Positions 1 to 64,000 of a DNA stretch of 64,000 bases are shown one piece after another; the first letter of the stretch is position 1, and every line of letters starts with the position of its first letter. A program made the position numbers and the translations under genes. Under the pieces are notes generated by a model that saw only the letters and a list, made by a program, of their open reading frames with translations, ran no database searches and was not told where the DNA came from. Origin of the DNA: Candidatus Bathyarchaeota archaeon (lineage in GTDB: Archaea > Thermoproteota > Bathyarchaeia > 40CM-2-53-6); NCBI GenBank assembly GCA_963833125.1, contig CAWHWX010000009.1, positions 32,001-96,000 of the forward strand, read 5' to 3'.

Positions 1-1442
1 GCCAACTTGGTTCGTTGAAAAATCCACTGTATCCACCTCCGCTGATTGTGGCTCCAGTCTCGCTGCCGTAACCAGTGCATGTCATGGTATCACAGCCACT
101 CAATGCAAGGTTTGTTGCACCAACGGCTAGCACGTTGGGATCTGAGCTGGAAACTCCGTACCGAAGTTAGTATTGTCCGGTTTTGCTCCTTGATCGCCCG
201 ATGCGAAAAGGATTGTCACGCCCTGCGAAACATCGGTTGCAAGACGACTGTCGTAACTGGAGACCGACGATGACGGGAGTTGTGTGTCACTGCAACTTGG
301 GAGGATAGATACACAACCGTAGGTCCAACTGTTAGAGATGATTTTAGCTAAATGATTCATAGCAACGTAGTCAACGAGGTTCATTAGATCATCCGATGGG
401 CTGGAACCGTACAGAAGAGTTATACTTGCTCCCGGAGCTACGGTGTGCACGGCTTCGACGTCTAATGCGGTTTCTGTAGCCCACCCGGGGTCGTATGTGG
501 AAGGCGGACCGTCAGGCGTCTCAGTGTGAGTGTGATACTCGGTAGTGAGTACTGCGTGCTGAAGATGTTAATTGAGTTTTGAATGCGAGGATCTCCCGGA
601 GCGTCAACGATTGCAACGGTCTGTCCTACGCCATTATTTCCTGCACCGTAAAGGTTCGTGAACGAATATCCGACTTGGATTCCCTGTGGGCAGTACGGGC
701 CGCTGCATGGGGATTCAACCGGTCTTGGGGTTGAATAATTGTCCAGCCCGATGATCCCTGTTACGAGGTTGGCGTAGGCGGTTGGTAGGCTTGGGTCTGT
801 GTCTATGGCGTAAAAAGTTGAGCCGAATGCTTGACCGGCTGTCTGGTAGTAGCCGAGGGAGACTCCGAACGTGTTCTCAGCTTCAGCGACTGTTCCCGAA
901 AGTTGTAGAACCAGTGGCGAGGCTCCTTGTGTGATGATGAACCCTGTGTTTGTGAGGAAGGAAGTGATTGATGCCTTCTGTCCAGACGTTGGTAGGTAGG
1001 GTAGGAGGGTCGTTGCGTTTAGGAAGTTGCCGTAGTTAGATGATTGAGGTTCCATGACTGAGTCGAGGCACTGATTGAATTGCGTAGGATTTCGGAGGCT
1101 GAACACTAATTCAAGTTGAATCGGTTGGAACCGGTAAGAAGCCTGTGCGTGATGCTCGGCCCGTTCGAACCGCTGGCACCACATCCCCGGAATCGAAGAG
1201 TTGGACGATCCAGGCTAAACTTGAGACGAGGAAATGTCAGTTGCCCAAGGCGCCAAACAAGGTGAACCGGGTGCAGCCTGACTAAGTCCAACCTGACTTC
1301 CCGCCGCTCGTACACTAGCTGGAGTGAGCTTGGCTAACGTAGGGGTTAAGTTTGTTCGTTGAGTAAGCGAGTATGCCTAGAGGATTCCGAGAAGGGATAC
1401 GAGAAGCAGTAGGGAGGTGGCTGTTCTTAGGCGATTCTTCAA
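1..1442 (-). CDS. Secreted S53 (sedolisin/kumamolisin) serine protease with prodomain; several frameshifts, C-terminus runs off the window
   Basis: TTG at 1442 gives a signal-like MKNRLRTATSLLLLVSLLGIL. ORF 462..1184 is a pro-kumamolisin-like prodomain (FSLRNP, YGNFL, AENTFGV, GIIGLDN). The catalytic part reads ETALDVEAVHTVAPGA (about 430-475), ISNSW and ASGDQG. The catalytic Ser lies beyond position 1. Confidence 0.85.
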
Positions 1443-1650
1443 TTTCCCGCACGATTCTTACCAGAAACCCCCGCAGTTTCACTTTTTACAACTATATGCG
1501 AATCCATGTTCAGAAACAGTCTCTTGGGGGCTAAGTTTTGTCGTCTTCGCCGTGTAGCTAAGGTGTTGACGGGTGGCCACCATCCGAAAAAGGTGTTCAA
1601 TTCAGCTGGGCCACAGTTACGGAGTTTGGACCTCAGTAACGGTTGTTGAG

Positions 1651-1703
<53 letters not shown>

Positions 1704-1859
1704 GGTGGTATCAACAGTGTAATATTTAGATAACTCTTATATAATTTTGAAAACGGTTTCCACACGGAGCAGTTTGCAGAAACAATGAACAGATTCACGA
1801 GTTGAAGCGTAAGAAAAGTCAAAAGCACGGGCCAGACAACGCTTTGGAGATGACGGGGC

Positions 1860-2399
1860 ATGGATAAGGCGGATATTAGCTCGAAGTTCACAGAGCGGCT
1901 TTCCCGCCAAGCCTATGGCGAGAGCAAAACCATAGAGGGCGTCAAATTTATTGAATTCAAATTCTTCAGCGACGACGGCGGAGACTTCCACGAAATAACC
2001 CGGTTGGTTAACGGCCGCGCCAGCTTCCTGGAAGGTTTCGAAGTTCGTCAGCTAAACAGGTCGAGGTTCAACCCCGGACTCGTGAAAGCCTTTCATCTCC
2101 ACTTGGAACAGGACGAGGTGTGGGCAGTTCATCCTCTCGACCGGCTGCTTGTGGGGTTGGTGGATGTTAGGAAGGGTTCGAAGACGGAAGGCGTCTCGAT
2201 GCGCTTCGTTCTAGGAGGAGGGAAGGCAAAATTCCTCTACATACCCAGAGGCGTCGCCCACGGTGGAACAGCCCTCGGAACGAACCCGGTAGACGTCGTC
2301 TATCTGATGAATCAGCAATTCTCCCCTGACAACCCAGACGAATGGCGCCTACCATGGGACACCCTCGGCGCTGAGTTCTGGAAGATAAGTAAAGGGTAA
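1860..2399 (+). CDS. rmlC: dTDP-4-dehydrorhamnose 3,5-epimerase family (cupin)
   Basis: [23 protein letters not shown] and [10 protein letters not shown] motifs; adjacent to rmlA. Confidence 0.88.
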
Positions 2400-2440
2400 G
2401 GGAATACGATCATCTCGTTGATTTCAGCGTCGGCTTCTGG

Positions 2441-3340
2441 GTGAAAGTTGTGAAGGGAATAGTTCTCGCCGGCGGTTTAGGAACCAGGCTGTATCCGATG
2501 ACACATGTGGTCAGCAAGCATCTACTCCCGATTTACGATAAGCCCATGGTCTTCTACCCCCTGAGCACCCTAATGCTCGCCGGAATCCGAGACATACTCA
2601 TCATAAGCACCCCACACGACCTCCCCATGTACAAACAACTGCTAGGGGACGGCTCCGAGCTTGGAATCAAACTCAGCTACCTGGAACAGGCAAACCCCGG
2701 CGGAATAGCTCAGGCCTTCATCGTTGGCCGCAACTTCATCAAATCAGACTCAGTCGCACTCATACTCGGCGACAACATATTCTACGGACAAGGCCTCGCT
2801 GGCCTATTCCAAGCAGCGGTTGCAGAGAATAACGGGGGCACGATCTTCGGTTACTCCGTCAAAGACCCCGAAAGGTACGGCGTCGCAGAGTTCGACAAGA
2901 AAGGCAAGCTGGTTGGTCTCGCGGAGAAACCTAGCAAACCAAAATCAAACTACGCCATAACCGGCCTATACATGTACGATAACAACGTGTTAGAAATCGC
3001 TAACAAACTGAAACCCTCAGCCCGCGGCGAACTCGAAATCACCGACGTGAACAAAGAATACCTTCGCCGAGGAAAACTGAACCTCATAAAATTCGGCCGC
3101 GGCGTAGCCTGGCTCGACACAGGCACACCCGAAGCGTTGCTCGAATCCGCACAATACTTCGCTGCCATAGAACACCGGCAGGGGTTGAAGGTAGCCTGCC
3201 TAGAAGAAGTCGCATACAGGATGGGCTACATCAACGCATCAAAGCTGTTGAAACTCGCCGGAAAATATACCGGAGAATACGGCGACTACATCCGCGCCAT
3301 CGCGAGCGAACATACCGACAACACTGACCTAACTCTGTGA
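2441..3340 (+). CDS. rmlA: Glucose-1-phosphate thymidylyltransferase
   Basis: [52 protein letters not shown]. Confidence 0.97.
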
Positions 3341-4217
3341 GGCGTTCTGAGCGAACACGTGCAATGCTTGTTCCAGTTCCATCGGTTTCTCCCTCAGGAT
3401 CTCTCGAGCTTTCGCTACGTCCAGAGATGAATCCCTCGGCCTCTTCGCGATCCAGCTGGAAGAATCCGACTTGACTGGCGTCACCAATTTAGCATCAAAT
3501 TTTAGTTGCTTGGCTAAGTTAATTGCGAAATCATATCGGCTTGCTCTCGTCGCTCCTGCCACATGAATTATGCCGCGTGTGCCACGCTCGCTTAGATCCA
3601 GGATCATGTTCGCTAGGTTGGTGTTGAGTGTGGGACTAGCGAATTGATCCGATACAACGTTGACAGGCTCTCCCTTACTCAATTTATCGTAAAGCCAAGT
3701 TCCAAAATTTGGCCTGAACGTACGCCCCCAACCGAAAACAACGCTCGCTCTAGCAACGCAAGTATTCTCATGTTCCATAACCAATCGTTCACCGAGCAGC
3801 TTCGATGAGCCGTATTGGTTAACTGGGGCAGGTGGAATCATTCTCGTTATAGTTCCCTCTGCTTCCGTCGAAAACGTAGTCCGTAGACACGTGAACAAGG
3901 AATGCGTTGATCTTGTCGCATGCCTCCGCGAGGAAGCCAGCTGCAGTACCGTTAACTCTCGTTGCCAGTTCCGGTTCGCGTTCGCATAAATCGACATCTG
4001 TGATTGAAGCCGTGTTAATCACGACCGCAGGCCTTTCGCGCTGGACACATTCATTCACTAATTTTTCATCAGTGATGTCCACTTGGATCGCCCGTCCGCT
4101 GTCGGGCTTATGCTCGTGGTAGAGAGAGCTCACGTCGTAACCTTTGGCCGTTGCCTGCTGGACGAGCGCGTGTCCCAGCAACCCGCTTGCGCCGGTTATG
4201 AGAATCTTAACTACCAT
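3329..4217 (-). CDS. rmlD: dTDP-4-dehydrorhamnose reductase (frameshift near 3825)
   Basis: ORF 3819..4217 has GASGLLG and [11 protein letters not shown] 3329..3997 continues with [16 protein letters not shown] and RPRDSSLD. Confidence 0.93.
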
Positions 4218-5212
4218 TTACTTTTCCACGGCGCAGAACTCAGTACACGTTCGTTCAGTAAGGGTTGCCACCACGCCTCATTCTTCACGTACCACGCCAC
4301 CGTCTCTCGCAACCCATCCTCGAAACGCCGCTTCGGAGTCCACCCCAACTCATCTCTCACCTTCGACGTATCCAACCAGTAGCGAACATCGTGTCCAGGT
4401 CTGTCGTCAACATGATCAATGAGCTGCTCAGGTTTATCCAGTAATTTCAGAATCTGCTTAACCACATGTTCGTTCTCGATTTGGTTTCCCCCACCAATAT
4501 TGTACACCTCCCCCACCCGTCCTCTTTCGAGAACTTGGTCAAGGGCTTCGCAGTGGTCTTGGACGTGGATCCAATCCCTAACTTGACTTCCCGAGCCGTA
4601 GATGGGAACCTTCCGATTCTGGATAGCTAGAATCACTGTTTTGGGAATGAACTTCTCTGGGAACTGGAATGGGCCGAAGTTGTTTGTGCATCGAGTAATC
4701 AGAGTCGACAATCCGTACGTTTTACGGTAGGCTTTAACCAGCATCTCCCCAGCTGCCTTTGAAGCGGAGTATGGGGACGAAGGGTTCAGTGCGTCTTCCT
4801 CCTTGAACGCCCGCCCATCATCCGCCGAACCATACACTTCGTCCGTTGAAACCTGCAGAAACTTGAGATCCCGTTTCCTGCATAATTCGAGAAGCGTCAA
4901 GACACCTTTCGTATTGCTTTCCAAGAATGAATGGGGGTTTGCGATGCTACGGTCGACGTGTGATTCAGCCGCAAAATTAACCACAACCTCCACGTTCGCG
5001 CTGACCTTCTCCACGAGCTCAGCGTCGCAAATATCTCCCTTGACGAAACGTAATTCGCTCGCCCTCAGAGATCCTTCAAATTTGCAGGGTTGGAACCGTA
5101 ACTCAACTTGTCAAGGTTAACAATCTGAACATTGCGTTGGATGGTCAACAAGATGGTGGATATAGTTCGAGCCAATGAAACCCATCCCACCCGTAACGAG
5201 GAGACGTGTCAA
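4211..5212 (-). CDS. rmlB: dTDP-glucose 4,6-dehydratase (frameshifts in the N-terminal part)
   Basis: TTG at 5212 gives MTRLLVTGGMGFIGSN. Downstream motifs are FAAESHVDRSI, STDEVYG, YSASK, PEKFIP, RDWIHV and DRPGHD. Confidence 0.95.
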
Positions 5213-5418
5213 TGGCTTCCGGCTCACAAACAGGAATTCGTATACCTGATGCTCAACTTAAGGAAATGCAACTCCAACGTATCGACAAGTTAGTTCATCT
5301 GTAATTTCAGAGCCAGACATTCGCTCTATCATCGAACTCTGATTAGATTCTGCTCAGTTTGCCTGAACCGTTGTCAGTTTGACTTCTCTATGAACTGTCG
5401 AAGGTAAGCGCGGGAAGT

Positions 5419-6036
5419 TTACTCGATCGAGAGTAATGCTTGGGCGGAGTCTCCTCCGTTTCCTGTAACTTGGATCACGTATTGTCCGGGGAGAATGTTT
5501 CCGACCGTGAAACTGCCGTTTGGAGTTCCACTTCCAGCTTGGATGACGCATGCTACGGTACCCTTCAAGACCACGTTGGGAGTTGGGCTAGAGATTGTGC
5601 AGGTGGTGTCTGTGGGCAGGAAGCCGCTGGCTATCACTAAAACATCCACACCGGGTTGGGCGGTTGCCGGGCTCAACCCTACCTGAGCACCCCCAGTAAC
5701 GGTCAGGAGCGCTTGCGCGAAGTCGCCCTGATTTCCCGAAGCCTGAATCACATAGGCGCCGGGTAGAACGTTGCCAATCGTGAATCCACCCGACACGGAT
5801 CCTCCCGCGGTTACACATGCTGATGAGGTGATCACGCCGGGGTTGGATGGGCTAGAGAAGTAGCAGGCAGTATCGGTCGGCAGAAAACCAGACCCGTTGA
5901 TTCCAATTTGCAAACCAACATTCCCGCTCCCGGAACTTAACCCAATTACCGGTGAGGATTCAATATTCGTGAGGGCCATCATTCCCGCGGACGCCAACAA
6001 AACTCCAATGAAGAGTAGGGTAAGGATGAATCTCAA
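5419..6036 (-). CDS. Secreted protein with two tandem ~85-aa Ig-like repeats, each with a Cys pair
   Basis: N-terminal hydrophobic signal. The unit GFLPTDTxC..SSP....ACV..G...G.FT.GN.LPG.YVIQ..GN.GD.AQALL occurs twice. Confidence 0.75.
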   Translation of the reverse strand: MRFILTLLFIGVLLASAGMMALTNIESSPVIGLSSGSGNVGLQIGINGSGFLPTDTACYFSSPSNPGVITSSACVTAGGSVSGGFTIGNVLPGAYVIQASGNQGDFAQALLTVTGGAQVGLSPATAQPGVDVLVIASGFLPTDTTCTISSPTPNVVLKGTVACVIQAGSGTPNGSFTVGNILPGQYVIQVTGNGGDSAQALLSIE

Positions 6037-6162
6037 GGAAACCTAGAGATGCCTTCTCTGTTTGAGAGTTATAATTTATGTTGCTATGGGAAGAGGATGT
6101 GTCCTCACAGAAAATGCTTAAAGGAATCGGGCATGAGCCCGTGCGTGTTTTCGCGTGCTACA

Positions 6163-6969
6163 CTATTGCACTATTGCCTTAGACGCGCCCATTTTGTTTT
6201 GGTTAATTAGTTTAGTATGCGGCTGTAGAGTTCGTTTGTTCCAGGTCAGCGCGGCGTACCAGAAGCCGCATGCTACGGCTAGGAATAGGGCGTAGCCTAG
6301 GTACGTGTGGGCTAGGTAGAGCGCATCTAAGCCCCAGTGGAAACCGACGAGAATAACCACATACACTCTCAGTATCGTCGCAGCAAACGTAACCCCTACC
6401 CCCATCAGCAATAGGAACGTGAGTCTGGCTACTCCGAGTGACTTTCCTACGTCTAAGGTTACGAAGCTGAATGCAGCGATGAACATGAGAAATGAGAGGA
6501 AGCCTCCGCAGAGCGGGGTCACCTCAACACCGCCAATCATCGAGGGGGGTCCGAAGGATAGGATGTCGCCGGAAACTGTAACTGGAATATTGGTTAGGTG
6601 AAGTAGTGCGACTGTAATTATCACGTTTAGCGTCCCGAAAGCAGCGCCTAACGGAGAATTGGAAGCATAGTTCTCAAGTTGCACCGCATGTATCAACCAC
6701 GCAACCACCATCGCAACGCAAAGCACGGGCCACATATCCCGGTAACCCGAAAAGAACTTCGCGCCATAAAGCACCCATCTCGAACCAACCGCAAACAACA
6801 CTACCCCACAACCCATCAAAGTTATCCAAAACGCATCCGCCTCGGAGAGCTGGAAGTACCGAAGGATAACGAGTGACATGAAAATTAAGACCGAACCGAA
6901 GAACACCCGCACCTTTGAACCAATTTCCATAAAGCACTTACCAGCGTTCGATCTTTCGATTAGCATCAC
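6163..6969 (-). CDS. Exosortase/archaeosortase family transpeptidase
   Basis: Multi-TM protein with Cys (VEVTPLCGG), Arg (TILRVY) and His (LAHTYLGY) in the EpsH-family order and spacing. It starts 8 bp downstream of a VPEF-tailed gene. Confidence 0.85.
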   Translation of the reverse strand: MMLIERSNAGKCFMEIGSKVRVFFGSVLIFMSLVILRYFQLSEADAFWITLMGCGVVLFAVGSRWVLYGAKFFSGYRDMWPVLCVAMVVAWLIHAVQLENYASNSPLGAAFGTLNVIITVALLHLTNIPVTVSGDILSFGPPSMIGGVEVTPLCGGFLSFLMFIAAFSFVTLDVGKSLGVARLTFLLLMGVGVTFAATILRVYVVILVGFHWGLDALYLAHTYLGYALFLAVACGFWYAALTWNKRTLQPHTKLINQNKMGASKAIVQ

Positions 6970-6977
6970 TAGAGCAA

Positions 6978-8468
6978 CTAAACAGGTTTTGGTTTACCGA
7001 CCCAGCCGCGTCTACGCTTCGAAATCTGCAACCCGATTAGCAGCATCAATAGCGACGTAACGACAATCAATAACTGATGCAACGAGTCCGGGAATTCTGG
7101 CACGGTATTCTGACCGGCAATGACTATCACATGTCTGCCTGCTGAATAGGTGATGTAAATGTGATACGTGTTGACGTCAGAGGAAGTTACCGTGTTGACG
7201 GTGACATTATCAACAAGCACGACGACTGGACCGTCTATCGACCCCTTAGGAACGGCCGCGTTTAGCGAGCCTATCGTTCCGTTAGGTTCGGTAACTTGAA
7301 TCGTGAACTCTTTAGTGGCCGCGTTGTAGGTTGTGTTTGCGGCGTTGACCTGGCTATTGGTGAGGAACTGAAGCGTAATGTTCCCCGATTGAATTGAGGT
7401 GAATGATCCTGCGAACCGCGCTTTGAAGAAACCGATAATGTCCTCTAGAATTTGCGGTTCTACGGGAGTGCCTATCCATACATGTGTGTATGGAAATGCG
7501 TCTAGTCGGACAAGTTCGCCTGGGGCGTTGTGGGCCCACACGAATGCTGATTGTATGCTAATGCTCCCTGAGTCACCCATACCCCAGATTAGTAGGTGGG
7601 GCACCTTGGCTTGGGCCGACAATTGCGCGGTCTTGAACACGGTTGGGTCTGTCCCGGTTGAGCCGGAAGCTCCCTGCAACTCCGCATCCATTATCACAGC
7701 CAAATTGAACAATCCATAATTGTCGTTTATCAGAGTCCAAGCGGCGAGGGTCCCTCCCGCACTCCAACCGAGCAAGTACACTTGGCTAATGCCCAAACCA
7801 AACTTCAACAAAGCTGCGAGAACATAAGGGAAGATCGGGAGGTTTTGCACGAACCATCCGATTGGTGCTATGACATTGAATCCCGCATTCGCCAAGGAGT
7901 TGAGGACACCCATTGTACTCTGATCTAGTTGAGTGTCACCGGTGAGGATGGGTTGGTCGTATCCGCCGCTAAGGAATATTACGGCCGGGAATCCAACGGA
8001 TTGAATGTTGATGTAGGCGTTTAGTCGACCTGAAAAGTCGCTCTCATAAATCCCCGGCACATCCCCCGCAGGCGAGACGTACGAGTATTCGTCGTTTAGT
8101 GTCGTAGTCCAGCCTTGAGCAGAGTCATTCATAGCGATCGTGAAACGCATTGGATAATTAATAGAAACGTTAGGCATCATCGCACTCAAGTGCCACGCCC
8201 CGTTCACATCCGAAGTCGCGTTCAGGGAACTAGTTTGATAGTTCCCTGCGTCAGTATACCGAATCTGAACTCCTCCTTGGCCTCCGCCAAATCGGTCGGT
8301 AACCACTCCACTTAGGTCAACTCTCTCGCTAAACTTAGGTTGAACGTCAGTTGAGTATACCGCGTACTCACAGCAAGGGTTCGCGTAAGCTCTAATTTCA
8401 TGTGGCAGGAAGAAAAGCGAAACCACAATCAGAAGCAGAAATGCGACTTCTGCCACGTGCTTCGACAA
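6978..8468 (-). CDS. Secreted alpha/beta-hydrolase with an Ig-like domain and a PEF-CTERM sorting signal
   Basis: Signal peptide and nucleophile elbow LGWSAGG, with candidate Asp (GMGD) and His (YTHVW). The C-terminus is TVPEFP, a hydrophobic helix, then KRRR. Confidence 0.82.
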   Translation of the reverse strand: MSKHVAEVAFLLLIVVSLFFLPHEIRAYANPCCEYAVYSTDVQPKFSERVDLSGVVTDRFGGGQGGVQIRYTDAGNYQTSSLNATSDVNGAWHLSAMMPNVSINYPMRFTIAMNDSAQGWTTTLNDEYSYVSPAGDVPGIYESDFSGRLNAYINIQSVGFPAVIFLSGGYDQPILTGDTQLDQSTMGVLNSLANAGFNVIAPIGWFVQNLPIFPYVLAALLKFGLGISQVYLLGWSAGGTLAAWTLINDNYGLFNLAVIMDAELQGASGSTGTDPTVFKTAQLSAQAKVPHLLIWGMGDSGSISIQSAFVWAHNAPGELVRLDAFPYTHVWIGTPVEPQILEDIIGFFKARFAGSFTSIQSGNITLQFLTNSQVNAANTTYNAATKEFTIQVTEPNGTIGSLNAAVPKGSIDGPVVVLVDNVTVNTVTSSDVNTYHIYITYSAGRHVIVIAGQNTVPEFPDSLHQLLIVVTSLLMLLIGLQISKRRRGWVGKPKPV

Positions 8469-8482
8469 TATACTAACCGCAG

Positions 8483-8515
8483 CATTCGCAAGGAGTGCAC
8501 TATATTTGCGTTAAC
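8483..8515 (-). promoter_or_regulatory. 33-bp upstream element, copy 1 (putative promoter/operator)
   Basis: cattcgcaaggagtgcactatatttgcgttaac, 31/33 identical to 14222..14254. It reads AAATATAG (TATA-like) on the minus strand about 32-40 nt before the 8468 start. Confidence 0.7.
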
Positions 8516-8575
8516 TACCAAATGGATGAATAAGCTCATGCTCGTCGCTGAAGATTCGAATGTTGCTAGTGAAAT

Positions 8576-9700
8576 TTAGTCCGTACTCTGCGTAGCCGCA
8601 ATTAATTCCTTTGCGACGAATCGTTGCTTCTTTTCGCTCAAACCAGGATACATTGGTAAAACCAAGGTCTTGGTATATGCACTTGAGCTAACTTCCAACG
8701 CACCTACCTTGGGGCAGTTTCGAAATGCGTCTTGTAAGTGAAGAGCATAGTATCCAAGGTTAGTCTGTATTCCCTTTGTCGCAAGCTTCCTGATCACTCG
8801 ATCTCGGTTTCCCCGTTCTAGGAGAACACAGTATGACTGGTAGGAATGGGTTACTCCTCTCTCTTGAATTGGGCACTTAATGGATTTCGCTCTTCTTAGT
8901 AGCCGAGAGTAACGCCGCGCATGCTTCCGTGTTTCAGTAATTCGTTGACGTATTCTCGATAGCTGTCCGAGTCCTAACGCGGCTTGGATATCAGTCATCT
9001 TATAATTGTAACCTGAGCGTACGAATGTGATTTTGGATTTTCGATGGATGCTGCCATGATTCCGGAGAGAAGTCGCAAGTTCGGCGATTCGACTGCTATT
9101 TGTCACCAACATTCCACCTTCCCCTGTTGTGATGGTTTTGCGGGGATCAAAACTAAAACATCCCACGTCCCCGAACATGCCCACCTTCTTCCCATGATAC
9201 GTTGATCCCAATGCTCCAGCTGCATCTTCAATTACTCTGACATTATGCCTTCTCGCTATCCGCAGCAATTCCTCCATCTTAGCCGGGTGACCGAATGAAT
9301 GAACCACGATGATCGCTTTTGTTCGCTTCGATATTGCCCGCCTAACTTGGGTTGGGGACATGTTGAAGTCTGATTCCTCAATGTCAACAAGCACAGGAGT
9401 GGCGCAGCCGTGTACAACGGCGTTGGCGGTGGCTGGGAATGCAAAATCTGGTACTATAATTTCGTCACCAGCTCTTGCGCCTATGCAGCATACCGCGAGA
9501 TCCAAGGCTGTTGATCCGGAGGAGGTGGCCACCGCATATTTGGCATCTAGATATCGGGCGATGCTACGTTCGAACTCTCTGACCATCGGACCTTGCGCAA
9601 GCCAACCTGAGTTTAAGACGCATTCGACCATGTCGCACGTCCGAGGGAAGAATCTTCGGCTTAGCGAGAGGAATCCGATTAGGAAAACTGCCTGTACCAA
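8576..9700 (-). CDS. DegT/DnrJ/EryC1/StrS sugar aminotransferase (N-terminus probably frameshifted)
   Basis: SSGSTAL, IEDAA, PLP lysine motif FSFDPRKTITTGEGG, GYNYKM and LPMYP. Confidence 0.93.
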   Translation of the reverse strand: MVQAVFLIGFLSLSRRFFPRTCDMVECVLNSGWLAQGPMVREFERSIARYLDAKYAVATSSGSTALDLAVCCIGARAGDEIIVPDFAFPATANAVVHGCATPVLVDIEESDFNMSPTQVRRAISKRTKAIIVVHSFGHPAKMEELLRIARRHNVRVIEDAAGALGSTYHGKKVGMFGDVGCFSFDPRKTITTGEGGMLVTNSSRIAELATSLRNHGSIHRKSKITFVRSGYNYKMTDIQAALGLGQLSRIRQRITETRKHARRYSRLLRRAKSIKCPIQERGVTHSYQSYCVLLERGNRDRVIRKLATKGIQTNLGYYALHLQDAFRNCPKVGALEVSSSAYTKTLVLPMYPGLSEKKQRFVAKELIAATQSTD

Positions 9701-10663
9701 TTGATCGTTCTTTCAAGTCCCTCATCGAGCCCTATTTGCGGACTAAAACCTAACGACCCTGATCCGATCGATCGAAGGCACCCTCACGCTAACCTCCGTA
9801 TATTCGTTTGGCCGCATCAGGATAGTTGACTTCCTTCCAGAGATCTCCATGATTTTCCTTGCGAGCATGAGCGTTGTCAGGGCCTCTTGCGGGTTTCCGA
9901 TGTTGTATATCCCTTCACCTTTGTCTGCCAGTAGCATGAATCCGTCGACACAATCCTCTACATAGCACCATGCTCGAATCTGGTCTCCGTCTCCGTGGAC
10001 GATCAAAGGTTCTCGGCGGATTGCGCGTTCGACGAATGAATGTACGGCCCCCTCTCCCGTCTGTCGTGGGCCGTAGACATTGAACGGCCTGGCAACGACC
10101 ACAGGTAATCCAACCTCTCTAGATGATGCGACGAACATGTGCTCAACGAAGAGTTTACTGGCTGCGTAAGACCATCGAGGGTCGTTCGGTGACCCGACTG
10201 TTAGAAAGGCGTCTTCACCTGCCCCAGCGGTCGTCGGCCCATAGACCTCGCTAGTGCTTGCAAAAACTAGACGTTGAAGCTCTGACTTGAATTTCCTTAG
10301 GGAATTCACCAGGTTGTAGCTTCCGAGTACGTTGACCTCCATAGTCTCCAATGGTTTCTGCACGACTTCCGCGACTCCTGCCAAACTAGCGAGATGAAAC
10401 ACAATTTCGGGTTGTGAGTCGCTGATTGCCTTCTCGAGTTCCGTACTATTCCTCACGTCTCCCTGCACTAGATGCAGTTTCCGCGAGAGCTTCTCACCAT
10501 AGTGGGACACTAGGTCGTCTAAGCTGGGGGTGCGAATTTCTCGATCGAAGCACGTGACTTCATTCTCCGTGAATAATCGCTCGATTAGGTGACTTCCAAT
10601 GAAGCCTGTGCCTCCGGTTATGAAGATCTTCTTGTTCCTTAGCACAGTTTTCAATCCCACCAA
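9679..10663 (-). CDS. NAD-dependent sugar epimerase/dehydratase (C-terminal frameshift near 9750)
   Basis: TGGTGFIG, STSEVYG, YAASK, RPFNVYGP and GDGDQIR. The shifted frame ends ...LDEGLERTINWYRQFS* at 9679. Confidence 0.92.
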
Positions 10664-10684
10664 GACTCCTATTCAGAGCTCACT

Positions 10685-11483
10685 CTAAACGCCTGGTTTC
10701 TTCACACACACCATACACAAATGTCTCCCTTCGACCGGTAGTGTATCGTTTTCCATTTCCATCGACAGGCGTGCGGCGAAACTGTTGAACTTGGATGAGG
10801 GGTTAGGTTCCTTAGGCGAAATCAACGCGGGGTAGTAGACTCTCGTAAGCAGATAGTAGAGTGCGAACGTGGTCCGTTCAATGACTTTGAAATATTTTTC
10901 AAGCGTAGAACGAAACACCGATTCGTTCAGGTCCAGGTTTACGGCAATTGGTTTTATCGGCTTGAGGCCTAATTTTGCTCGCAACGAGTTGAGACTCGCA
11001 GGTACCCTTCCGCAATCCTTCGCAAAAAACGAATACTCCGCCAGGTTTCAAAAGCTCACATATGTTATGTACGGCCTTACGTTGGTTTTCTACGCTTCCA
11101 AGATTTATGAGGCATCTAAATGATACAACGCAATCAAAAGGAGCACTAATCCCTTCCAAAGTATCGCGTTCGAGGACGCTTGCCAAGTAGAATCCCAACT
11201 TTTCGTTCTGAAGACGCCGAGCATTATCAATCATGTTTCTGGAATAATCAATTCCTACAACCTTCCCCGCCACGTGCCTTGCCATTACATTTGTCCGCCG
11301 GCCGTTACCACATCCGATATCAAGAAGATGCTTAGGTCGGAAGCGTTTCAGGCATTTTTCTATGACAAAACGATTCTCCAAATCAACGAGATACGGATCA
11401 CTATGTGACCCGATCTTTGCTCGATCCCTTAGTGCCTGATTGTCCCAGTAACGCTTGATCTCCGAGATTTTCTTACCGGACAT
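10685..11483 (-). CDS. Class I SAM-dependent methyltransferase (frameshift near 11000)
   Basis: LLDIGCGNG, GIDYS and LLKPGG motifs; the C-terminal part is in ORF 10685..10984. Confidence 0.85.
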
Positions 11484-11622
11484 TCAGAATCACCCGAATG
11501 GTATCATTAAGTTACATGAATATTCACGAATGAAAAGATTCGTCAAACAAAACTTCCTATTTTTCTCGGTTCGTGTATGATTATAACCGACGAGGTAAAG
11601 AGATAAGCTTCCCGGTGTCATC

Positions 11623-12393
11623 GTGTATCGCGGCCTAAGAGTCTGCATCATAATCCCGGTCTTCAACGAACAAGACATGATCGGTTTTGTCTTGCGGACC
11701 TTGCCGCGCTTCGTTGACGTAGTCGTTGTCATCGATGATGGGTCAACCGACTCTAGTTACAACAACGCTATCGCGTACCAGTCTCGTTTTTCTCAATTTC
11801 TGCTCAGAAAGCATGCGAAGAACATGGGTTTCGGGGCTGCCTTGAAATCATGCTACATTACTTCCCTCGAGACAAGAGCGGATGTGGTCGTGCTAGTCGG
11901 GGGAGACGGCCAAATGGACCCACGAGATCTTCCGTCCCTTTTGGACCCGATAGTTGACGGTTCCGCGGACATCGTGAGCGGGGATAGGTTCTCGTCTCTG
12001 CGTGGAGCGAGAGAGAGTATGCCCAGAGACCGGCTTTCACTGAATCGGCTAGTTACGACTATTACAGCTGTAATCACGGGTTACCGAATTGCAGATGCAG
12101 AGTGCGGTTACTCTGCAATGAATCGGCGGTCTGTCGGAACGCTTGACTGGGCCGATATGAGCAACGGGTGGGGAATCGGATTAGAACGACTGATTCAACT
12201 CCGAAAACACGAGTTCTTACTTACGAATGTGCCGGTCCAAGCGATTTATAGAAGAAAAATATCCAAACTGCGATACCTTCCCTACCTCAGAGACTACGTT
12301 TCAGTCGCGTTCAGGCTTATGCCTCTATGGCTGCAATTCCCTTCCAAACCCGCCCGGGAAAGTCAGGTAAGGTTTCAAACTAATCAGTCATAG
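11623..12393 (+). CDS. Glycosyltransferase family 2
   Basis: IIPVFNE, VIDDGSTD, NMGFGAA, GGDGQMDP and DAECGY. Confidence 0.92.
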   Translation: MYRGLRVCIIIPVFNEQDMIGFVLRTLPRFVDVVVVIDDGSTDSSYNNAIAYQSRFSQFLLRKHAKNMGFGAALKSCYITSLETRADVVVLVGGDGQMDPRDLPSLLDPIVDGSADIVSGDRFSSLRGARESMPRDRLSLNRLVTTITAVITGYRIADAECGYSAMNRRSVGTLDWADMSNGWGIGLERLIQLRKHEFLLTNVPVQAIYRRKISKLRYLPYLRDYVSVAFRLMPLWLQFPSKPARESQVRFQTNQS

Positions 12394-12425
12394 TCAAAAG
12401 GGTTACAATACCAACTTGCTGTGAA

Positions 12426-14117
12426 TCACGGTTCCGAACCTAGTACGAAAACATTTTCCTCATGGAACAATATGTGAAGAGGAAGCACGCTCGGATTATT
12501 TTCAAGCGCTGCCCAATCAGCGGGCACTCCCGGTTCGATTGCCACCAACAACACCGACCTATTTGCGGTGTGATTCAACCACTGATGCAGTGACGGTAGT
12601 GGCTGGAACAGATCTTGGGCGTTTGAAGGCGGGTGGAGTGAAATCGCGACCACCCAAAAGCATTCAGAGGCAATACATTGAACGGGAACATCATTAGGTA
12701 TATTTTGGTTGATCCAGATTGCGGCATCGTACACAGGATGGCTAAGCGGCGTCGCGTTCGCCTCAGCTACGAGCTGATTATCATCTCTTATTGCAAACCC
12801 AAAGTTCGCAAGAATCAGAATGAGTATCAAGAAAGGAATAATTGATCGCCTCCCCCTGTTCAGAATCGACCGAAAACTAACGCCATCTTCCCTGAACAAG
12901 TACGCAGCAATTCCAATTGAGGAAAAATCGCCGAGATACCCAGACTTCGTGAAGAAATAGGACCCGTACTTCATCACTGAGTCGAGAAGAAAGAGCGCTG
13001 CCGCTTGGCAAAGCACTACGGTGTGTAAGCATGGAACGACCAATTCGCCCAAACTGATTCGCCTCTGCTTGGTTAGCAGCAGAAATGAGATGAGGCCTGC
13101 TACTCCTAATGCACCGATTGGGATAAAGACAGGAAATGGCAGCGCGGGCGAGGAAGCGGGTAGATAGAAAGATAAGCGCTGTATGAACCATAGTATTCGT
13201 GGGAACGCAAGAGCTACCGACACGAGTAGCATCGTAGCAAAAGGTACAATCAAATTCCTACGACGCTTAACCAAGATAACAAGGAAAATAGTTGCGCTTG
13301 GGATAAGGGCCAGGTAGGGATAGGTTAACCAAATCGCAGCATATACTACTGATAGTAGAATCCAACCCTTCCTGTCTCCCCCGAAGGAACTTAGAAGTAG
13401 CAGACAGAAAGTCAAGGTTAGAAAGATTCCCATTAGTTGAGCGTAGTAGCCCGCGGCGAAAAGATCGAAAGTGTACGGGCAAGCGATCGCCAACCCCGCG
13501 ACTAGAGGAATGTATCGGATTCGGCATTTGACCGAATCAAGGCTCAAGAAAACAAGAGTACAAACTGCTAGCGCAATCAAGAATTCGTTGAATGGCTGGA
13601 AGACAAAAATCAACGGCACCCCAAGGTCTTTTGATAAGAAGCTGATGGTTGCGTGATATCCATACGGATACGAGTCTAGCCCCGACATGATCGGCGAATA
13701 CCAAGAAGGTAGTCCAGTGAGTTTTTGCGTCGTAACAATGCTGTTCGCTACCGCGTAATGTGCCCAAGCATCAACACCGTAGGAAGAAGGTAAGTCTGAA
13801 GGAAAAACCGCCTTGAACACTGCAACTACCGAGGCCAACACAATGACTAGAACGCACGTTTCAACTCGTTTCAACACAATTCGTGGTCGTACTCTGTACG
13901 CACCTACCGCAGCCAAAACGAGCAAGCACAAGAAAACCGTGAGAAACAGCGTTTCACTTAGGAGGAAACCTACTCCGCTAGCGAATTCCGAAGTAAGAAT
14001 GACTAGAGAAAACTCCAAGGCAACTCCACCCAGAACGACCTTGTGAATTTCCTCCCAACGCGTTGCCAACATAAGGAGAATGCAACTCGCAAACAGGCCT
14101 ATCAAGATCGCAATCAT
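12426..14117 (-). CDS. Polytopic membrane protein, GT-C-like glycosyltransferase
   Basis: More than 10 TM segments, a luminal loop GVDAWAHY...YPYGYH, and a C-terminal DAAIWINQNIP domain. Located in a glycosylation locus. Confidence 0.65.
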   Translation of the reverse strand: MIAILIGLFASCILLMLATRWEEIHKVVLGGVALEFSLVILTSEFASGVGFLLSETLFLTVFLCLLVLAAVGAYRVRPRIVLKRVETCVLVIVLASVVAVFKAVFPSDLPSSYGVDAWAHYAVANSIVTTQKLTGLPSWYSPIMSGLDSYPYGYHATISFLSKDLGVPLIFVFQPFNEFLIALAVCTLVFLSLDSVKCRIRYIPLVAGLAIACPYTFDLFAAGYYAQLMGIFLTLTFCLLLLSSFGGDRKGWILLSVVYAAIWLTYPYLALIPSATIFLVILVKRRRNLIVPFATMLLVSVALAFPRILWFIQRLSFYLPASSPALPFPVFIPIGALGVAGLISFLLLTKQRRISLGELVVPCLHTVVLCQAAALFLLDSVMKYGSYFFTKSGYLGDFSSIGIAAYLFREDGVSFRSILNRGRRSIIPFLILILILANFGFAIRDDNQLVAEANATPLSHPVYDAAIWINQNIPNDVPVQCIASECFWVVAISLHPPSNAQDLFQPLPSLHQWLNHTANRSVLLVAIEPGVPADWAALENNPSVLPLHILFHEENVFVLGSEP

Positions 14118-14221
14118 GAAAGAGTACCATCATTGTAGCATTGGGACCCTACAACAGCTCTGGAACTGGCAGGCACTCGCGCAACTCTCTACACTCAGGC
14201 AAAGATCGCAACGCTTGGCTA

Positions 14222-14254
14222 CATTCGCAAGGAGAGCACTATATTTGCCTTAAC
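14222..14254 (-). promoter_or_regulatory. 33-bp upstream element, copy 2
   Basis: cattcgcaaggagagcactatatttgccttaac, two mismatches to 8483..8515. It lies between the divergent GT-C-like and GT4 genes. Confidence 0.7.
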
Positions 14255-14295
14255 CGCAAGCGTATGTACCTGACTAAGCGGCAAGAGGCCCATCA

Positions 14296-15441
14296 TTGAA
14301 GATTTGTATGGTCAATAGTTACTTTCCTCCGTGGAGGGGAGGCGCGGAAACATATGTTCACGAACTCTCAAAAGCCCTAGCGACCCGCGGACACGACGTC
14401 ACAGTACTTTGCACATCGGACCCCCTCAAACCCGGAACATACTATGTGGATGGGGTTCGGGTTAGGAGGCTGCGACAGTTAACTAGACTCTATGGAACGC
14501 CGGTTCAAGCAGGCCTTTTGAGAGAACTGCACGATTGTGACCCCGACATTTTCCATGCCAACTTTCCCAGCCCATACCTCGCATTCACCGTCGCCATTGG
14601 ATCATTCTTCAGAAAGATTCCAACCGTTTTGACGTGGCATAATGATCTTCCACCCGTAACATCCGGGGCGCGGTTCTTGATTGAAGCACACAACCGACTC
14701 GTCCTGCCCGAATACATCCGAGAATACCGAAAGATTATCGCCACTTCCGAAACATACCGGCGGATCTCACCAATTCTGCTGGGGCAAGGACCACGTGTTA
14801 TTGTAATTAACAATGGTGTCGACTGCAGGAGATTCAATCCAGGCGTGGACCCATCACTTGTTCAGAACAGGTTTGGGACGAAAGGCCGGTTCGTTGTGTT
14901 ATTCGTTGGAGCTTTGACGTGTTGGCACGGTTACAAGGGACTTCGCGTGTTGTTGAAGGCAATGAAACTGGTGGCGGAATCAGTTCCCGACGCCTTACTT
15001 TTGGTTGTAGGCGACGGCGACCTTAGGGCACAATACGAAAGCGAGACACATGATTTGGGACTCTCAGGGAATGTTCTCTTTGTTGGTGACGCACCCGATG
15101 AGGAATTACCTGCATACTACGCCGCTTCTGACTTGCTCGTCTTGCCTAGCGAAGACATGTCTGAAGGCTTCGGCTTAACTTTGCTTGAAGCCAACGCTTC
15201 CGGCCGCCCATGTATCGGGAGCAACACTGGTGGAATCCCGGAAGTGATCCATGATGGGATTAACGGATTTCTCGTACCGCCGAAGGATCCGAACACCCTA
15301 GCCCGAAGAGTGGTCGACATGGCAGGTAACGCGAAAGCTAGGGAGAAGATGGGTATGAATGGTCGAAAGATTGCCTTGTCTCATGATTGGGAAATTGTCG
15401 CAAGAAATACCGAGTATGTGTATAATGCTGCAATGGCTTAA
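14296..15441 (+). CDS. Glycosyltransferase family 4
   Basis: GGAE, NGVD, YKGL and EGFGLTLLEANASG (EX7E). Confidence 0.95.
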   Translation: MKICMVNSYFPPWRGGAETYVHELSKALATRGHDVTVLCTSDPLKPGTYYVDGVRVRRLRQLTRLYGTPVQAGLLRELHDCDPDIFHANFPSPYLAFTVAIGSFFRKIPTVLTWHNDLPPVTSGARFLIEAHNRLVLPEYIREYRKIIATSETYRRISPILLGQGPRVIVINNGVDCRRFNPGVDPSLVQNRFGTKGRFVVLFVGALTCWHGYKGLRVLLKAMKLVAESVPDALLLVVGDGDLRAQYESETHDLGLSGNVLFVGDAPDEELPAYYAASDLLVLPSEDMSEGFGLTLLEANASGRPCIGSNTGGIPEVIHDGINGFLVPPKDPNTLARRVVDMAGNAKAREKMGMNGRKIALSHDWEIVARNTEYVYNAAMA

Positions 15442-15531
15442 TCAGCCAGTGAAAGAGTCCGGCCTGATCGCACTGAACAATTCACTTTTCAGAAAGATAA
15501 TGAAAGGGATTTTTCGCGCTAGGCGGTAGCA

Positions 15532-16443
15532 TTACGCCCATCGCCTTTCTCTAACTATCGTTATCATCGTGAATAGGATTATGCCGGTGAAGAGTGATAA
15601 TAAGCCTATGAGACCGGACGCTATGGAAACCAGTGCTAGGTTCGTTATTACTCGGCCGTAGTTTTGATAATAGTTCAAAGTCAGTATGCCATAGAATAAT
15701 GAGTTTGCTAACGCGATCAAGGCGAATCCCCCGTAGAACAGCAGCGGATGCCTGATAGACACGAACTTTACGACACTGAAAAAGACATCAAAAGCATGCA
15801 TAATGGGGTTATGTGTTGAAGAGTCAAGGCCGGAGTACGCCGCCGCAATAGGCACTTCGACAATTCGCATTCCCGCCCGATCAGCCTTCATGATAATTTC
15901 CGAGTCGACTCCCATGCCAAACTCAGCCGCCACAAGGTTATCGATCGCCCTCCGAGAATAAGCTCTGAACCCACTCTGGGCGTCAACGAATCTGTCTCCG
16001 ATCTTAACTTGAGTAGCTACGTCTAGCACTCGTGCTCCAGCCCATCGATGGCGTGGCATATCGTTGGGTCTGGCTGTGCGACTTGCTATCACCACATCAG
16101 CCTCTCCCATCTCCATTGCATCTAGGAGTAAAGGAATCTTCGACGGATCATGCTGTCCGTCAGCATCTAAGGTCACGAGAACATCCACCCCATTTCGCTT
16201 GGCCCATTCGAAACAATCTCTCAACCCCGCCCCTTTACCAAGATTCTTTTCATGCCTGACCACTGCAGCGCCCAATCCCTGCGCAATAAGGCCTGTATCG
16301 TCGCTACTCCCATCGTCGACCACTAAAACCCCGTTAGCGTACTTTTGGGATCTCACAATTACCTTCGCAATCGTCGCTTCTTCATTAAATGCGGGTATGC
16401 CAACGACGACGTTCAAACGAGCCACAAGGTGAATACTGCCCAT
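15532..16443 (-). CDS. GT2, polyprenol-phosphate glycosyltransferase-like with C-terminal TM helices
   Basis: IPAFNE, VDDGSSD, NLGKGA, LDADGQHDP and DAQSGFRAYS; two C-terminal TM helices. Confidence 0.92.
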   Translation of the reverse strand: MGSIHLVARLNVVVGIPAFNEEATIAKVIVRSQKYANGVLVVDDGSSDDTGLIAQGLGAAVVRHEKNLGKGAGLRDCFEWAKRNGVDVLVTLDADGQHDPSKIPLLLDAMEMGEADVVIASRTARPNDMPRHRWAGARVLDVATQVKIGDRFVDAQSGFRAYSRRAIDNLVAAEFGMGVDSEIIMKADRAGMRIVEVPIAAAYSGLDSSTHNPIMHAFDVFFSVVKFVSIRHPLLFYGGFALIALANSLFYGILTLNYYQNYGRVITNLALVSIASGLIGLLSLFTGIILFTMITIVRERRWA

Positions 16444-16497
16444 CGCTGCTTAAAATCTCATAACTGACAACCCAGTCACTACTGATGAAAACAGCTG

Positions 16498-16998
16498 GTG
16501 CGAACGTTTCAGCCTCCAAAACTCGGCGTGGCACAACAAAAATGGATACCTACTAAACTTTGGAATGAAATCGTCGAGAAAATGCCGATTCCTTGCGTGG
16601 ATATAATCTTTCAACGGCCTAACAATTCTATCTTGTATGGTTGGCGGCTAATCCCTCCTTATCGAAATGTTTGGGCACTCGTTGGGGGCCGAATACTTCA
16701 TCGCGAAAATCTTCTCCAATCTGCTTCCAGAATCGCTAAGGAATACGACCTAGTTATCGGACGGCTTTATCTCAATGGAGTCTTTCCAGTCAATTTCCCG
16801 AACAGAGCTGATGTAGTAATCTCCCTCGCTGCTCGTGCGATATCGGGCGAGGCGCGAGTTGACGAGTATGAGTTTTCAAAATTCATATGGGCAACAAGGC
16901 CTCCTAAGAGATCTGGACGAAACTACCGTCGTATGGTTAGCAACTGGAATCAAGTTTCCAAATCGAAGGAATTCCTTCGCCTCAACCGTATCGCATAA
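16498..16998 (+). CDS. Nudix-fold protein, GDP-mannose mannosyl hydrolase-like
   Basis: MPIPCVDII and a modified Nudix box, WALVGGRILHRENLLQSASRIAKE. Confidence 0.7.
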   Translation: MRTFQPPKLGVAQQKWIPTKLWNEIVEKMPIPCVDIIFQRPNNSILYGWRLIPPYRNVWALVGGRILHRENLLQSASRIAKEYDLVIGRLYLNGVFPVNFPNRADVVISLAARAISGEARVDEYEFSKFIWATRPPKRSGRNYRRMVSNWNQVSKSKEFLRLNRIA

Positions 16999-17018
16999 AC
17001 CGAATGACTTAGAGAGAC

Positions 17019-18420
17019 CTATTTGACGAATGTTGGATCTCGCGTTCCCACAATGATTGAAGGTATCACAAACAACGCTAGGCTTGGGATGGCCACCCAG
17101 TCAAACAACCATTGTGGCATCTTAGTCCTGAGATTTGTCACTCCAACTGCGATGAAATAGAAGGCTGGGTAATACAGAAATTCAGCAAACCTCTCATCCA
17201 GGTTCGAAAGTCCAACGAACCTGCCGATCGGAGCATAAGTCGCCAAAAATCCGACTGCAAGGGCGACGGAGATTAACCAACTTAAAGCAACAACCAACCC
17301 CACCCCTCGAGGTTTTTCCCTCAAGTTACTTCGAAGCCCGTAGAGGGTAAGAATCGCGAAAGGAATCTTCCATCCATGCAGCAATAGAAAAGATGCAGGG
17401 CTTCCGTAAATCAAAACAATATACGAGGAATATTTCAGCAGAACAAGCCCAACACCTGCTGCCAGCGCAACAGCAAGGATGAGATACGCCACTCTCTCGT
17501 TAACTAGCATCACATCCCACTTCCCGCTGGCTGCGGACGTAAGCCACAGCCAAAGAAACAAAAACGATCACGACCCCAGCGGAAAAGAACAGCACGAAGA
17601 AATTGCTTCCAAATGTACCTGGTAGAATGTTGAATGGGTAGGCTCCGAACAATTCCACTCTCCAGATCCTGTACAAATCCGGCAAAGCAAATCTTAGGAA
17701 TAGCCCGTAGATTCCAAAGGCGAGGACTGTGTACACGGCGGTCCACAGATTCGCCTTCCGCAAGATCATCAGTAACGATAGTGTCAAGAGGAGAACTACG
17801 TAGGTTATCGGGGTGTGGAAGAGAAGGATGAGAAATGTTACTGCCATGATGCGAAGCAAAACTTGAACGCCCGGCTGCTCGAAGAGAATTTTCATGTCAC
17901 GCATTGCTAAGGGGAGTAGGAATAATCCGAATAGAGTCGGACGCGCGATGGTTGTGGAATAAATCATAACATCCGACATGGAGACGAGGACTACTCCAAC
18001 CATCGCCACCACGTAGCTTCCTTTGGCGAAGCTAGAATACATTCCAAAAGCCGGCAGTACGTACAAGCAACCTAAACCGATCGCCAATACGACCAGGGCT
18101 GTCGCATGGTTCAATTGAAGGAGCTGGCCGAAGAGTGCGGAAGCGTAGAAGATTCCCGGGCCTTGGGCAAGCGTTGTCACTGGAATCGTACTATTAGCTT
18201 GGTATGTGGCAAGGGAGGTTAACCAGAAAGTCTCATCCCCTGCACGCAAAGGGAAGTACGGTAGGTAGTATCGGTCGAATAGTTTCAATATCAACTGAGC
18301 AACCACCATCAATACTAGAACCACTCCGACGTTTCTCAGTCTGTTTGAGAAGCAGAGGCGCAAGCTGATGATTGTGAAAATGTAGAAAGCGAGCCAGATC
18401 AATACGATGTCCAGAAACAT
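17019..18420 (-). CDS. Polytopic membrane protein, GT-C-like (frameshift near 17550)
   Basis: Two overlapping, very hydrophobic ORFs (17500..18420 and 17019..17561). The acidic motif GDETFW sits in the first loop. Confidence 0.6.
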
Positions 18421-18817
18421 GCAACAGACACGGCATTCAGATTCTCAGGTGGAAATACAAGGGTTTGGGAAGGAGCTTGAAAATCATGGGAAGCTGCCGG
18501 TGAGGCCGGCGTTCCACAACGCGGCTCTAGTCACGAATGGAATACCTGTCATCACACAACCATACACACGCCAGCGAATGCCAAGTATCAGCGCTAGGGG
18601 CATGGCCAACCTGCAGCGAGATGTTAAGATGCTCGTGAATTGGCTATTTTTCAAGGCCTTGATACTTCATTGTGAGTGGTATTGTTTGAGCTATATCACA
18701 TAGTGTACAATGGCATGAATTTTGAGCCGAGAGAGTGATGCTTCCATGAAACTCACCATCCGCCTCCATGAGAGGCATCAAGTTTTTCACACCTGACCTC
18801 TTTCATGAGCTAGATGA

Positions 18818-19627
18818 GTGCTTAGGATGAGTTTTCAATTGAAGCTAAATCTAGAGTATGTAGCTTGTCCTGCGCTGATCGGGCTTCTCGTTCTCGCGTA
18901 TTCAACCCCCGTCTTTGCACAGCAGGCGAGCCTTTACTTTCATGACAACTCAGAGATATCATTCTCTTACCCGTCATTTCAGTTCGCGGGCTTCCAAGTG
19001 TCAGGTATCCAAGCAAGTCCCTCGAGTTCGAGTGCGCGAGTATTCGAATTCGCAACTCCTAGCGCACCAACTGGAAGTGGGATGGCTGTGACGATGTCGG
19101 CTACGATCTCCGTTTCAAGCCAACCCCAAGTTTACGCCGCCTTTGTAGCGTGGGTATCGAACCCATTCCCTTCCGCTGTAACCCTTGACGGCAATGTGAT
19201 AATGCATGTTTGGATGAGCAGCAATGACTCGTTGTTGCCATGGGAAGGTTCTGAGTTCTTTATGGGAGTAGCAGATTACTCGCCAACGAATTCAACGCAG
19301 TTCCAGCTTCTAGACGATTACCAGAGCAACGTCACCCTTGGGTACAACGGGTTCACTGGTTCACCAAATGAATACCTCATCAACACCATGAGGATTAATC
19401 AACACCAATTTCAGGCGGGTAGCATGCTGATGTTTATCGTGGGCGCGGGGTCTAACAAGCAGGGGTTGAGTTTCACGGTTTACTTCGACAGCCCCACTTG
19501 GCAATCCCGTGCCGACGTGCCAGCCGACCCAAGTCTAACTGTGCCCGAATTCCCTAACCTACTCCCGATAATCCTATCGACACTACTCCTGCTGCCGATC
19601 GTTCAGGTCAAACGTAGAAGGACTTGA
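18818..19627 (+). CDS. Secreted PEF-CTERM protein
   Basis: Signal peptide ending VFA and a beta-rich body. The C-terminus is TVPEFPNLLPIILSTLLLLPIVQVKRRRT. Confidence 0.82.
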   Translation: MLRMSFQLKLNLEYVACPALIGLLVLAYSTPVFAQQASLYFHDNSEISFSYPSFQFAGFQVSGIQASPSSSSARVFEFATPSAPTGSGMAVTMSATISVSSQPQVYAAFVAWVSNPFPSAVTLDGNVIMHVWMSSNDSLLPWEGSEFFMGVADYSPTNSTQFQLLDDYQSNVTLGYNGFTGSPNEYLINTMRINQHQFQAGSMLMFIVGAGSNKQGLSFTVYFDSPTWQSRADVPADPSLTVPEFPNLLPIILSTLLLLPIVQVKRRRT

Positions 19628-19657
19628 CTCGGGTAGGCGAGTTGGGATGGGTGGGCT

Positions 19658-20446
19658 TTGAAGCCTCTGATTACTCTGCTGACAGACTTCGGACTTCAGG
19701 ACTCATATGTGGCTGAAATGAAAGGGGTCGTCCTCTCAATTTGTCCCGACGCCAACCTCGTCGACATCACCCACCACGTTGGGAAATTTAACATACGGAT
19801 GGGCGCCTTCATCCTAGCCAACACAACCCCATACTTCCCTCCGCGAACAATCCACCTCGCCGTTGTGGACCCAGGCGTAGGCAGCACCCGCGCAATCGTC
19901 GTAGAATCGAGCCGCTCCCTGTATGTTGGGCCGGACAATGGGTTACTTATTCCAGCCGCCACGGCCGAAGAGATCCAGCACGTCTACGAGTTGACCAACC
20001 ACTCATTGGTGAGGAACCCAGGCTCCTCCACCTTTCAAGGACGGGATATTTTCAGCCCGATGGCAGCCAACCTAGCCTTGGGATTACAACCCAAAGAAAT
20101 TGGACCGGAGATCAAGGATTATGTGAAACTATCATTTGCCAGGGCAAAGTACGAACGCAGAGGGTTTCTTTGCGAAGTTATTCACATAGACGGCTTCGGG
20201 AATGTCATAACCAACATCACGCAAAAAGAAATGAACAAACTGGACGGCCACGCAAGGTTGGTGGTGAGGGTAGGCGGAAAACATTTTCCGGCTAGGGTAG
20301 TTGGAACATTCTCAGAGTTGAGGAAGCGAGAGTTGGGTGTTTTAGTTGGGAGTTATGGTTTTCTCGAGATCGCAAGTCTTGAAGCTAGTGCAGCTAAGAA
20401 GCTTGGGGTTAGAATCGGTTATGCCCTTCGCGTTGGTGGTGCCTAG
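19658..20446 (+). CDS. SAM hydroxide adenosyltransferase / halogenase family (DUF62)
   Basis: TLLTDFG, VDITH, VVDPGVG, GPDNG, TFQGRDIF and IDGFGN. Confidence 0.93.
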   Translation: MKPLITLLTDFGLQDSYVAEMKGVVLSICPDANLVDITHHVGKFNIRMGAFILANTTPYFPPRTIHLAVVDPGVGSTRAIVVESSRSLYVGPDNGLLIPAATAEEIQHVYELTNHSLVRNPGSSTFQGRDIFSPMAANLALGLQPKEIGPEIKDYVKLSFARAKYERRGFLCEVIHIDGFGNVITNITQKEMNKLDGHARLVVRVGGKHFPARVVGTFSELRKRELGVLVGSYGFLEIASLEASAAKKLGVRIGYALRVGGA

Positions 20447-20976
20447 GGTCATCGCTCAATGTTAGCTCTCTCAACCTCTCATCTCCGAATATGCTTTTGA
20501 TGTATCCTGCTACCGACGTTGGGACTAGTTTTTCCCAGCTGTCGCCGTTAACCACTCGTTCTCTAATCTCGGTTGAGGAGTAGGTTTCGCCGGTCGTAGA
20601 ATGGAATCGGTTCAACTCTGAACCCCGCTTCCTTGAGCAGACGTGACGTTACGGGTTCATTGGAAAATACCGCTTCGAACTTTGGGGTTTGGGATACGAG
20701 GTGTGAGACCCAGAGATCATGTATGCGAAGATCACGGATGGGAATGAGATAGTATTTTGCAGCGTCAATCTTCGCTTCATCCAAAGCGAGCCTAATCATA
20801 GTGACCCGCTCGCCAGCGGTAAACGGGTTGTGAAGGGTGTGACTGAACTGGGCGCTCCCAATCGCGATAATAATTTCCGGTACGCTGTTCAGGATATACT
20901 TGACACATTGTAAGTGGCCTAAATGAAAGGGCTGAAACCTACCAATGAGCAGCCCACGATTCCCGTTGACTTTCAA
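20409..20976 (-). CDS. nadM: Nicotinamide-nucleotide adenylyltransferase (frameshift near 20595)
   Basis: GRFQPFHLGH, IGSAQ and NPFTAGER; YSSTEIRER follows in the second frame. Confidence 0.93.
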
Positions 20977-20988
20977 GTCACGGTTCCT

Positions 20989-21585
20989 TCATTTTGGTGG
21001 TACCCACATTGACTTCTCCGAAACCTTTTGGTTTTGAAATTTGACGCCCTCAAGCTCAAGCAACCTACGTTTCATGTAGGTGCCAGTTGAAGGTTCACGA
21101 CCTCCCATCCCATAATTTCCAACTTTACCTGAAACGGGCACAACCCTGTGGCAAGGAACTATGAGGGGGAACGGGTTCTTAGCGACCGCAGTTCCAACCG
21201 CACGCGAATACCGCTTTCCTCCAAGCCTTCGAGCTATTGCCCCATACGTCGTCACCCGGCCACGTGGAATCTTACAAAGTAACTTGTAGACATCCCTTCG
21301 GAAAGTAGAAAGATTTGATAGGTCTAGGTTGCGCAAGTCCGCTACCTCGCCCTTACCACCGAGGAACTTGTGGAGCGTGCGGAAACTTGGATCAGCTCGA
21401 CCCATATTCGAGGCTTTCGGGAACTTCGCAGGCAAAGCGTTCCGAACAGACCTTTCCGCTTCTCCGCGGCTCCTGTCTGAGAAGGAACAAGCGACCATCT
21501 TCCCGTTAGGATTTAGGGCTACGGAAAACCATATTCCTCCTCGCTTCACCGATTCGACCTCTTTCACGAATGACCGCCTTGTCAC
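20989..21585 (-). CDS. ogt: Methylated-DNA--protein-cysteine methyltransferase
   Basis: IPRGRVTTYG, RAVG and active-site PCHRV. Confidence 0.93.
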   Translation of the reverse strand: MTRRSFVKEVESVKRGGIWFSVALNPNGKMVACSFSDRSRGEAERSVRNALPAKFPKASNMGRADPSFRTLHKFLGGKGEVADLRNLDLSNLSTFRRDVYKLLCKIPRGRVTTYGAIARRLGGKRYSRAVGTAVAKNPFPLIVPCHRVVPVSGKVGNYGMGGREPSTGTYMKRRLLELEGVKFQNQKVSEKSMWVPPK

Positions 21586-21681
21586 GTTTCAGTATGCGAT
21601 AGGTCGCTAGATAAAGGGTGAGTAGAAGGTAAATTACTTTCATTAGTCTCTGTAGTTGATTAATCCTCCATTACCTTCTAG

Positions 21682-23010
21682 ATGCTGGTTTCTTGTTTGA
21701 TTCAGGGCTTGGATTGGATTCAGAAACGTACTGGGCTTGACCCGGTAGCGAATTCTGAAGCCCTGACTTTCGTGCAGACCTCGTCCTCGACGATGTGTAT
21801 GCAATGCCGTGGGAGCCGGATGCTCTGCGGAAAGGCTTACTGCCCGATCTTGTCAAAAGCAGACCTTCTTGTCAAACACTTGCCGAAACTCTCGAAGGAC
21901 GTGATCGATGGCTCCAGCCCGCCCGGTGCATTCGTAGGTCGAGTTGGTTATCCGAAGGTCTACATTGGTCCTCTGATTCCACCAGAGAAAGGGGACACGC
22001 GGGTTCTCGATACACCAGAACTTTGGATGGGCACCAGCATTCAGGGGATAATTGACTACCGATTCCGTTTGATCCGCGGGAAGTCGCTAGTTGAAGTTCA
22101 CGAGGCGCAGGATCCTGGGAGGTATTTGCTGGATCTTCACGACTTGGCCTTGTCTTCGACTTCTGTTGAAGTGAATGCGAAATTCAAGAAGAAACCTAGA
22201 ATGTCTGTGGTGCTCAGTGAGGAGACGCAACCCTTCGGTCCATCGGCTTTGATACAGAACCTTGAGATTGCTCCCAGCTCGGGAGAGCAGAAACTCGAGG
22301 CCGCGTACTATGACGGCGATTTACTTGCTGCAAATGGGATGATAGAATTATACCGGGACGGGGTTGAGGTTTCACGTATTCAAAAAACGCTTAGCCTCGG
22401 CATGCTTGGTGTTCAAGAGCAGAGGAAGATCGTTCCGACTCGTTGGAGCATAACCGCAGTCGATGACACCCTGTCCAAGCACCTTCTCCAGAAAGTCTAC
22501 CACTACCCAACCCTTGACAAATTTCAGGTCTACAAGTTTGAATACCTAGATAATTGGTACGCCGCGATTTTGTCGCCGCGAAATTGGGCGTTCGAATGGA
22601 TTGAAGCTTGGTTTCCAGGTACAGCTTGGAATGAAACTGGGAGTGTTCCGGCGCTGATGGGCGACCATGAACCTTTCGAAGGGCGAACGACCTACGCCTC
22701 TGTAGGAGGATGCTATTACTCCACTAGGCTTGCGGTGGCTGAAGCGTTGGAGAGGATGGAAAAACAAGCGTCGGCTTTGGTCCTCCGCGAAATCCGGCCC
22801 GGTTACGTTCTTCCTGTAGGCGTCTGGAATGTGCGAGAGAGCGTTCGCGCGGCCCTTAGAACGGCGCCCACCATATTCGACGACTTCCAGCACGCTCTTC
22901 ATTATGCTTGTATGGAGTTCAGGATTAAGCCCGATGTATGGATCAACAATAGCCACTTGATTCGCGAAGAAATCTTTCAGACTCGCCTGAGTCAATACTT
23001 TGGGCTATGA
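21682..23010 (+). CDS. nreA: Nre family archaeal DNA repair protein (true start probably a little downstream)
   Basis: CxxCRG...LCGK..CP, GSSPPG.FVGR.GYPKV, PTRWSITAVD, GGCYY and a C-terminal PIP box QTRLSQYF. Confidence 0.93.
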   Translation: MLVSCLIQGLDWIQKRTGLDPVANSEALTFVQTSSSTMCMQCRGSRMLCGKAYCPILSKADLLVKHLPKLSKDVIDGSSPPGAFVGRVGYPKVYIGPLIPPEKGDTRVLDTPELWMGTSIQGIIDYRFRLIRGKSLVEVHEAQDPGRYLLDLHDLALSSTSVEVNAKFKKKPRMSVVLSEETQPFGPSALIQNLEIAPSSGEQKLEAAYYDGDLLAANGMIELYRDGVEVSRIQKTLSLGMLGVQEQRKIVPTRWSITAVDDTLSKHLLQKVYHYPTLDKFQVYKFEYLDNWYAAILSPRNWAFEWIEAWFPGTAWNETGSVPALMGDHEPFEGRTTYASVGGCYYSTRLAVAEALERMEKQASALVLREIRPGYVLPVGVWNVRESVRAALRTAPTIFDDFQHALHYACMEFRIKPDVWINNSHLIREEIFQTRLSQYFGL

Positions 23011-23136
23011 GAAGATGTGTAGCGCAGTGTAGTGATTAATGCTTAACAGGAACTGGTGGAATCCACACAGCCTCTTTTTCCGTAATAGTGTTTAAACCGC
23101 AGATATCGATATATCGACACTTACATGTGATTCTGA

Positions 23137-23757
23137 ATGAAGATTCGTACTAGAGGTCCCACTATCGTCTACTTGATTCTGTTAATCGCTTTAGCAGTTA
23201 GTTTGCTACCGCTGAGCTTGGCTTCAACAATAACGAACTACGGAGATCAGAATGTGGAGCAGTGGGCTGGCACGATTGGCGGCAACGAGGTTCAAGCATA
23301 CGTCATGTTTTCCGTCCCAGGCCCGGCTGTAATCCATTCCATCTCCATGTATATGCAGTATTCAGGGTCGGACGGTAGCCAATGTATGTGGTTTGGAATC
23401 TACCAGGACAATGGGAACGGGAGCCCCGCAGGCCAACCCTTAGTTGCTTCCACGAAAACGACCTATTGCCTTCGCGGTTCGGCCAGCTGGGGACCTGCTT
23501 GGCAAACATGGAAGCTTCGTACAAATGATACGCTGAGTATCCCCGCTGGTGGAGATTATTGGCTTGCTACCCTCGCAGCGCAATCCTACGGAAATATCTA
23601 CCACTATGCTTACAGCTCAAGCTACGACTACACATACGGATACGCCACCTACTTCTTCACGACTCCTTATTCACTCGGGTTCCCAACTTTCTTCGCCAGT
23701 AATCCAGCCTGGGAAGGCAACGGCCCTTACAGTGTCTACGTAACCGCATCGTCTTGA
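23137..23757 (+). CDS. Secreted hypothetical protein (beta-sandwich, Tyr-rich)
   Basis: Signal peptide and a GIYQDNG.GSP...GDYWLA pattern; upstream TTTAAA box. Confidence 0.65.
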   Translation: MKIRTRGPTIVYLILLIALAVSLLPLSLASTITNYGDQNVEQWAGTIGGNEVQAYVMFSVPGPAVIHSISMYMQYSGSDGSQCMWFGIYQDNGNGSPAGQPLVASTKTTYCLRGSASWGPAWQTWKLRTNDTLSIPAGGDYWLATLAAQSYGNIYHYAYSSSYDYTYGYATYFFTTPYSLGFPTFFASNPAWEGNGPYSVYVTASS

Positions 23758-23800
23758 TTAGCGAGGCAAATCGACACCCCCGAATCGCAGTGATCCGCTA

Positions 23801-25051
23801 ATGCAAAAACTTCGACTCTCGATACTTCTAACCACCCTCGCCCTGCTTTCAATAATCACATTCGCAAGCTTGCAAGCTCATGCGGATCCGCTCCTGAACG
23901 CTGGAACATTTTTCGGTTCTGCCGCGACGGTGGACAGCGAGGGAAGCCTGATCGTGATAGGGAGCAGCTCATCTTTCAGTAATGGACAGTCACAAGCGTT
24001 TTTGTTCAAATTTGTGTCTTCCCTTCCTGATTCCCCCACCGGTCAACGTGCTTGCATGCGAACATTTGGAAACGCCGAACCTTACGACACCTTTGGCTAC
24101 GCTGTAGCGACCGATACTTCGAACAGCATCTACATAACCGGCTCTACCCAAACATTCGGAGGAGAAAACTACAACGTATTCCTCCAGAAATACGATCAAT
24201 CATGCAATCTACTTTACACGAAACAATGGGCAGGCCAGGGCAATGATATTCCTCGCGGAATCACCACTGACGCGTTCGACAACGTCTACATAACAGGATA
24301 CACGAACAGTTTCGATAATGGTTCAACCCAGATCTTCCTTCTGAAGTACACAGGGGTTGGCGATCTGCAATTCTCGAAGCTGTGGGGAGGCGTACGAAAT
24401 GACTACGGTTACAGCGTTGCTTCCGACAACTTAGGCAATGTGTACGTGGTCGGAACTACCAACAGTTTCGGTGCTGGCGGTTCGGATGCTGTGTTACTGA
24501 AATACGACTCTTCAGGAAATCTACTTTACCAGAAAACATGGGGCGGAACACAGAACGATTATGGAACCGGGGTTGCGGTTGACGCTGGAGGGTACGTTTA
24601 CGTGACCGGCTACACTTACAGCCTTGGTCCAACCCCTGGAATTCCAAGTGTTTTTCTGCTAAAATATGACCCCTCCGGAAACCTCCTCTTCCAGAAAACT
24701 TGGGGAGGCATTAAGAACGATTTCGCCACAGGGATCACCGTCGACCTTGACGGGAATGTCTACGTGGTAGGTTACACGAAAAGCTACAGCATAAACCCAG
24801 GCATTCCAAGCGCATTCCTCTTGAAATTCGACCAATCCGGAAATTTGCTGTTCATGAAAGTTTGGGGAGGCAACAGAGGCGATTTTGCATATGGCGTCGC
24901 TGTTGACACCGCAGAAAACGTGTACGTAACGGGCTACACGTATAGCTTCGGCCCAAACACTCAAGGAACAAACTACTTCATCTTGAAATACGATTATTTC
25001 GGGAACCTGCTGTTCCAAAAACTCTACGGCGGCGGTATCCCCGACCCGTAA
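23801..25051 (+). CDS. Secreted SBBP-type beta-propeller repeat protein
   Basis: About 7 repeats of DxxGNVYVxGYTxS...FLLKYDxSGNLLxxKTWGG. Confidence 0.9.
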   Translation: MQKLRLSILLTTLALLSIITFASLQAHADPLLNAGTFFGSAATVDSEGSLIVIGSSSSFSNGQSQAFLFKFVSSLPDSPTGQRACMRTFGNAEPYDTFGYAVATDTSNSIYITGSTQTFGGENYNVFLQKYDQSCNLLYTKQWAGQGNDIPRGITTDAFDNVYITGYTNSFDNGSTQIFLLKYTGVGDLQFSKLWGGVRNDYGYSVASDNLGNVYVVGTTNSFGAGGSDAVLLKYDSSGNLLYQKTWGGTQNDYGTGVAVDAGGYVYVTGYTYSLGPTPGIPSVFLLKYDPSGNLLFQKTWGGIKNDFATGITVDLDGNVYVVGYTKSYSINPGIPSAFLLKFDQSGNLLFMKVWGGNRGDFAYGVAVDTAENVYVTGYTYSFGPNTQGTNYFILKYDYFGNLLFQKLYGGGIPDP

Positions 25052-25391
25052 AATGATAATCCGAACACCACTCCCAAACAGATCACTCAAAGAGCTCCAA
25101 GTTCCCTAGAAATTCGCAAAGTCACGTTGAATGGTTAATCGTCGACGAAAAAATTCTACCTTCTTGTGACCGGCTCGTTAAGTCACTAAACTCTCCGCAA
25201 ACTCGTTTGAACCTGAGTTCAGAACAGGCTGGATGGTAGGTTCCGAAAAATAGAAAAGATAGACGAAATTGAACGCCATGGCTAACCTCCTTCTCAACGG
25301 AAGTGTCGCGGAGGCCATTGGCCATAGGAAAAACATCGAACCATGCAGGGATTAGACTTGCGAAAGGTCATGGCGTGTCTTCCGCAAAAGC

Positions 25392-25796
25392 ATGAGTTCA
25401 TTCGCTTTCAGCGAGCTGGTCTCTAGTATAGCAATTCAACCTCAAATCCTTGAATTCCTTCATAAATTTGGCTACCAGGTAACTGCTCCAAAGAGAATCA
25501 GCGGACGTTCAGGTGAGGAGCAAACTTTCGACTTTTCGGCAACAAAGGATGGGGAAGAGATTGTATTTGATATCGCCTCGGAACCAACGGAGATTGGCGC
25601 GGAAGCGATTGTAACTTTCTTCGCTAAGATCTTCGACACTAAACCACGTCGAGCCATTCTGATCTGCATTCCCGGGGTTAACCGCAACGCGAGAAACCTG
25701 ATAACAATGTACAGCATCCAAACGGCGACCGGAAGTGACGTTAACCAAGTACTCCTAAGACTTTCAGAATTGCTCGGAGTCCACGCCCCCTCTTGA
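25392..25796 (+). CDS. PD-(D/E)XK / Mrr-like nuclease-fold domain protein, possibly an N-truncated remnant
   Basis: EFLHKFGYQV...ISGRSGEEQTFDF...IVFDI pattern. Confidence 0.55.
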   Translation: MSSFAFSELVSSIAIQPQILEFLHKFGYQVTAPKRISGRSGEEQTFDFSATKDGEEIVFDIASEPTEIGAEAIVTFFAKIFDTKPRRAILICIPGVNRNARNLITMYSIQTATGSDVNQVLLRLSELLGVHAPS

Positions 25797-26635
25797 CCCC
25801 AAACGATCAGAGGAAGACAACAAGGCTGAGAGCGCATACTCCATCTATACCCATTATGAATCTAACGTCAATCTGCGTGTTCATGTTCGATCTTGACGGA
25901 ACACTTTGGATCGGTAAAGAGAATCCTCGTTACTTAGGCGGGAGGCAGGTCGTAAGGAAGCTTAAGGATTCTGGAAGGAAAACATTCGTCCTAACCAACG
26001 ATTCTACGCATTCGCGCGAAGAGATATATCAGAACCTCGCTAGACTTGGGTTTAGTTTTACCATTGATGAAATATTGACGTCAAGCTACTTGACTGCTCA
26101 GTATTTGACTGAACAATTTGGCACTGCGTCGTTCTACCTGATTGGTGAAAACGGATTAAAACACGAACTGGAGGCTGCGGGACATCATGCATCAGCCGAA
26201 CCAGAGGTTGTGGTGGTAGGTTTAGACAGACAGATGACCTATGAGAAACTCGATGGAGGGCTACAGTTTCTGCGGGCGGGGGCTCGTTTGGTTGGAAGCT
26301 ATGGGGGAGCAGTATACATGGGCGACCGCGGACCTGCCCTGTCGGCGGGGTCCATAATCAAGGCGCTGGAGTTCGCAAGCGGAAAGAAAGCAGTGATGAT
26401 CGGGAAACCATCCCCCCGAATGTTCACGCTCGCCCTCAAACTCGCTAATGGGAAGGCCAGCAAGGCTGCGATGGTTGGGGACCAAATAGAAACAGACGTA
26501 GTAGGAGCCCGGAAAGCCGGCGTTCACACGATTCTCGTCCTAACAGGAGTTGAGACTCGAGAATCAGTAAATCGTTCTAAGATTAAACCCGAGATTACTA
26601 TCGACAACCTAGACAATCTCGAAACCCTTCTCTGA
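25793..26635 (+). CDS. HAD-IIA (NagD-like) phosphatase
   Basis: FDLDGTL, LTND, IGKPS, MVGDQIETD and VLTG. Confidence 0.92.
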   Translation: MTPNDQRKTTRLRAHTPSIPIMNLTSICVFMFDLDGTLWIGKENPRYLGGRQVVRKLKDSGRKTFVLTNDSTHSREEIYQNLARLGFSFTIDEILTSSYLTAQYLTEQFGTASFYLIGENGLKHELEAAGHHASAEPEVVVVGLDRQMTYEKLDGGLQFLRAGARLVGSYGGAVYMGDRGPALSAGSIIKALEFASGKKAVMIGKPSPRMFTLALKLANGKASKAAMVGDQIETDVVGARKAGVHTILVLTGVETRESVNRSKIKPEITIDNLDNLETLL

Positions 26636-26728
26636 TCTGCATAATCGCGCCGGCCGGTCCGAACGCCTGCATAACCCTTAAGACTACCTCGCTCGTGTTC
26701 ATCCTTTACCGTTTGAATAGAAGTCGAC

Positions 26729-27354
26729 TTGAAAATGTCAGAGGAACAAGGACAAGCAGCCGGCGTTCCGGCACCCAACGTAAAAGTTAGCGAACTCGGC
26801 CCCTACTCGAAACAGGTCAATGCAACCGTTAAGGTCGTCCAGAAGGGCGAGGCTAGAGAGACAGTGTCACGACAAGACGGCACGACACACCGCGTGTTAG
26901 ATGCACTTGTCGGGGACGATACTGGAACCATCTACATGACGCTCTGGGACGAAAACATCGACAAAGTCAACGAAGGTGACTCCGTCAATGTCAAAAACGG
27001 TTACGTGCGACCGTTCAAGGGATCAATGCGCCTAAACATCGGACGATACGGATCCCTGGAACCCGCTGAAACCCCACTTGGCGACGTAAACACCCAGAAC
27101 AACCTATCCGACAAAGTAGTCGAAGAACGACCCTACCGCTCATATGGAGGCGGAAGAGGAGGCGGCTACGGCGGCGGACGAGGCGGAGGCTACGGCGGAG
27201 GGCGAGGAGGCGGGTACGGCGGCGGACGAGGCGGAGGCTACGGCGGAGGGCGAGGAGGCGGGTACGGCGGCGGACGAGGCGGAGGGGCGGCGGTGGCGGC
27301 TACGGACGTGGCCGTGACAGAGGCTACGGCGACAGAGGACGCGACCGATACTAG
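26729..27354 (+). CDS. ssb: Single-OB-fold single-stranded DNA-binding protein with a Gly/Arg/Tyr-rich tail (frameshift near 27285)
   Basis: KVSELGP, VGDDTGTIYMTLWD, VKNGYV and LNIGRYG. The shifted frame ends GGYGRGRDRGYGDRGRDRY* at 27354. Confidence 0.9.
27143..27300 (+). repeat. 24-nt tandem repeat encoding about 6 copies of YGGGRGGG
   Basis: Contains an exact tandem duplication of the 48-mer ggcggacgaggcggaggctacggcggagggcgaggaggcgggtacggc. Confidence 0.9.
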
Positions 27355-27399
27355 CCATCCGAACTGGCAGCTGTACGCTGCGAATAATTCCCCCAGAAA

Positions 27400-27418
27400 T
27401 TTTCTTTTTCTGTTTTCC
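27400..27418 (+). terminator. Oligo-T archaeal terminator after ssb
   Basis: ttttctttttctgttttcc, about 45 nt after the corrected stop codon. Confidence 0.5.
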
Positions 27419-27472
27419 AACATCTTCCTAGTTACTTTTAGGCAGCATGAATCGTTTCGCGTATCGGAAGCA

Positions 27473-27700
27473 TTATTCCGGTTTTGATAACGTTAGAATC
27501 AGTTCACGGAGCTTCTTCGGGAAACGTTTGGATTGGATCGTGTAGCCCTTCTGACGTAGCATCTCTCCCAAGCGCGAAGAACCTGACCACACCTCTTCCT
27601 TCGTAGTCCAACAAATCCTTCCGTCCTGAAGGAACCAGATTTCGCTGTCATTCGCTATGACATCGACACCATCGATCCTTCTGCGCAGATCCATCTCCAT
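27473..27700 (-). CDS. Small hypothetical protein divergent from the ParB-like gene
   Basis: 75-aa ORF with an ATG start; TATA-like boxes at 27718-27737. Confidence 0.5.
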   Translation of the reverse strand: MEMDLRRRIDGVDVIANDSEIWFLQDGRICWTTKEEVWSGSSRLGEMLRQKGYTIQSKRFPKKLRELILTLSKPE

Positions 27701-27738
27701 TAGCCCTGCTCGAATTCTTTAAACAGAACGATTTAAGA

Positions 27739-28650
27739 TTGTATACTTACTCCCTGTTGTGTTTGGGTGCCCGAAATTTGGTAACACTAGCAGAATTGGA
27801 AACAAACAAGTTATTCGTTGGAGACTCCAACGTCCGCAAATCTGTTGGGGATATAACCGAACTTAAACTCTCTATAGAAGAAAAAGGGATACTAGAACCG
27901 CTTCTCGTTAGACCATTAAAGAATAGATTCGAGATTGTGGTCGGTTCAAGACGCTATGAAGCAGCCAAAGCCTTGGGCCTAAGGAAAGTACCAGTCCTCA
28001 TCAGACCGATGAGTGACACGGAAGCGCTCTCACTCTCATTAGTAGAGAATATTCAGAGAACCGATCTTGAGCTTGAAGAGGAGGCCGAAGGGGTGCTCAG
28101 ATTGATGAAGCTCGATCCGAAACGATTTGCAAATGCCAGATCCGTTGCAAAGGTTCTAGGTCGCTCGGAAAGCGCCGTTCGAGAGCTGCTCGACGCTTAC
28201 GAATTAACTTTCAAACTTCGAGAGAAAGGTATGCAGATTCACGCAGCTAGAGCTCCTCCCGAAGAGCAAAGACAACGAGCGGAAGCAATCCCACTTGCGC
28301 ATACCGAACTCATCGCACGTGCCATAAAGACCGCAGAAGTGAAAAGACTACCAACGCGCGAGTTCGACCGCAAGATTCCGGAAATCGTCAGAGCCATAGC
28401 TCCCCTCCCTGAAGCAGATGCGAGGAAAGTGGTGGACCGTTTCAAGATGTTTCCTGAGAGATCGATTCAAGCGATAAAGGAAGAAGCCCTAGCAAAGCAG
28501 ACCGGAGTTGCGGTCAAAATATACTTCTCACCAAGAATTGCCCGAGCCCTGAACCAAGCTGCTGAGGAACGCGACCTCTCTGAAGACGAACTGGCCTCGA
28601 TTGCAGTGGAAGAATGGCTAGTACTCAAGGGATATTTGAAATCAGTCTGA
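27739..28650 (+). CDS. ParB/Spo0J-family CTPase with an HTH and a C-terminal ribbon-helix-helix-like domain (start probably 27778)
   Basis: SIEEKGILEPLLVRP, GSRRYEA, ENIQRTDL, HTH ARSVAKVLGRSESAV, and C-terminal VKIYFSPRIARALNQAAEERDLSEDELASIAVEEWL. Confidence 0.85.
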   Translation: MYTYSLLCLGARNLVTLAELETNKLFVGDSNVRKSVGDITELKLSIEEKGILEPLLVRPLKNRFEIVVGSRRYEAAKALGLRKVPVLIRPMSDTEALSLSLVENIQRTDLELEEEAEGVLRLMKLDPKRFANARSVAKVLGRSESAVRELLDAYELTFKLREKGMQIHAARAPPEEQRQRAEAIPLAHTELIARAIKTAEVKRLPTREFDRKIPEIVRAIAPLPEADARKVVDRFKMFPERSIQAIKEEALAKQTGVAVKIYFSPRIARALNQAAEERDLSEDELASIAVEEWLVLKGYLKSV

Positions 28651-28701
28651 TATCGGAAAAAGTTTGAGCGACTTCAGGATTTGAAGACGCCATGTGGTTG
28701 A

Positions 28702-29341
28702 TCAGAGCCTTGGCAGCACGTATTGTGTAATTATGTACAGCGCCACGAAATAGATTACTAACAGTACAAGCGCAATTGCTAGATTCTTCTTCCAGTTAGG
28801 ACTCCAAGCTATTCCAAATGGTATCCCTAACGAGAAAGCCGATGACGTGTGAGATATAGGCGACATTACTCTGAAGGTTGAAGTAAACAGCCAACGCATT
28901 GTACAAGAAATATACTATCGCTACCATTCCGACCGGCATCAGGAGAAGCCAAGAAAACCGGAGGGGCTTCATCAACATCACGACAGCCGCCAGAGTGAAA
29001 ATCGCTGCCGATGCACCGACAAAGGTAACGCCGGGTTGGAAAGAACGGAAGGTTGAGTGGGAAGCTAAGTATACCTCCGAAAAAAACACAGTAAGCATTC
29101 GTTTCGAATTCGTCACGCTCTCCAGAGTGTTGCCGAAAACATAGAGGAAGATCATATTCCCGAGTAGGTGGATTAGGCTAGCATGCACGAAGATTGCGGT
29201 CACCAGGGTCCATATCCTGCCCTCTTGCAGGTTCGTAAGACTGAAGACAAGGTTGTGTTCAACTGTGGTAGGATCAGCTCCGTAGAGGGCATAGAGAGTT
29301 GCAGCGATACAGATCAAGATGAGAACATTGGTGGCCCTCAT
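28702..29341 (-). CDS. Rhomboid intramembrane serine protease (frameshifted)
   Basis: WTLVTAIFVH, HLLGNM, catalytic GASA and SHVIGF. Confidence 0.88.
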
Positions 29342-29372
29342 GGATGAGAACACGAATCCAGCGGATAACGTG

Positions 29373-30101
29373 ATGAATCAAAGCTTACACCAAAAAAACT
29401 TCTCTAACACTCTTCTTTTGATTCCCACACTCAACGAAGAAGAGGCAGTGGAAGGAATCGTTACTGAAGCAGCAAAATCTGGTTTTTCTAACATAATCGT
29501 GGTCGACGGGTTCAGCACCGACCGGACGCGGGAACTCGCAGCAGCGGCCGGAACCACGGTTATCGAACAGGAATTCGGCAGAGGGAAGGGATGCGGGATC
29601 CGAACAGGTATGAAGTTCTTCCTTCAAGGCAACGCCGAATTTCTTTGCATCATAGATGGAGACGGAACTAACATCCCTTCACACTTGGAAAACATGATTC
29701 TTCTCGCCCAGGAAGGGCGAGCTGACGTAGTAATGGGCTCTCGAATACGCGGTAAGAGAGACCACAAAGCAATGAATCTCCTAAGTATTGCCTCCAACCT
29801 TACCGTCTCACTCCTTTTCAGTGCCAAGTTTAGACATCTGTTCACAGACGTCCAGACCGGTTACTGGCTTTTCTCAAGATCAGCAGTACAAAGAATCTAT
29901 CCACTAATTCATTCTAGAGGCTTCGAAATCGAAATGGAACTGTTCGTCACAATCCTCAGAGAGAAACTACGACTCCGCGAAGTTCCCGTTGGGTTTAGGC
30001 GACGCCGAGGATCAACAAAGTTCAGCCTTCGACTTAGGTTGAGGAATCTATATTACGCATTCAAATATCTCTCATCAAGAACTACCGCAAACCCCACATG
30101 A
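29373..30101 (+). CDS. Glycosyltransferase family 2 (AglJ/DPM-like)
   Basis: IPTLNEE, VVDGFSTDRT, GKG, IDGDGT, DVQTG and GFEIEME. Confidence 0.9.
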   Translation: MNQSLHQKNFSNTLLLIPTLNEEEAVEGIVTEAAKSGFSNIIVVDGFSTDRTRELAAAAGTTVIEQEFGRGKGCGIRTGMKFFLQGNAEFLCIIDGDGTNIPSHLENMILLAQEGRADVVMGSRIRGKRDHKAMNLLSIASNLTVSLLFSAKFRHLFTDVQTGYWLFSRSAVQRIYPLIHSRGFEIEMELFVTILREKLRLREVPVGFRRRRGSTKFSLRLRLRNLYYAFKYLSSRTTANPT

Positions 30102-30131
30102 TTATAGAGCGAAAGTAATTCGGTTCGTGAG

Positions 30132-30545
30132 GTGTATGAATTGGGTGCGCGAACTGCGATCGGCGTTGTGATGTCGATACTAGGCTTGCTACTCCTTCTG
30201 TTCAGTGGCTATGAACTTAACAGCCTGTTTTTCATCGACAAATTGGCCACAGTGGCTGACATTCCATCTTACAGCGTAAATGTGGTAATGCCCTTCTTAC
30301 TCGGGATAATGGCCCTTCTCGATGGATCAATAATCCTCGGCTTAAAACGGTCGTTCAGCCTCAGCATTCATCTGCTCGTAAATTTCGTCTGGCTCTATGC
30401 GGCCTACATGCTCTACGACAACCTGGCGATACCCATAACAGACATCACAGCATACCATCAAGTATTCCTGCTAGGCTTCTTGGGTTTGATTCTCTTCGTC
30501 GTCGGAGTTATAGCCAACGACATACCCAAACGCAAAACGACTTAA
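30132..30545 (+). CDS. 4-TM membrane hypothetical protein
   Basis: Four hydrophobic segments; GAGGTG at the 5' end. Confidence 0.65.
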   Translation: MYELGARTAIGVVMSILGLLLLLFSGYELNSLFFIDKLATVADIPSYSVNVVMPFLLGIMALLDGSIILGLKRSFSLSIHLLVNFVWLYAAYMLYDNLAIPITDITAYHQVFLLGFLGLILFVVGVIANDIPKRKTT

Positions 30546-31182
30546 TCAAACAAGCTTGCGTTCCCTGAGGCCACCCTTTTTCGAAACATACGGGTTCCCG
30601 TAAATGTAAAACCTCCAAAGCTTATCCAAACCACTCCTGATTCCAACTCGTGTTGAACACCAAATTTCAAAGTCGCGTTCCCCGCGATCTGTGACCAAAA
30701 GGGGACCCCTGACGGTCATATCTTGTTCGTTCAGCGACTTACTTATCGCGAATGCCTTTGTCAGTTTACCTGGACCATTTGTCAACTCTAAGTCTGATAC
30801 ATTCGGTCGGAAATGCTTCATCGCAGTCAATTCCCTCTACTGGTTGAACCGCCCGAAATAACACAGCTCCAGGCGTTCCGGGTGCCTGGGTGGTAATGTT
30901 CAGGCAGTAATGATTTCCGTAAGTGAAGTAAATGTAGGCGTGACCGGGTTCATCAAACATTGGTGCATTTCTTGGGGTAAGACCACGAAAAGCGTGACTA
31001 GCTGGGTCATCACTGCCGCGATAAGCCTCGACTTCAACGATCCACCCCACCATTCGCTTCGAACCCGTAGTTCTAACCAAATATTTGCCGAGAAGATTTC
31101 TTGCGACTTCAACAGTGTCCCGAGCAAAGAATGAGGATTGAAGTATTCGTGATCCAGCCAATTGCTCAAAGACCACAAGCAT
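30546..31182 (-). CDS. mpg: DNA-3-methyladenine glycosylase (AAG/MPG type; frameshift near 30830)
   Basis: IVEVEAYRG.DDPASH, YIYFTYGNHYCLN, AVLFRA, NGPGKL and RVGI...WRF. Confidence 0.93.
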
Positions 31183-31233
31183 TGGCTCGAAAGAAAACGA
31201 GTGGGCAAGTAACTCCTGAGGGTCGGTGTGAGA

Positions 31234-31779
31234 TTATTTTACTATGGATTCGAGTGGGACGTAGGTGTCGGTGTCGTGTACGGCGCCGAGTTTAGCGATC
31301 TTGTTCTCCACTAGGGAAGCTATCTTTTTGGGGGGTGGGTTCACGAAGCTCTTCTCAACCTCCAGTTCAGCCAAGACGTCCGCTTTTCCGAAGAGCAGGT
31401 AGACGCCCCGGACCTCGGGCAGCGCCATTAACTTACTCATCAGCCCCTTCTCCTTACCCGCTTCGCTCATGACAAAGACGAAGCCTTTCTGGGTGGGGCG
31501 TTCAGGTGGTCTTGGAGGGTGAACTTCGGCTTCGATTGGTATGATCGTTCTAGTGTCGATGACGCCTCCAGCCTTCCTCACTTTATCGATGACAACTTCA
31601 GCAACCCGTTGCCTGGGGTCAATCTCTGTTTCCTCGGATTCTAGGGCTACTAGTAAGTCGAATTTACCCGTGATCAAGTGAATCTCGCGAACTTCGGGCA
31701 GAGACTTGAAGCGATCAAGGATTTCTTTCTCCATCCCCGGTTTCGTCTTTACGAGAAGAAAACTCCTCAAATCAACCAC
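31234..31779 (-). CDS. Tandem Lrp/AsnC ligand-binding (RAM) domains without an HTH
   Basis: Two repeats of F.LV....G.EK.......LPEVR...L..GK.D.L..LE...DT.T..P. Confidence 0.8.
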   Translation of the reverse strand: MVDLRSFLLVKTKPGMEKEILDRFKSLPEVREIHLITGKFDLLVALESEETEIDPRQRVAEVVIDKVRKAGGVIDTRTIIPIEAEVHPPRPPERPTQKGFVFVMSEAGKEKGLMSKLMALPEVRGVYLLFGKADVLAELEVEKSFVNPPPKKIASLVENKIAKLGAVHDTDTYVPLESIVK

Positions 31780-32015
31780 TAACCATCAGTTAACACGAAT
31801 CTTTGACGTTTCAGCGTCATATAAGGTTTGGAGAAAATACGATCTACCAAACTTAGTCCCCATGAGAGCGAAGGGAAACTCAATCAAACGTGAATTTCCA
31901 TTTTGCCTTCCTGAACTCAGAATCAGTGAAATCCCGCGCCGAGTTGATCTAGGGCGCCTGAACGAATCATCCACAATCCGTTTTATTCAGAATATGATTG
32001 TGACCTGCGAGGTGA

Positions 32016-32162
32016 ATGCGAATGGTTCCAACTGGCCTGATATTCCTAGGTTTACTGATCAGAACGATCCTCGGTGCAGCAGTTGTCGTTGCATTAATCT
32101 GGTTGTTCTTCAAGCTCGGCAAACTAGCGGAAGCATACACTAAGAAACTCCAACCAAAATAG
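32016..32162 (+). CDS. Small single-TM protein (not in the ORF track)
   Basis: GAGGTG ribosome-binding site, then (MR)MVPTGLIFLGLLIRTILGAAVVVALIWLFFKLGKLAEAYTKKLQPK*. Confidence 0.6.
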   Translation: MRMVPTGLIFLGLLIRTILGAAVVVALIWLFFKLGKLAEAYTKKLQPK

Positions 32163-32177
32163 TAGGGTGAGTTTGTT

Positions 32178-32282
32178 ATGTTCTGTTCTAACTCTGGCAC
32201 CGAACTCCCGGCTGGAGCACAAGCTTGCTCGAACTGCGGAGCTGCTATAGCTCCGCCGCGGTTCCGGCCTCGGCAACAATAG
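32178..32282 (+). CDS. Zinc-ribbon mini-protein or remnant
   Basis: GGGTGA ribosome-binding site, then MFCSNSGTELPAGAQACSNCGAAIAPPRFRPRQQ*. This matches the MFCxxCG...CxxCG pattern except for one Cys-to-Ser change. Confidence 0.55.
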   Translation: MFCSNSGTELPAGAQACSNCGAAIAPPRFRPRQQ

Positions 32283-32411
32283 AGACATTCTATGATATCG
32301 TTGCCGTCGATACGAAATAGATCGGTGGCACAGTGCAGCAGGAATATTCACATTTACCGGCGTTCGGGAGAAGTCTGGGGTATTGGGTAATTAAAGTTCA
32401 ACACAATTTTT

Positions 32412-33572
32412 TCAACTGGGTGCTGATAGGGATCGGTTGGCGGCTGCGACCCCTGATCCCGGTTGAAACCGATGGGCCTGTTTTCCGAGTGAACCTTCTA
32501 CAGCGGAAAGAGTGGCCAGGATATCGCTTCTGTTCACATTGCCCATATGCCCTACCCTGAACGCCTTATCCTTAAGCGGTCCCAACCCACCCGCAACCAC
32601 AACACCATAATCCTCCGCCATCGACTTGCGAAATTCGGCGTCGCTCACGCCGTTGGGATGATACGCAACGGTGAGAGTGTTTGATGCTGCCGTATCTTCG
32701 CACAAAAGCTGAAGCCCCACGGCTTTGAGGCCAGCGCGGAAGGCGGAAGCCAATTTTGCATGACGTTTGAATCGCTCCTCCAACCCTTCAGAGAGGATCA
32801 TTCTGCAGCTCTCGTTTAGAGCATAGAACAGATTTACTGCTGGAGTTGCGAAGTATTTCGTAGGTTCCTGAAGTATAGGTAGCCAACGCTTGAGGTCCCC
32901 GTAGTAGGAAGATGGCGGAGTTCTCCGTTTCTCCCTTACCCCAAGGGCTTTCGAATCAAACGAGATTACCGTCATGCCTGGTGGAGCGGCGAGAGCCTTT
33001 TGCGATCCCGTGAAGCAAACATTGATTCCCCAATCATCAACCCGAACATCCATCCCACCCATCGAACAAACCGAATCGACAACAAACAACGCACCCTTCG
33101 ACTTTGCCAGCGAACCCAGCTCTTTTACTGGATTGGCCACGCCGGTCGAAGTATCGACGTGCACCACCATCATAGCCTTGTATGTTGTTTCTGAAAGTTT
33201 TCGCTCGATGTCCTCTAGGCGAGCAGCCGAACCCCACGGCACTTCAACCTTGTCCACCTTAGCTCCAAGGTTGTTGGAAATTTCCGCGAGGCGATCTCCG
33301 AAATATCCGGCTGAAATCGACAGCACTTTGTCCCCCGGTTCAATTATGTTTGAAAGCGCGACTTCAGCGCCCAAGGTACCGGTCCCTGCCAACGGAAGTA
33401 TCGTTCCCTTTGTCTGGAATATTCGGCCCAGATCGGCAACAGTTTCTTTGAATATCGTCGCAAATGCCGTACTTGTATGCGAGATTGTAGGACGGGCCAT
33501 TGAGCGTAGAACTATTGGGTCAACGTTCGTAGGGCCAGGAATCATCAGAAGATCACGTTCGCCCATTACCAA
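32412..33572 (-). CDS. Class V PLP aminotransferase (alanine-glyoxylate/serine-pyruvate type)
   Basis: LMIPGPT, HVDTSTG, VDSVCS, TGSQKALAAPPG and FRVGHMG. Confidence 0.93.
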   Translation of the reverse strand: MVMGERDLLMIPGPTNVDPIVLRSMARPTISHTSTAFATIFKETVADLGRIFQTKGTILPLAGTGTLGAEVALSNIIEPGDKVLSISAGYFGDRLAEISNNLGAKVDKVEVPWGSAARLEDIERKLSETTYKAMMVVHVDTSTGVANPVKELGSLAKSKGALFVVDSVCSMGGMDVRVDDWGINVCFTGSQKALAAPPGMTVISFDSKALGVREKRRTPPSSYYGDLKRWLPILQEPTKYFATPAVNLFYALNESCRMILSEGLEERFKRHAKLASAFRAGLKAVGLQLLCEDTAASNTLTVAYHPNGVSDAEFRKSMAEDYGVVVAGGLGPLKDKAFRVGHMGNVNRSDILATLSAVEGSLGKQAHRFQPGSGVAAANRSLSAPS

Positions 33573-33721
33573 ACACCCTCAATGGTGTGGGGCATGTTCA
33601 ATTGGGATTAAGCTTTGCGCAATACTGAACAGAGATTACTTACTAGAAACAGTTCTCCGATTGAATAGCAAGTGGAAGGCACCCACACTTATTATGCCCC
33701 GTAGGGAGATTTTCCAGCGGT

Positions 33722-33859
33722 GCCGGGGTAGCCTAGCTAGGTAAGGCGACAGAGTCCCAGCGGATACTTGGGACGTTGAGCCTCGAGATCTGCTAACAGT
33801 TTGGGCCAAGATAGCTGTTGGTCCTCTGGGCCTCGTGGGTTCAAATCCCACCCCCGGCG
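33722..33859 (+). tRNA. tRNA-Ser(CGA) with two introns: 33753..33780 (position 30/31) and 33788..33812 (position 37/38)
   Basis: Acceptor stem GCCGGGG/CCCCGGC with G73, D stem GCCT/AGGC, spliced anticodon arm ACAGC-CTCGAGA-GCTGT, long variable arm, and T arm GTGGG-TTCAAAT-CCCAC. A TATA-like TTATTAT lies at 33689-33695. Confidence 0.88.
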
Positions 33860-34399
33860 CTTTGACGATAACGCACCGGGTTCTAAGCGATAGACTACCC
33901 TCTTACTTCCAATCCAACCACATTTCATAGAATGAATCAGGATGCAATTTATGATGTGGGAAAGGCCGATGTTTCAGCACGGATTTCGAATAGCAGGTGA
34001 TTTTGAACGCGGCAATTCAGAGTGTCTTTTGCCTATGAACTCTCAGATTGTTTCATTGTCCAATATCCGTTATTATCCGGGTCGGGTTAAGGCGAATTAA
34101 CACTGTTATTGACGATAATTTCATGGGGGCATTAGCATGCGAACTTACAAAGTTTAGAATTCCGACGGAGCGAATTGACATCAACATATCTTCATCACGA
34201 ATTCCATGCTATTTTAGCGGGCGCCCTGTTCCCATTGTAAACAACGCTTACGCCTCAAGGTATCTTTTGAGCGAAACTTGTGAAGGCTAAAGGCGGCCAT
34301 TGGTCACCGTGCGGTCGATTGGATCTTCTCGAGAACGCCAGGTTGCTTTGGGGGTGAACAGTTGTCGTTGTATCCTCTCGTTACCTGATCCTTCAGGAA

Positions 34400-35818
34400 T
34401 TGAGCTTGAAGCTTCTTGCATCCATCGCTTTTCCAGTGCTCATTATAATCGTCTCACTCTCCTCAATCAGTCCTGGTTTTAGTACTCCCACACATGCAGC
34501 CGCATTATATGCAACCGCCTCTAACCAACCATTGCAGGCTTGGATGGATTCTCCCCAAAACACAACCAACGCAACAACAACATCATTTACGTCAACAACA
34601 ATGCTCACGAACAGCTCCGACCCGAGAGTCGACGTGACAGTTGACTCATTTCCGGAAGGTGCGGAACTAATCACGATCGATGGGAGTTCGATTGTGACTC
34701 CTACGGTGTACAGTTGGCAGACAGGCTCGGTTCACACCCTGTCTGCGGTCAGCTCGTTGAGCTGCGGGACATCATGCCAGTTCGTGTTTCAGTCGTGGTC
34801 TGACGGAGGCGAAGCGACCCACACCGTAACGGCTCCCAACTCACCAACGATCTACATCGCCGTATACCAGAAACAGTATCTCCTAACCATCCAATCCAAT
34901 GCTGGAGGCACAACCACTCCGCCTACAGGATGGCAGAACGCCAATGCGGCAGTGCCGATACTGGCCACACCTAACAGCGGCTTCACTTTCGTCGACTGGA
35001 ACGGGTCCACCTTCGTCTCGTGGACCGGGTCCGGTTCAGGCTCGTTTAATGGCACATCGGCTTCCGCTTGGGTGACCATGAATGGACCCATCACCGAGAA
35101 CGCGACCTTTGCTCCGATGACCGCCGAGACGGTCATCACAACTTCAACTCAGACTGCGCTCAACACGACGGTGCAGTATAGTTCGGAACAGATCACGATC
35201 ACATCGAATCCGACCAGTGAAGGGATAATATCCGTGGACGGGACCTCGATCACCACTCCACAGACATTCACCTGGACGAATGGAACGACGCATGTCCTAT
35301 TCGCTCCACAGACCTCCCCATGTCTCAACCCTAATGGAAGCGTGAACTACTCATGCCGGTTTGTTTTTCAAAACTGGTTTGCTCAAAGCAGCGGATTCAT
35401 CAACTCCAATTCTTTCATCTACACCGTTCCCTCGCTGTCAGAGACCGTTATCGCCAACTATCAGCAACAGCAAAATCCCAACTTCGCCTTGAGCATTACC
35501 CCCTCGACCGTCTTCCTGCCTCAGGACGTTTTCATTGGCTCAACAAGCTTCACGTTAACCCTCACAAGCATTAGTGGGTGGAATGGTAGCATCCAGTTCA
35601 CCACTTCACAATTACCTGCCGGCGTGACTCTATCATTTATGCCATCGGCATACTCACTTGATACACCCTATGCATCGTGGAATGTTATAGTGAATATCGC
35701 TGCTTCCGCGCGGCCAGGAAGTTATCCGATAGAGATTACTGCGACCAGTGGCCCACTCATTCAGACAGCCTACGTTACGGTCCTAGTCACGGGTTCTGCC
35801 GCGCGGAGCCTCGTATAG
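34400..35818 (+). CDS. Secreted Ser/Thr-rich surface protein with InlB-B/Flg_new-like and Ig-like repeats
   Basis: Signal peptide; repeats ITxDGxSIxTP..F.W..G..H.L.A...C.FVFQ.W; ATPNSGFTFVDW...MNGPITENATF; a C-terminal PNFALSITP module. Confidence 0.8.
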   Translation: MSLKLLASIAFPVLIIIVSLSSISPGFSTPTHAAALYATASNQPLQAWMDSPQNTTNATTTSFTSTTMLTNSSDPRVDVTVDSFPEGAELITIDGSSIVTPTVYSWQTGSVHTLSAVSSLSCGTSCQFVFQSWSDGGEATHTVTAPNSPTIYIAVYQKQYLLTIQSNAGGTTTPPTGWQNANAAVPILATPNSGFTFVDWNGSTFVSWTGSGSGSFNGTSASAWVTMNGPITENATFAPMTAETVITTSTQTALNTTVQYSSEQITITSNPTSEGIISVDGTSITTPQTFTWTNGTTHVLFAPQTSPCLNPNGSVNYSCRFVFQNWFAQSSGFINSNSFIYTVPSLSETVIANYQQQQNPNFALSITPSTVFLPQDVFIGSTSFTLTLTSISGWNGSIQFTTSQLPAGVTLSFMPSAYSLDTPYASWNVIVNIAASARPGSYPIEITATSGPLIQTAYVTVLVTGSAARSLV

Positions 35819-35991
35819 TCGGCTTACCGCCTTCAGAGAACTCACTCAGAAATACATTTGCACGTTTCTCCAAAGTATCGGAAATTGCATGTACTTTCTC
35901 CTCGATAGTTCTGAAAGCGACTTCTAGAGGGAATAGGATGCGATTCGCAATTGCAAGTAACTGGTAGATTTCGTGCATTCGGTGCGAGAGA

Positions 35992-36300
35992 TTAATTACT
36001 TATCGAGTTGACAGACTGTTGCACTTTGTTGGACAACTCTGCTGGGCAGCTTTTGCCTAAGCACGCCGAATACTCAGGACAACGTGCGTTTGTTTCCCGA
36101 AATGGCCACAGCCCATGTCGAGCTAAAATTACATTGATTTCTTTCAGAGACTTAGGTTCCCGGAATGAACCGAATCCTTCGATGGAAAGACGATATTCCG
36201 AATTGCGAACCTTAACCTGCGCTTTGCTTTTCGGCGCCCCATTCTCAAGTACACAGTCGAGTCGGTAAGTTCCATCTGGACATTTCGTCCACAATTTCAT
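35992..36300 (-). CDS. Hypothetical protein with a C-terminal Cys cluster
   Basis: ATG preceded by GAGGGTG; CPEYSACLGKSC near the C-terminus. Confidence 0.5.
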   Translation of the reverse strand: MKLWTKCPDGTYRLDCVLENGAPKSKAQVKVRNSEYRLSIEGFGSFREPKSLKEINVILARHGLWPFRETNARCPEYSACLGKSCPAELSNKVQQSVNSISN

Positions 36301-36479
36301 AACACCCTCAGTTACCCCTTACGTCGGCCGTGACGAGAGTAACTTTACCCTACAAGCATATTCATGTGCCCTGAAGTACTATATGGAGATTTGCAATCAA
36401 TAATAGAAACCGGAAGAGAATCCTTCTGACGCTTGTCCCACCCATTTTTCTGTAACACCTGAACTGAGTAGGCTTGGGT

Positions 36480-36953
36480 CTACCTCGCCTGAAGTAGAGA
36501 TTCGGTTTCATTGATCTGACCAGCGTAAATCTTCTTGTCCTCTTCGTCCTTGATAGACTCCAATTCCTTGTGCGCCTTCACAATGTAGCCTCTAGCCAAT
36601 TGAGGCTGTTGCGCTAATGCATGCGCTCGGGCCATCCCTTCGTATGCGGATGGGAGCAAGTCGGACAGATTATTCTTAACTACTAATTCTAGAGATGATT
36701 TTGCAAAGAGGAGCGACGGTTCTGCTTGTTTGAGTTCGGCATATACTCGTGATATTTGCCATTCTCCTACGGCGATGGGGATGATGTTTCCGATTAGGCC
36801 CCAGTGGTACCTTGATGCATGCGCTAGGACTAGCATCTGCCTGTCATCGTCAGCAGTCCGATTTTTCTTCTCCAGATAATCCCAGGTCTTATTGAAGCAT
36901 TGTTTTGCAATTTTTCTATGAAATACCATTTCCTGCTCTGGTACTTCGGGCAT
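36480..36953 (-). CDS. Conserved helical (TPR-like) hypothetical protein
   Basis: FNKTWDYLEK, AHASRYHW, GEWQISRVYA and AYEGMARA. Confidence 0.75.
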   Translation of the reverse strand: MPEVPEQEMVFHRKIAKQCFNKTWDYLEKKNRTADDDRQMLVLAHASRYHWGLIGNIIPIAVGEWQISRVYAELKQAEPSLLFAKSSLELVVKNNLSDLLPSAYEGMARAHALAQQPQLARGYIVKAHKELESIKDEEDKKIYAGQINETESLLQAR

Positions 36954-36997
36954 GGCTTAGAAACCTGATTTTAGCGGGTTTAGTGGTTACTAACGTA

Positions 36998-37411
36998 TCA
37001 AACTTCGTGAACGGTTTTCTGACTCCATTCACCTTTCTTCAGTTTCAACCCAGGGATACCCCAGCTCCACGACGTTTGCGGAGTTATCCGAAGATATTTT
37101 CCAGGGCCGAACATACCGTTATGCTCCACGACCTCTGCTGTTCCGAATAACTTGATTCCGCGAGGCTTCCAAGGATCAACGGATTCTAGATCGTCAATAA
37201 CTAATCCCACTCGGTTGTTGCCGGTTCTGACGCTCTTGTATTTGCGGGTCCTGAGAAAGATGTCTTGACTGTGGCTTCCGATGTAGAAGTATTTGCCATC
37301 GAATTCGAACGCCACTGGAACGACCTCAGGTTGACCTTTCTTGGATACGGTCGCAATTCTACTGAGCCGCTGAGACTTCAGGTATTCAATCTCTGTAGCT
37401 GAATATGGCAA
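36998..37411 (-). CDS. PPOX-class (putative F420-dependent) oxidoreductase
   Basis: YLKSQRLSRIATV...QPEVVPV, VIDDL.SVDPWKPRGI and ITP..SWSWG. Confidence 0.85.
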   Translation of the reverse strand: MPYSATEIEYLKSQRLSRIATVSKKGQPEVVPVAFEFDGKYFYIGSHSQDIFLRTRKYKSVRTGNNRVGLVIDDLESVDPWKPRGIKLFGTAEVVEHNGMFGPGKYLRITPQTSWSWGIPGLKLKKGEWSQKTVHEV

Positions 37412-37568
37412 GCCTAATCTCCCTATTGTATGCCTACCTACGATTTATTGACTTACCTTTTGTTCGGCCGACGCAGAGTTGACACCAGAACCAGTAGTTT
37501 CAGAAACTCTAGTTCGTCCATTTTTATCTGAGTTACTTCATATTCAGAAACTCTCGGAACTAAACTGA

Positions 37569-38468
37569 GTGAAAAAAATGAGTAGCACCACTCTTTCGGA
37601 TTTCGCATATCTCAGCGCGGTGGACGAGTATACCGACTATGTGGTCTACAAGAAACTGTCAGGCCTGGGGTTTGAGAAACGGCATAGGTTTAGTGGCACA
37701 TTGAAACGATTGTCTGGGATGGAGTACGGACACTACCGTTTTTGGATCAAATATTGCCCCGAAAGAAAGATAGGAGTAAGCAATCTCAAAGTTTACTTCA
37801 TAATTCTCATACGCCTGTTGCTGGGAGTTACATTCGCCGTCAAGTTTCTTGAAAGACATGAAATGGGTACAATAAAGAAATACAAGGAAGTCGCGAACCT
37901 AATCCCACAAAGAGATCGTTCTCAGTTCAGAAAGATGGTAGCGGATGAAGTGGAGCACGAGAATATATTCGTCGATCAGTTTGATGAGCCTCAGATCAAG
38001 TACATTTCATTCATTGTTCTCGGTCTTGCGGACGCTTTAGTGGAAATCGGGGGGATTCATGCTGGCTCGCTGGGAATTTATAACTCAACTGAGCTGGCAG
38101 GCTTGGCTGGGATTATAGCGGGTGCAGCGGCCTCGATAGCCATGGCGTCAGCAGCCTATGCTCAAGCAAGAACTGGTTTCAAGGGCTCAGCGACTCTTTC
38201 AGCAATCTACACGGGCATATCTTATTTCGTGACCGCGGTCATCCTAGCTACGCCGTACTTTCTGACAAAGATAATGGTTGATGCGTTGACCGCGTCATTG
38301 GTGCTCGCGGTTGTTTTGATAGCGTTCATAAGTCTCTATGAGTCAGTAATTTCCGGCGCTGCATTCAGGAAACAATTCATCGAAATTACGAGCATCATGT
38401 TCGGGGCAACGGTAGCACTCTACCTAATCGGAACCGTCATCAGAATCCTCACCGGGATAACGATTTGA
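37569..38468 (+). CDS. Rubrerythrin/ferritin-like domain fused to a VIT1/CCC1 transporter domain
   Basis: ExxH motifs (EYGH, EVEHE), then VLGLADALVE and AGAAASIAMA TM segments. Confidence 0.87.
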   Translation: MKKMSSTTLSDFAYLSAVDEYTDYVVYKKLSGLGFEKRHRFSGTLKRLSGMEYGHYRFWIKYCPERKIGVSNLKVYFIILIRLLLGVTFAVKFLERHEMGTIKKYKEVANLIPQRDRSQFRKMVADEVEHENIFVDQFDEPQIKYISFIVLGLADALVEIGGIHAGSLGIYNSTELAGLAGIIAGAAASIAMASAAYAQARTGFKGSATLSAIYTGISYFVTAVILATPYFLTKIMVDALTASLVLAVVLIAFISLYESVISGAAFRKQFIEITSIMFGATVALYLIGTVIRILTGITI

Positions 38469-38640
38469 AACTACCGTCATCTAGCATCTCCCGGCAGAAG
38501 GAACAAAGCTCATTAGGAAACACCGTCGCAATGTGGAGTGCGGCTTAGCCCGTGTGGTCAACTTGACGCATAAACCACTAGATGAAGAGGAAATCCGGCC
38601 TGCGTTGGCCGCCTAACTCCCCTCTTTTTCTTTGAGGTAA

Positions 38641-40188
38641 CTAGCTTGATTCTTTGATTAAGTCTCCCCAGACTTTGGCCGGCTTCCAGTTGTACACGAT
38701 TGTTTTGAGTCGGGTCATCTCTTCTATGCTGTATCCGATGCCTTCCCTACCGATTCCAGAATCCTTGTTGCCGCCAAATGGATAGTAGCCAACACCATGA
38801 CGAGGGGCAGCGTTTATCGTCACTTCGCCATCTTCCAAACGCTTGGCCACTTTCCTAGCAAGATTGATGTCGTTTGTGAAAACGCAGGAATCCAACCCGA
38901 ATCTAGACTTGTTCGCAAGCTGAATAGCCTCGTCAACATCTTTCACATATCCAATCGGAATAACAGGTCCGAAGGTTTCTTCCCACATGACTCTAGCATC
39001 GATAGGAACTGCATCAAGAACAGTAGGTTGGTAGTAATTGCCCTCGTGCTTTCCACCAGTGAGCAGCTTTGCTCCCCTGTTTACTGCGTCCGTGACCAGC
39101 TCATGAACTCGCTCAACAGCAGTGTGATCTATTAACGGGCCTAACTTAACGGATGAATCACGCGGATCTCCCATCTTGTAAGATCCTACTTCTTTCATCA
39201 GCCTCTTTACGAATATGTTCGCGATTTCCTGTTCAACAAATACTCGTGAGATAGCGTCGCATCTTTGGCCGCTGTAGCTCAGCGATCCTTTGGCAGTCTC
39301 AGTCGCGGCAAGTTCAAGATTGGCATCTTTGAGTATGATGGCGCAGCCTTTTCCTCCGAGTTCCATGTGCAGTCCTTTGAGACCTGCAACTTTCGCGAGA
39401 GTTTTTCCAATATCCGTGCTACCAGTGAATGTCAACATGCTGATTTTGTCTTGGGCTGCGAGATATTCGCCGATGGGGCCTCTCCCAGTTATCACGTTTA
39501 GGGATCCCTTGGGGATGCCTGCTATGTCTAGGAGGCTTGCGAACATTAGAAAGCAGAGCGGGTCTTTGCTTGAGGTTTTCACTACGACCGAGTTACCAGC
39601 CAAGAGTGCTGGAATGACTTTGGTTGCGGTTATGTACAGTGGGTAATTGAACGGTGAGATTGCGAGAACCACTCCCAACGGTTCTCTAAGCACGTCTGCG
39701 TCGGTTCCAAGTGTCTCATCAGACCAGTCACCAGGTATGTGTTCCCCCCGAATCTTCCCATACTCCTCTGGAGTAAGTTTCAACCGTTCTGCGGTCGCCT
39801 TGACTTCGCCTTCAGCATTGGAGGCAGGCTTGCCGGCTTCTAAAGTTAGGATTGAAACGAATGATTCCGTGTTCTGCAACAGCAGTTCTCGCGTGCGTCG
39901 GAATATCTCAATCTTCTTTACGGCCGGAATGGCTCTGATGACGCTGCGATTAGTGTACGCCGCCTCCACCGCGCGCCCAGCCTCCTGCTCAGATGAACTC
40001 GGAACAGTTGCAACTAACCCGCCGTCAATAGGGCTTCGAACTTCAATTCGTTCCTTTAGCGAGATCCAAGCGCCATCAAGAAGCATTTTGAAGTCTAAGG
40101 ATCCGGAGTCGGACAAATCGTAAATGGGTTCGAAAACCGTTCCAAGCTTCGGCTTGTGTTGAATTGTTACCATGACTATGGCCTCCAT
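38641..40188 (-). CDS. gapN: Non-phosphorylating NAD(P)-dependent glyceraldehyde-3-phosphate dehydrogenase
   Basis: ALDH motifs PFNYP, FTGS, ELGGK, SGQRCDA and EETFGP, plus archaeal GAPN-like GEHIPGDW and PRHGVGYYPFGG. Confidence 0.88.
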   Translation of the reverse strand: MEAIVMVTIQHKPKLGTVFEPIYDLSDSGSLDFKMLLDGAWISLKERIEVRSPIDGGLVATVPSSSEQEAGRAVEAAYTNRSVIRAIPAVKKIEIFRRTRELLLQNTESFVSILTLEAGKPASNAEGEVKATAERLKLTPEEYGKIRGEHIPGDWSDETLGTDADVLREPLGVVLAISPFNYPLYITATKVIPALLAGNSVVVKTSSKDPLCFLMFASLLDIAGIPKGSLNVITGRGPIGEYLAAQDKISMLTFTGSTDIGKTLAKVAGLKGLHMELGGKGCAIILKDANLELAATETAKGSLSYSGQRCDAISRVFVEQEIANIFVKRLMKEVGSYKMGDPRDSSVKLGPLIDHTAVERVHELVTDAVNRGAKLLTGGKHEGNYYQPTVLDAVPIDARVMWEETFGPVIPIGYVKDVDEAIQLANKSRFGLDSCVFTNDINLARKVAKRLEDGEVTINAAPRHGVGYYPFGGNKDSGIGREGIGYSIEEMTRLKTIVYNWKPAKVWGDLIKESS

Positions 40189-40194
40189 CGACTC

Positions 40195-40590
40195 CTAATC
40201 GAGTATCGCCTCAGCCTCGATTTCCACGAGAATTTCCGGGCTGATCAGTTTCTTAACCTCGATCATGCTAGTTGTCGGCCTAATGTTCTTGAAGACTGCA
40301 CCATGGGCCTTTCCAACCTCCTCCCAGCGGCCTATGTCCGTGACGTAAATTCTCGTCCGAACCACATCTTCGAGCTTGGAACCAACCGATTCCAGCGCTC
40401 CTCGAATATTATTCAGAGTTTGAACAGTCTGCTTCCCCGGACCTCCGACACCGACCAATTTCCCTTCAGAGTCCGTCGCCGTTGTACCGGAAACATGTAC
40501 GATTTTGCCTACCCTGATTGCTCGCGAATAGCCAACTATCGGTTCCCATTTCGTCCCGGAAGAATACTTCACCCTATCAGCCATGCTCAT
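40195..40590 (-). CDS. RidA/YjgF family protein
   Basis: WEPIVGYSRA, VSGTT, VVRTRIY and LVEIEAEA. Confidence 0.92.
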   Translation of the reverse strand: MSMADRVKYSSGTKWEPIVGYSRAIRVGKIVHVSGTTATDSEGKLVGVGGPGKQTVQTLNNIRGALESVGSKLEDVVRTRIYVTDIGRWEEVGKAHGAVFKNIRPTTSMIEVKKLISPEILVEIEAEAILD

Positions 40591-40662
40591 CCATCCACCG
40601 AATACCCGAATTGGACAGCGTCTATAAAGCGGCCCCCATAAGTTTGCACTTGGGAGCAAGAC

Positions 40663-41526
40663 CTAGATTTTCTTCGCCCGAATGAAGGAAACAGCCCAGT
40701 CAAAGCTGAAGCTTCCGTTCCTGGTGAAGTCCTTCAAACCATCTGCAAGCTCACTGTACAATACTCTTCGCTCTTTCTTAGGTAGTTCATTGAACTCCCG
40801 TCTAAGGCTGGCACTACTGAATCGCATGTCCAGAAAATCGTACACCCCACCGAGACGAACGTGATAAGCCCGTTCCTTGACCGTTATTCGAGTGAAACCG
40901 GTCCGTCTAAGTTCACGAAGCTGAAAACTAAGAGTCATTTTCCGATTTGCATATCGCTCGAAAGTAGCCAGAGCGGTTCGTTGAGTTCTCAGCCTAACCG
41001 AAGGATTACTAGTTCGATTTCGTTGCAAGATCTCTCCGAAAATCCTGTGCACTTTAACGTCCTTCAAACGCCAACTATTGTAAACAAGGCAACCACCCTC
41101 CTTCAATACCCTATACGCTTCGCTGGCCACTTCATCGAAATTAACGAATGATACTCCGCAATTCGAAACTACCGCCTCGAAAAAACTGTCAGGGAAGTAC
41201 AAGTGTCTCGCGTCCATAAACAAGAACTTCAGATTCCTTGGTTTAGTTTTCGTGGCTTTGCGAATTGCTAGGTCCAGCATGCCTCGCGAGCGGTCGATTC
41301 CGAAGACGAAACCTTTGCGCCCAACAACCTTAGCCGCCTCGGCCGCTCCGATGCCAGTTCCGGTTCCAATATCGAGTGCAATTTGCCCGCTGGATAGTCT
41401 AGCCGCAGCGACTAGATCGTGTGCGAATCTACGAAAGATCGGAACCCAATGCGTCTCCCACGCTTCTACGTCCTCGTCCCATAACCCTTGCCTAATTCTA
41501 TCAGCCTCTTCGACTGCCATCCTCAA
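40663..41526 (-). CDS. Class I SAM-dependent methyltransferase (UbiE-like)
   Basis: LDIGTGTG, GID.S.GML and YRVLKEGG. Confidence 0.88.
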   Translation of the reverse strand: MRMAVEEADRIRQGLWDEDVEAWETHWVPIFRRFAHDLVAAARLSSGQIALDIGTGTGIGAAEAAKVVGRKGFVFGIDRSRGMLDLAIRKATKTKPRNLKFLFMDARHLYFPDSFFEAVVSNCGVSFVNFDEVASEAYRVLKEGGCLVYNSWRLKDVKVHRIFGEILQRNRTSNPSVRLRTQRTALATFERYANRKMTLSFQLRELRRTGFTRITVKERAYHVRLGGVYDFLDMRFSSASLRREFNELPKKERRVLYSELADGLKDFTRNGSFSFDWAVSFIRAKKI

Positions 41527-41737
41527 AGTTTAGAACCTCAACTCCCGGAGGCTAATCATCTTAACTTAACATTTATCGCTGCTCCAAATCGAATAGGCAG
41601 AGTTTCTTGAACTGACTTTCGGATCAACCGAGTGCGTCGTCTCGTGATGTTACGGAGTTACTGTCGAGCGAGACGAAGTCTGATAAGAGCAGTGCGGAAA
41701 AAAGAAGAGTGGAGAGAGGAGGGAGTGTTACGTGGTT

Positions 41738-42252
41738 TCAACTGATTTGGTAGCGGACGGCAGAGAGTTGCACGTCCCACTGTGCCCCGTATTCGCCGCG
41801 GAAATCGCTGAAGGCATGCATTAGTACGCCGCCTGAACCAAGGCCGGTATCCTGTCCGTAGATAATGAAGTAACCTAGCCCTTCATTTGGGGCGGTGGCC
41901 GGACCCTGGTAGATGGAAGTATGTGTGTTAAGGATCATAGTCGCCCTCTCCAATGACCCACATCGATCACATAGACCTTGTACATGACCTGGAAGGTGCC
42001 TGAAAGCACTTTGAAGACCACATTGTATGGACCAACGAATGTTACTTGAATTTGGAGTTCAAGGTTGGCTGGACCTGTGACCCATTGCCCATTGATCCAA
42101 GCGCGTGCAAAGCCCTTGGTTGTAGTAACTGAGTATTGGTTGCCGACCGCAACCATGTTTCCAGCATATAGTGGATCTGCGTAGACGGTTGTTAGAGAGA
42201 GGCTTAGTAAGACGACTCCGAGCAAGATTGGGGGTACGTGTTTTGCCTGCAT
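41738..42252 (-). CDS. Secreted hypothetical protein (frameshift near 41945)
   Basis: Signal peptide in ORF 41935..42252, continuing in 41738..41953. A pyrimidine-rich terminator-like tract follows at 41697-41725. Confidence 0.6.
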
Positions 42253-42327
42253 TTTTCGATCACCAACGAGCCCCTTGGCTCATCTAATTTAAGGCGCTTC
42301 GGAAGGAATGATCTGGACGAATCGTCG

Positions 42328-43968
42328 ATGAACGTCGGGCCGCCAAAAAGACCGTGGATGGGCAGTTGGCCTAAGGATGTCCCGAAGTCAATTCATTACC
42401 CAGAACTCTCCTTAGGTCAGATGCTTCACAAAACGGCACAGGATTTTCCTGAAAGTCCGTCCTTATACTATTCGAAGCAGAAAATTACCTACTCTGAACT
42501 CGAAACGCTTGCAGGAAGGTTTGGAAAGGCCCTCCAAGAACGTGGGGTTAGGAAAGGTGATCGAGTCGCTCTTTATCTTCCGAATATTCCTGAGTTTGTT
42601 GTTGCGTATTATGGCGTGCTAAGAATAGGCGCGATTGGTGTTGCCATCAGCCCGCTTTACAAAGAACGAGAACTTCTTCATATTCTGACGGACTCAGAGG
42701 CAGGGGTCATTGTTTGCTGGGACAGACTCCTACAGTTCGTGGAGACGACCCGAACCAAGCGAAAACTGGAACGCATAATCACGGCAACCGGCCAGGATGC
42801 AACCTTACGAACCCCTAACCCGATTCAGAAAAACTCTACACGGAAAACCGAAAGTATGAGTACGCTTATCGCTGAAAATGAAAGTCCGCCATCTATCGTT
42901 GAGATTCAGCCGAGGAAAGACATCGGCCTTCTGCAGTATACCGGGGGAACGACTGGTGTGCCTAAAGGCGCGATGTTAACCCACCATAACCTCGTAGCCA
43001 ACGCTATTCAATTCTCCAGTTGGCTTGGGATGAAAGCAGGAGAAATTCACCTTGCCGCGTTGCCACTATTCCACATATACGGCATGACGGCGGCGATGAA
43101 TGCTCCGATCCTCACTTCTGGTTCGATCGCGCTCATTCCTGACCCGCGTGACACTGACGGAATTCTTCAAACCATCGACAACTTGAAACCTGCCGTTTTC
43201 TGCGGCGTCCCAGCCATGTACGTTGCAATAATTAATCGACCAAACCTCAACCGCGAAAAATTGCGTTCAATCCGTGTCTGCGTGTCGGGAGCATCGCCTC
43301 TACCCCTCCAAGTTCAGCAGAAATTCGAAGAGTTGACTGGAGGCAGGCTCGTGGAAGGTTACGGTTTAACCGAGGCAAGTCCCGTTACACACGTTAACAC
43401 CACTTGATAGTGTCGAGAAGAACCGTTTCGGCTCGATCGGCATTCCAATTTCAGACACGGAAGCGAAAATTGTTGATGCAGAAACGGGGGAACATGTTCA
43501 GCCACCTGGTATCGCTGGAGAATTGGTGGTACGTGGGCCACAGGTTATGATCGGATACTGGCATAACGCCCAGGAGACGAAGATGGTCCTCCGGGAGGAT
43601 TGGTTATACTCTGGCGATATTGCGACGATGGATCCGGATGGTTACTTCCGCATAGTTGACCGCAAGAAGGATATGATCAATGTTTCCGGAATGAAAGTCT
43701 GGCCGAGAGAGGTAGAAGAGGTGTTGTATGAGCATCCGGCCATCAAAGAAGCTGCAGCGCGATCGCGGCCCCCGATCCGACAAGCGGAGAGTGTGTGAAG
43801 ATTTTTGTTGTCTTAAGAGACGAATACAAAGGAAGAGTTCCACCCTCAGAGATCGTTGAGTTCTGCAAAGAAAGAATTGCCAGCTACAAGGCTCCGAAGA
43901 TAGTTGTGTTTCAAGATACACTGCCTAAAAGTTCAGTTGGCAAGATCCTTAGAAGAGAACTTAGATGA
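42328..43968 (+). CDS. Long-chain fatty-acid--CoA ligase (FadD-like), several frameshifts
   Basis: QYTGGTTGVPKG, EGYGLTEASP, GPQVM.GYW, SGDI, IVDRKKDMI and terminal LPKSSVGKILRRELR*. Confidence 0.92.
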
Positions 43969-44121
43969 AACTGTGTAGACCAGGTGCTTTGAAGCCTTTC
44001 AAATCTTTCGTCAATACTTAAGGGTCTAGTAGTTTCTACCGCACATCGTCTGGTATTTGGACTAAACAGTTAAGAAGTTGCGAACCTCGAACCGTTCCAG
44101 TTTCAGATAGAGTGTTCGGCA

Positions 44122-46074
44122 ATGGCTCTTCGTGAAATACTTCCAACCACGACGATGATATTCCCTGAATACCGTGCGAACTTAAAGACTCTCGCTGAAA
44201 TTCATCGAGAAAGCTTAGAGAAACCCGACGCTTTCTGGCGAAAAATTGCGGATGAGCTCTTCTGGTATGAGAAGAAGGGACCCGCCTTTGAAGAAATGGC
44301 TCAACCACCTTACGGCCGTTGGTTCCCGCAATGGAAGAGCAATTTGTCGTACAATGCACTTGATCGCCATGTTTCTGGGCCGAAGAAGAATAAGGTCGCC
44401 TATTATTGGGAAGGAGAGAATGGAGACAAACGAACGCTTACTTACAATGATCTCTACGAAGAGGTTAACAAGTTTGCTTCCGCTCTCAAGAAGCTGGGAG
44501 TCAAGAAGGGCGATAGGATCACAATATACCTCCCTATGATCCCTGAACTTCCAATCAGCATGCTCGCAGCTGTGAGAATCGGAGCGATTCACTCAGTAAT
44601 CTTCGCAGGTTTCACCGCTCAATCGATAGCAAACAGAATAGAGGACTCGAATTCAAAACTCGTCATAACCGCAGATGGGTCTTTCCGGAAAGGAAAGACG
44701 CTGGAGCTCAAACTGATCATAGATGAAGCGATCAAGCAAACGAGCGGCGTCGAGAAAGTCATCGTCGTGAAGAGAGCAAAGAACCAAGTCAACATGGAGA
44801 AAGGACGTGATCTCTGGTATCATGATCTGATAGCCTCAGGTGAGAAGTTCGTCGAGTCGGAACCTGTTGAAGGTATCCACCCAAGTTTCATTCTCTACAC
44901 TTCCGGTACAACTGGAAAACCGAAGGGAACAACCCACAGCAATGGTGGGTATATGACTTGGGCGCACTACACGCAGAAGGTGGTTTTCGATGTCAATGAT
45001 ACTGACATCTATTGGTGCACCGCTGATATCGGTTGGATAACAGGACACACGTACATCGTTTACGGGCCTTTGATACGCGGCATTACCTCACTAATGTACG
45101 AGGGCACGCCAGACTATCCGCAGCCTGATAGATGGTGGGATCTCGTCGAGAAGTACAAGGTCACAATCATCTACACAAGCCCTACAGCGATTAGAATGCA
45201 TATGAAATTCGGTGAGCAATGGGCTCAGAAACACAATCTAACTTCCTTGAGGTTACTCGGCAGCGTGGGCGAACCAATCAACCCTGAAGCCTGGAAATGG
45301 TACTTCAAGAACATCGGCCGGGAAACAACGCCCATCGTTGACACCTGGTGGCAGACCGAGACAGGTGGAATCCTAATCAGCCCTCAACCGGGAATCATAC
45401 CGATTCCGTTGAAACAGGGGTCGGCAACGTTGCCTCTTGCTGGTGTTGACGCTGACGTTTACAGTGAGAACGGTACGCCAACTAAGGCCGGAGAGAAGGG
45501 CTACATTGTCATTAAACGTCCCTGGCCGGGTCAATTCATGACCCTATGGAACGACGCTGCGAAATTCAAACAGGTCTACTTCACCCGGTTCCCCGGAATA
45601 TATTACGCTGGAGACTACGCCATGAAGGATGATGACGGTTACTTCTGGCTTCTGGGACGGGCGGATGAAGTGTTGAAGGTTGCGGGGCATAGAATTGGAA
45701 CAATTGAACTTGAGGATAGTTTGATTTCACACCCAGCCGTGGCTGAATCTGCCGTAGTCGGAAAATCCGACCCCGTGAAGATGGAGGTACCGGTGGCGTT
45801 CGTCGTCCTCCGACCCGGCTTCAACCCCACTGCGGAGCTCAAGAAGGAACTCTCAAACCACGTGAGAAACACAATCGGCCCTATCGCAGTCCCCGAGACA
45901 ATCTATTTCGTCAGCAAACTACCCAAAACACGTAGCGCCAAAATAATGCGACGAGTAATGAAAGCGGTTGTTGAGAACAAGGCCATAGGCGACGTGACCA
46001 CGATCGAAGATGAAACCAGCGTAGACGAAATGAAGAACGCATACAGCGGACTGCAAGCCGAGATTAAGAGCTAA
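44122..46074 (+). CDS. acs: AMP-forming acetyl-CoA synthetase
   Basis: YTSGTTGKPKG, DIGWITGH, VGEPINPEAW, DTWWQTETG, GRADEV and PKTRSAKIMRR. Confidence 0.97.
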   Translation: MALREILPTTTMIFPEYRANLKTLAEIHRESLEKPDAFWRKIADELFWYEKKGPAFEEMAQPPYGRWFPQWKSNLSYNALDRHVSGPKKNKVAYYWEGENGDKRTLTYNDLYEEVNKFASALKKLGVKKGDRITIYLPMIPELPISMLAAVRIGAIHSVIFAGFTAQSIANRIEDSNSKLVITADGSFRKGKTLELKLIIDEAIKQTSGVEKVIVVKRAKNQVNMEKGRDLWYHDLIASGEKFVESEPVEGIHPSFILYTSGTTGKPKGTTHSNGGYMTWAHYTQKVVFDVNDTDIYWCTADIGWITGHTYIVYGPLIRGITSLMYEGTPDYPQPDRWWDLVEKYKVTIIYTSPTAIRMHMKFGEQWAQKHNLTSLRLLGSVGEPINPEAWKWYFKNIGRETTPIVDTWWQTETGGILISPQPGIIPIPLKQGSATLPLAGVDADVYSENGTPTKAGEKGYIVIKRPWPGQFMTLWNDAAKFKQVYFTRFPGIYYAGDYAMKDDDGYFWLLGRADEVLKVAGHRIGTIELEDSLISHPAVAESAVVGKSDPVKMEVPVAFVVLRPGFNPTAELKKELSNHVRNTIGPIAVPETIYFVSKLPKTRSAKIMRRVMKAVVENKAIGDVTTIEDETSVDEMKNAYSGLQAEIKS

Positions 46075-46089
46075 GGAAGTGAGCTAAGG

Positions 46090-46662
46090 ATGAGCGCAAA
46101 GGAATCTCTGCTAGCCAACCCCGCACCCCTTGGCTTAATGGGCTTCGGGATGACGACAATCCTACTCAACCTAGCCAACATAGGCCTATTCGGAATCAGC
46201 AGCATAATCGTTGCAATGGGAATCTTCTACGGCGGACTGGCACAAATAATAGCTGGCGCAATGGAGTTCCGGAAAGGAAACACATTCGGAACCCTCGCCT
46301 TCACGTCCTACGGACTCTTCTGGCTAACGCTCGTCTTCATCATCATATCCTCCGTCGAGCGCCCCGCCGTTACTCCAGACAACACCGCGTGGGCAGCATA
46401 CCTGTTCATTTGGGGCCTATTCACGCTAATGATGTTCTTCGGCACACTAAAAACAAACAGAGCCCTTCAAACAATATTCCTATCGCTAGCAATACTCTTC
46501 TTCCTCCTCACTGCCGCACACTTCATCCCACAACTGCAACTAATCGCCGGAATAGAAGGAGTCTTCTGCGGCGTCAGCGCATTCTACCTCTCCATTGCAG
46601 AAATACTAAACGAAGCCCATAATCACGTCATCCTTCCCATCGGTCCCATAAAAGCCAACTAA
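46090..46662 (+). CDS. satP: Acetate uptake channel (GPR1/FUN34/YaaH family)
   Basis: ANPAPLGLMGFG, FYGGLAQ and GNTFG..AF.SYG.FW. Confidence 0.95.
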   Translation: MSAKESLLANPAPLGLMGFGMTTILLNLANIGLFGISSIIVAMGIFYGGLAQIIAGAMEFRKGNTFGTLAFTSYGLFWLTLVFIIISSVERPAVTPDNTAWAAYLFIWGLFTLMMFFGTLKTNRALQTIFLSLAILFFLLTAAHFIPQLQLIAGIEGVFCGVSAFYLSIAEILNEAHNHVILPIGPIKAN

Positions 46663-46778
46663 TCCTGAAATAGAGAGAGAAACACGGCCCAACGAAACAG
46701 CCACACACCGGGTACTGCAAAAGGCTAATGCAGTTCCGACGCACTTAGTTATTCGGCAACCGTTGCCGATGGACTCTT

Positions 46779-49088
46779 TTGACAATGAAAGGGATGCCTG
46801 AGAGTAACCGGCATGGCACCAACGGGTATGAAAGCAAAATAGGCGACCCATTTTCAAGTCTGAGACTTTTCGGAACAGTTCAACGCAGACAAAGCAACAT
46901 CCCGATTCAGACCACTCCATTGGTTGACCGCGAGGGAGAATTTGAAGCGTTACGCGATCTAGTTCATGAAAGCAATGTTCGACTCATGACGCTCACCGGT
47001 CCAGGTGGAACCGGTAAAACAAGACTCGCCCTAGAAGTTGCTTCTAACTCAAAGGATGAATTTTCTGATGGCGTCGTATTCGTATCGCTCGCGGCAGTCA
47101 CAGAAGCCAACCTCGTTCCGTCAGCAATAATCTCAACTCTCGGCGTCATGGAGAAAGCTGGAGAACCAATCGAAGATACTCTCATGGATTTCTTTAGAGG
47201 AAAGCAAACCCTCCTGCTTCTCGATAACTTCGAACAGGTAATCGAAGCGGCTCCCTTCGCTGCTCAACTTTTGCATGAATGCCCAGAGCTGAAAATGATC
47301 GTTACAAGCAGAGCACCTCTCCGCGTTCAGGGCGAGTACGAGTTCCCCGTCCTCCCACTAGCCGTACCGGACCTCACCCAGGCTCCAACAGCAAAGGAGT
47401 TAGAACGTTATGCATCCGTAACACTCTTCGTTCAACGTGCACAATCGATCAGATCTGATTTTGCCGTCACCCGCGAAAACGCGAAAGCGTTAGCAGAAAT
47501 TTGCACGAGACTCGACGGACTCCCTCTTGCGTTAGAGCTAGCGGCCGCCCGCACCAGAGTCCTCTCCCTCGAAGACTTGCTCCTTCGACTGCAAAAGAGG
47601 CTAGAACTCTTAACCGACGGACGACGCGACCTCCCTGAGAGACAGCAGACGCTTAGCAATACGATAGCTTGGAGCTACGACCTACTCAGTGAGCCGGATA
47701 AGATACTATTCAGACGACTGTCCGTCTTCGGAGGCGACTTCTCACTTGAAGCTGCCGAAGAGATTTGCATGAAGCAAGAAACTTACACTAAGGACATACT
47801 GGACAGACTATCACGGCTAGTTGAACAGAGCCTACTTCTAAGCGAACATGCAGAAAACGGGCTTCGATTTAGAATGCTGGAAACAATTCGCGAATTCGCA
47901 AATGAGTCACTTGTTTCGAGTGGCGAATCAGTTCGCACGGAGGAACTGTTTGTAGACTACTTCCTCTCATTTGCCGAAGAAGCAGCCTCGAGGTTGATGG
48001 GCCCAAAACAGGCAGGAATTCTGCTTCGGCTCGACCGCGAACATGACAACATTCGAGCAGCTCTTCGTTTGTCGATTGAACATGGGAACGCTGAGCGGAG
48101 CTTGCGTCTCAGCTCTGCTTTATGGAATTTCTGGAATATACGAGGGTATCATACGGAAGGACGAGTGTGGCTCTCGAAAACGCTAGAAAATGCAGGGCCA
48201 ATACATTCTGTGGCGCGGGCAAGGGCGCTCACTGGGGCTGGCGGCTTAGCCAAATGGCAGGACGATTTCTCTACAGCCTCGGCACTCTTGAACGAAGGTC
48301 TAGCTCTATCTAGGGACCTTGGGGATAAGGAAGGGGCCGCGTATGCCTTGAATTATTTGGCCAATGTGGCTGATGACCTTGGGAACTTTGCAGAAGCTCG
48401 TAGGCTGTACGAAGAGAGTTTGTCCCTATTTCGGGAGATTGAGGATAACTGGGGCGTGGCCTTGGTCCTCAATAATTTGGGTGTGGGGGCCAGGTATCAA
48501 GGAGAATATGAGCAAGCAACTAGATTTCACGAGCAAAGCCTCAAACTGTTTACGGAGTTGGGAGATAAACGTCGCGTTGCTCACTCTCTAATTAATCTTG
48601 GATCCGTGTTCGAAAGAACGGGCGAGTATGAAGCGGCACGGGAAATGTTCGACCGAAGCCTCTCGCTGTTTCGGGAGTTGAATGGGAAAGTTGGAATCGC
48701 TGAATCATGCTTTCTATTGGGTACCGTCTCTCGCAAGAAAGGAGATTATGACGAAGGTCGCAAGCAGCTTGCTGAATCACTGATCGTCTCGAGTGATGTC
48801 GGATATCGAGAGATAATTGTCAACTGCCTCGAAGAGTTCGCTGCATTGGATTCCGCTAGCGGACAAGTCAGTCATGCCGCTAGGTTACTCGGTGCGGCCA
48901 GCGCTATGCGAGAAGCCATGCAATTTCCAATTCCTCCGGCTTACCTAGATGATAAGAATCATAACGTAGATTTAGTCCGTTCCTCGCTGGGTGAGGAGCG
49001 ATTTCATGCCGAATGGTTTCTGGGGCGAACCATGACCGTGGAGGAGGCGATCGCCTACGCGTTGGCATCCGAAGGGGCGAATTCATAA
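46779..49088 (+). CDS. STAND (NB-ARC-like) ATPase with winged-helix and TPR repeats
   Basis: Walker A GPGGTGKT, Walker B LLLLDNFE, VTSR, LDGLPLALELAA, WSYDLL, RFRMLETIRE and 5-6 TPRs. Confidence 0.92.
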   Translation: MTMKGMPESNRHGTNGYESKIGDPFSSLRLFGTVQRRQSNIPIQTTPLVDREGEFEALRDLVHESNVRLMTLTGPGGTGKTRLALEVASNSKDEFSDGVVFVSLAAVTEANLVPSAIISTLGVMEKAGEPIEDTLMDFFRGKQTLLLLDNFEQVIEAAPFAAQLLHECPELKMIVTSRAPLRVQGEYEFPVLPLAVPDLTQAPTAKELERYASVTLFVQRAQSIRSDFAVTRENAKALAEICTRLDGLPLALELAAARTRVLSLEDLLLRLQKRLELLTDGRRDLPERQQTLSNTIAWSYDLLSEPDKILFRRLSVFGGDFSLEAAEEICMKQETYTKDILDRLSRLVEQSLLLSEHAENGLRFRMLETIREFANESLVSSGESVRTEELFVDYFLSFAEEAASRLMGPKQAGILLRLDREHDNIRAALRLSIEHGNAERSLRLSSALWNFWNIRGYHTEGRVWLSKTLENAGPIHSVARARALTGAGGLAKWQDDFSTASALLNEGLALSRDLGDKEGAAYALNYLANVADDLGNFAEARRLYEESLSLFREIEDNWGVALVLNNLGVGARYQGEYEQATRFHEQSLKLFTELGDKRRVAHSLINLGSVFERTGEYEAAREMFDRSLSLFRELNGKVGIAESCFLLGTVSRKKGDYDEGRKQLAESLIVSSDVGYREIIVNCLEEFAALDSASGQVSHAARLLGAASAMREAMQFPIPPAYLDDKNHNVDLVRSSLGEERFHAEWFLGRTMTVEEAIAYALASEGANS

Positions 49089-49159
49089 TTAGTCAAGTTG
49101 TAAATCACTAGGACTAAGAAATACAAAGTCTTTTAGGCGTAATCTCACGCTTAAACTGT

Positions 49160-49510
49160 ATGACACCTAAAGAGCTCCCCACAGTATCTAACCTCTCCGC
49201 ATTCACAAAAGAGAAAGACTTCGATACATACTTCACCTTGGTAACTCTGGCCCCCGACAACTGTGTTCCATCATGTAAAGACCCTGCAAAATTCCTTAGC
49301 TATGTCAATGGAAAATTCAAAGGAACAGCAAACAACGGCGACATTCGACTACACATGGTATCAGTAACCTTCGGTTCTGCTGACCTAGTCCTAGTGTGGC
49401 AGGCGAAAACCGCCGCGGCGGCGAAGGAGTTCCTTGTAGACATTTTGGCCGGATACCATTGCCATTGCAATACCATACATGCCATGTGGAGCCACGGCCA
49501 GGGCGGCTAA
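49160..49510 (+). CDS. Small GYD-like/ferredoxin-fold protein with a His/Cys-rich C-terminus
   Basis: 116 aa; TFGSADLVLVWQAK resembles the GYD motif; CVPSC; HCHCNTIH..WSHGQGG. Confidence 0.55.
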   Translation: MTPKELPTVSNLSAFTKEKDFDTYFTLVTLAPDNCVPSCKDPAKFLSYVNGKFKGTANNGDIRLHMVSVTFGSADLVLVWQAKTAAAAKEFLVDILAGYHCHCNTIHAMWSHGQGG

Positions 49511-49773
49511 AACGCCTGGCCGGATTCAGTTTAGGATACTAGGGAATATTCAAACCGTGCAGCCGAATCGTTTCAGCGTATATGACACATTCTGGACACG
49601 CAAACCAGAATTAGTGAGCGACAGTTAGTTGAGTAACTGACTCTTCAGACTCACTCTAGGATCCTCCTAGCACACTCCGTAAAGAAGGGTCGCCTATGTA
49701 GAAGTATATGCTAAAAGTGCGGGATAATTAAAAGACGAACATCTATTTTCTTCCGTTACTTCGGGTATGAAAT

Positions 49774-51123
49774 TTGCAGACCCTTACGAAAGAACAGCTT
49801 CTAGAGAAAGCAAAGAAACCCGCCCTAGATGCAATGAAGCTCCACCCCTTCTATCATGGAAAGATGGAGATCGTGCCCAAATGTGCGATCCGCGACTTCA
49901 ACGACTTCGCGATATGGTACACTCCGGGAGTTGCTGAACCGTGCAAGGCCATAGCGAAAGACGAACGACTCGTCTACGATTACACGAACAAGTGGAACAT
50001 GGTTGCCATCGTAACTGACGGAACCAGAGTTCTCGGTCTTGGGGACATCGGGCCAAAAGCTGGGCTTCCCGTTATGGAAGGGAAGTCGATTCTATACAAG
50101 TATCTCGGAGGGGTGGACGCGTTCCCGATTTGTCTTGGAACGAAGGATCCCGACGAAATCATTACAGCTGTTAAGTGGCTTCAACCCTCGTTCGGCGGAG
50201 TCAACTTGGAAGACATCTCGCAGCCCAAGTGCTTCCGCATATTGGACACGTTGAGAGCCACGGCTGAAATTCCGGTGTGGCACGATGACCAACAAGGAAC
50301 AGCAACGATCGTTCTCGCTGGACTGATCAACGCTCTACACCTGGTCGGCAAGAAGGCCCAGGATGTAACGGTTTCATTGATAGGGGCGGGCGCGTCGAAT
50401 GTTGCATGCAGTAGGCTGATGTTCGCTTACGGGATCAAACCAGAGAACACGTTCGTCGTAGACACAAAGGGTATACTAGGTCTTGAAAGGAAAGATATCG
50501 AGATGCGCAAGGCAGAGTTTGTTGACAAATGGCGCCTCTGCAGAACAACCAACAGCGAACAACGCAAAGGCGGACCAGCCGAAGCAATGAAGGACGCCGA
50601 CGTATGCATAGCATTATCCAAACCTGGACCGGACACCATCAAGAAGGAATGGGTCGCATCAATGAACAAGGACTCCATTCTTTTCGTATGCGCTAACCCC
50701 ATCCCAGAAATCTGGCCTTGGGAAGCAAAGGAAGCCGGTGCACGCGTAGTCGCCACAGGCCGCTCAGACTTTCCAAACCAAGTAAACAATTCCCTAGGAT
50801 TTCCGGGAATCTTCCGCGGAGCACTTGACGTCAGGGCTCGAACAATAACTGATGATATGTGCATCGCTGCAGCCAACGAACTGGCCCTATGCGCCCGTGA
50901 GAAAGGCCTGAGCGAGAATTACATCGCCCCCACGATGGATGAATGGGAAGTCTACCCCAGGGAGGCAGTTGCAGTCGGACTCAAAGCACAAGAGGTAGGA
51001 GTGGCAGGCTTGAAACTCACGAAGACCCAATTGCTTGAGACGGCTACATCAATCATCAAAAGGTCAAGGGACATGACCCAGAATTCAATGAAACTGGGCT
51101 ACATTCCTAAGGTTCCAGATTAG
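49774..51123 (+). CDS. NAD(P)-dependent malic enzyme
   Basis: YTPGVA, TDGTRVLGLGDIG, VMEGK, NLEDI, HDDQQGTA, ANPIPEI and TGRSDFPNQVNN. Confidence 0.95.
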   Translation: MQTLTKEQLLEKAKKPALDAMKLHPFYHGKMEIVPKCAIRDFNDFAIWYTPGVAEPCKAIAKDERLVYDYTNKWNMVAIVTDGTRVLGLGDIGPKAGLPVMEGKSILYKYLGGVDAFPICLGTKDPDEIITAVKWLQPSFGGVNLEDISQPKCFRILDTLRATAEIPVWHDDQQGTATIVLAGLINALHLVGKKAQDVTVSLIGAGASNVACSRLMFAYGIKPENTFVVDTKGILGLERKDIEMRKAEFVDKWRLCRTTNSEQRKGGPAEAMKDADVCIALSKPGPDTIKKEWVASMNKDSILFVCANPIPEIWPWEAKEAGARVVATGRSDFPNQVNNSLGFPGIFRGALDVRARTITDDMCIAAANELALCAREKGLSENYIAPTMDEWEVYPREAVAVGLKAQEVGVAGLKLTKTQLLETATSIIKRSRDMTQNSMKLGYIPKVPD

Positions 51124-51136
51124 GTGGGGAATTAGA

Positions 51137-52076
51137 ATGAAGAAAGATACATCGAAAAAGGAATACGACCTCGTGATTATCGGCGGAGGACCTGCAGGGC
51201 TAACGGCCGCAGCATACGCAATCAGAAAGCGAATAGAAACAATGCTCATCAGCGAGAACCTCGGAGGAAAGACGAACTACAAGTTCACACTGCCAGGCGT
51301 TGAAACCCACCCAATTATCGATGGCGAGGAACTCGTCAGTAAATTCAAGAGCCAACTCGAATACCTCGACTTCGCCCGTCAGCTAGACAAGGTCACGAAG
51401 ATCGAACGAACAAACGATGAATTCATTGTATCGACTAAAGGCGGCAAGACATTCAACAGCAGGGCAGTGATCATAGCCATTGGCGTAATGCCCATACGAC
51501 TCAACGTCCCTGGAGAACAGGAGTTCTTGGGACGCGGAGTTAGCTATTCGGCAGTAAGCCACGCACCATTATTCATCGACCTTGAAGTAGCAGTTGTAGG
51601 CGATGGAACCACCGCACTTCAAGCCGCAGCTGAGCTCGCACAGATAGCGAAAGGAGTGAAAGTAATTGGAGCGCAAAACAAACTTGCCGAATCTGAGCTA
51701 GGCAAGAGGCTCAAAGCATCCGGCAAAGTAGAATTCTTCATCGACTATGAGGTGAAGGAGATTCGAGGCAAAGCAGCAGTTGAAGAGATACTGATCAAAC
51801 ATAAGACCAACAAGACAGAGAAAGCGCTTAAGGTGAAGGGTGTCTTCGTTGAGTTGGGATACGCGCCCGATACAAGTCTGTACTCGCACATGGTGAAAAC
51901 CACTGCCGAAGGAAGAATCCTGATCAGTGAAAACAACCAGACCAACATACCAGGGCTCTTCGCAGGCCGGAGACATAACCGACGTCAACGCACAGCAAGT
52001 AGTCATCGCAATCGGAGAAGGAGCAAACGCGGCCCTGAGCGCATGCAACTACTTACTGACCCTGAAACCTCGATAG
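51137..52076 (+). CDS. Thioredoxin-reductase-like flavoprotein lacking the CxxC motif (frameshift near 51968)
   Basis: GGGPAG, PGEQEF.GRGVSY and TNIPGLFA(A)GD. The shifted frame gives QQVVIAIGEGANAAL...KPR*. The redox motif position reads SAVS. Confidence 0.85.
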
Positions 52077-52244
52077 ACCGGAATCAACATCCACTGTAGG
52101 TGCACGAAGAGTCCCTCGTCGGAGGGGTAATCCACCGAGTAGAATTGGCGTACTCTCTCCTTCTCTTACCGTTTCTCCAAGCCCCCTTAATACTGAGGCC
52201 AACGCCTCAATTATCGTCAGAACAAAGGGTTAGAGGTGTATACC

Positions 52245-52331
52245 TTGAGGAAGAAGCAGAAAACGAAAATGGTTAGGGCTCAAACTGAACCAATTCAGGC
52301 GTCAAGCCAAAGCCAAGAGCAAGTAGCCTAA
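52245..52331 (+). CDS. Putative small basic protein
   Basis: GAGGTG upstream of TTG. It reads MRKKQKTKMVRAQTEPIQASSQSQEQVA, or MRKKQKRKWLGLKLNQFRRQAKAKSK if one A of an A-run is removed. Confidence 0.4.
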   Translation: MRKKQKTKMVRAQTEPIQASSQSQEQVA

Positions 52332-52376
52332 AGCGACAGAATACGACCAATTCAATTGCAAGATATCCTTGCCTAG

Positions 52377-53775
52377 CTACGTCCAATCGGTATGAAACTG
52401 CCCCGGCTTATCTAACCGCTCATATCCATGTGCACCGAAACGGTCTCGAAGTATCTGAATGAGGTTTGCGGGTAGACGATCGCTGCGGTAGCTATCGTAG
52501 TAGTCCAACGAAGCTCCAATCGCTGGAACTGGCAAACCTGCCTCCTTAGCTGTCTTGACCGAGTCGCGCCACCGATTCTCTAAGCCGGCAAGTAACTTTG
52601 CGAACGCTTGGTCCATCATGAGATTCGGGAGTTGGCCGTTGATTTCGAAAGCATGCTGGATAGGATTGAGCATGCGAGCGCGGATTATGCAGCCCCCTTT
52701 CCAAATTCGAGCGACATCTGAGAGTGGAATCATATATTGATATTCTTTGGATGCAGCGTGCATCAGATGAAAGCCTTGAGCATAGGACATACAGATTGAG
52801 GCCCGTACTGCGCCTTCTAATCTTTCCGTGAAGTTCCCTGGAACCGAGACTTGATGAGGCTTTCTGAGTGGCTTGAATATTTCAGCGGCCTTCGTACGTT
52901 CTTCTTTCAAACCTGAGAGGTTCCGTGCGCTGACCGCTGCGTCTATGGTGGGGGTTGGTATACCTAGGTCCATTGCGTTTTGCGAAGTCCACTTGCCTGT
53001 CCCTTTTTGTTGGGCCCGGTCCAGAATCAATGAAACTAGTGGACGCTTTGTCGTTGGATCAACCTTCCCAAGAACTTCCACGGCGATCTCCATCAGAAAC
53101 GAGCCGAGTTCACCCTCATTCCATTCGTTGAAGACGTTTCGTGCCTGCTTAAGATTCAGGCCGGCTCCGCGTGTGAGCAGGTCGTATGCCTCTGCGATAA
53201 TTTGGATTATGGCGTATTCGATTCCATTGTGAACCATCTTAACGTAGTGACCTGCTCCTCTAGGGCCAAGATATTCACAGCAGGGCCCATCAACTTGGGC
53301 CGCTACGCGTCCCAACAATTCACGAACTATCTCGTACCCTTCTCGCGGCCCTCCGACCATAATGCAAGGACCTTTGAGAGCCCCCTCTTCTCCGCCGCTG
53401 ACACCAACGCCAAGGAAGTGGATTCCTTGCTTTTCCATGTCGGTGCATCTTCGCTCAGTATCCTGGAAGAACGAATTACCACCATCTATTACGACGTCTC
53501 CACTCGAGAGAAGCCCCGTTAAGCTCGTGAGAGTTGCATCAACTGGTGATCCGGCCGTCACCATGAGGAAAATCCGACGGGGCTGTTTGAGTTGGTTAAC
53601 GAATTTCTCTAGTGAATATTCCGCCAAGAATCCCAGGATACTTTCCAACGAATTCGCGGGTCTTTTCTCCTGTTCGATTATAGATGACAACCGAGTAGCC
53701 GTGGTTTTGTATATTTCGGGCTAGGTTTTGCCCCATGACTCCCAGCCCGATCAGGCCTATGTCTCCACCGACCAA
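52377..53775 (-). CDS. gnd: 6-phosphogluconate dehydrogenase, decarboxylating, long type (N-terminal frameshifts)
   Basis: TTG at 53775 gives MVGGDIGLIGLGVMGQNLA...YNR. Downstream motifs are IDGGNS, GVSGGEEGA, VKMVHNGIEY, QKGTGKWT, GCIIRA and RDRFGAH. Confidence 0.95.
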
Positions 53776-53822
53776 TCCTCATCCTCCAGCTACTCTCTCC
53801 GTGACTGGAGTTGGAAAAAGGT

Positions 53823-54935
53823 TCAGGTCCGTCGAGAAGAACGTCTACGTCGTCGTGTTCGCGAGCGGCGACGTCTTGAGGGCTTGGTCTTCCTTCGGCG
53901 GACGACGAGGTATGCTATGACAATTGCGGCAACAGCGACGAGTATGATTCCTCCTGGAACGGTGTAGTCGATCTGCCAAACCGCGGTTAGGGTGTGGGGT
54001 TTATCCATCGAAATAGTTCCATTCGGTGAATTGGTGACGAGTTGACTGTTCTCGTACCAGCCTTGGAATGTTGACTTCGCCCCTATCTCTCCGAGTGGGC
54101 CCGTAATTGGTTGATACTGGTTCGTGGAGAATGTTGCGACGGAGTCGGCGTCATACCATCCCCCTCCTGTGGCATTTTCGCCTGCTCCAACTAGGGTCAG
54201 TAAGTGCTGAGTTACGTAGATCGCCTCGAGGCTCATGTTACCTGTTACTGTTACTGTGTCAATTGTTCCAAGAGTCCCATCAGACCAGTGATCAAATCTC
54301 AATCGAGTCGTTGGGTCGACTTGCGCGAGGGATGGCACTGTGATATTATGTGGGCCTAACGCTACGCCCACGGCAGCTGGGCCGGGGGTTTGTTCTATGC
54401 CATCTACTGAGACGGCCACAGGCCCGGGCACGACGACGCTCAACGTGACCCCTGTCAGGTCGATGCTAAAGATGGTACTGCTCGTTGAACCCGAGACGAG
54501 ATTGCCTTGACTGTCTAGAAGGGTGGAGGTAATATTCAGTTGCCACATACCTGGCCCATGTTTCTCGCCAAAGATGCCGCCAATTTGAAATTCAATGTGT
54601 TCAACTCCGGATGCGGCGGAAATCTTGATGAAACAAACAGCGCCCAATTCGCCCTGATTCACGCAAGGGTCGGTAGAAGAGATAACGAAGCCAGGAACGA
54701 TGCTCTGAGGAGAAGCTCCGGCGTCAAGTATTCCAACGACGAGCTGGTAACCAGGGGTCGTGTCGTTATAGTATACAGTTGCTGTCACAGGTATAGGCTC
54801 CTGACCCCCGGCGACACCCGAGGACGGGTGAACTACTTGGTAAATTTTAGTTGCCTGAACTGCCTGAACGTTCGAGTACCCGGAGATAATGACAACTAGG
54901 AACAAGCAGATAATTAGAGCATTAGAGGCCTTCAA
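53823..54935 (-). CDS. Secreted surface protein with a C-terminal TM helix and a long Arg-rich tail
   Basis: Signal peptide; FDHWSDG, GGGWY and FQGWY repeat modules; ends VVRRRKTKPSRRRRSRTRRRRRSSRRT. Confidence 0.8.
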   Translation of the reverse strand: MKASNALIICLFLVVIISGYSNVQAVQATKIYQVVHPSSGVAGGQEPIPVTATVYYNDTTPGYQLVVGILDAGASPQSIVPGFVISSTDPCVNQGELGAVCFIKISAASGVEHIEFQIGGIFGEKHGPGMWQLNITSTLLDSQGNLVSGSTSSTIFSIDLTGVTLSVVVPGPVAVSVDGIEQTPGPAAVGVALGPHNITVPSLAQVDPTTRLRFDHWSDGTLGTIDTVTVTGNMSLEAIYVTQHLLTLVGAGENATGGGWYDADSVATFSTNQYQPITGPLGEIGAKSTFQGWYENSQLVTNSPNGTISMDKPHTLTAVWQIDYTVPGGIILVAVAAIVIAYLVVRRRKTKPSRRRRSRTRRRRRSSRRT

Positions 54936-55069
54936 CGATCAACCACCCAAACGGTGTAGCTTCGCTGCAGCATCTGGAAGAAATCCCTTCCGGTAAGGGA
55001 AAGATCTGAATTTAGCGATACGCTAAGCATTCGATCGTTTGGAGAGCATTATCGTAGTGCTTTTCGGCG

Positions 55070-57910
55070 TTAATGGTGCAGAAGTTTAGCAACCCTGTTT
55101 GATGTGGCCAGGGCGGCTAGGGTTAGGGTTGAGAGGACGATTGTCGCTGAGCTGATCATCAGTAGAGTTGATGATGCTAGAGCTTCACCAATTGCGAGAG
55201 CGGAAATTCCACCCAACAGGGCGAACGAGAGATATTTCTCCATCGCAGCCAAACTGCGGAACCGTCGCACTCTCGATCGTATCAGGCTGAGTGGTAACCC
55301 GAGGTAGAAGGCGCCGATTAGACTACTTGCAATCAAGCCGGACAGTAAAACTGCTAGTTCTGGGAAGCTGGCTGTTGTGGAGTAAAAGTTCGATGTTAGG
55401 TAGAGGATGCCTACAAGCGGGTAGAGTACAACCTTCATTATCGCTCGTTCCGCTGAATGTGAGGATATGTAGTTCGCCACTCCAGGACTGAAGGAGTAGT
55501 ACCAGGCGTTGAACAGGGCCATGAAGCTTGACCCTGCCTGAGTCTTCATGATTGAGTTGTCGCGGAAGTTGCGGAGGAGCTGAACTTCCGGCGCGACTTG
55601 AGAGCCGTATGTTGCTGTGGCGATCAAGCAGACCGGGGCGCCCGCGGCTGAGGACGTTGTGCTGGTGCTAGTTGTTGCTGGCGTCGTAATCAGAACACCT
55701 ACGTTGGCGCTGTGAATCAACGCACCGCTCGTTCCAGTGACCTGCACTGTAAACGAACCCGTTGATGAGGATGCTGACGCAGTGATCGTAAGGGTTGAAG
55801 TTGCTGGTGTTGCAGTCGGAGTCACCGGTCCAGGAAGACCTACCGAAACTCCAGTAGGGGCTGTGCCAATCCATGAATAGCTCAACGCAACAGCTGAATT
55901 GAATCCGTTAATTGCGCTAACACTAATCGTTGACGTTCCAGTTCCACCTTGAGTAAGCGATACGGTGCCCGGGGCGCCGCCGATTGTGAAGTCTGGCGTT
56001 ACGGTGATGGTTAGCATGAAAGACTGCGAATGAGTTAGGCTGCCGCTTGTGCCAGTGATGGTTATGGTTGACGTTGCAGCTGGAGTTCCTGAGTCAACGC
56101 TAATCGTCGCCGTCGAAGTAATCGTCCCGCCCGCAGGTGGCGTGACAGGGTTGGATGAAAACGACACGTGCACGCCGGAGGGCAAGGAGCCGGGGCTCAG
56201 ATTGACAGGTGAATTGAACGACCCAAGAGATGTCACCATCACGGTTTCATCTGATGAGCTTCCCGCGGCAACGCTGAGAGTTGGTGCGCTGAGTGATAAT
56301 CCGAAATCGGCGCCAGATGTCACGGTAAGTGTAAAACTGGTTGAGTGAGTTGTGGAACCCCCTGTTCCGCTGATGGTAATTGTGCTTGACCCAACCGCGG
56401 CGCTAGGTCCAACGTTAACGGTCAGTGTCGATGCCGCGGAACCTCCTGACGGAATGTTAATCGGGTTTGGAGCGAATGTTGAGAATGTCACGCCGGATGG
56501 AACTGAGCCCGTAATCGACAATGTAACAGAACCCGAGTAGCTAAGAATACTCGTGCCGGTAATAGTGATCATGCCTGAAGCGCCTTGACCTACCGAAATC
56601 GTTCCAGGAGCGGCGCCGATGCTGAAATCGGGTTGAGAAAGACTAAGTTCCGCAATCTTGTTAGCATTAGACTCCGTTATCCAAACATTTCCGGAAGAAT
56701 CAACCACCAAATCGTGCGGGCCGCTTGTCTGGCTCAGAGCCCATTCCGTGAAGGAACCAGTAGTGGTCCCAGTGTTACTGCTCGAAGTCGGCGAAACGGT
56801 ATTCGATGTGGGCGGGAACGGGCCTAGTACGGCGGGCGTAATCGTTGTCTTCGTGCCTGCAAATACTTGTGTGACAGGGAGACCGGGATAGGACACGGTA
56901 CCACCCGTGGAGGGATCTAGCACGGCAACCTTAGCGGCTCCTGAGCCAGCGTGAGCATATTCGGCGGCCCAAGGTTGCTGAGTAAGCGGACTGATGTTGA
57001 TACCCCGTAGATCAGCCCCAGCCGAAGGAACCTGCCAATCCTTGAAAGTGCCGTCCCCGCGTAGGACGCCGATATAGTTGTTAGGGTCACTCGCGCTGTT
57101 TGGGACATCCTGTGTGTACCAAGCTTGCCCCAGCGTGTCGACAGATACGAAGGCTCCCGTTGCGGATCCATGAGACGGAAGTGCCCATGAAGAAAACTGA
57201 TTAGTTCCCCTGTCAAATCGTACAAGGGCGTTAGCCCCGGCGAACCAGACTGTTCCAGGCCCCGCGTAGACACCGTTTGCTACTCCGCCCGCGGCGGCGG
57301 GAAGCGTACCCTCGTAAACATCTGCCGTGGAGATGCTGGGATCGTAAACCAATTCTCCAACAGCATTTCTACCCGGTTCACTGAACCAAGCCCTTTCTTG
57401 TGCTCCAGGCGGTTCAACTGAAATCTGTTCTGGGAAGGAACTTGCAGTTGGAAGAGTATACTCTTTGATGATATTTCCGCTAGGGAAGAGGATGAAGATC
57501 TTGTTTCCATTACCCTCCGCCCCAAAAATCGCAGTTTGACCTGAGACTGTCGCTGCCGCTATACCAAGCGGTTGGGAGCTGGCGGTTGGAATCGCCCATT
57601 CCTGAAAGGTGTTGGTCAAAGGGTTAAAGTGTGCAACGTTATTGCCGGAGGATTCAGCAAACCAACAGCAATTTCCGGCGGGGTCAAGGATGATATTGTA
57701 CGGACCGCTATTTGCTGTAGGTACGGTCCATTCGGTTAATGTCGCGGAGGTTGGTGCGGCATAGGCCGGTGGGGCAAGATTTGCCAATACTGATGCAGAA
57801 GCTGGAGATATGATGACGAGGCAGATTACCGTCAATGCCTTCGCGTAAATTACTTGCATCTTGCTTGCATGACCTGCCCTATTGAAAATTAAGTGCATTA
57901 CTAGAACCAA
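55070..57910 (-). CDS. Surface protein: Vgb-lyase-like propeller, 3 Ig-like repeats and a CFI-box-CTERM domain
   Basis: EWxIPTAxSxP blades; PDFSI/ADFGL/PDFTI modules; CLIATATYGS..APEVQ.LR.FRD...AG..F...FNAWYYSFSP; then TM helices. Confidence 0.88.
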   Translation of the reverse strand: MVLVMHLIFNRAGHASKMQVIYAKALTVICLVIISPASASVLANLAPPAYAAPTSATLTEWTVPTANSGPYNIILDPAGNCCWFAESSGNNVAHFNPLTNTFQEWAIPTASSQPLGIAAATVSGQTAIFGAEGNGNKIFILFPSGNIIKEYTLPTASSFPEQISVEPPGAQERAWFSEPGRNAVGELVYDPSISTADVYEGTLPAAAGGVANGVYAGPGTVWFAGANALVRFDRGTNQFSSWALPSHGSATGAFVSVDTLGQAWYTQDVPNSASDPNNYIGVLRGDGTFKDWQVPSAGADLRGINISPLTQQPWAAEYAHAGSGAAKVAVLDPSTGGTVSYPGLPVTQVFAGTKTTITPAVLGPFPPTSNTVSPTSSSNTGTTTGSFTEWALSQTSGPHDLVVDSSGNVWITESNANKIAELSLSQPDFSIGAAPGTISVGQGASGMITITGTSILSYSGSVTLSITGSVPSGVTFSTFAPNPINIPSGGSAASTLTVNVGPSAAVGSSTITISGTGGSTTHSTSFTLTVTSGADFGLSLSAPTLSVAAGSSSDETVMVTSLGSFNSPVNLSPGSLPSGVHVSFSSNPVTPPAGGTITSTATISVDSGTPAATSTITITGTSGSLTHSQSFMLTITVTPDFTIGGAPGTVSLTQGGTGTSTISVSAINGFNSAVALSYSWIGTAPTGVSVGLPGPVTPTATPATSTLTITASASSSTGSFTVQVTGTSGALIHSANVGVLITTPATTSTSTTSSAAGAPVCLIATATYGSQVAPEVQLLRNFRDNSIMKTQAGSSFMALFNAWYYSFSPGVANYISSHSAERAIMKVVLYPLVGILYLTSNFYSTTASFPELAVLLSGLIASSLIGAFYLGLPLSLIRSRVRRFRSLAAMEKYLSFALLGGISALAIGEALASSTLLMISSATIVLSTLTLAALATSNRVAKLLHH

Positions 57911-58215
57911 CTATAATCTGAATCATCCAGAAGTGAATATATGCTTTCCACCCCCAAACGCCCATGCCGACAGTGTAGATTCAACTGTACATGTGAGATT
58001 CAACGCGTCGGTGGCCTTGGGGCAGATTCGTCTTTTCGAAAGAGACTAGATATGGTTGTTCATCACGTGAGGAAGGCAACTGGCTTCCGCATTTGTACCT
58101 ACCATCATAAGCCGCTGTGTAGATCTTCTAACCTGCTCGCTTGCAAACTCTGAGCCAGATTAAAAGTATCGGAAACCATTAGTAAATCAGGTAGAAACTC
58201 TATCTAGGGAAACTC

Positions 58216-59100
58216 TTGGATCCTCAATTCTCTGATGGCTTTGTGACTGTTCTGGGCCACAAGCTGTTCTACAAAACCATCGGCGAACCGGAGAACGATA
58301 CGATTCTATGCCTTCATGGCGGTCCTGGGGGAACACATGATTACATGTTGCCGCTCGCCGATTTGGCGCAGTACGGTTACCGAGTGATCTTCTTTGATCA
58401 GATAGGGTGCGGGAAATCAGAATTGCCGAAGAATATCACTCTCTTCACGGTTGAGCGAGCGGTTGAGGAGGTTGAGGGAATGCGCCAAGTTCTGTGGTTG
58501 GGGAAGGTTAACTTGGTTGGATCAAGTTGGGGAGGCATGCTCGCCATAGCGTACGCATTGAAGTATCAAAGACATCTGAAAAGCATGATTACGATAGGTG
58601 GGCTGGCAAGCGTTCCCCTCACAACTGCCGAGATGGAGAGAATGAAAAGGGAACTCCCGATCGAGGTTGTGGAGGTTTTGAATAAGTACGAAAGCGAGGG
58701 AGACTTCGAAAACCATGAATATCAGAAAGCTGTTGAGGTATTCTACCAGCTACATCTTTGCAGGTTACCACAATGGCCCGAAGAATTAGTCCACACCCTT
58801 GAACACGTGAGTCGGCCGGTCTATCACACAATGAATGGACCTAACGAATTCGCAATCATAGGGAATATTCGGTACTGGGACGCTACCAGTCAACTTCACA
58901 AGATTCGAGTCCCAACCCTCGTGACGGGTGGAAGGTACGATGAAGTATCCCCGAAGGTCGCGAGAAGCATCCACAGAGGGATAAAACGCTCCAAACTAGT
59001 CACCTTCCCCAATAGCTCGCACCTACCATTCTGGGAAGAACGAGAGAAGTTCATGGGAGTAGTTCGACGTTTCCTGGATAACGTCAATGAACCCGTCTAA
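58216..59100 (+). CDS. pip: Proline iminopeptidase (tricorn-interacting F1-like)
   Basis: HGGPG, DQIGCGKS, GSSWGG, MNGPNEF, GRYDE and SSH. Confidence 0.93.
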   Translation: MDPQFSDGFVTVLGHKLFYKTIGEPENDTILCLHGGPGGTHDYMLPLADLAQYGYRVIFFDQIGCGKSELPKNITLFTVERAVEEVEGMRQVLWLGKVNLVGSSWGGMLAIAYALKYQRHLKSMITIGGLASVPLTTAEMERMKRELPIEVVEVLNKYESEGDFENHEYQKAVEVFYQLHLCRLPQWPEELVHTLEHVSRPVYHTMNGPNEFAIIGNIRYWDATSQLHKIRVPTLVTGGRYDEVSPKVARSIHRGIKRSKLVTFPNSSHLPFWEEREKFMGVVRRFLDNVNEPV

Positions 59101-59108
59101 CTGAAGGA

Positions 59109-59567
59109 TTGGCATCAAAATTGGCGCTTGACAGTTACAAGAAGAAAAGGAACCTCTCACGCACCCCCGAGCCCGGTCCAAAGATCAAGAAGACTGAGCA
59201 AAATCGGTTCGTGGTGCAGGAACATCGAGCAACTCGTTTGCATTGGGACTTCAGGTTAGAGTTGGATGGAGTGCTGAAGAGCTGGGCTGTTCCAAAGGGG
59301 CCGCCCGAGGAACCCGGCTTGCGAAGATTGGCGGTCGAAGTTGAAGATCACCCCGTTGACTACATCACTTTCGAAGGCACAATCCCTCAAGGCGGATATG
59401 GAGCGGGCACCGTTAAGATTTGGGACAAAGGGAGCTTCAGGCTGAAGATAAGGACGAAAGACATGTACGAATTCTGGCTCAAGGGCAAGCGGTTGAATGG
59501 TAAATATGCCCTGGTTCGGTTCAAAGAAAAAAATTGGTTACTGTTGAAAACGAAAACTGATGATTAA
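59109..59567 (+). CDS. Stand-alone LigD 3'-phosphoesterase (PE)
   Basis: FVVQEHRATRLHWDFRLE, LKSWAVPKGP, EDHPVDY..FEG.IP and YGAG.V.IWD.G. Confidence 0.95.
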   Translation: MASKLALDSYKKKRNLSRTPEPGPKIKKTEQNRFVVQEHRATRLHWDFRLELDGVLKSWAVPKGPPEEPGLRRLAVEVEDHPVDYITFEGTIPQGGYGAGTVKIWDKGSFRLKIRTKDMYEFWLKGKRLNGKYALVRFKEKNWLLLKTKTDD

Positions 59568-60286
59568 CGGATCAACATTTTATTGAAATCAGCTGCTAGG
59601 TTAGCCGCATCACCAGTCTCGTCATGCATGAAGTAGACGAAACAGTTCTCTAGGTCACTTGCGAACTTCTTTAGTTTCTCTGACCATTCCTTCAGGTCAC
59701 TTTTAGAATAGCGTTCATGGCGAAGCCTCGCATAAGTGAAGTTGGCCGTCTTCTCGAATATGGGTTTCATATCTTCGGTATCTGCAATGCATAGGGCAGC
59801 GTTGTATTTCGACAATAGGTTGTTCAATTTGTCACCGAACCAAGAGTTGTGTCGAAACTCGATCGCAATCGAAGCCCAATCAGGTTTCTCTCGGAGAAAT
59901 GTTTCGAGCGTCTCGTAATCCTGTTTCATATACGGTGGTAGCTGTACGAGTACACATCCCAGCTTCGCCTCTACTGGCTTCAACCCTTTCAGAAAGAACT
60001 CAAACTCAGTCTTAGCTCCCTTGAGTTTCTTGAAGTGAGTAATTTTGCGGCTCGCTTTGAAACTGAACCGAAAATCCTGGGGTGTGGAATTGGCCCACTT
60101 CGAGGTCGTTGTTTGCGTCGGCATGTGGTAGAAGCTTGAATTTACCTCCACCGAATTCAACTTCTTAGCGTAAGCCTCTAACATCTCATTCGACTTAGTG
60201 GTTTCAGGGTAGAAGACTCCCTTCCAGCTGGCATAACTGAACCCCGACACGCCGACCCAAAACCGCGCCATCATATTCACACTCAC
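59564..60286 (-). CDS. DUF72 family protein
   Basis: GVSGFSY..WKG.FYP, VEVNSSFY, FKASRKITH, QLPP, EFRH.SW and YARLR. Confidence 0.95.
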   Translation of the reverse strand: MSVNMMARFWVGVSGFSYASWKGVFYPETTKSNEMLEAYAKKLNSVEVNSSFYHMPTQTTTSKWANSTPQDFRFSFKASRKITHFKKLKGAKTEFEFFLKGLKPVEAKLGCVLVQLPPYMKQDYETLETFLREKPDWASIAIEFRHNSWFGDKLNNLLSKYNAALCIADTEDMKPIFEKTANFTYARLRHERYSKSDLKEWSEKLKKFASDLENCFVYFMHDETGDAANLAADFNKMLIR

Positions 60287-60302
60287 TGGGATCCGGCTGG
60301 AT

Positions 60303-61259
60303 TTACAATATACACTCTGATGGCGTTTTGTCGAAGCGAAACCTCTCGAACCTAGGTAGCCGGAGCTTGCGATCCCTCGTCATGTTCATGTAACCAACTT
60401 CAACCACTAACCGAGGTTTCACCCATCTGATAGGAGCTGGAGCTTTGACCTCGCCCGGGACTGTTTTAGTTTTCGTTTGCAGAGGCCTCAATAGTTTCAT
60501 TACGCTAAGAATCGTGGCGTCTGTAAATCCCGTCCCCACGTTTCCTAAATGAGTGATCTTTCCATTTCTTTCGTACGCTGCCAATACGAGTGCGCCGAAG
60601 GTTGATGATCGTGAACCCCCGCCTTCCGTGTAACCCACGACGACGCAATCAAGCGTCTTAACCTGTTTCAGCTTGAGCCAGTCTTCGCTTCTGGTGCCGA
60701 TCTGGTAGGGGGAGTCAGCCTTCTTGGCCATGGCTCCTTCGAACCCGAGCTTTAATGCGTTTTTGAAGTAGGATTTTCCTTGCGAAGGAACATACTGGCT
60801 CAGTAGCATGTGAGGCCCGTTGGCGATTATCTTTCCCAGTTTTTGCCTACGATCTGTCAGGGGGCTATTTACGAGGTCTCGGCCGTTCAAATGTAAAAGG
60901 TCGAAGGCGATGTACGTGGTAGGCATGTTTCTGGAGAGCCTTCTAATCTGGATGGGATCGTTCGCTCCGAAACGGAACTGGAGTAGTTCAAAACTAGGTA
61001 ATCCCTTTTCGAGCACAACGATTTCCCCATCGAGAATAGCGCTGTTCGTCTTGACGTTGCTGGCAATTGTTTCGAGTTCGGGGTATGATTTCGTGACGGT
61101 TCTCAAATTGCGGTTTTGAAGCTCCACTTTACGGTCTTTGAAGTAGGCAATGCAGCGCATGCCGTCCCATTTCGGTTCGAAAACGTGTTGCTCAGAATCA
61201 AACGGGTCTGCTGTTTGCGCCAGCATTGGGCGAATGTTGCGTTCGTCCAGTAACGTCAA
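60303..61259 (-). CDS. ligD: NHEJ ATP-dependent DNA ligase (LigD ligase domain)
   Basis: PMLA, EPKWDGMR, LDGEIV, FDLL, EGAMAK, WLKLK, VGTGF and LRLPRF..FR.DK. Confidence 0.95.
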   Translation of the reverse strand: MTLLDERNIRPMLAQTADPFDSEQHVFEPKWDGMRCIAYFKDRKVELQNRNLRTVTKSYPELETIASNVKTNSAILDGEIVVLEKGLPSFELLQFRFGANDPIQIRRLSRNMPTTYIAFDLLHLNGRDLVNSPLTDRRQKLGKIIANGPHMLLSQYVPSQGKSYFKNALKLGFEGAMAKKADSPYQIGTRSEDWLKLKQVKTLDCVVVGYTEGGGSRSSTFGALVLAAYERNGKITHLGNVGTGFTDATILSVMKLLRPLQTKTKTVPGEVKAPAPIRWVKPRLVVEVGYMNMTRDRKLRLPRFERFRFDKTPSECIL

Positions 61260-62035
61260 CCTTTAGCACTGACTTTGATGCTGGCCTTCAGGGCTTCCAT
61301 CAAATCCTGCGTGGCCTCAATCTCGGGAACCTTGGGCTCAAAGACTTCTTCCTTCCCCTTCATTTTGGCCTCAACTAAGTCCGTTAACGCTTCCTGGTAA
61401 CGGTCCTTGTACTCCTTCAAGTTGAACGGTTTTTTCATAATTCGAATGAGTTGTCCTGCGAGTTCCAATTCCTCTGGCGAGACCTCGACCGGTTTTCTGA
61501 GTTCTTCAAAGTCGCTCGGGTCCCGGACTTCGTCCGCGTAATGCATCGTCTCCATTAGGATCGAATTTCCGTAGGGCCGAATTGCAACCAAATGTTCACG
61601 TTCATGCATGACGACCCTGCCTACAGCAACTTTGCCATTTGCCTGAAGTGCTTCGAGTAGGAGGAAGTATGGTTTCTTTGAATCCTCCGTGGGGACAAGG
61701 AAGTAGCCTTTGTCGAAATAAATCGAATCGAGCTTATCTAAGTCCACAAAGCGGAGTATCTCAATTGCTTTACCGGATTTGATTTCGACTGTCTCTAGGT
61801 CTTTGTTTGAGAGTGCGATGTACTTGCCTTTCTCTACCTCGTACCCTCTTAGAATACTGCTCCATGGTACTTCCTTCTTGTCCTTCGAACAGACTCGCTT
61901 GAACTGTATGGGGCTCTTGTCTCTGGGGCAGAGTAGACGCAAGCCGACTTTGTGCTCAGACACCGCGCCGAATCCCTTGACGGGGATGCTGACGAGGCCG
62001 AATGTTATGGATCCACTCCAAGTAGCTCTTGGCAA
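61256..62035 (-). CDS. ku: NHEJ DNA end-binding protein Ku
   Basis: MPRATWSGSITFGLVSIPVK, RGYE, YFDKGYFL.P, MHYADEVR, YKDRY and DLMEALKAS. Confidence 0.96.
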   Translation of the reverse strand: MPRATWSGSITFGLVSIPVKGFGAVSEHKVGLRLLCPRDKSPIQFKRVCSKDKKEVPWSSILRGYEVEKGKYIALSNKDLETVEIKSGKAIEILRFVDLDKLDSIYFDKGYFLVPTEDSKKPYFLLLEALQANGKVAVGRVVMHEREHLVAIRPYGNSILMETMHYADEVRDPSDFEELRKPVEVSPEELELAGQLIRIMKKPFNLKEYKDRYQEALTDLVEAKMKGKEEVFEPKVPEIEATQDLMEALKASIKVSAKG

Positions 62036-62160
62036 GGTTTGACCGAGAGGATGGGGGATGCGGGTCTACTTCAACAGTGCTCTTCCAATGCTACCCATTT
62101 TAGCTAATTCTTGCCAAACTCACCATGAACCAACGTATGGTTTAACCCGCAGACGGTGCA

Positions 62161-63118
62161 ATGTTCAATGGAAATAGAACCGTTGAGTTCACCCTCAAAT
62201 TCCCGTGGGAAGGTTTCTTGGCCGACAAAACACAACTCGTCCGAGTCAACGGTCGCAACCTTAAGCTCACCAACTTGGAAAAGGTCCTGTGGCCCGACGA
62301 GAAGATCACCAAGGCTGAGGTCATAAAATACTACGCGGATTTGAACGAGTACATAATCGCATTCCTCAAAGACCGGCCAATAATGACGCGGCGCTATCCA
62401 CAGGGAATCACTCAAGAATACTTTGTTCAGAAACATTTTCCGCATGTTCCTGAATGGGTGGAATTATTCTCATTCAAGTCAGAACACTATGTCCTATGCA
62501 ACGACCTTCCCACACTCATCTGGCTAGGTAACTTGGCGGCAATTGAGATCAACCACATGCTCGCCAAATCACCAAACGTAACCAGACATGATCTGGTTCT
62601 GATAGACTTGGATCCGCATTTGCCAGCCAATTTCGACGATGCGAGAGTGGTTGCTCGTGGGAGTGGCGACGGTGCTTGAGAGGTTGGAGTTAGAATTTCT
62701 ACTAAAGACCTCGGGAGCGGACGGTATACACTTCCTGATTCCAATCGAACGTCGTTACAGTGTTGAGAAGATCAGAAAGTTCGTGTATGTGATCGGAAAG
62801 CTGATTGAGAAAGCCAACCCGAATTTGGCTACGGTGTCAACTAGAGCAGATCGGAAGAAGGGGCACGTATACGTAGATTTCCTTCAAAACGGCCTAGAGA
62901 AAACGATTACCGCTCCGCTAAGCATAAGGGCACTGCCAGGAGCCCCCGTCTCATACCCTCTAACAGTCAAGCAGTTGGACGACCGTAAACTAAATCCACA
63001 AAATTTCAGCGTCCGGAAAGCTCCCCGAAAATCGCCGGCGCTCCGAAGTATGCTTCACCTCAGCCGGACCTCCCAAGATCTAGGCCCGGTCTTCGCCAAA
63101 CTGGGCATTGAGACCTAG
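62161..63118 (+). CDS. NHEJ primase-polymerase (LigD Pol domain); +1 frameshift in GGG at 62659-62661; start probably TTG 62218
   Basis: LTNLEKVLWP, TK.E.I.YY, RRYPQGI, QKH, DLDP, KTSG..GIH, VYVDFLQN and AP.S.RA..GAPVS.PL. Confidence 0.93.
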
Positions 63119-63216
63119 CCTATCCAGACTTTCAGAAGCTTCGGATCATGGGTGGATTCGAAGTTACTGTTAATCCAATGATGTCTTCGGCTTGTTTGAA
63201 TAGAATCTTCTGCATG

Positions 63217-64000
63217 CTAGAGCCACAAGCGTTTCCTTTTCAAAATGGTCTTTCCATCGACTTCCACGCACGCTTGCTTAAACACCAGGTCAATGTGAAG
63301 AGGCGCTTTGTTTTTCCCTCCAACCTTACTGTTGTCCCCGAGCGCGATATGCGCAGTTCCAAAAGTTGCCTCATCTTCTATTATAGCACCTCGAATGTGC
63401 GCGAGTGGATTTAATCCGATTCCAAACTCCGCAACATTGAACGCCGCCTGATTTCGCGCGCTGCGCAAGACTCTCAACAGTACCCGTGCCTCGCGACCGC
63501 CCTTAATTCTTGTAGCTATGCCATGTGCGAATTCAATTTGGATAGGTTTACGCAAGAGGCCGTTGACTGAGGTGCTGCCATCGACAACGAGAGTCCCATT
63601 TGTTGTCCCTTCAACGGGCGCTATGTACGCCTCAATATCAGGAACAGCAGTTACATCACCCGCACGTTTGCATAATCCAGTTACACCACCCCCTCTCCTA
63701 CCCACCACGCTCAAATCGAGATCAGTACCTGCTCGATTGCTTACTCTCATTCTTCTCGCACGAGTGAAACGACGGACAATCTTCCTCACAAGAACTTCTT
63801 GCTTTTCGAAATCAGCAAACATAGCACTAGAATCTAAGACAGGCATGGTGCAGCCAGCCATTGATAGAAAACGAACCCCTGCTCTACACGCGGCAATTCT
63901 CGCGTTGGAATGGTACAGAGTCGTACTAGCGACGGATATCACGACGTCGGATGACAACATAGCAGAGACAACAACACTAGGCGGTTCACTTCCTGGAAGT
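63217..64000 (-). CDS. Aminopeptidase T / M29-like metallopeptidase, 5' end beyond the window
   Basis: GTDL, EAYIAP, AEFGIGLNP, EDE..FGTAHIALG and HIDLV. Confidence 0.82.
   Translation of the reverse strand, partial: LPGSEPPSVVVSAMLSSDVVISVASTTLYHSNARIAACRAGVRFLSMAGCTMPVLDSSAMFADFEKQEVLVRKIVRRFTRARRMRVSNRAGTDLDLSVVGRRGGGVTGLCKRAGDVTAVPDIEAYIAPVEGTTNGTLVVDGSTSVNGLLRKPIQIEFAHGIATRIKGGREARVLLRVLRSARNQAAFNVAEFGIGLNPLAHIRGAIIEDEATFGTAHIALGDNSKVGGKNKAPLHIDLVFKQACVEVDGKTILKRKRLWL

Follow-up and report, generated by a model that had tools for sequence, protein, structure and literature searches.

The split NHEJ set of the archaeon Methanocella paludicola was reportedly described by Bartlett et al. 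2013. The accessible portions of three sources cite this organism for a set made up of Ku, Pol, Lig and PE (PMC7554672; PMC7719229; 10.1101/2023.09.30.560322), and an available excerpt of a review describes archaeal NHEJ as known only from this species (PMC12993045). According to the available part of a preprint, the NHEJ genes of archaea are dispersed over the genome and 97 archaeal species were counted with all four parts (10.1101/2023.09.30.560322). A survey of 243 archaeal genomes found Ku together with a ligase in 10 (PMC7719229). The accessible text of Abby et al. 2020 already reports a complete NHEJ complex in the TACK archaea, namely for the Nitrososphaerales, for whose ancestor the complex was inferred and attributed to transfer from bacteria (PMC7554672). 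A literature search on NHEJ genes in Bathyarchaeia found no paper.

The locus described here lies in a 64,000-nucleotide stretch of contig CAWHWX010000009.1 (positions 32,001 to 96,000; hereafter the window), from a Bathyarchaeia archaeon. Profile searches of the window ORFs gave strong family matches for Ku, ligase, Pol and PE as separate genes, all inside 59109–63118, and coordinates and profile matches agreed with the initial annotation, which had described four components with catalytic motifs as separate genes within 4 kb. The locus is a genuine chromosomal split-gene Ku/Lig/Pol/PE set, and we consider it very probable that it represents a chromosomal, vertically maintained Ku/LigD-type NHEJ cluster, belonging to a Bathyarchaeia archaeon, in which each activity has its own gene. 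PE (59109..59567, + strand) is a stand-alone LigD-type 3′-phosphoesterase of 152 aa (PF13298, 1.6e-40; TIGR02777, 3e-56). On the opposite strand are Ku (61256..62035, −), a protein of 259 aa comprising a core and a short C-terminus (PF02735, 3.5e-46; TIGR02772, 1.5e-85), a stand-alone ATP-dependent NHEJ ligase of the LigD ligase-domain type (60303..61259, −; 318 aa; TIGR02779, 6.5e-84), and, after a 16-bp gap, a fifth cluster gene located between PE and ligase, which encodes a 240-aa TIM-barrel protein of the DUF72 (YecE/UPF0759) family (59564..60286, −; PF01904, 8.3e-62).

The 4-nt overlap of ku and the ligase gene reported earlier was seen at 61256–61259, and Pol was likewise found to be divergent, oriented away from Ku over a 125-bp spacer (62036..62160). 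Three blocks of this spacer were kept across an alignment of four congeners, including GATGGTTTAACC about 25–35 nt before the Pol ATG, and the spacer is a putative promoter region. A proline iminopeptidase gene (pip; 58216–59100), which is not conserved among congeners, lies upstream of PE. PE does start 8 bp after pip and is convergent with its neighbor, as the initial annotation had it, yet the opposing gene is DUF72 and not the ligase, the ends of the pair overlapping at 59564–59567. The count of three transcription units also stands, with PE alone in one and Pol, divergent from Ku, in another; because DUF72 had been overlooked, the composition of the third was revised, and this unit is most likely Ku-Lig-DUF72. 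The order pip-PE-DUF72-Lig-Ku-Pol-M29 was identical in the congener G016, and dN/dS against this genome was 0.025–0.106 for all six pieces, both halves of Pol included. The ORFs adjoining the locus carried no integrase, transposase or repeat marks, in line with the previously reported absence of mobile-element marks.

Ku matched TIGR02772 (Ku_bact) over the full profile (1–259) with 286.8 bits (cut-off 150), and solved bacterial Ku chains at 3e-47 to 1.5e-45, one chain being aligned over residues 1–258. With nothing beyond the bacterial Ku profile in its 259 aa, it is the minimal Ku, devoid of a basic C-terminal extension, that had been noted; its dN/dS was 0.025 and a genome search identified it as the sole Ku of the genome. 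The ligase (dN/dS 0.106) scored 281.7 bits against TIGR02779 (NHEJ_ligase_lig; cut-off 227.75), and its alignment with the LigD ligase domain of M. tuberculosis (1vs0) included the KWDG adenylation motif. PE (dN/dS 0.034) reached 189.5 bits against TIGR02777 (cut-off 144), with 3p43 (1e-45) and 3p4h (7e-45) as best solved relatives. Comparison of 26 PE genes from these clusters showed R49, E51, D80, H81 and Y85 to be invariant and H39, H45 and D47 nearly so; these include residues of the His/Asp/Arg/Tyr active-site type described for PE.

Pol, an AEP primase-polymerase of LigD type, is read in two frames. The N-terminal part (62161..62679, +), with the DLDP metal-binding motif, spans PF21686 positions 1–123 (3.7e-27), and the C-terminal part (62639..63118, +, +1 frame), with the motifs KTSGADGIH and YVDFLQN, spans positions 125–246 (3.6e-29). 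The intact Pol orthologue of G016 matched 5dmu, entitled ‘NHEJ Polymerase’, with DLDP aligned, and through this orthologue the two C-terminal motifs were also aligned to 5dmu. The split results from one surplus base in a T/GGG run at 62658..62661 (+), where the window reads CGTGGGAG; three relatives (G016, G015, and G022) show a one-column gap at this site and read CG-CGGCG or CG-AGGAG, without the extra base. In three sequencing runs from two samples (X1, X3, and X6), every contig over the site, each from a related population, was one base short at 62658/62659; the near-identical run X2 had no contig over 62593–62726. Moreover, 8 of the 58 window genes were frame-split relative to G016 (counting G016 ORFs with a match of >55% identity), and a one-base insertion in the window was found at all six alignable break regions of these eight genes, Pol included. 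This recurrent pattern indicates consensus error, and the Pol split most likely stems from a single-base error in the assembly, much as the initial annotation had supposed, in which case all four activities are probably present in the organism. An improbable alternative is that Pol is truly inactivated by the +1 frameshift in this strain, perhaps through a recent mutation, the cluster either working without a dedicated polymerase, through ligation-only joining or the use of another polymerase, or beginning to decay. It draws on the surplus base standing in the assembly, on a genome search that found no second LigD-type Pol, and on the lack of a contig over the site in X2, the only near-identical run, but it conflicts with the similar splits elsewhere in the window, with the lack of the extra base in relatives and related populations, and with a dN/dS against G016 of 0.042 in the N-terminal and 0.058 in the C-terminal part, which is like that of intact neighbors. 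Programmed +1 frameshifting was also considered and rejected, because no relative has the shift. Since, as the window shows, one-base insertions are frequent in this assembly, its apparent pseudogenes should not be trusted at face value.

The assignment of the host to the TACK lineage (Thermoproteota) held, the nearest named records being Bathyarchaeia and the window carrying archaeal Nre and an intron-bearing tRNA. The window was collinear with a 1.57-Mb contig of G016 over the locus and both flanks; consequently the contig is not a chimera with bacterial DNA, a concern raised in the initial annotation. The MAG has a contamination estimate of 7%, some near-identical records (L016, L017, and L018) are labelled bacterial, and Ku/LigD genes are mostly bacterial, all of which would fit bacterial DNA having been misbinned with, or chimerically joined to, the archaeal contig. 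Given this collinearity we nevertheless regard such an origin as extremely improbable, as GC content was flat over the junctions, the closest Ku representative from outside the clade shared just 45% identity, and the locus type recurred in the window's own family, with Ku present in 25 of 43 other genomes and Ku-Lig adjoining aEF-1beta and Cdc48 in other genera.

Ku was detected in 73 of the 301 sampled Bathyarchaeia genomes, 68 of which also had Pol according to a comparison of two listings; outside Bathyarchaeia, it occurred in 2 of 341 genomes of the phylum sample, both from one family. The NHEJ locus is thus no rarity among Bathyarchaeia, and the rarity and novelty implied at first are not supported, given these counts, those within the family, the 97 archaeal species counted in the preprint, and the full TACK set in the accessible text of PMC7554672; commonness in the lineage had been named in the initial annotation itself as a ground for refutation. 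In two Ku-less genomes (G018 and G013), DNA searches and flank comparison showed the left and right flanks of the locus to be adjacent, with ∼7.7 kb, cluster included, missing and no remnants of genes left behind. The difference is an indel of ∼7.7 kb, either a gain or a loss. In the Ku tree, two clades, that of the window and that of the operons, were each supported at 100 and stood far apart in the best trees. Two independent acquisitions of Ku in Bathyarchaeia are not claimed, because a single Bathyarchaeia clade was not rejected by the AU test (p 0.297). Of 20 Ku clusters looked up, names were recovered for four, three of them with an organism name: Archaeoglobaceae/Halobacteriota, close to the clade of the window; Methanoperedens, falling within the operon clade; and Stahlbacteria. 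These are too few for a donor lineage, and none is named.

The DUF72 protein matched PF01904 with 209.5 bits (cut-off 25.3) and 1vpq by sequence at 1.8e-20, and its dN/dS was 0.036. The predicted model (pLDDT 92) aligned to 1vpq with a Z score of 27.6 and an rmsd of 2.0 over 230 residues, and the protein belongs to the metal-site TIM barrels with the xylose-isomerase/Endo IV/UvdE fold. Among nucleases, the model matched Endo IV (5zhz, Z 13.6; 1qtw, Z 12.3) and UvdE (2j6v, Z 12.0), and sugar epimerases scored level with these (Z 13–14), so that the fold is no guide as to whether the protein is a nuclease or a sugar isomerase. The first non-DUF72 match in Foldseek was an AP endonuclease family 2 protein (3ngf; E 6e-6, TM 0.53). 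A profile search of solved chains returned DUF72 entries alone and no nuclease, and a protein atlas search gave no usable match outside the family.

DUF72 was part of the locus at all five genus-level loci (the window and four others, in the same position) and of 26 out of 28 Pol-Ku-Lig-PE-DUF72 operons from six families. Phylogenetic analysis recovered the operon-linked genes as a single clade (SH-aLRT 98) that excluded 22 unlinked paralogues, and the main groupings of the linked clade resembled those of the Ku tree. Among 80 metagenome loci of DUF72 relatives, 36 contained ku/ligD genes, within 500 nt in 29 cases and in at least five gene orders; Pfam confirmed one locus with a fused 922-aa LigD plus Ku and a divergent DUF72. 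DUF72 thus regularly accompanies NHEJ genes, in archaea as well as at ligD-ku loci of the bacterial style. This gene link seems to be new, as a literature search for DUF72 with Ku/LigD genes found no paper.

It might be argued that DUF72 is a mere neighbor, a housekeeping or stress gene kept near by shared regulation or chance synteny, and that end joining involves only the classical four activities. Its near universality, with several paralogues each in 264 of 301 Bathyarchaeia genomes, makes mere presence, or phyletic correlation with Ku, uninformative, and would suit such a role, as would a fold that is not diagnostic and the many Ku loci without DUF72, among them the 12 loci examined in genera g2–g4 and four named loci from Halobacteriales/Solirubrobacterales. 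Yet we consider this rather unlikely, because the adjacency is kept through at least six gene orders, in the split archaeal as well as the fused LigD architecture, each typical of its domain, because the linked copies group in a clade of their own whose main groupings are like those of Ku, and because another in silico study, in its accessible text, reports DUF72 enriched beside a damage-response polymerase operon (PMC11791011). Tentatively, and with somewhat less than even confidence, we propose that DUF72 may be an unrecognized metal-dependent, Endo IV/UvdE-like accessory of Ku/LigD end joining, which would clean or incise damaged ends before ligation and be common to archaeal operons and fused ligD-ku loci, and that, among archaea, NHEJ may have its main home in Bathyarchaeia, not in Methanocella.

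By analogy with the bacterial and Methanocella systems, the Ku homodimer would thread onto both ends of a double-strand break and recruit the other proteins, after which Pol would fill gaps, probably using ribonucleotides, PE would remove 3′ ribonucleotides and 3′ phosphates, and the ATP-dependent ligase would close the nick. To these DUF72 would most likely add an end-cleaning or lesion-incising step, as its gene neighborhood and fold suggest, and it may thereby supply a missing end-processing step of the ‘minimal’ prokaryotic NHEJ model. The recurrent neighbor is also a functional lead for a large family with solved structures and no known function. With the clustered set in about a quarter of the sampled species-level genomes, the Bathyarchaeia, an abundant class of sediments and soils, lend themselves to the study of end joining in archaea and of its ecology, e.g., in relation to dormancy, slow growth, or the possession of only one genome copy.

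Compared with known systems, the window set resembles that of Methanocella paludicola in having one gene per activity; the best solved match of the intact congener Pol was 5dmu (1.5e-44), which we take to be a protein of that species, and the window PE also matched 5dmp (4.5e-34). It differs in that the host belongs to another phylum (Thermoproteota, Bathyarchaeia) and in that the genes are clustered within 4 kb together with DUF72, unlike the dispersed archaeal NHEJ genes described in the preprint (10.1101/2023.09.30.560322). With the Ku-LigD systems of M. tuberculosis, P. aeruginosa, and B. subtilis the window has all four domain families in common: the ligase matches 1vs0 (1.2e-46), Ku matches solved bacterial chains, and PE matches 2lj6/3n9b, presumably the LigD PE of P. 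aeruginosa. Unlike in these systems, the domains are separate genes rather than one LigD polypeptide, Ku lacks a basic C-terminal extension, and the genes are arranged in three putative transcription units. The DUF72 protein is by PF01904 and fold a member of the DUF72/YecE/UPF0759 family, with the solved TM1631 (1vpq) and EF0366 (1vpy, 1ztv), yet the linked copies form one or more distinct clades travelling with Ku/LigD genes, whereas no partner has been assigned to the solved proteins. Finally, the Nitrososphaerales, according to the accessible text of PMC7554672, are like the window host a TACK lineage with the full set of Ku, Lig, Pol and PE genes, although they belong to a class other than Bathyarchaeia.

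The gene order of the locus, established from an ORF listing and family profile scans, began on the forward strand with a proline iminopeptidase (pip; 58216–59100, TIGR01250 8.3e-100) and PE (59109–59567, LigD_N 1.6e-40, TIGR02777 3e-56). These were followed on the reverse strand by DUF72 (59564–60286, PF01904 8.3e-62), the ligase (Lig; 60303–61259, TIGR02779 6.5e-84) and Ku (61256–62035, TIGR02772 1.5e-85), by Pol in two frames on the forward strand (62161–62679 and 62639–63118, matching PF21686 positions 1–123 and 125–246), and by an M29-like peptidase from 63217 on the reverse strand (PF02073 1.4e-08). The coordinates of Ku, Lig, Pol and PE in the initial annotation agreed with the listing and family scans, and the listing reproduced the 4-nt overlap of Ku and Lig, the divergent Pol and the start of PE 8 bp past pip. 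Its description of Ku as minimal also held, because the 259-aa protein ends where the bacterial Ku profile ends. Overlooked, however, was the DUF72 gene, which lies on the same strand as the ligase, 16 bp downstream, and whose end overlaps the end of the PE gene. The KWDG motif of the ligase aligned with 1vs0, the solved ligase domain of M. tuberculosis LigD, and PE was alignable to the solved PE chains 3p43 and 3p4h. The intact Pol of the congener G016 matched the solved “NHEJ Polymerase” 5dmu (1.5e-44), and their alignment pairs DLDP, the SG..G.H block and the aspartate of YVDFLQN. Within the Ku/Pol spacer (62036–62160), the three blocks GTCTACTTCAAC.GT, TTAGCTAAT and GATGGTTTAACC are conserved in four congeners and could represent a shared regulatory site; the last is 25–35 nt before the Pol ATG, placed like the TATA box of a leaderless mRNA.

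Alignment with three congeners, in which Pol is a single open frame, revealed one extra base in the window at 62658–62661, where CGTGGGAG stands against CG-CGGCG or CG-AGGAG. Public contigs over this site, from three runs and two samples, were all without one base at 62658/62659; they come from relatives 92–95% identical to the window, and the sole near-identical run has no contig there. As a gauge of assembly error, the syntenic region of G016 was compared with the window, where 58 of its ORFs had a match at >55% identity. Eight of these were frame-split in the window, and a single-base insertion in the window was found at all six alignable break regions, Pol included (two of the eight regions were not alignable). 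The frame-split genes were near 17510, 20588, 28855, 30830, 41947, 51966, 53633 and 62660, with the alignable insertions in short runs. The reverse comparison gave five frame-split rows in G016, two of them being both strands of one place. This insertion-only pattern, affecting 14% of genes, favors consensus error over decay. The two halves of Pol had pairwise dN/dS values of 0.042 and 0.058 against G016, in the same range as Ku (0.025), PE (0.034), DUF72 (0.036) and Lig (0.106). The contigs of relatives, the insertion-only splits and the dN/dS values thus support the initial suspicion of a sequence error, and the frameshift is very likely an artefact. Single-base insertions seem to be a systematic feature of the assembly, so that what looks like a pseudogene in this genome should be treated with caution. 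Three loci in other genomes (L062, L065 and L066, in G190, G223 and G138) had Lig, Pol or DUF72 matches in two pieces, a sign of possible frameshifts or assembly errors there.

The window belongs to a MAG that totals 3.07 Mb in 39 contigs, with a completeness of 87.8% and an estimated contamination of 7%. A bacterial chimera or contamination at the locus was rejected, because the host evidence was archaeal, the contig was collinear with that of a congener and the GC content was level across the locus. The closest named Ku loci bear Bathyarchaeia or Bathyarchaeota titles (L015, 90%; L025; L019), and the window followed a 1.57-Mb contig of G016 at 74–88% nucleotide identity, with the order pip-PE-DUF72-Lig-Ku-Pol-M29 identical. 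Nre, an archaea-specific family linked to DNA repair, was encoded at 21682–23010 (+; Nre_N 8.4e-96, Nre_C 2.7e-37), 36 kb from the end-joining cluster. Rfam placed a 138-nt tRNA, missed by ARAGORN, at 33722–33859 (+; 42 bits), which is probably an intron-containing archaeal tRNA. Three Ku-Lig-Pol loci titled Acidiferrales, “bacterium” and Dormiibacterota (L016, L017 and L018) were 66–87% identical to that of the window with the same architecture, and their titles are probably wrong labels or reflect mixed bins. Elsewhere in the window, a Thr/Ser-rich protein of 946 aa (55070–57910, -) had a Vgb-lyase/NHL beta-propeller domain and, by eye, hydrophobic stretches near its C-terminus; its homologues adjoin stand-alone PE genes in other genera (L099–L102). 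An NB-ARC/TPR STAND-type ATPase of 769 aa was encoded at 46779–49088 (+).

Of 60 relatives searched, 36 belong to the same family and 13 of these had Ku; it was not found in the 24 from other families of the order. Within the class it occurred in 73 of 301 genomes, G000 (the window's genome) included, and in 30/151 high-quality ones, concentrated in three families, f1 (the window's own; 25/43), f17 (14/48) and f22 (29/71). LigD-type Pol was above the cut-off in 80/301 class genomes, and comparison of the two listings placed it in 68 of the 73 Ku genomes; in the other five, Ku was at a contig edge (G009, G030, G035 and G297) or on a short contig (G295). In a sample of the phylum, with class membership inferred from family codes shared with the class sample, Ku was found in 12 of 401 genomes, comprising G000, nine other Bathyarchaeia and two from other classes. 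Both of the latter, out of 341 genomes outside Bathyarchaeia, belonged to family f41. Bathyarchaeia is therefore the Ku hot spot within TACK, and a locus of this kind is nothing unusual in its lineage: the initial annotation had recognized the right kind of system, but the rarity it implied was contradicted by these counts. In two Ku-less congeners (G018 and G013) the flanking genes were adjacent, with ∼7.7 kb including the cluster absent without remnants; this is an indel, which the flanks do not polarize as gain or loss. A third, unrelated Ku type (L038), 30% identical with a 351-aa open frame, was found in the congener G009 on a 5-kb contig (C99) where Pol was not found; it may stem from contamination or have been acquired separately.

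Two types of locus were distinguished. Type A, that of the window, was found in genera g1–g4 of family f1 and had Pol divergent from Ku-Lig. In g1, DUF72 followed Lig in all five loci and PE adjoined DUF72 in four, the contig of the fifth ending first. The 12 loci of g2–g4 had only the divergent Pol and Ku-Lig, followed by aEF-1beta, an uncharacterised gene and Cdc48, and PE was elsewhere in the genome in 5/5 g2 and g3 genomes checked. Type B was a co-directional Pol-Ku-Lig-PE-DUF72 operon in f17, f22, f32, f27, f2, f41 and genus g5 of f1, with PE in 27 and DUF72 in 26 of the 28 loci examined. Ku of the two types shared only 34–40% identity, and among 1.84 billion library representatives only one matched the window Ku above 50%, the next being at 45%. 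Each type formed a clade with support 100, far apart in the best trees, although a single clade was tolerated by the AU test (p 0.297). The few named neighbours in the Ku tree were Archaeoglobaceae/Halobacteriota near type A, Methanoperedens inside type B and one Stahlbacteria cluster. In Solirubrobacterales loci (L022–L024), a row of PE-Lig-Pol genes precedes a tandem pair of Ku paralogues; DUF72 was not found in their flanks (up to ∼6 kb). The four named Ku loci from Halobacteriales and Solirubrobacterales were without DUF72.

The DUF72 family occurred in 264 of 301 class genomes and was multi-copy, with three copies in G000, so that adjacency alone carries information. A 52-sequence tree grouped the 24 type-B-linked copies in one clade (SH-aLRT 98) separate from 22 unlinked paralogues, with main groupings (f22, f17, f41 and g5) similar to those of the Ku tree. 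The four type-A-linked copies formed their own clade, whose placement the tree does not settle. A metagenome scan was seeded with 27 linked sequences, and among the best 80 of 588 relatives (35–49% identity) Ku/LigD genes flanked DUF72 in 36 loci, within 500 nt in 29; among the 16 of these 80 loci whose flanks each reached 3 kb or more, the numbers were nine and six. In these 80 loci the Ku/LigD genes were mostly bacterial-style fused PE-Lig-Pol LigD in at least five gene orders, and at one locus (L138) a Pfam check confirmed Ku and a LigD of 922 aa, DUF72 being divergent. This shows that a cross-domain Ku/LigD-linked DUF72 subfamily exists, in a sample biased to relatives of linked copies that does not measure general frequency. 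A further short DUF72 clade was located elsewhere in the genomes G237, G217, G186 and G062 (L095–L097 and L091), three of which had Ku; G237, which carries one short-clade copy, has an operon that lacks DUF72.

Polar residues invariant in the 27 linked copies included E47, K77, Q115, E143 and R187 (window numbering), and H84 and R145 were nearly invariant. The AlphaFold model of the window DUF72 (pLDDT 92) matched the DUF72 structure 1vpq at Z 27.6. Beyond DUF72 structures, xylose-isomerase-like TIM barrels reached a plateau at Z 12–14.6, and the top Foldseek match was an AP endonuclease family 2 protein (E 6e-6, TM 0.53). With Endo IV (13.6, 12.4 and 12.3), ASFV AP endonuclease (12.9) and UvdE (12.0) interspersed with sugar epimerases, the modelled fold is compatible with a DNA-repair nuclease without being diagnostic of one.

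No link between DUF72 and a ligase was found in the literature searched, and the name DUF72 was absent from the NHEJ papers checked for it. Among the papers listed for YecE, the name referred to a phage insertion site or to an unrelated gene or term, and UPF0759, COG1801 and PF01904 gave only unrelated titles or abstracts. One study places DUF72 near PolB2 operons and relates its fold to UvdE (PMC11791011). No description of NHEJ genes in Bathyarchaeia or Bathyarchaeota was found in the literature searched. In earlier work, archaeal NHEJ was named only for Methanocella (PMC12993045), Ku with ligase was counted in 10 of 243 archaeal genomes (PMC7719229), and 19 archaeal Ku sequences were listed, with no Bathyarchaeia found by name (PMC11936186). 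Two further papers report acquisition of the complete NHEJ complex by the Nitrososphaerales ancestor (PMC7554672) and all four NHEJ parts, as dispersed genes, in 97 archaeal species (10.1101/2023.09.30.560322). The locus adds a new member to a known system that is common in its lineage, and its overlooked DUF72 companion makes it a variant worth bench testing.
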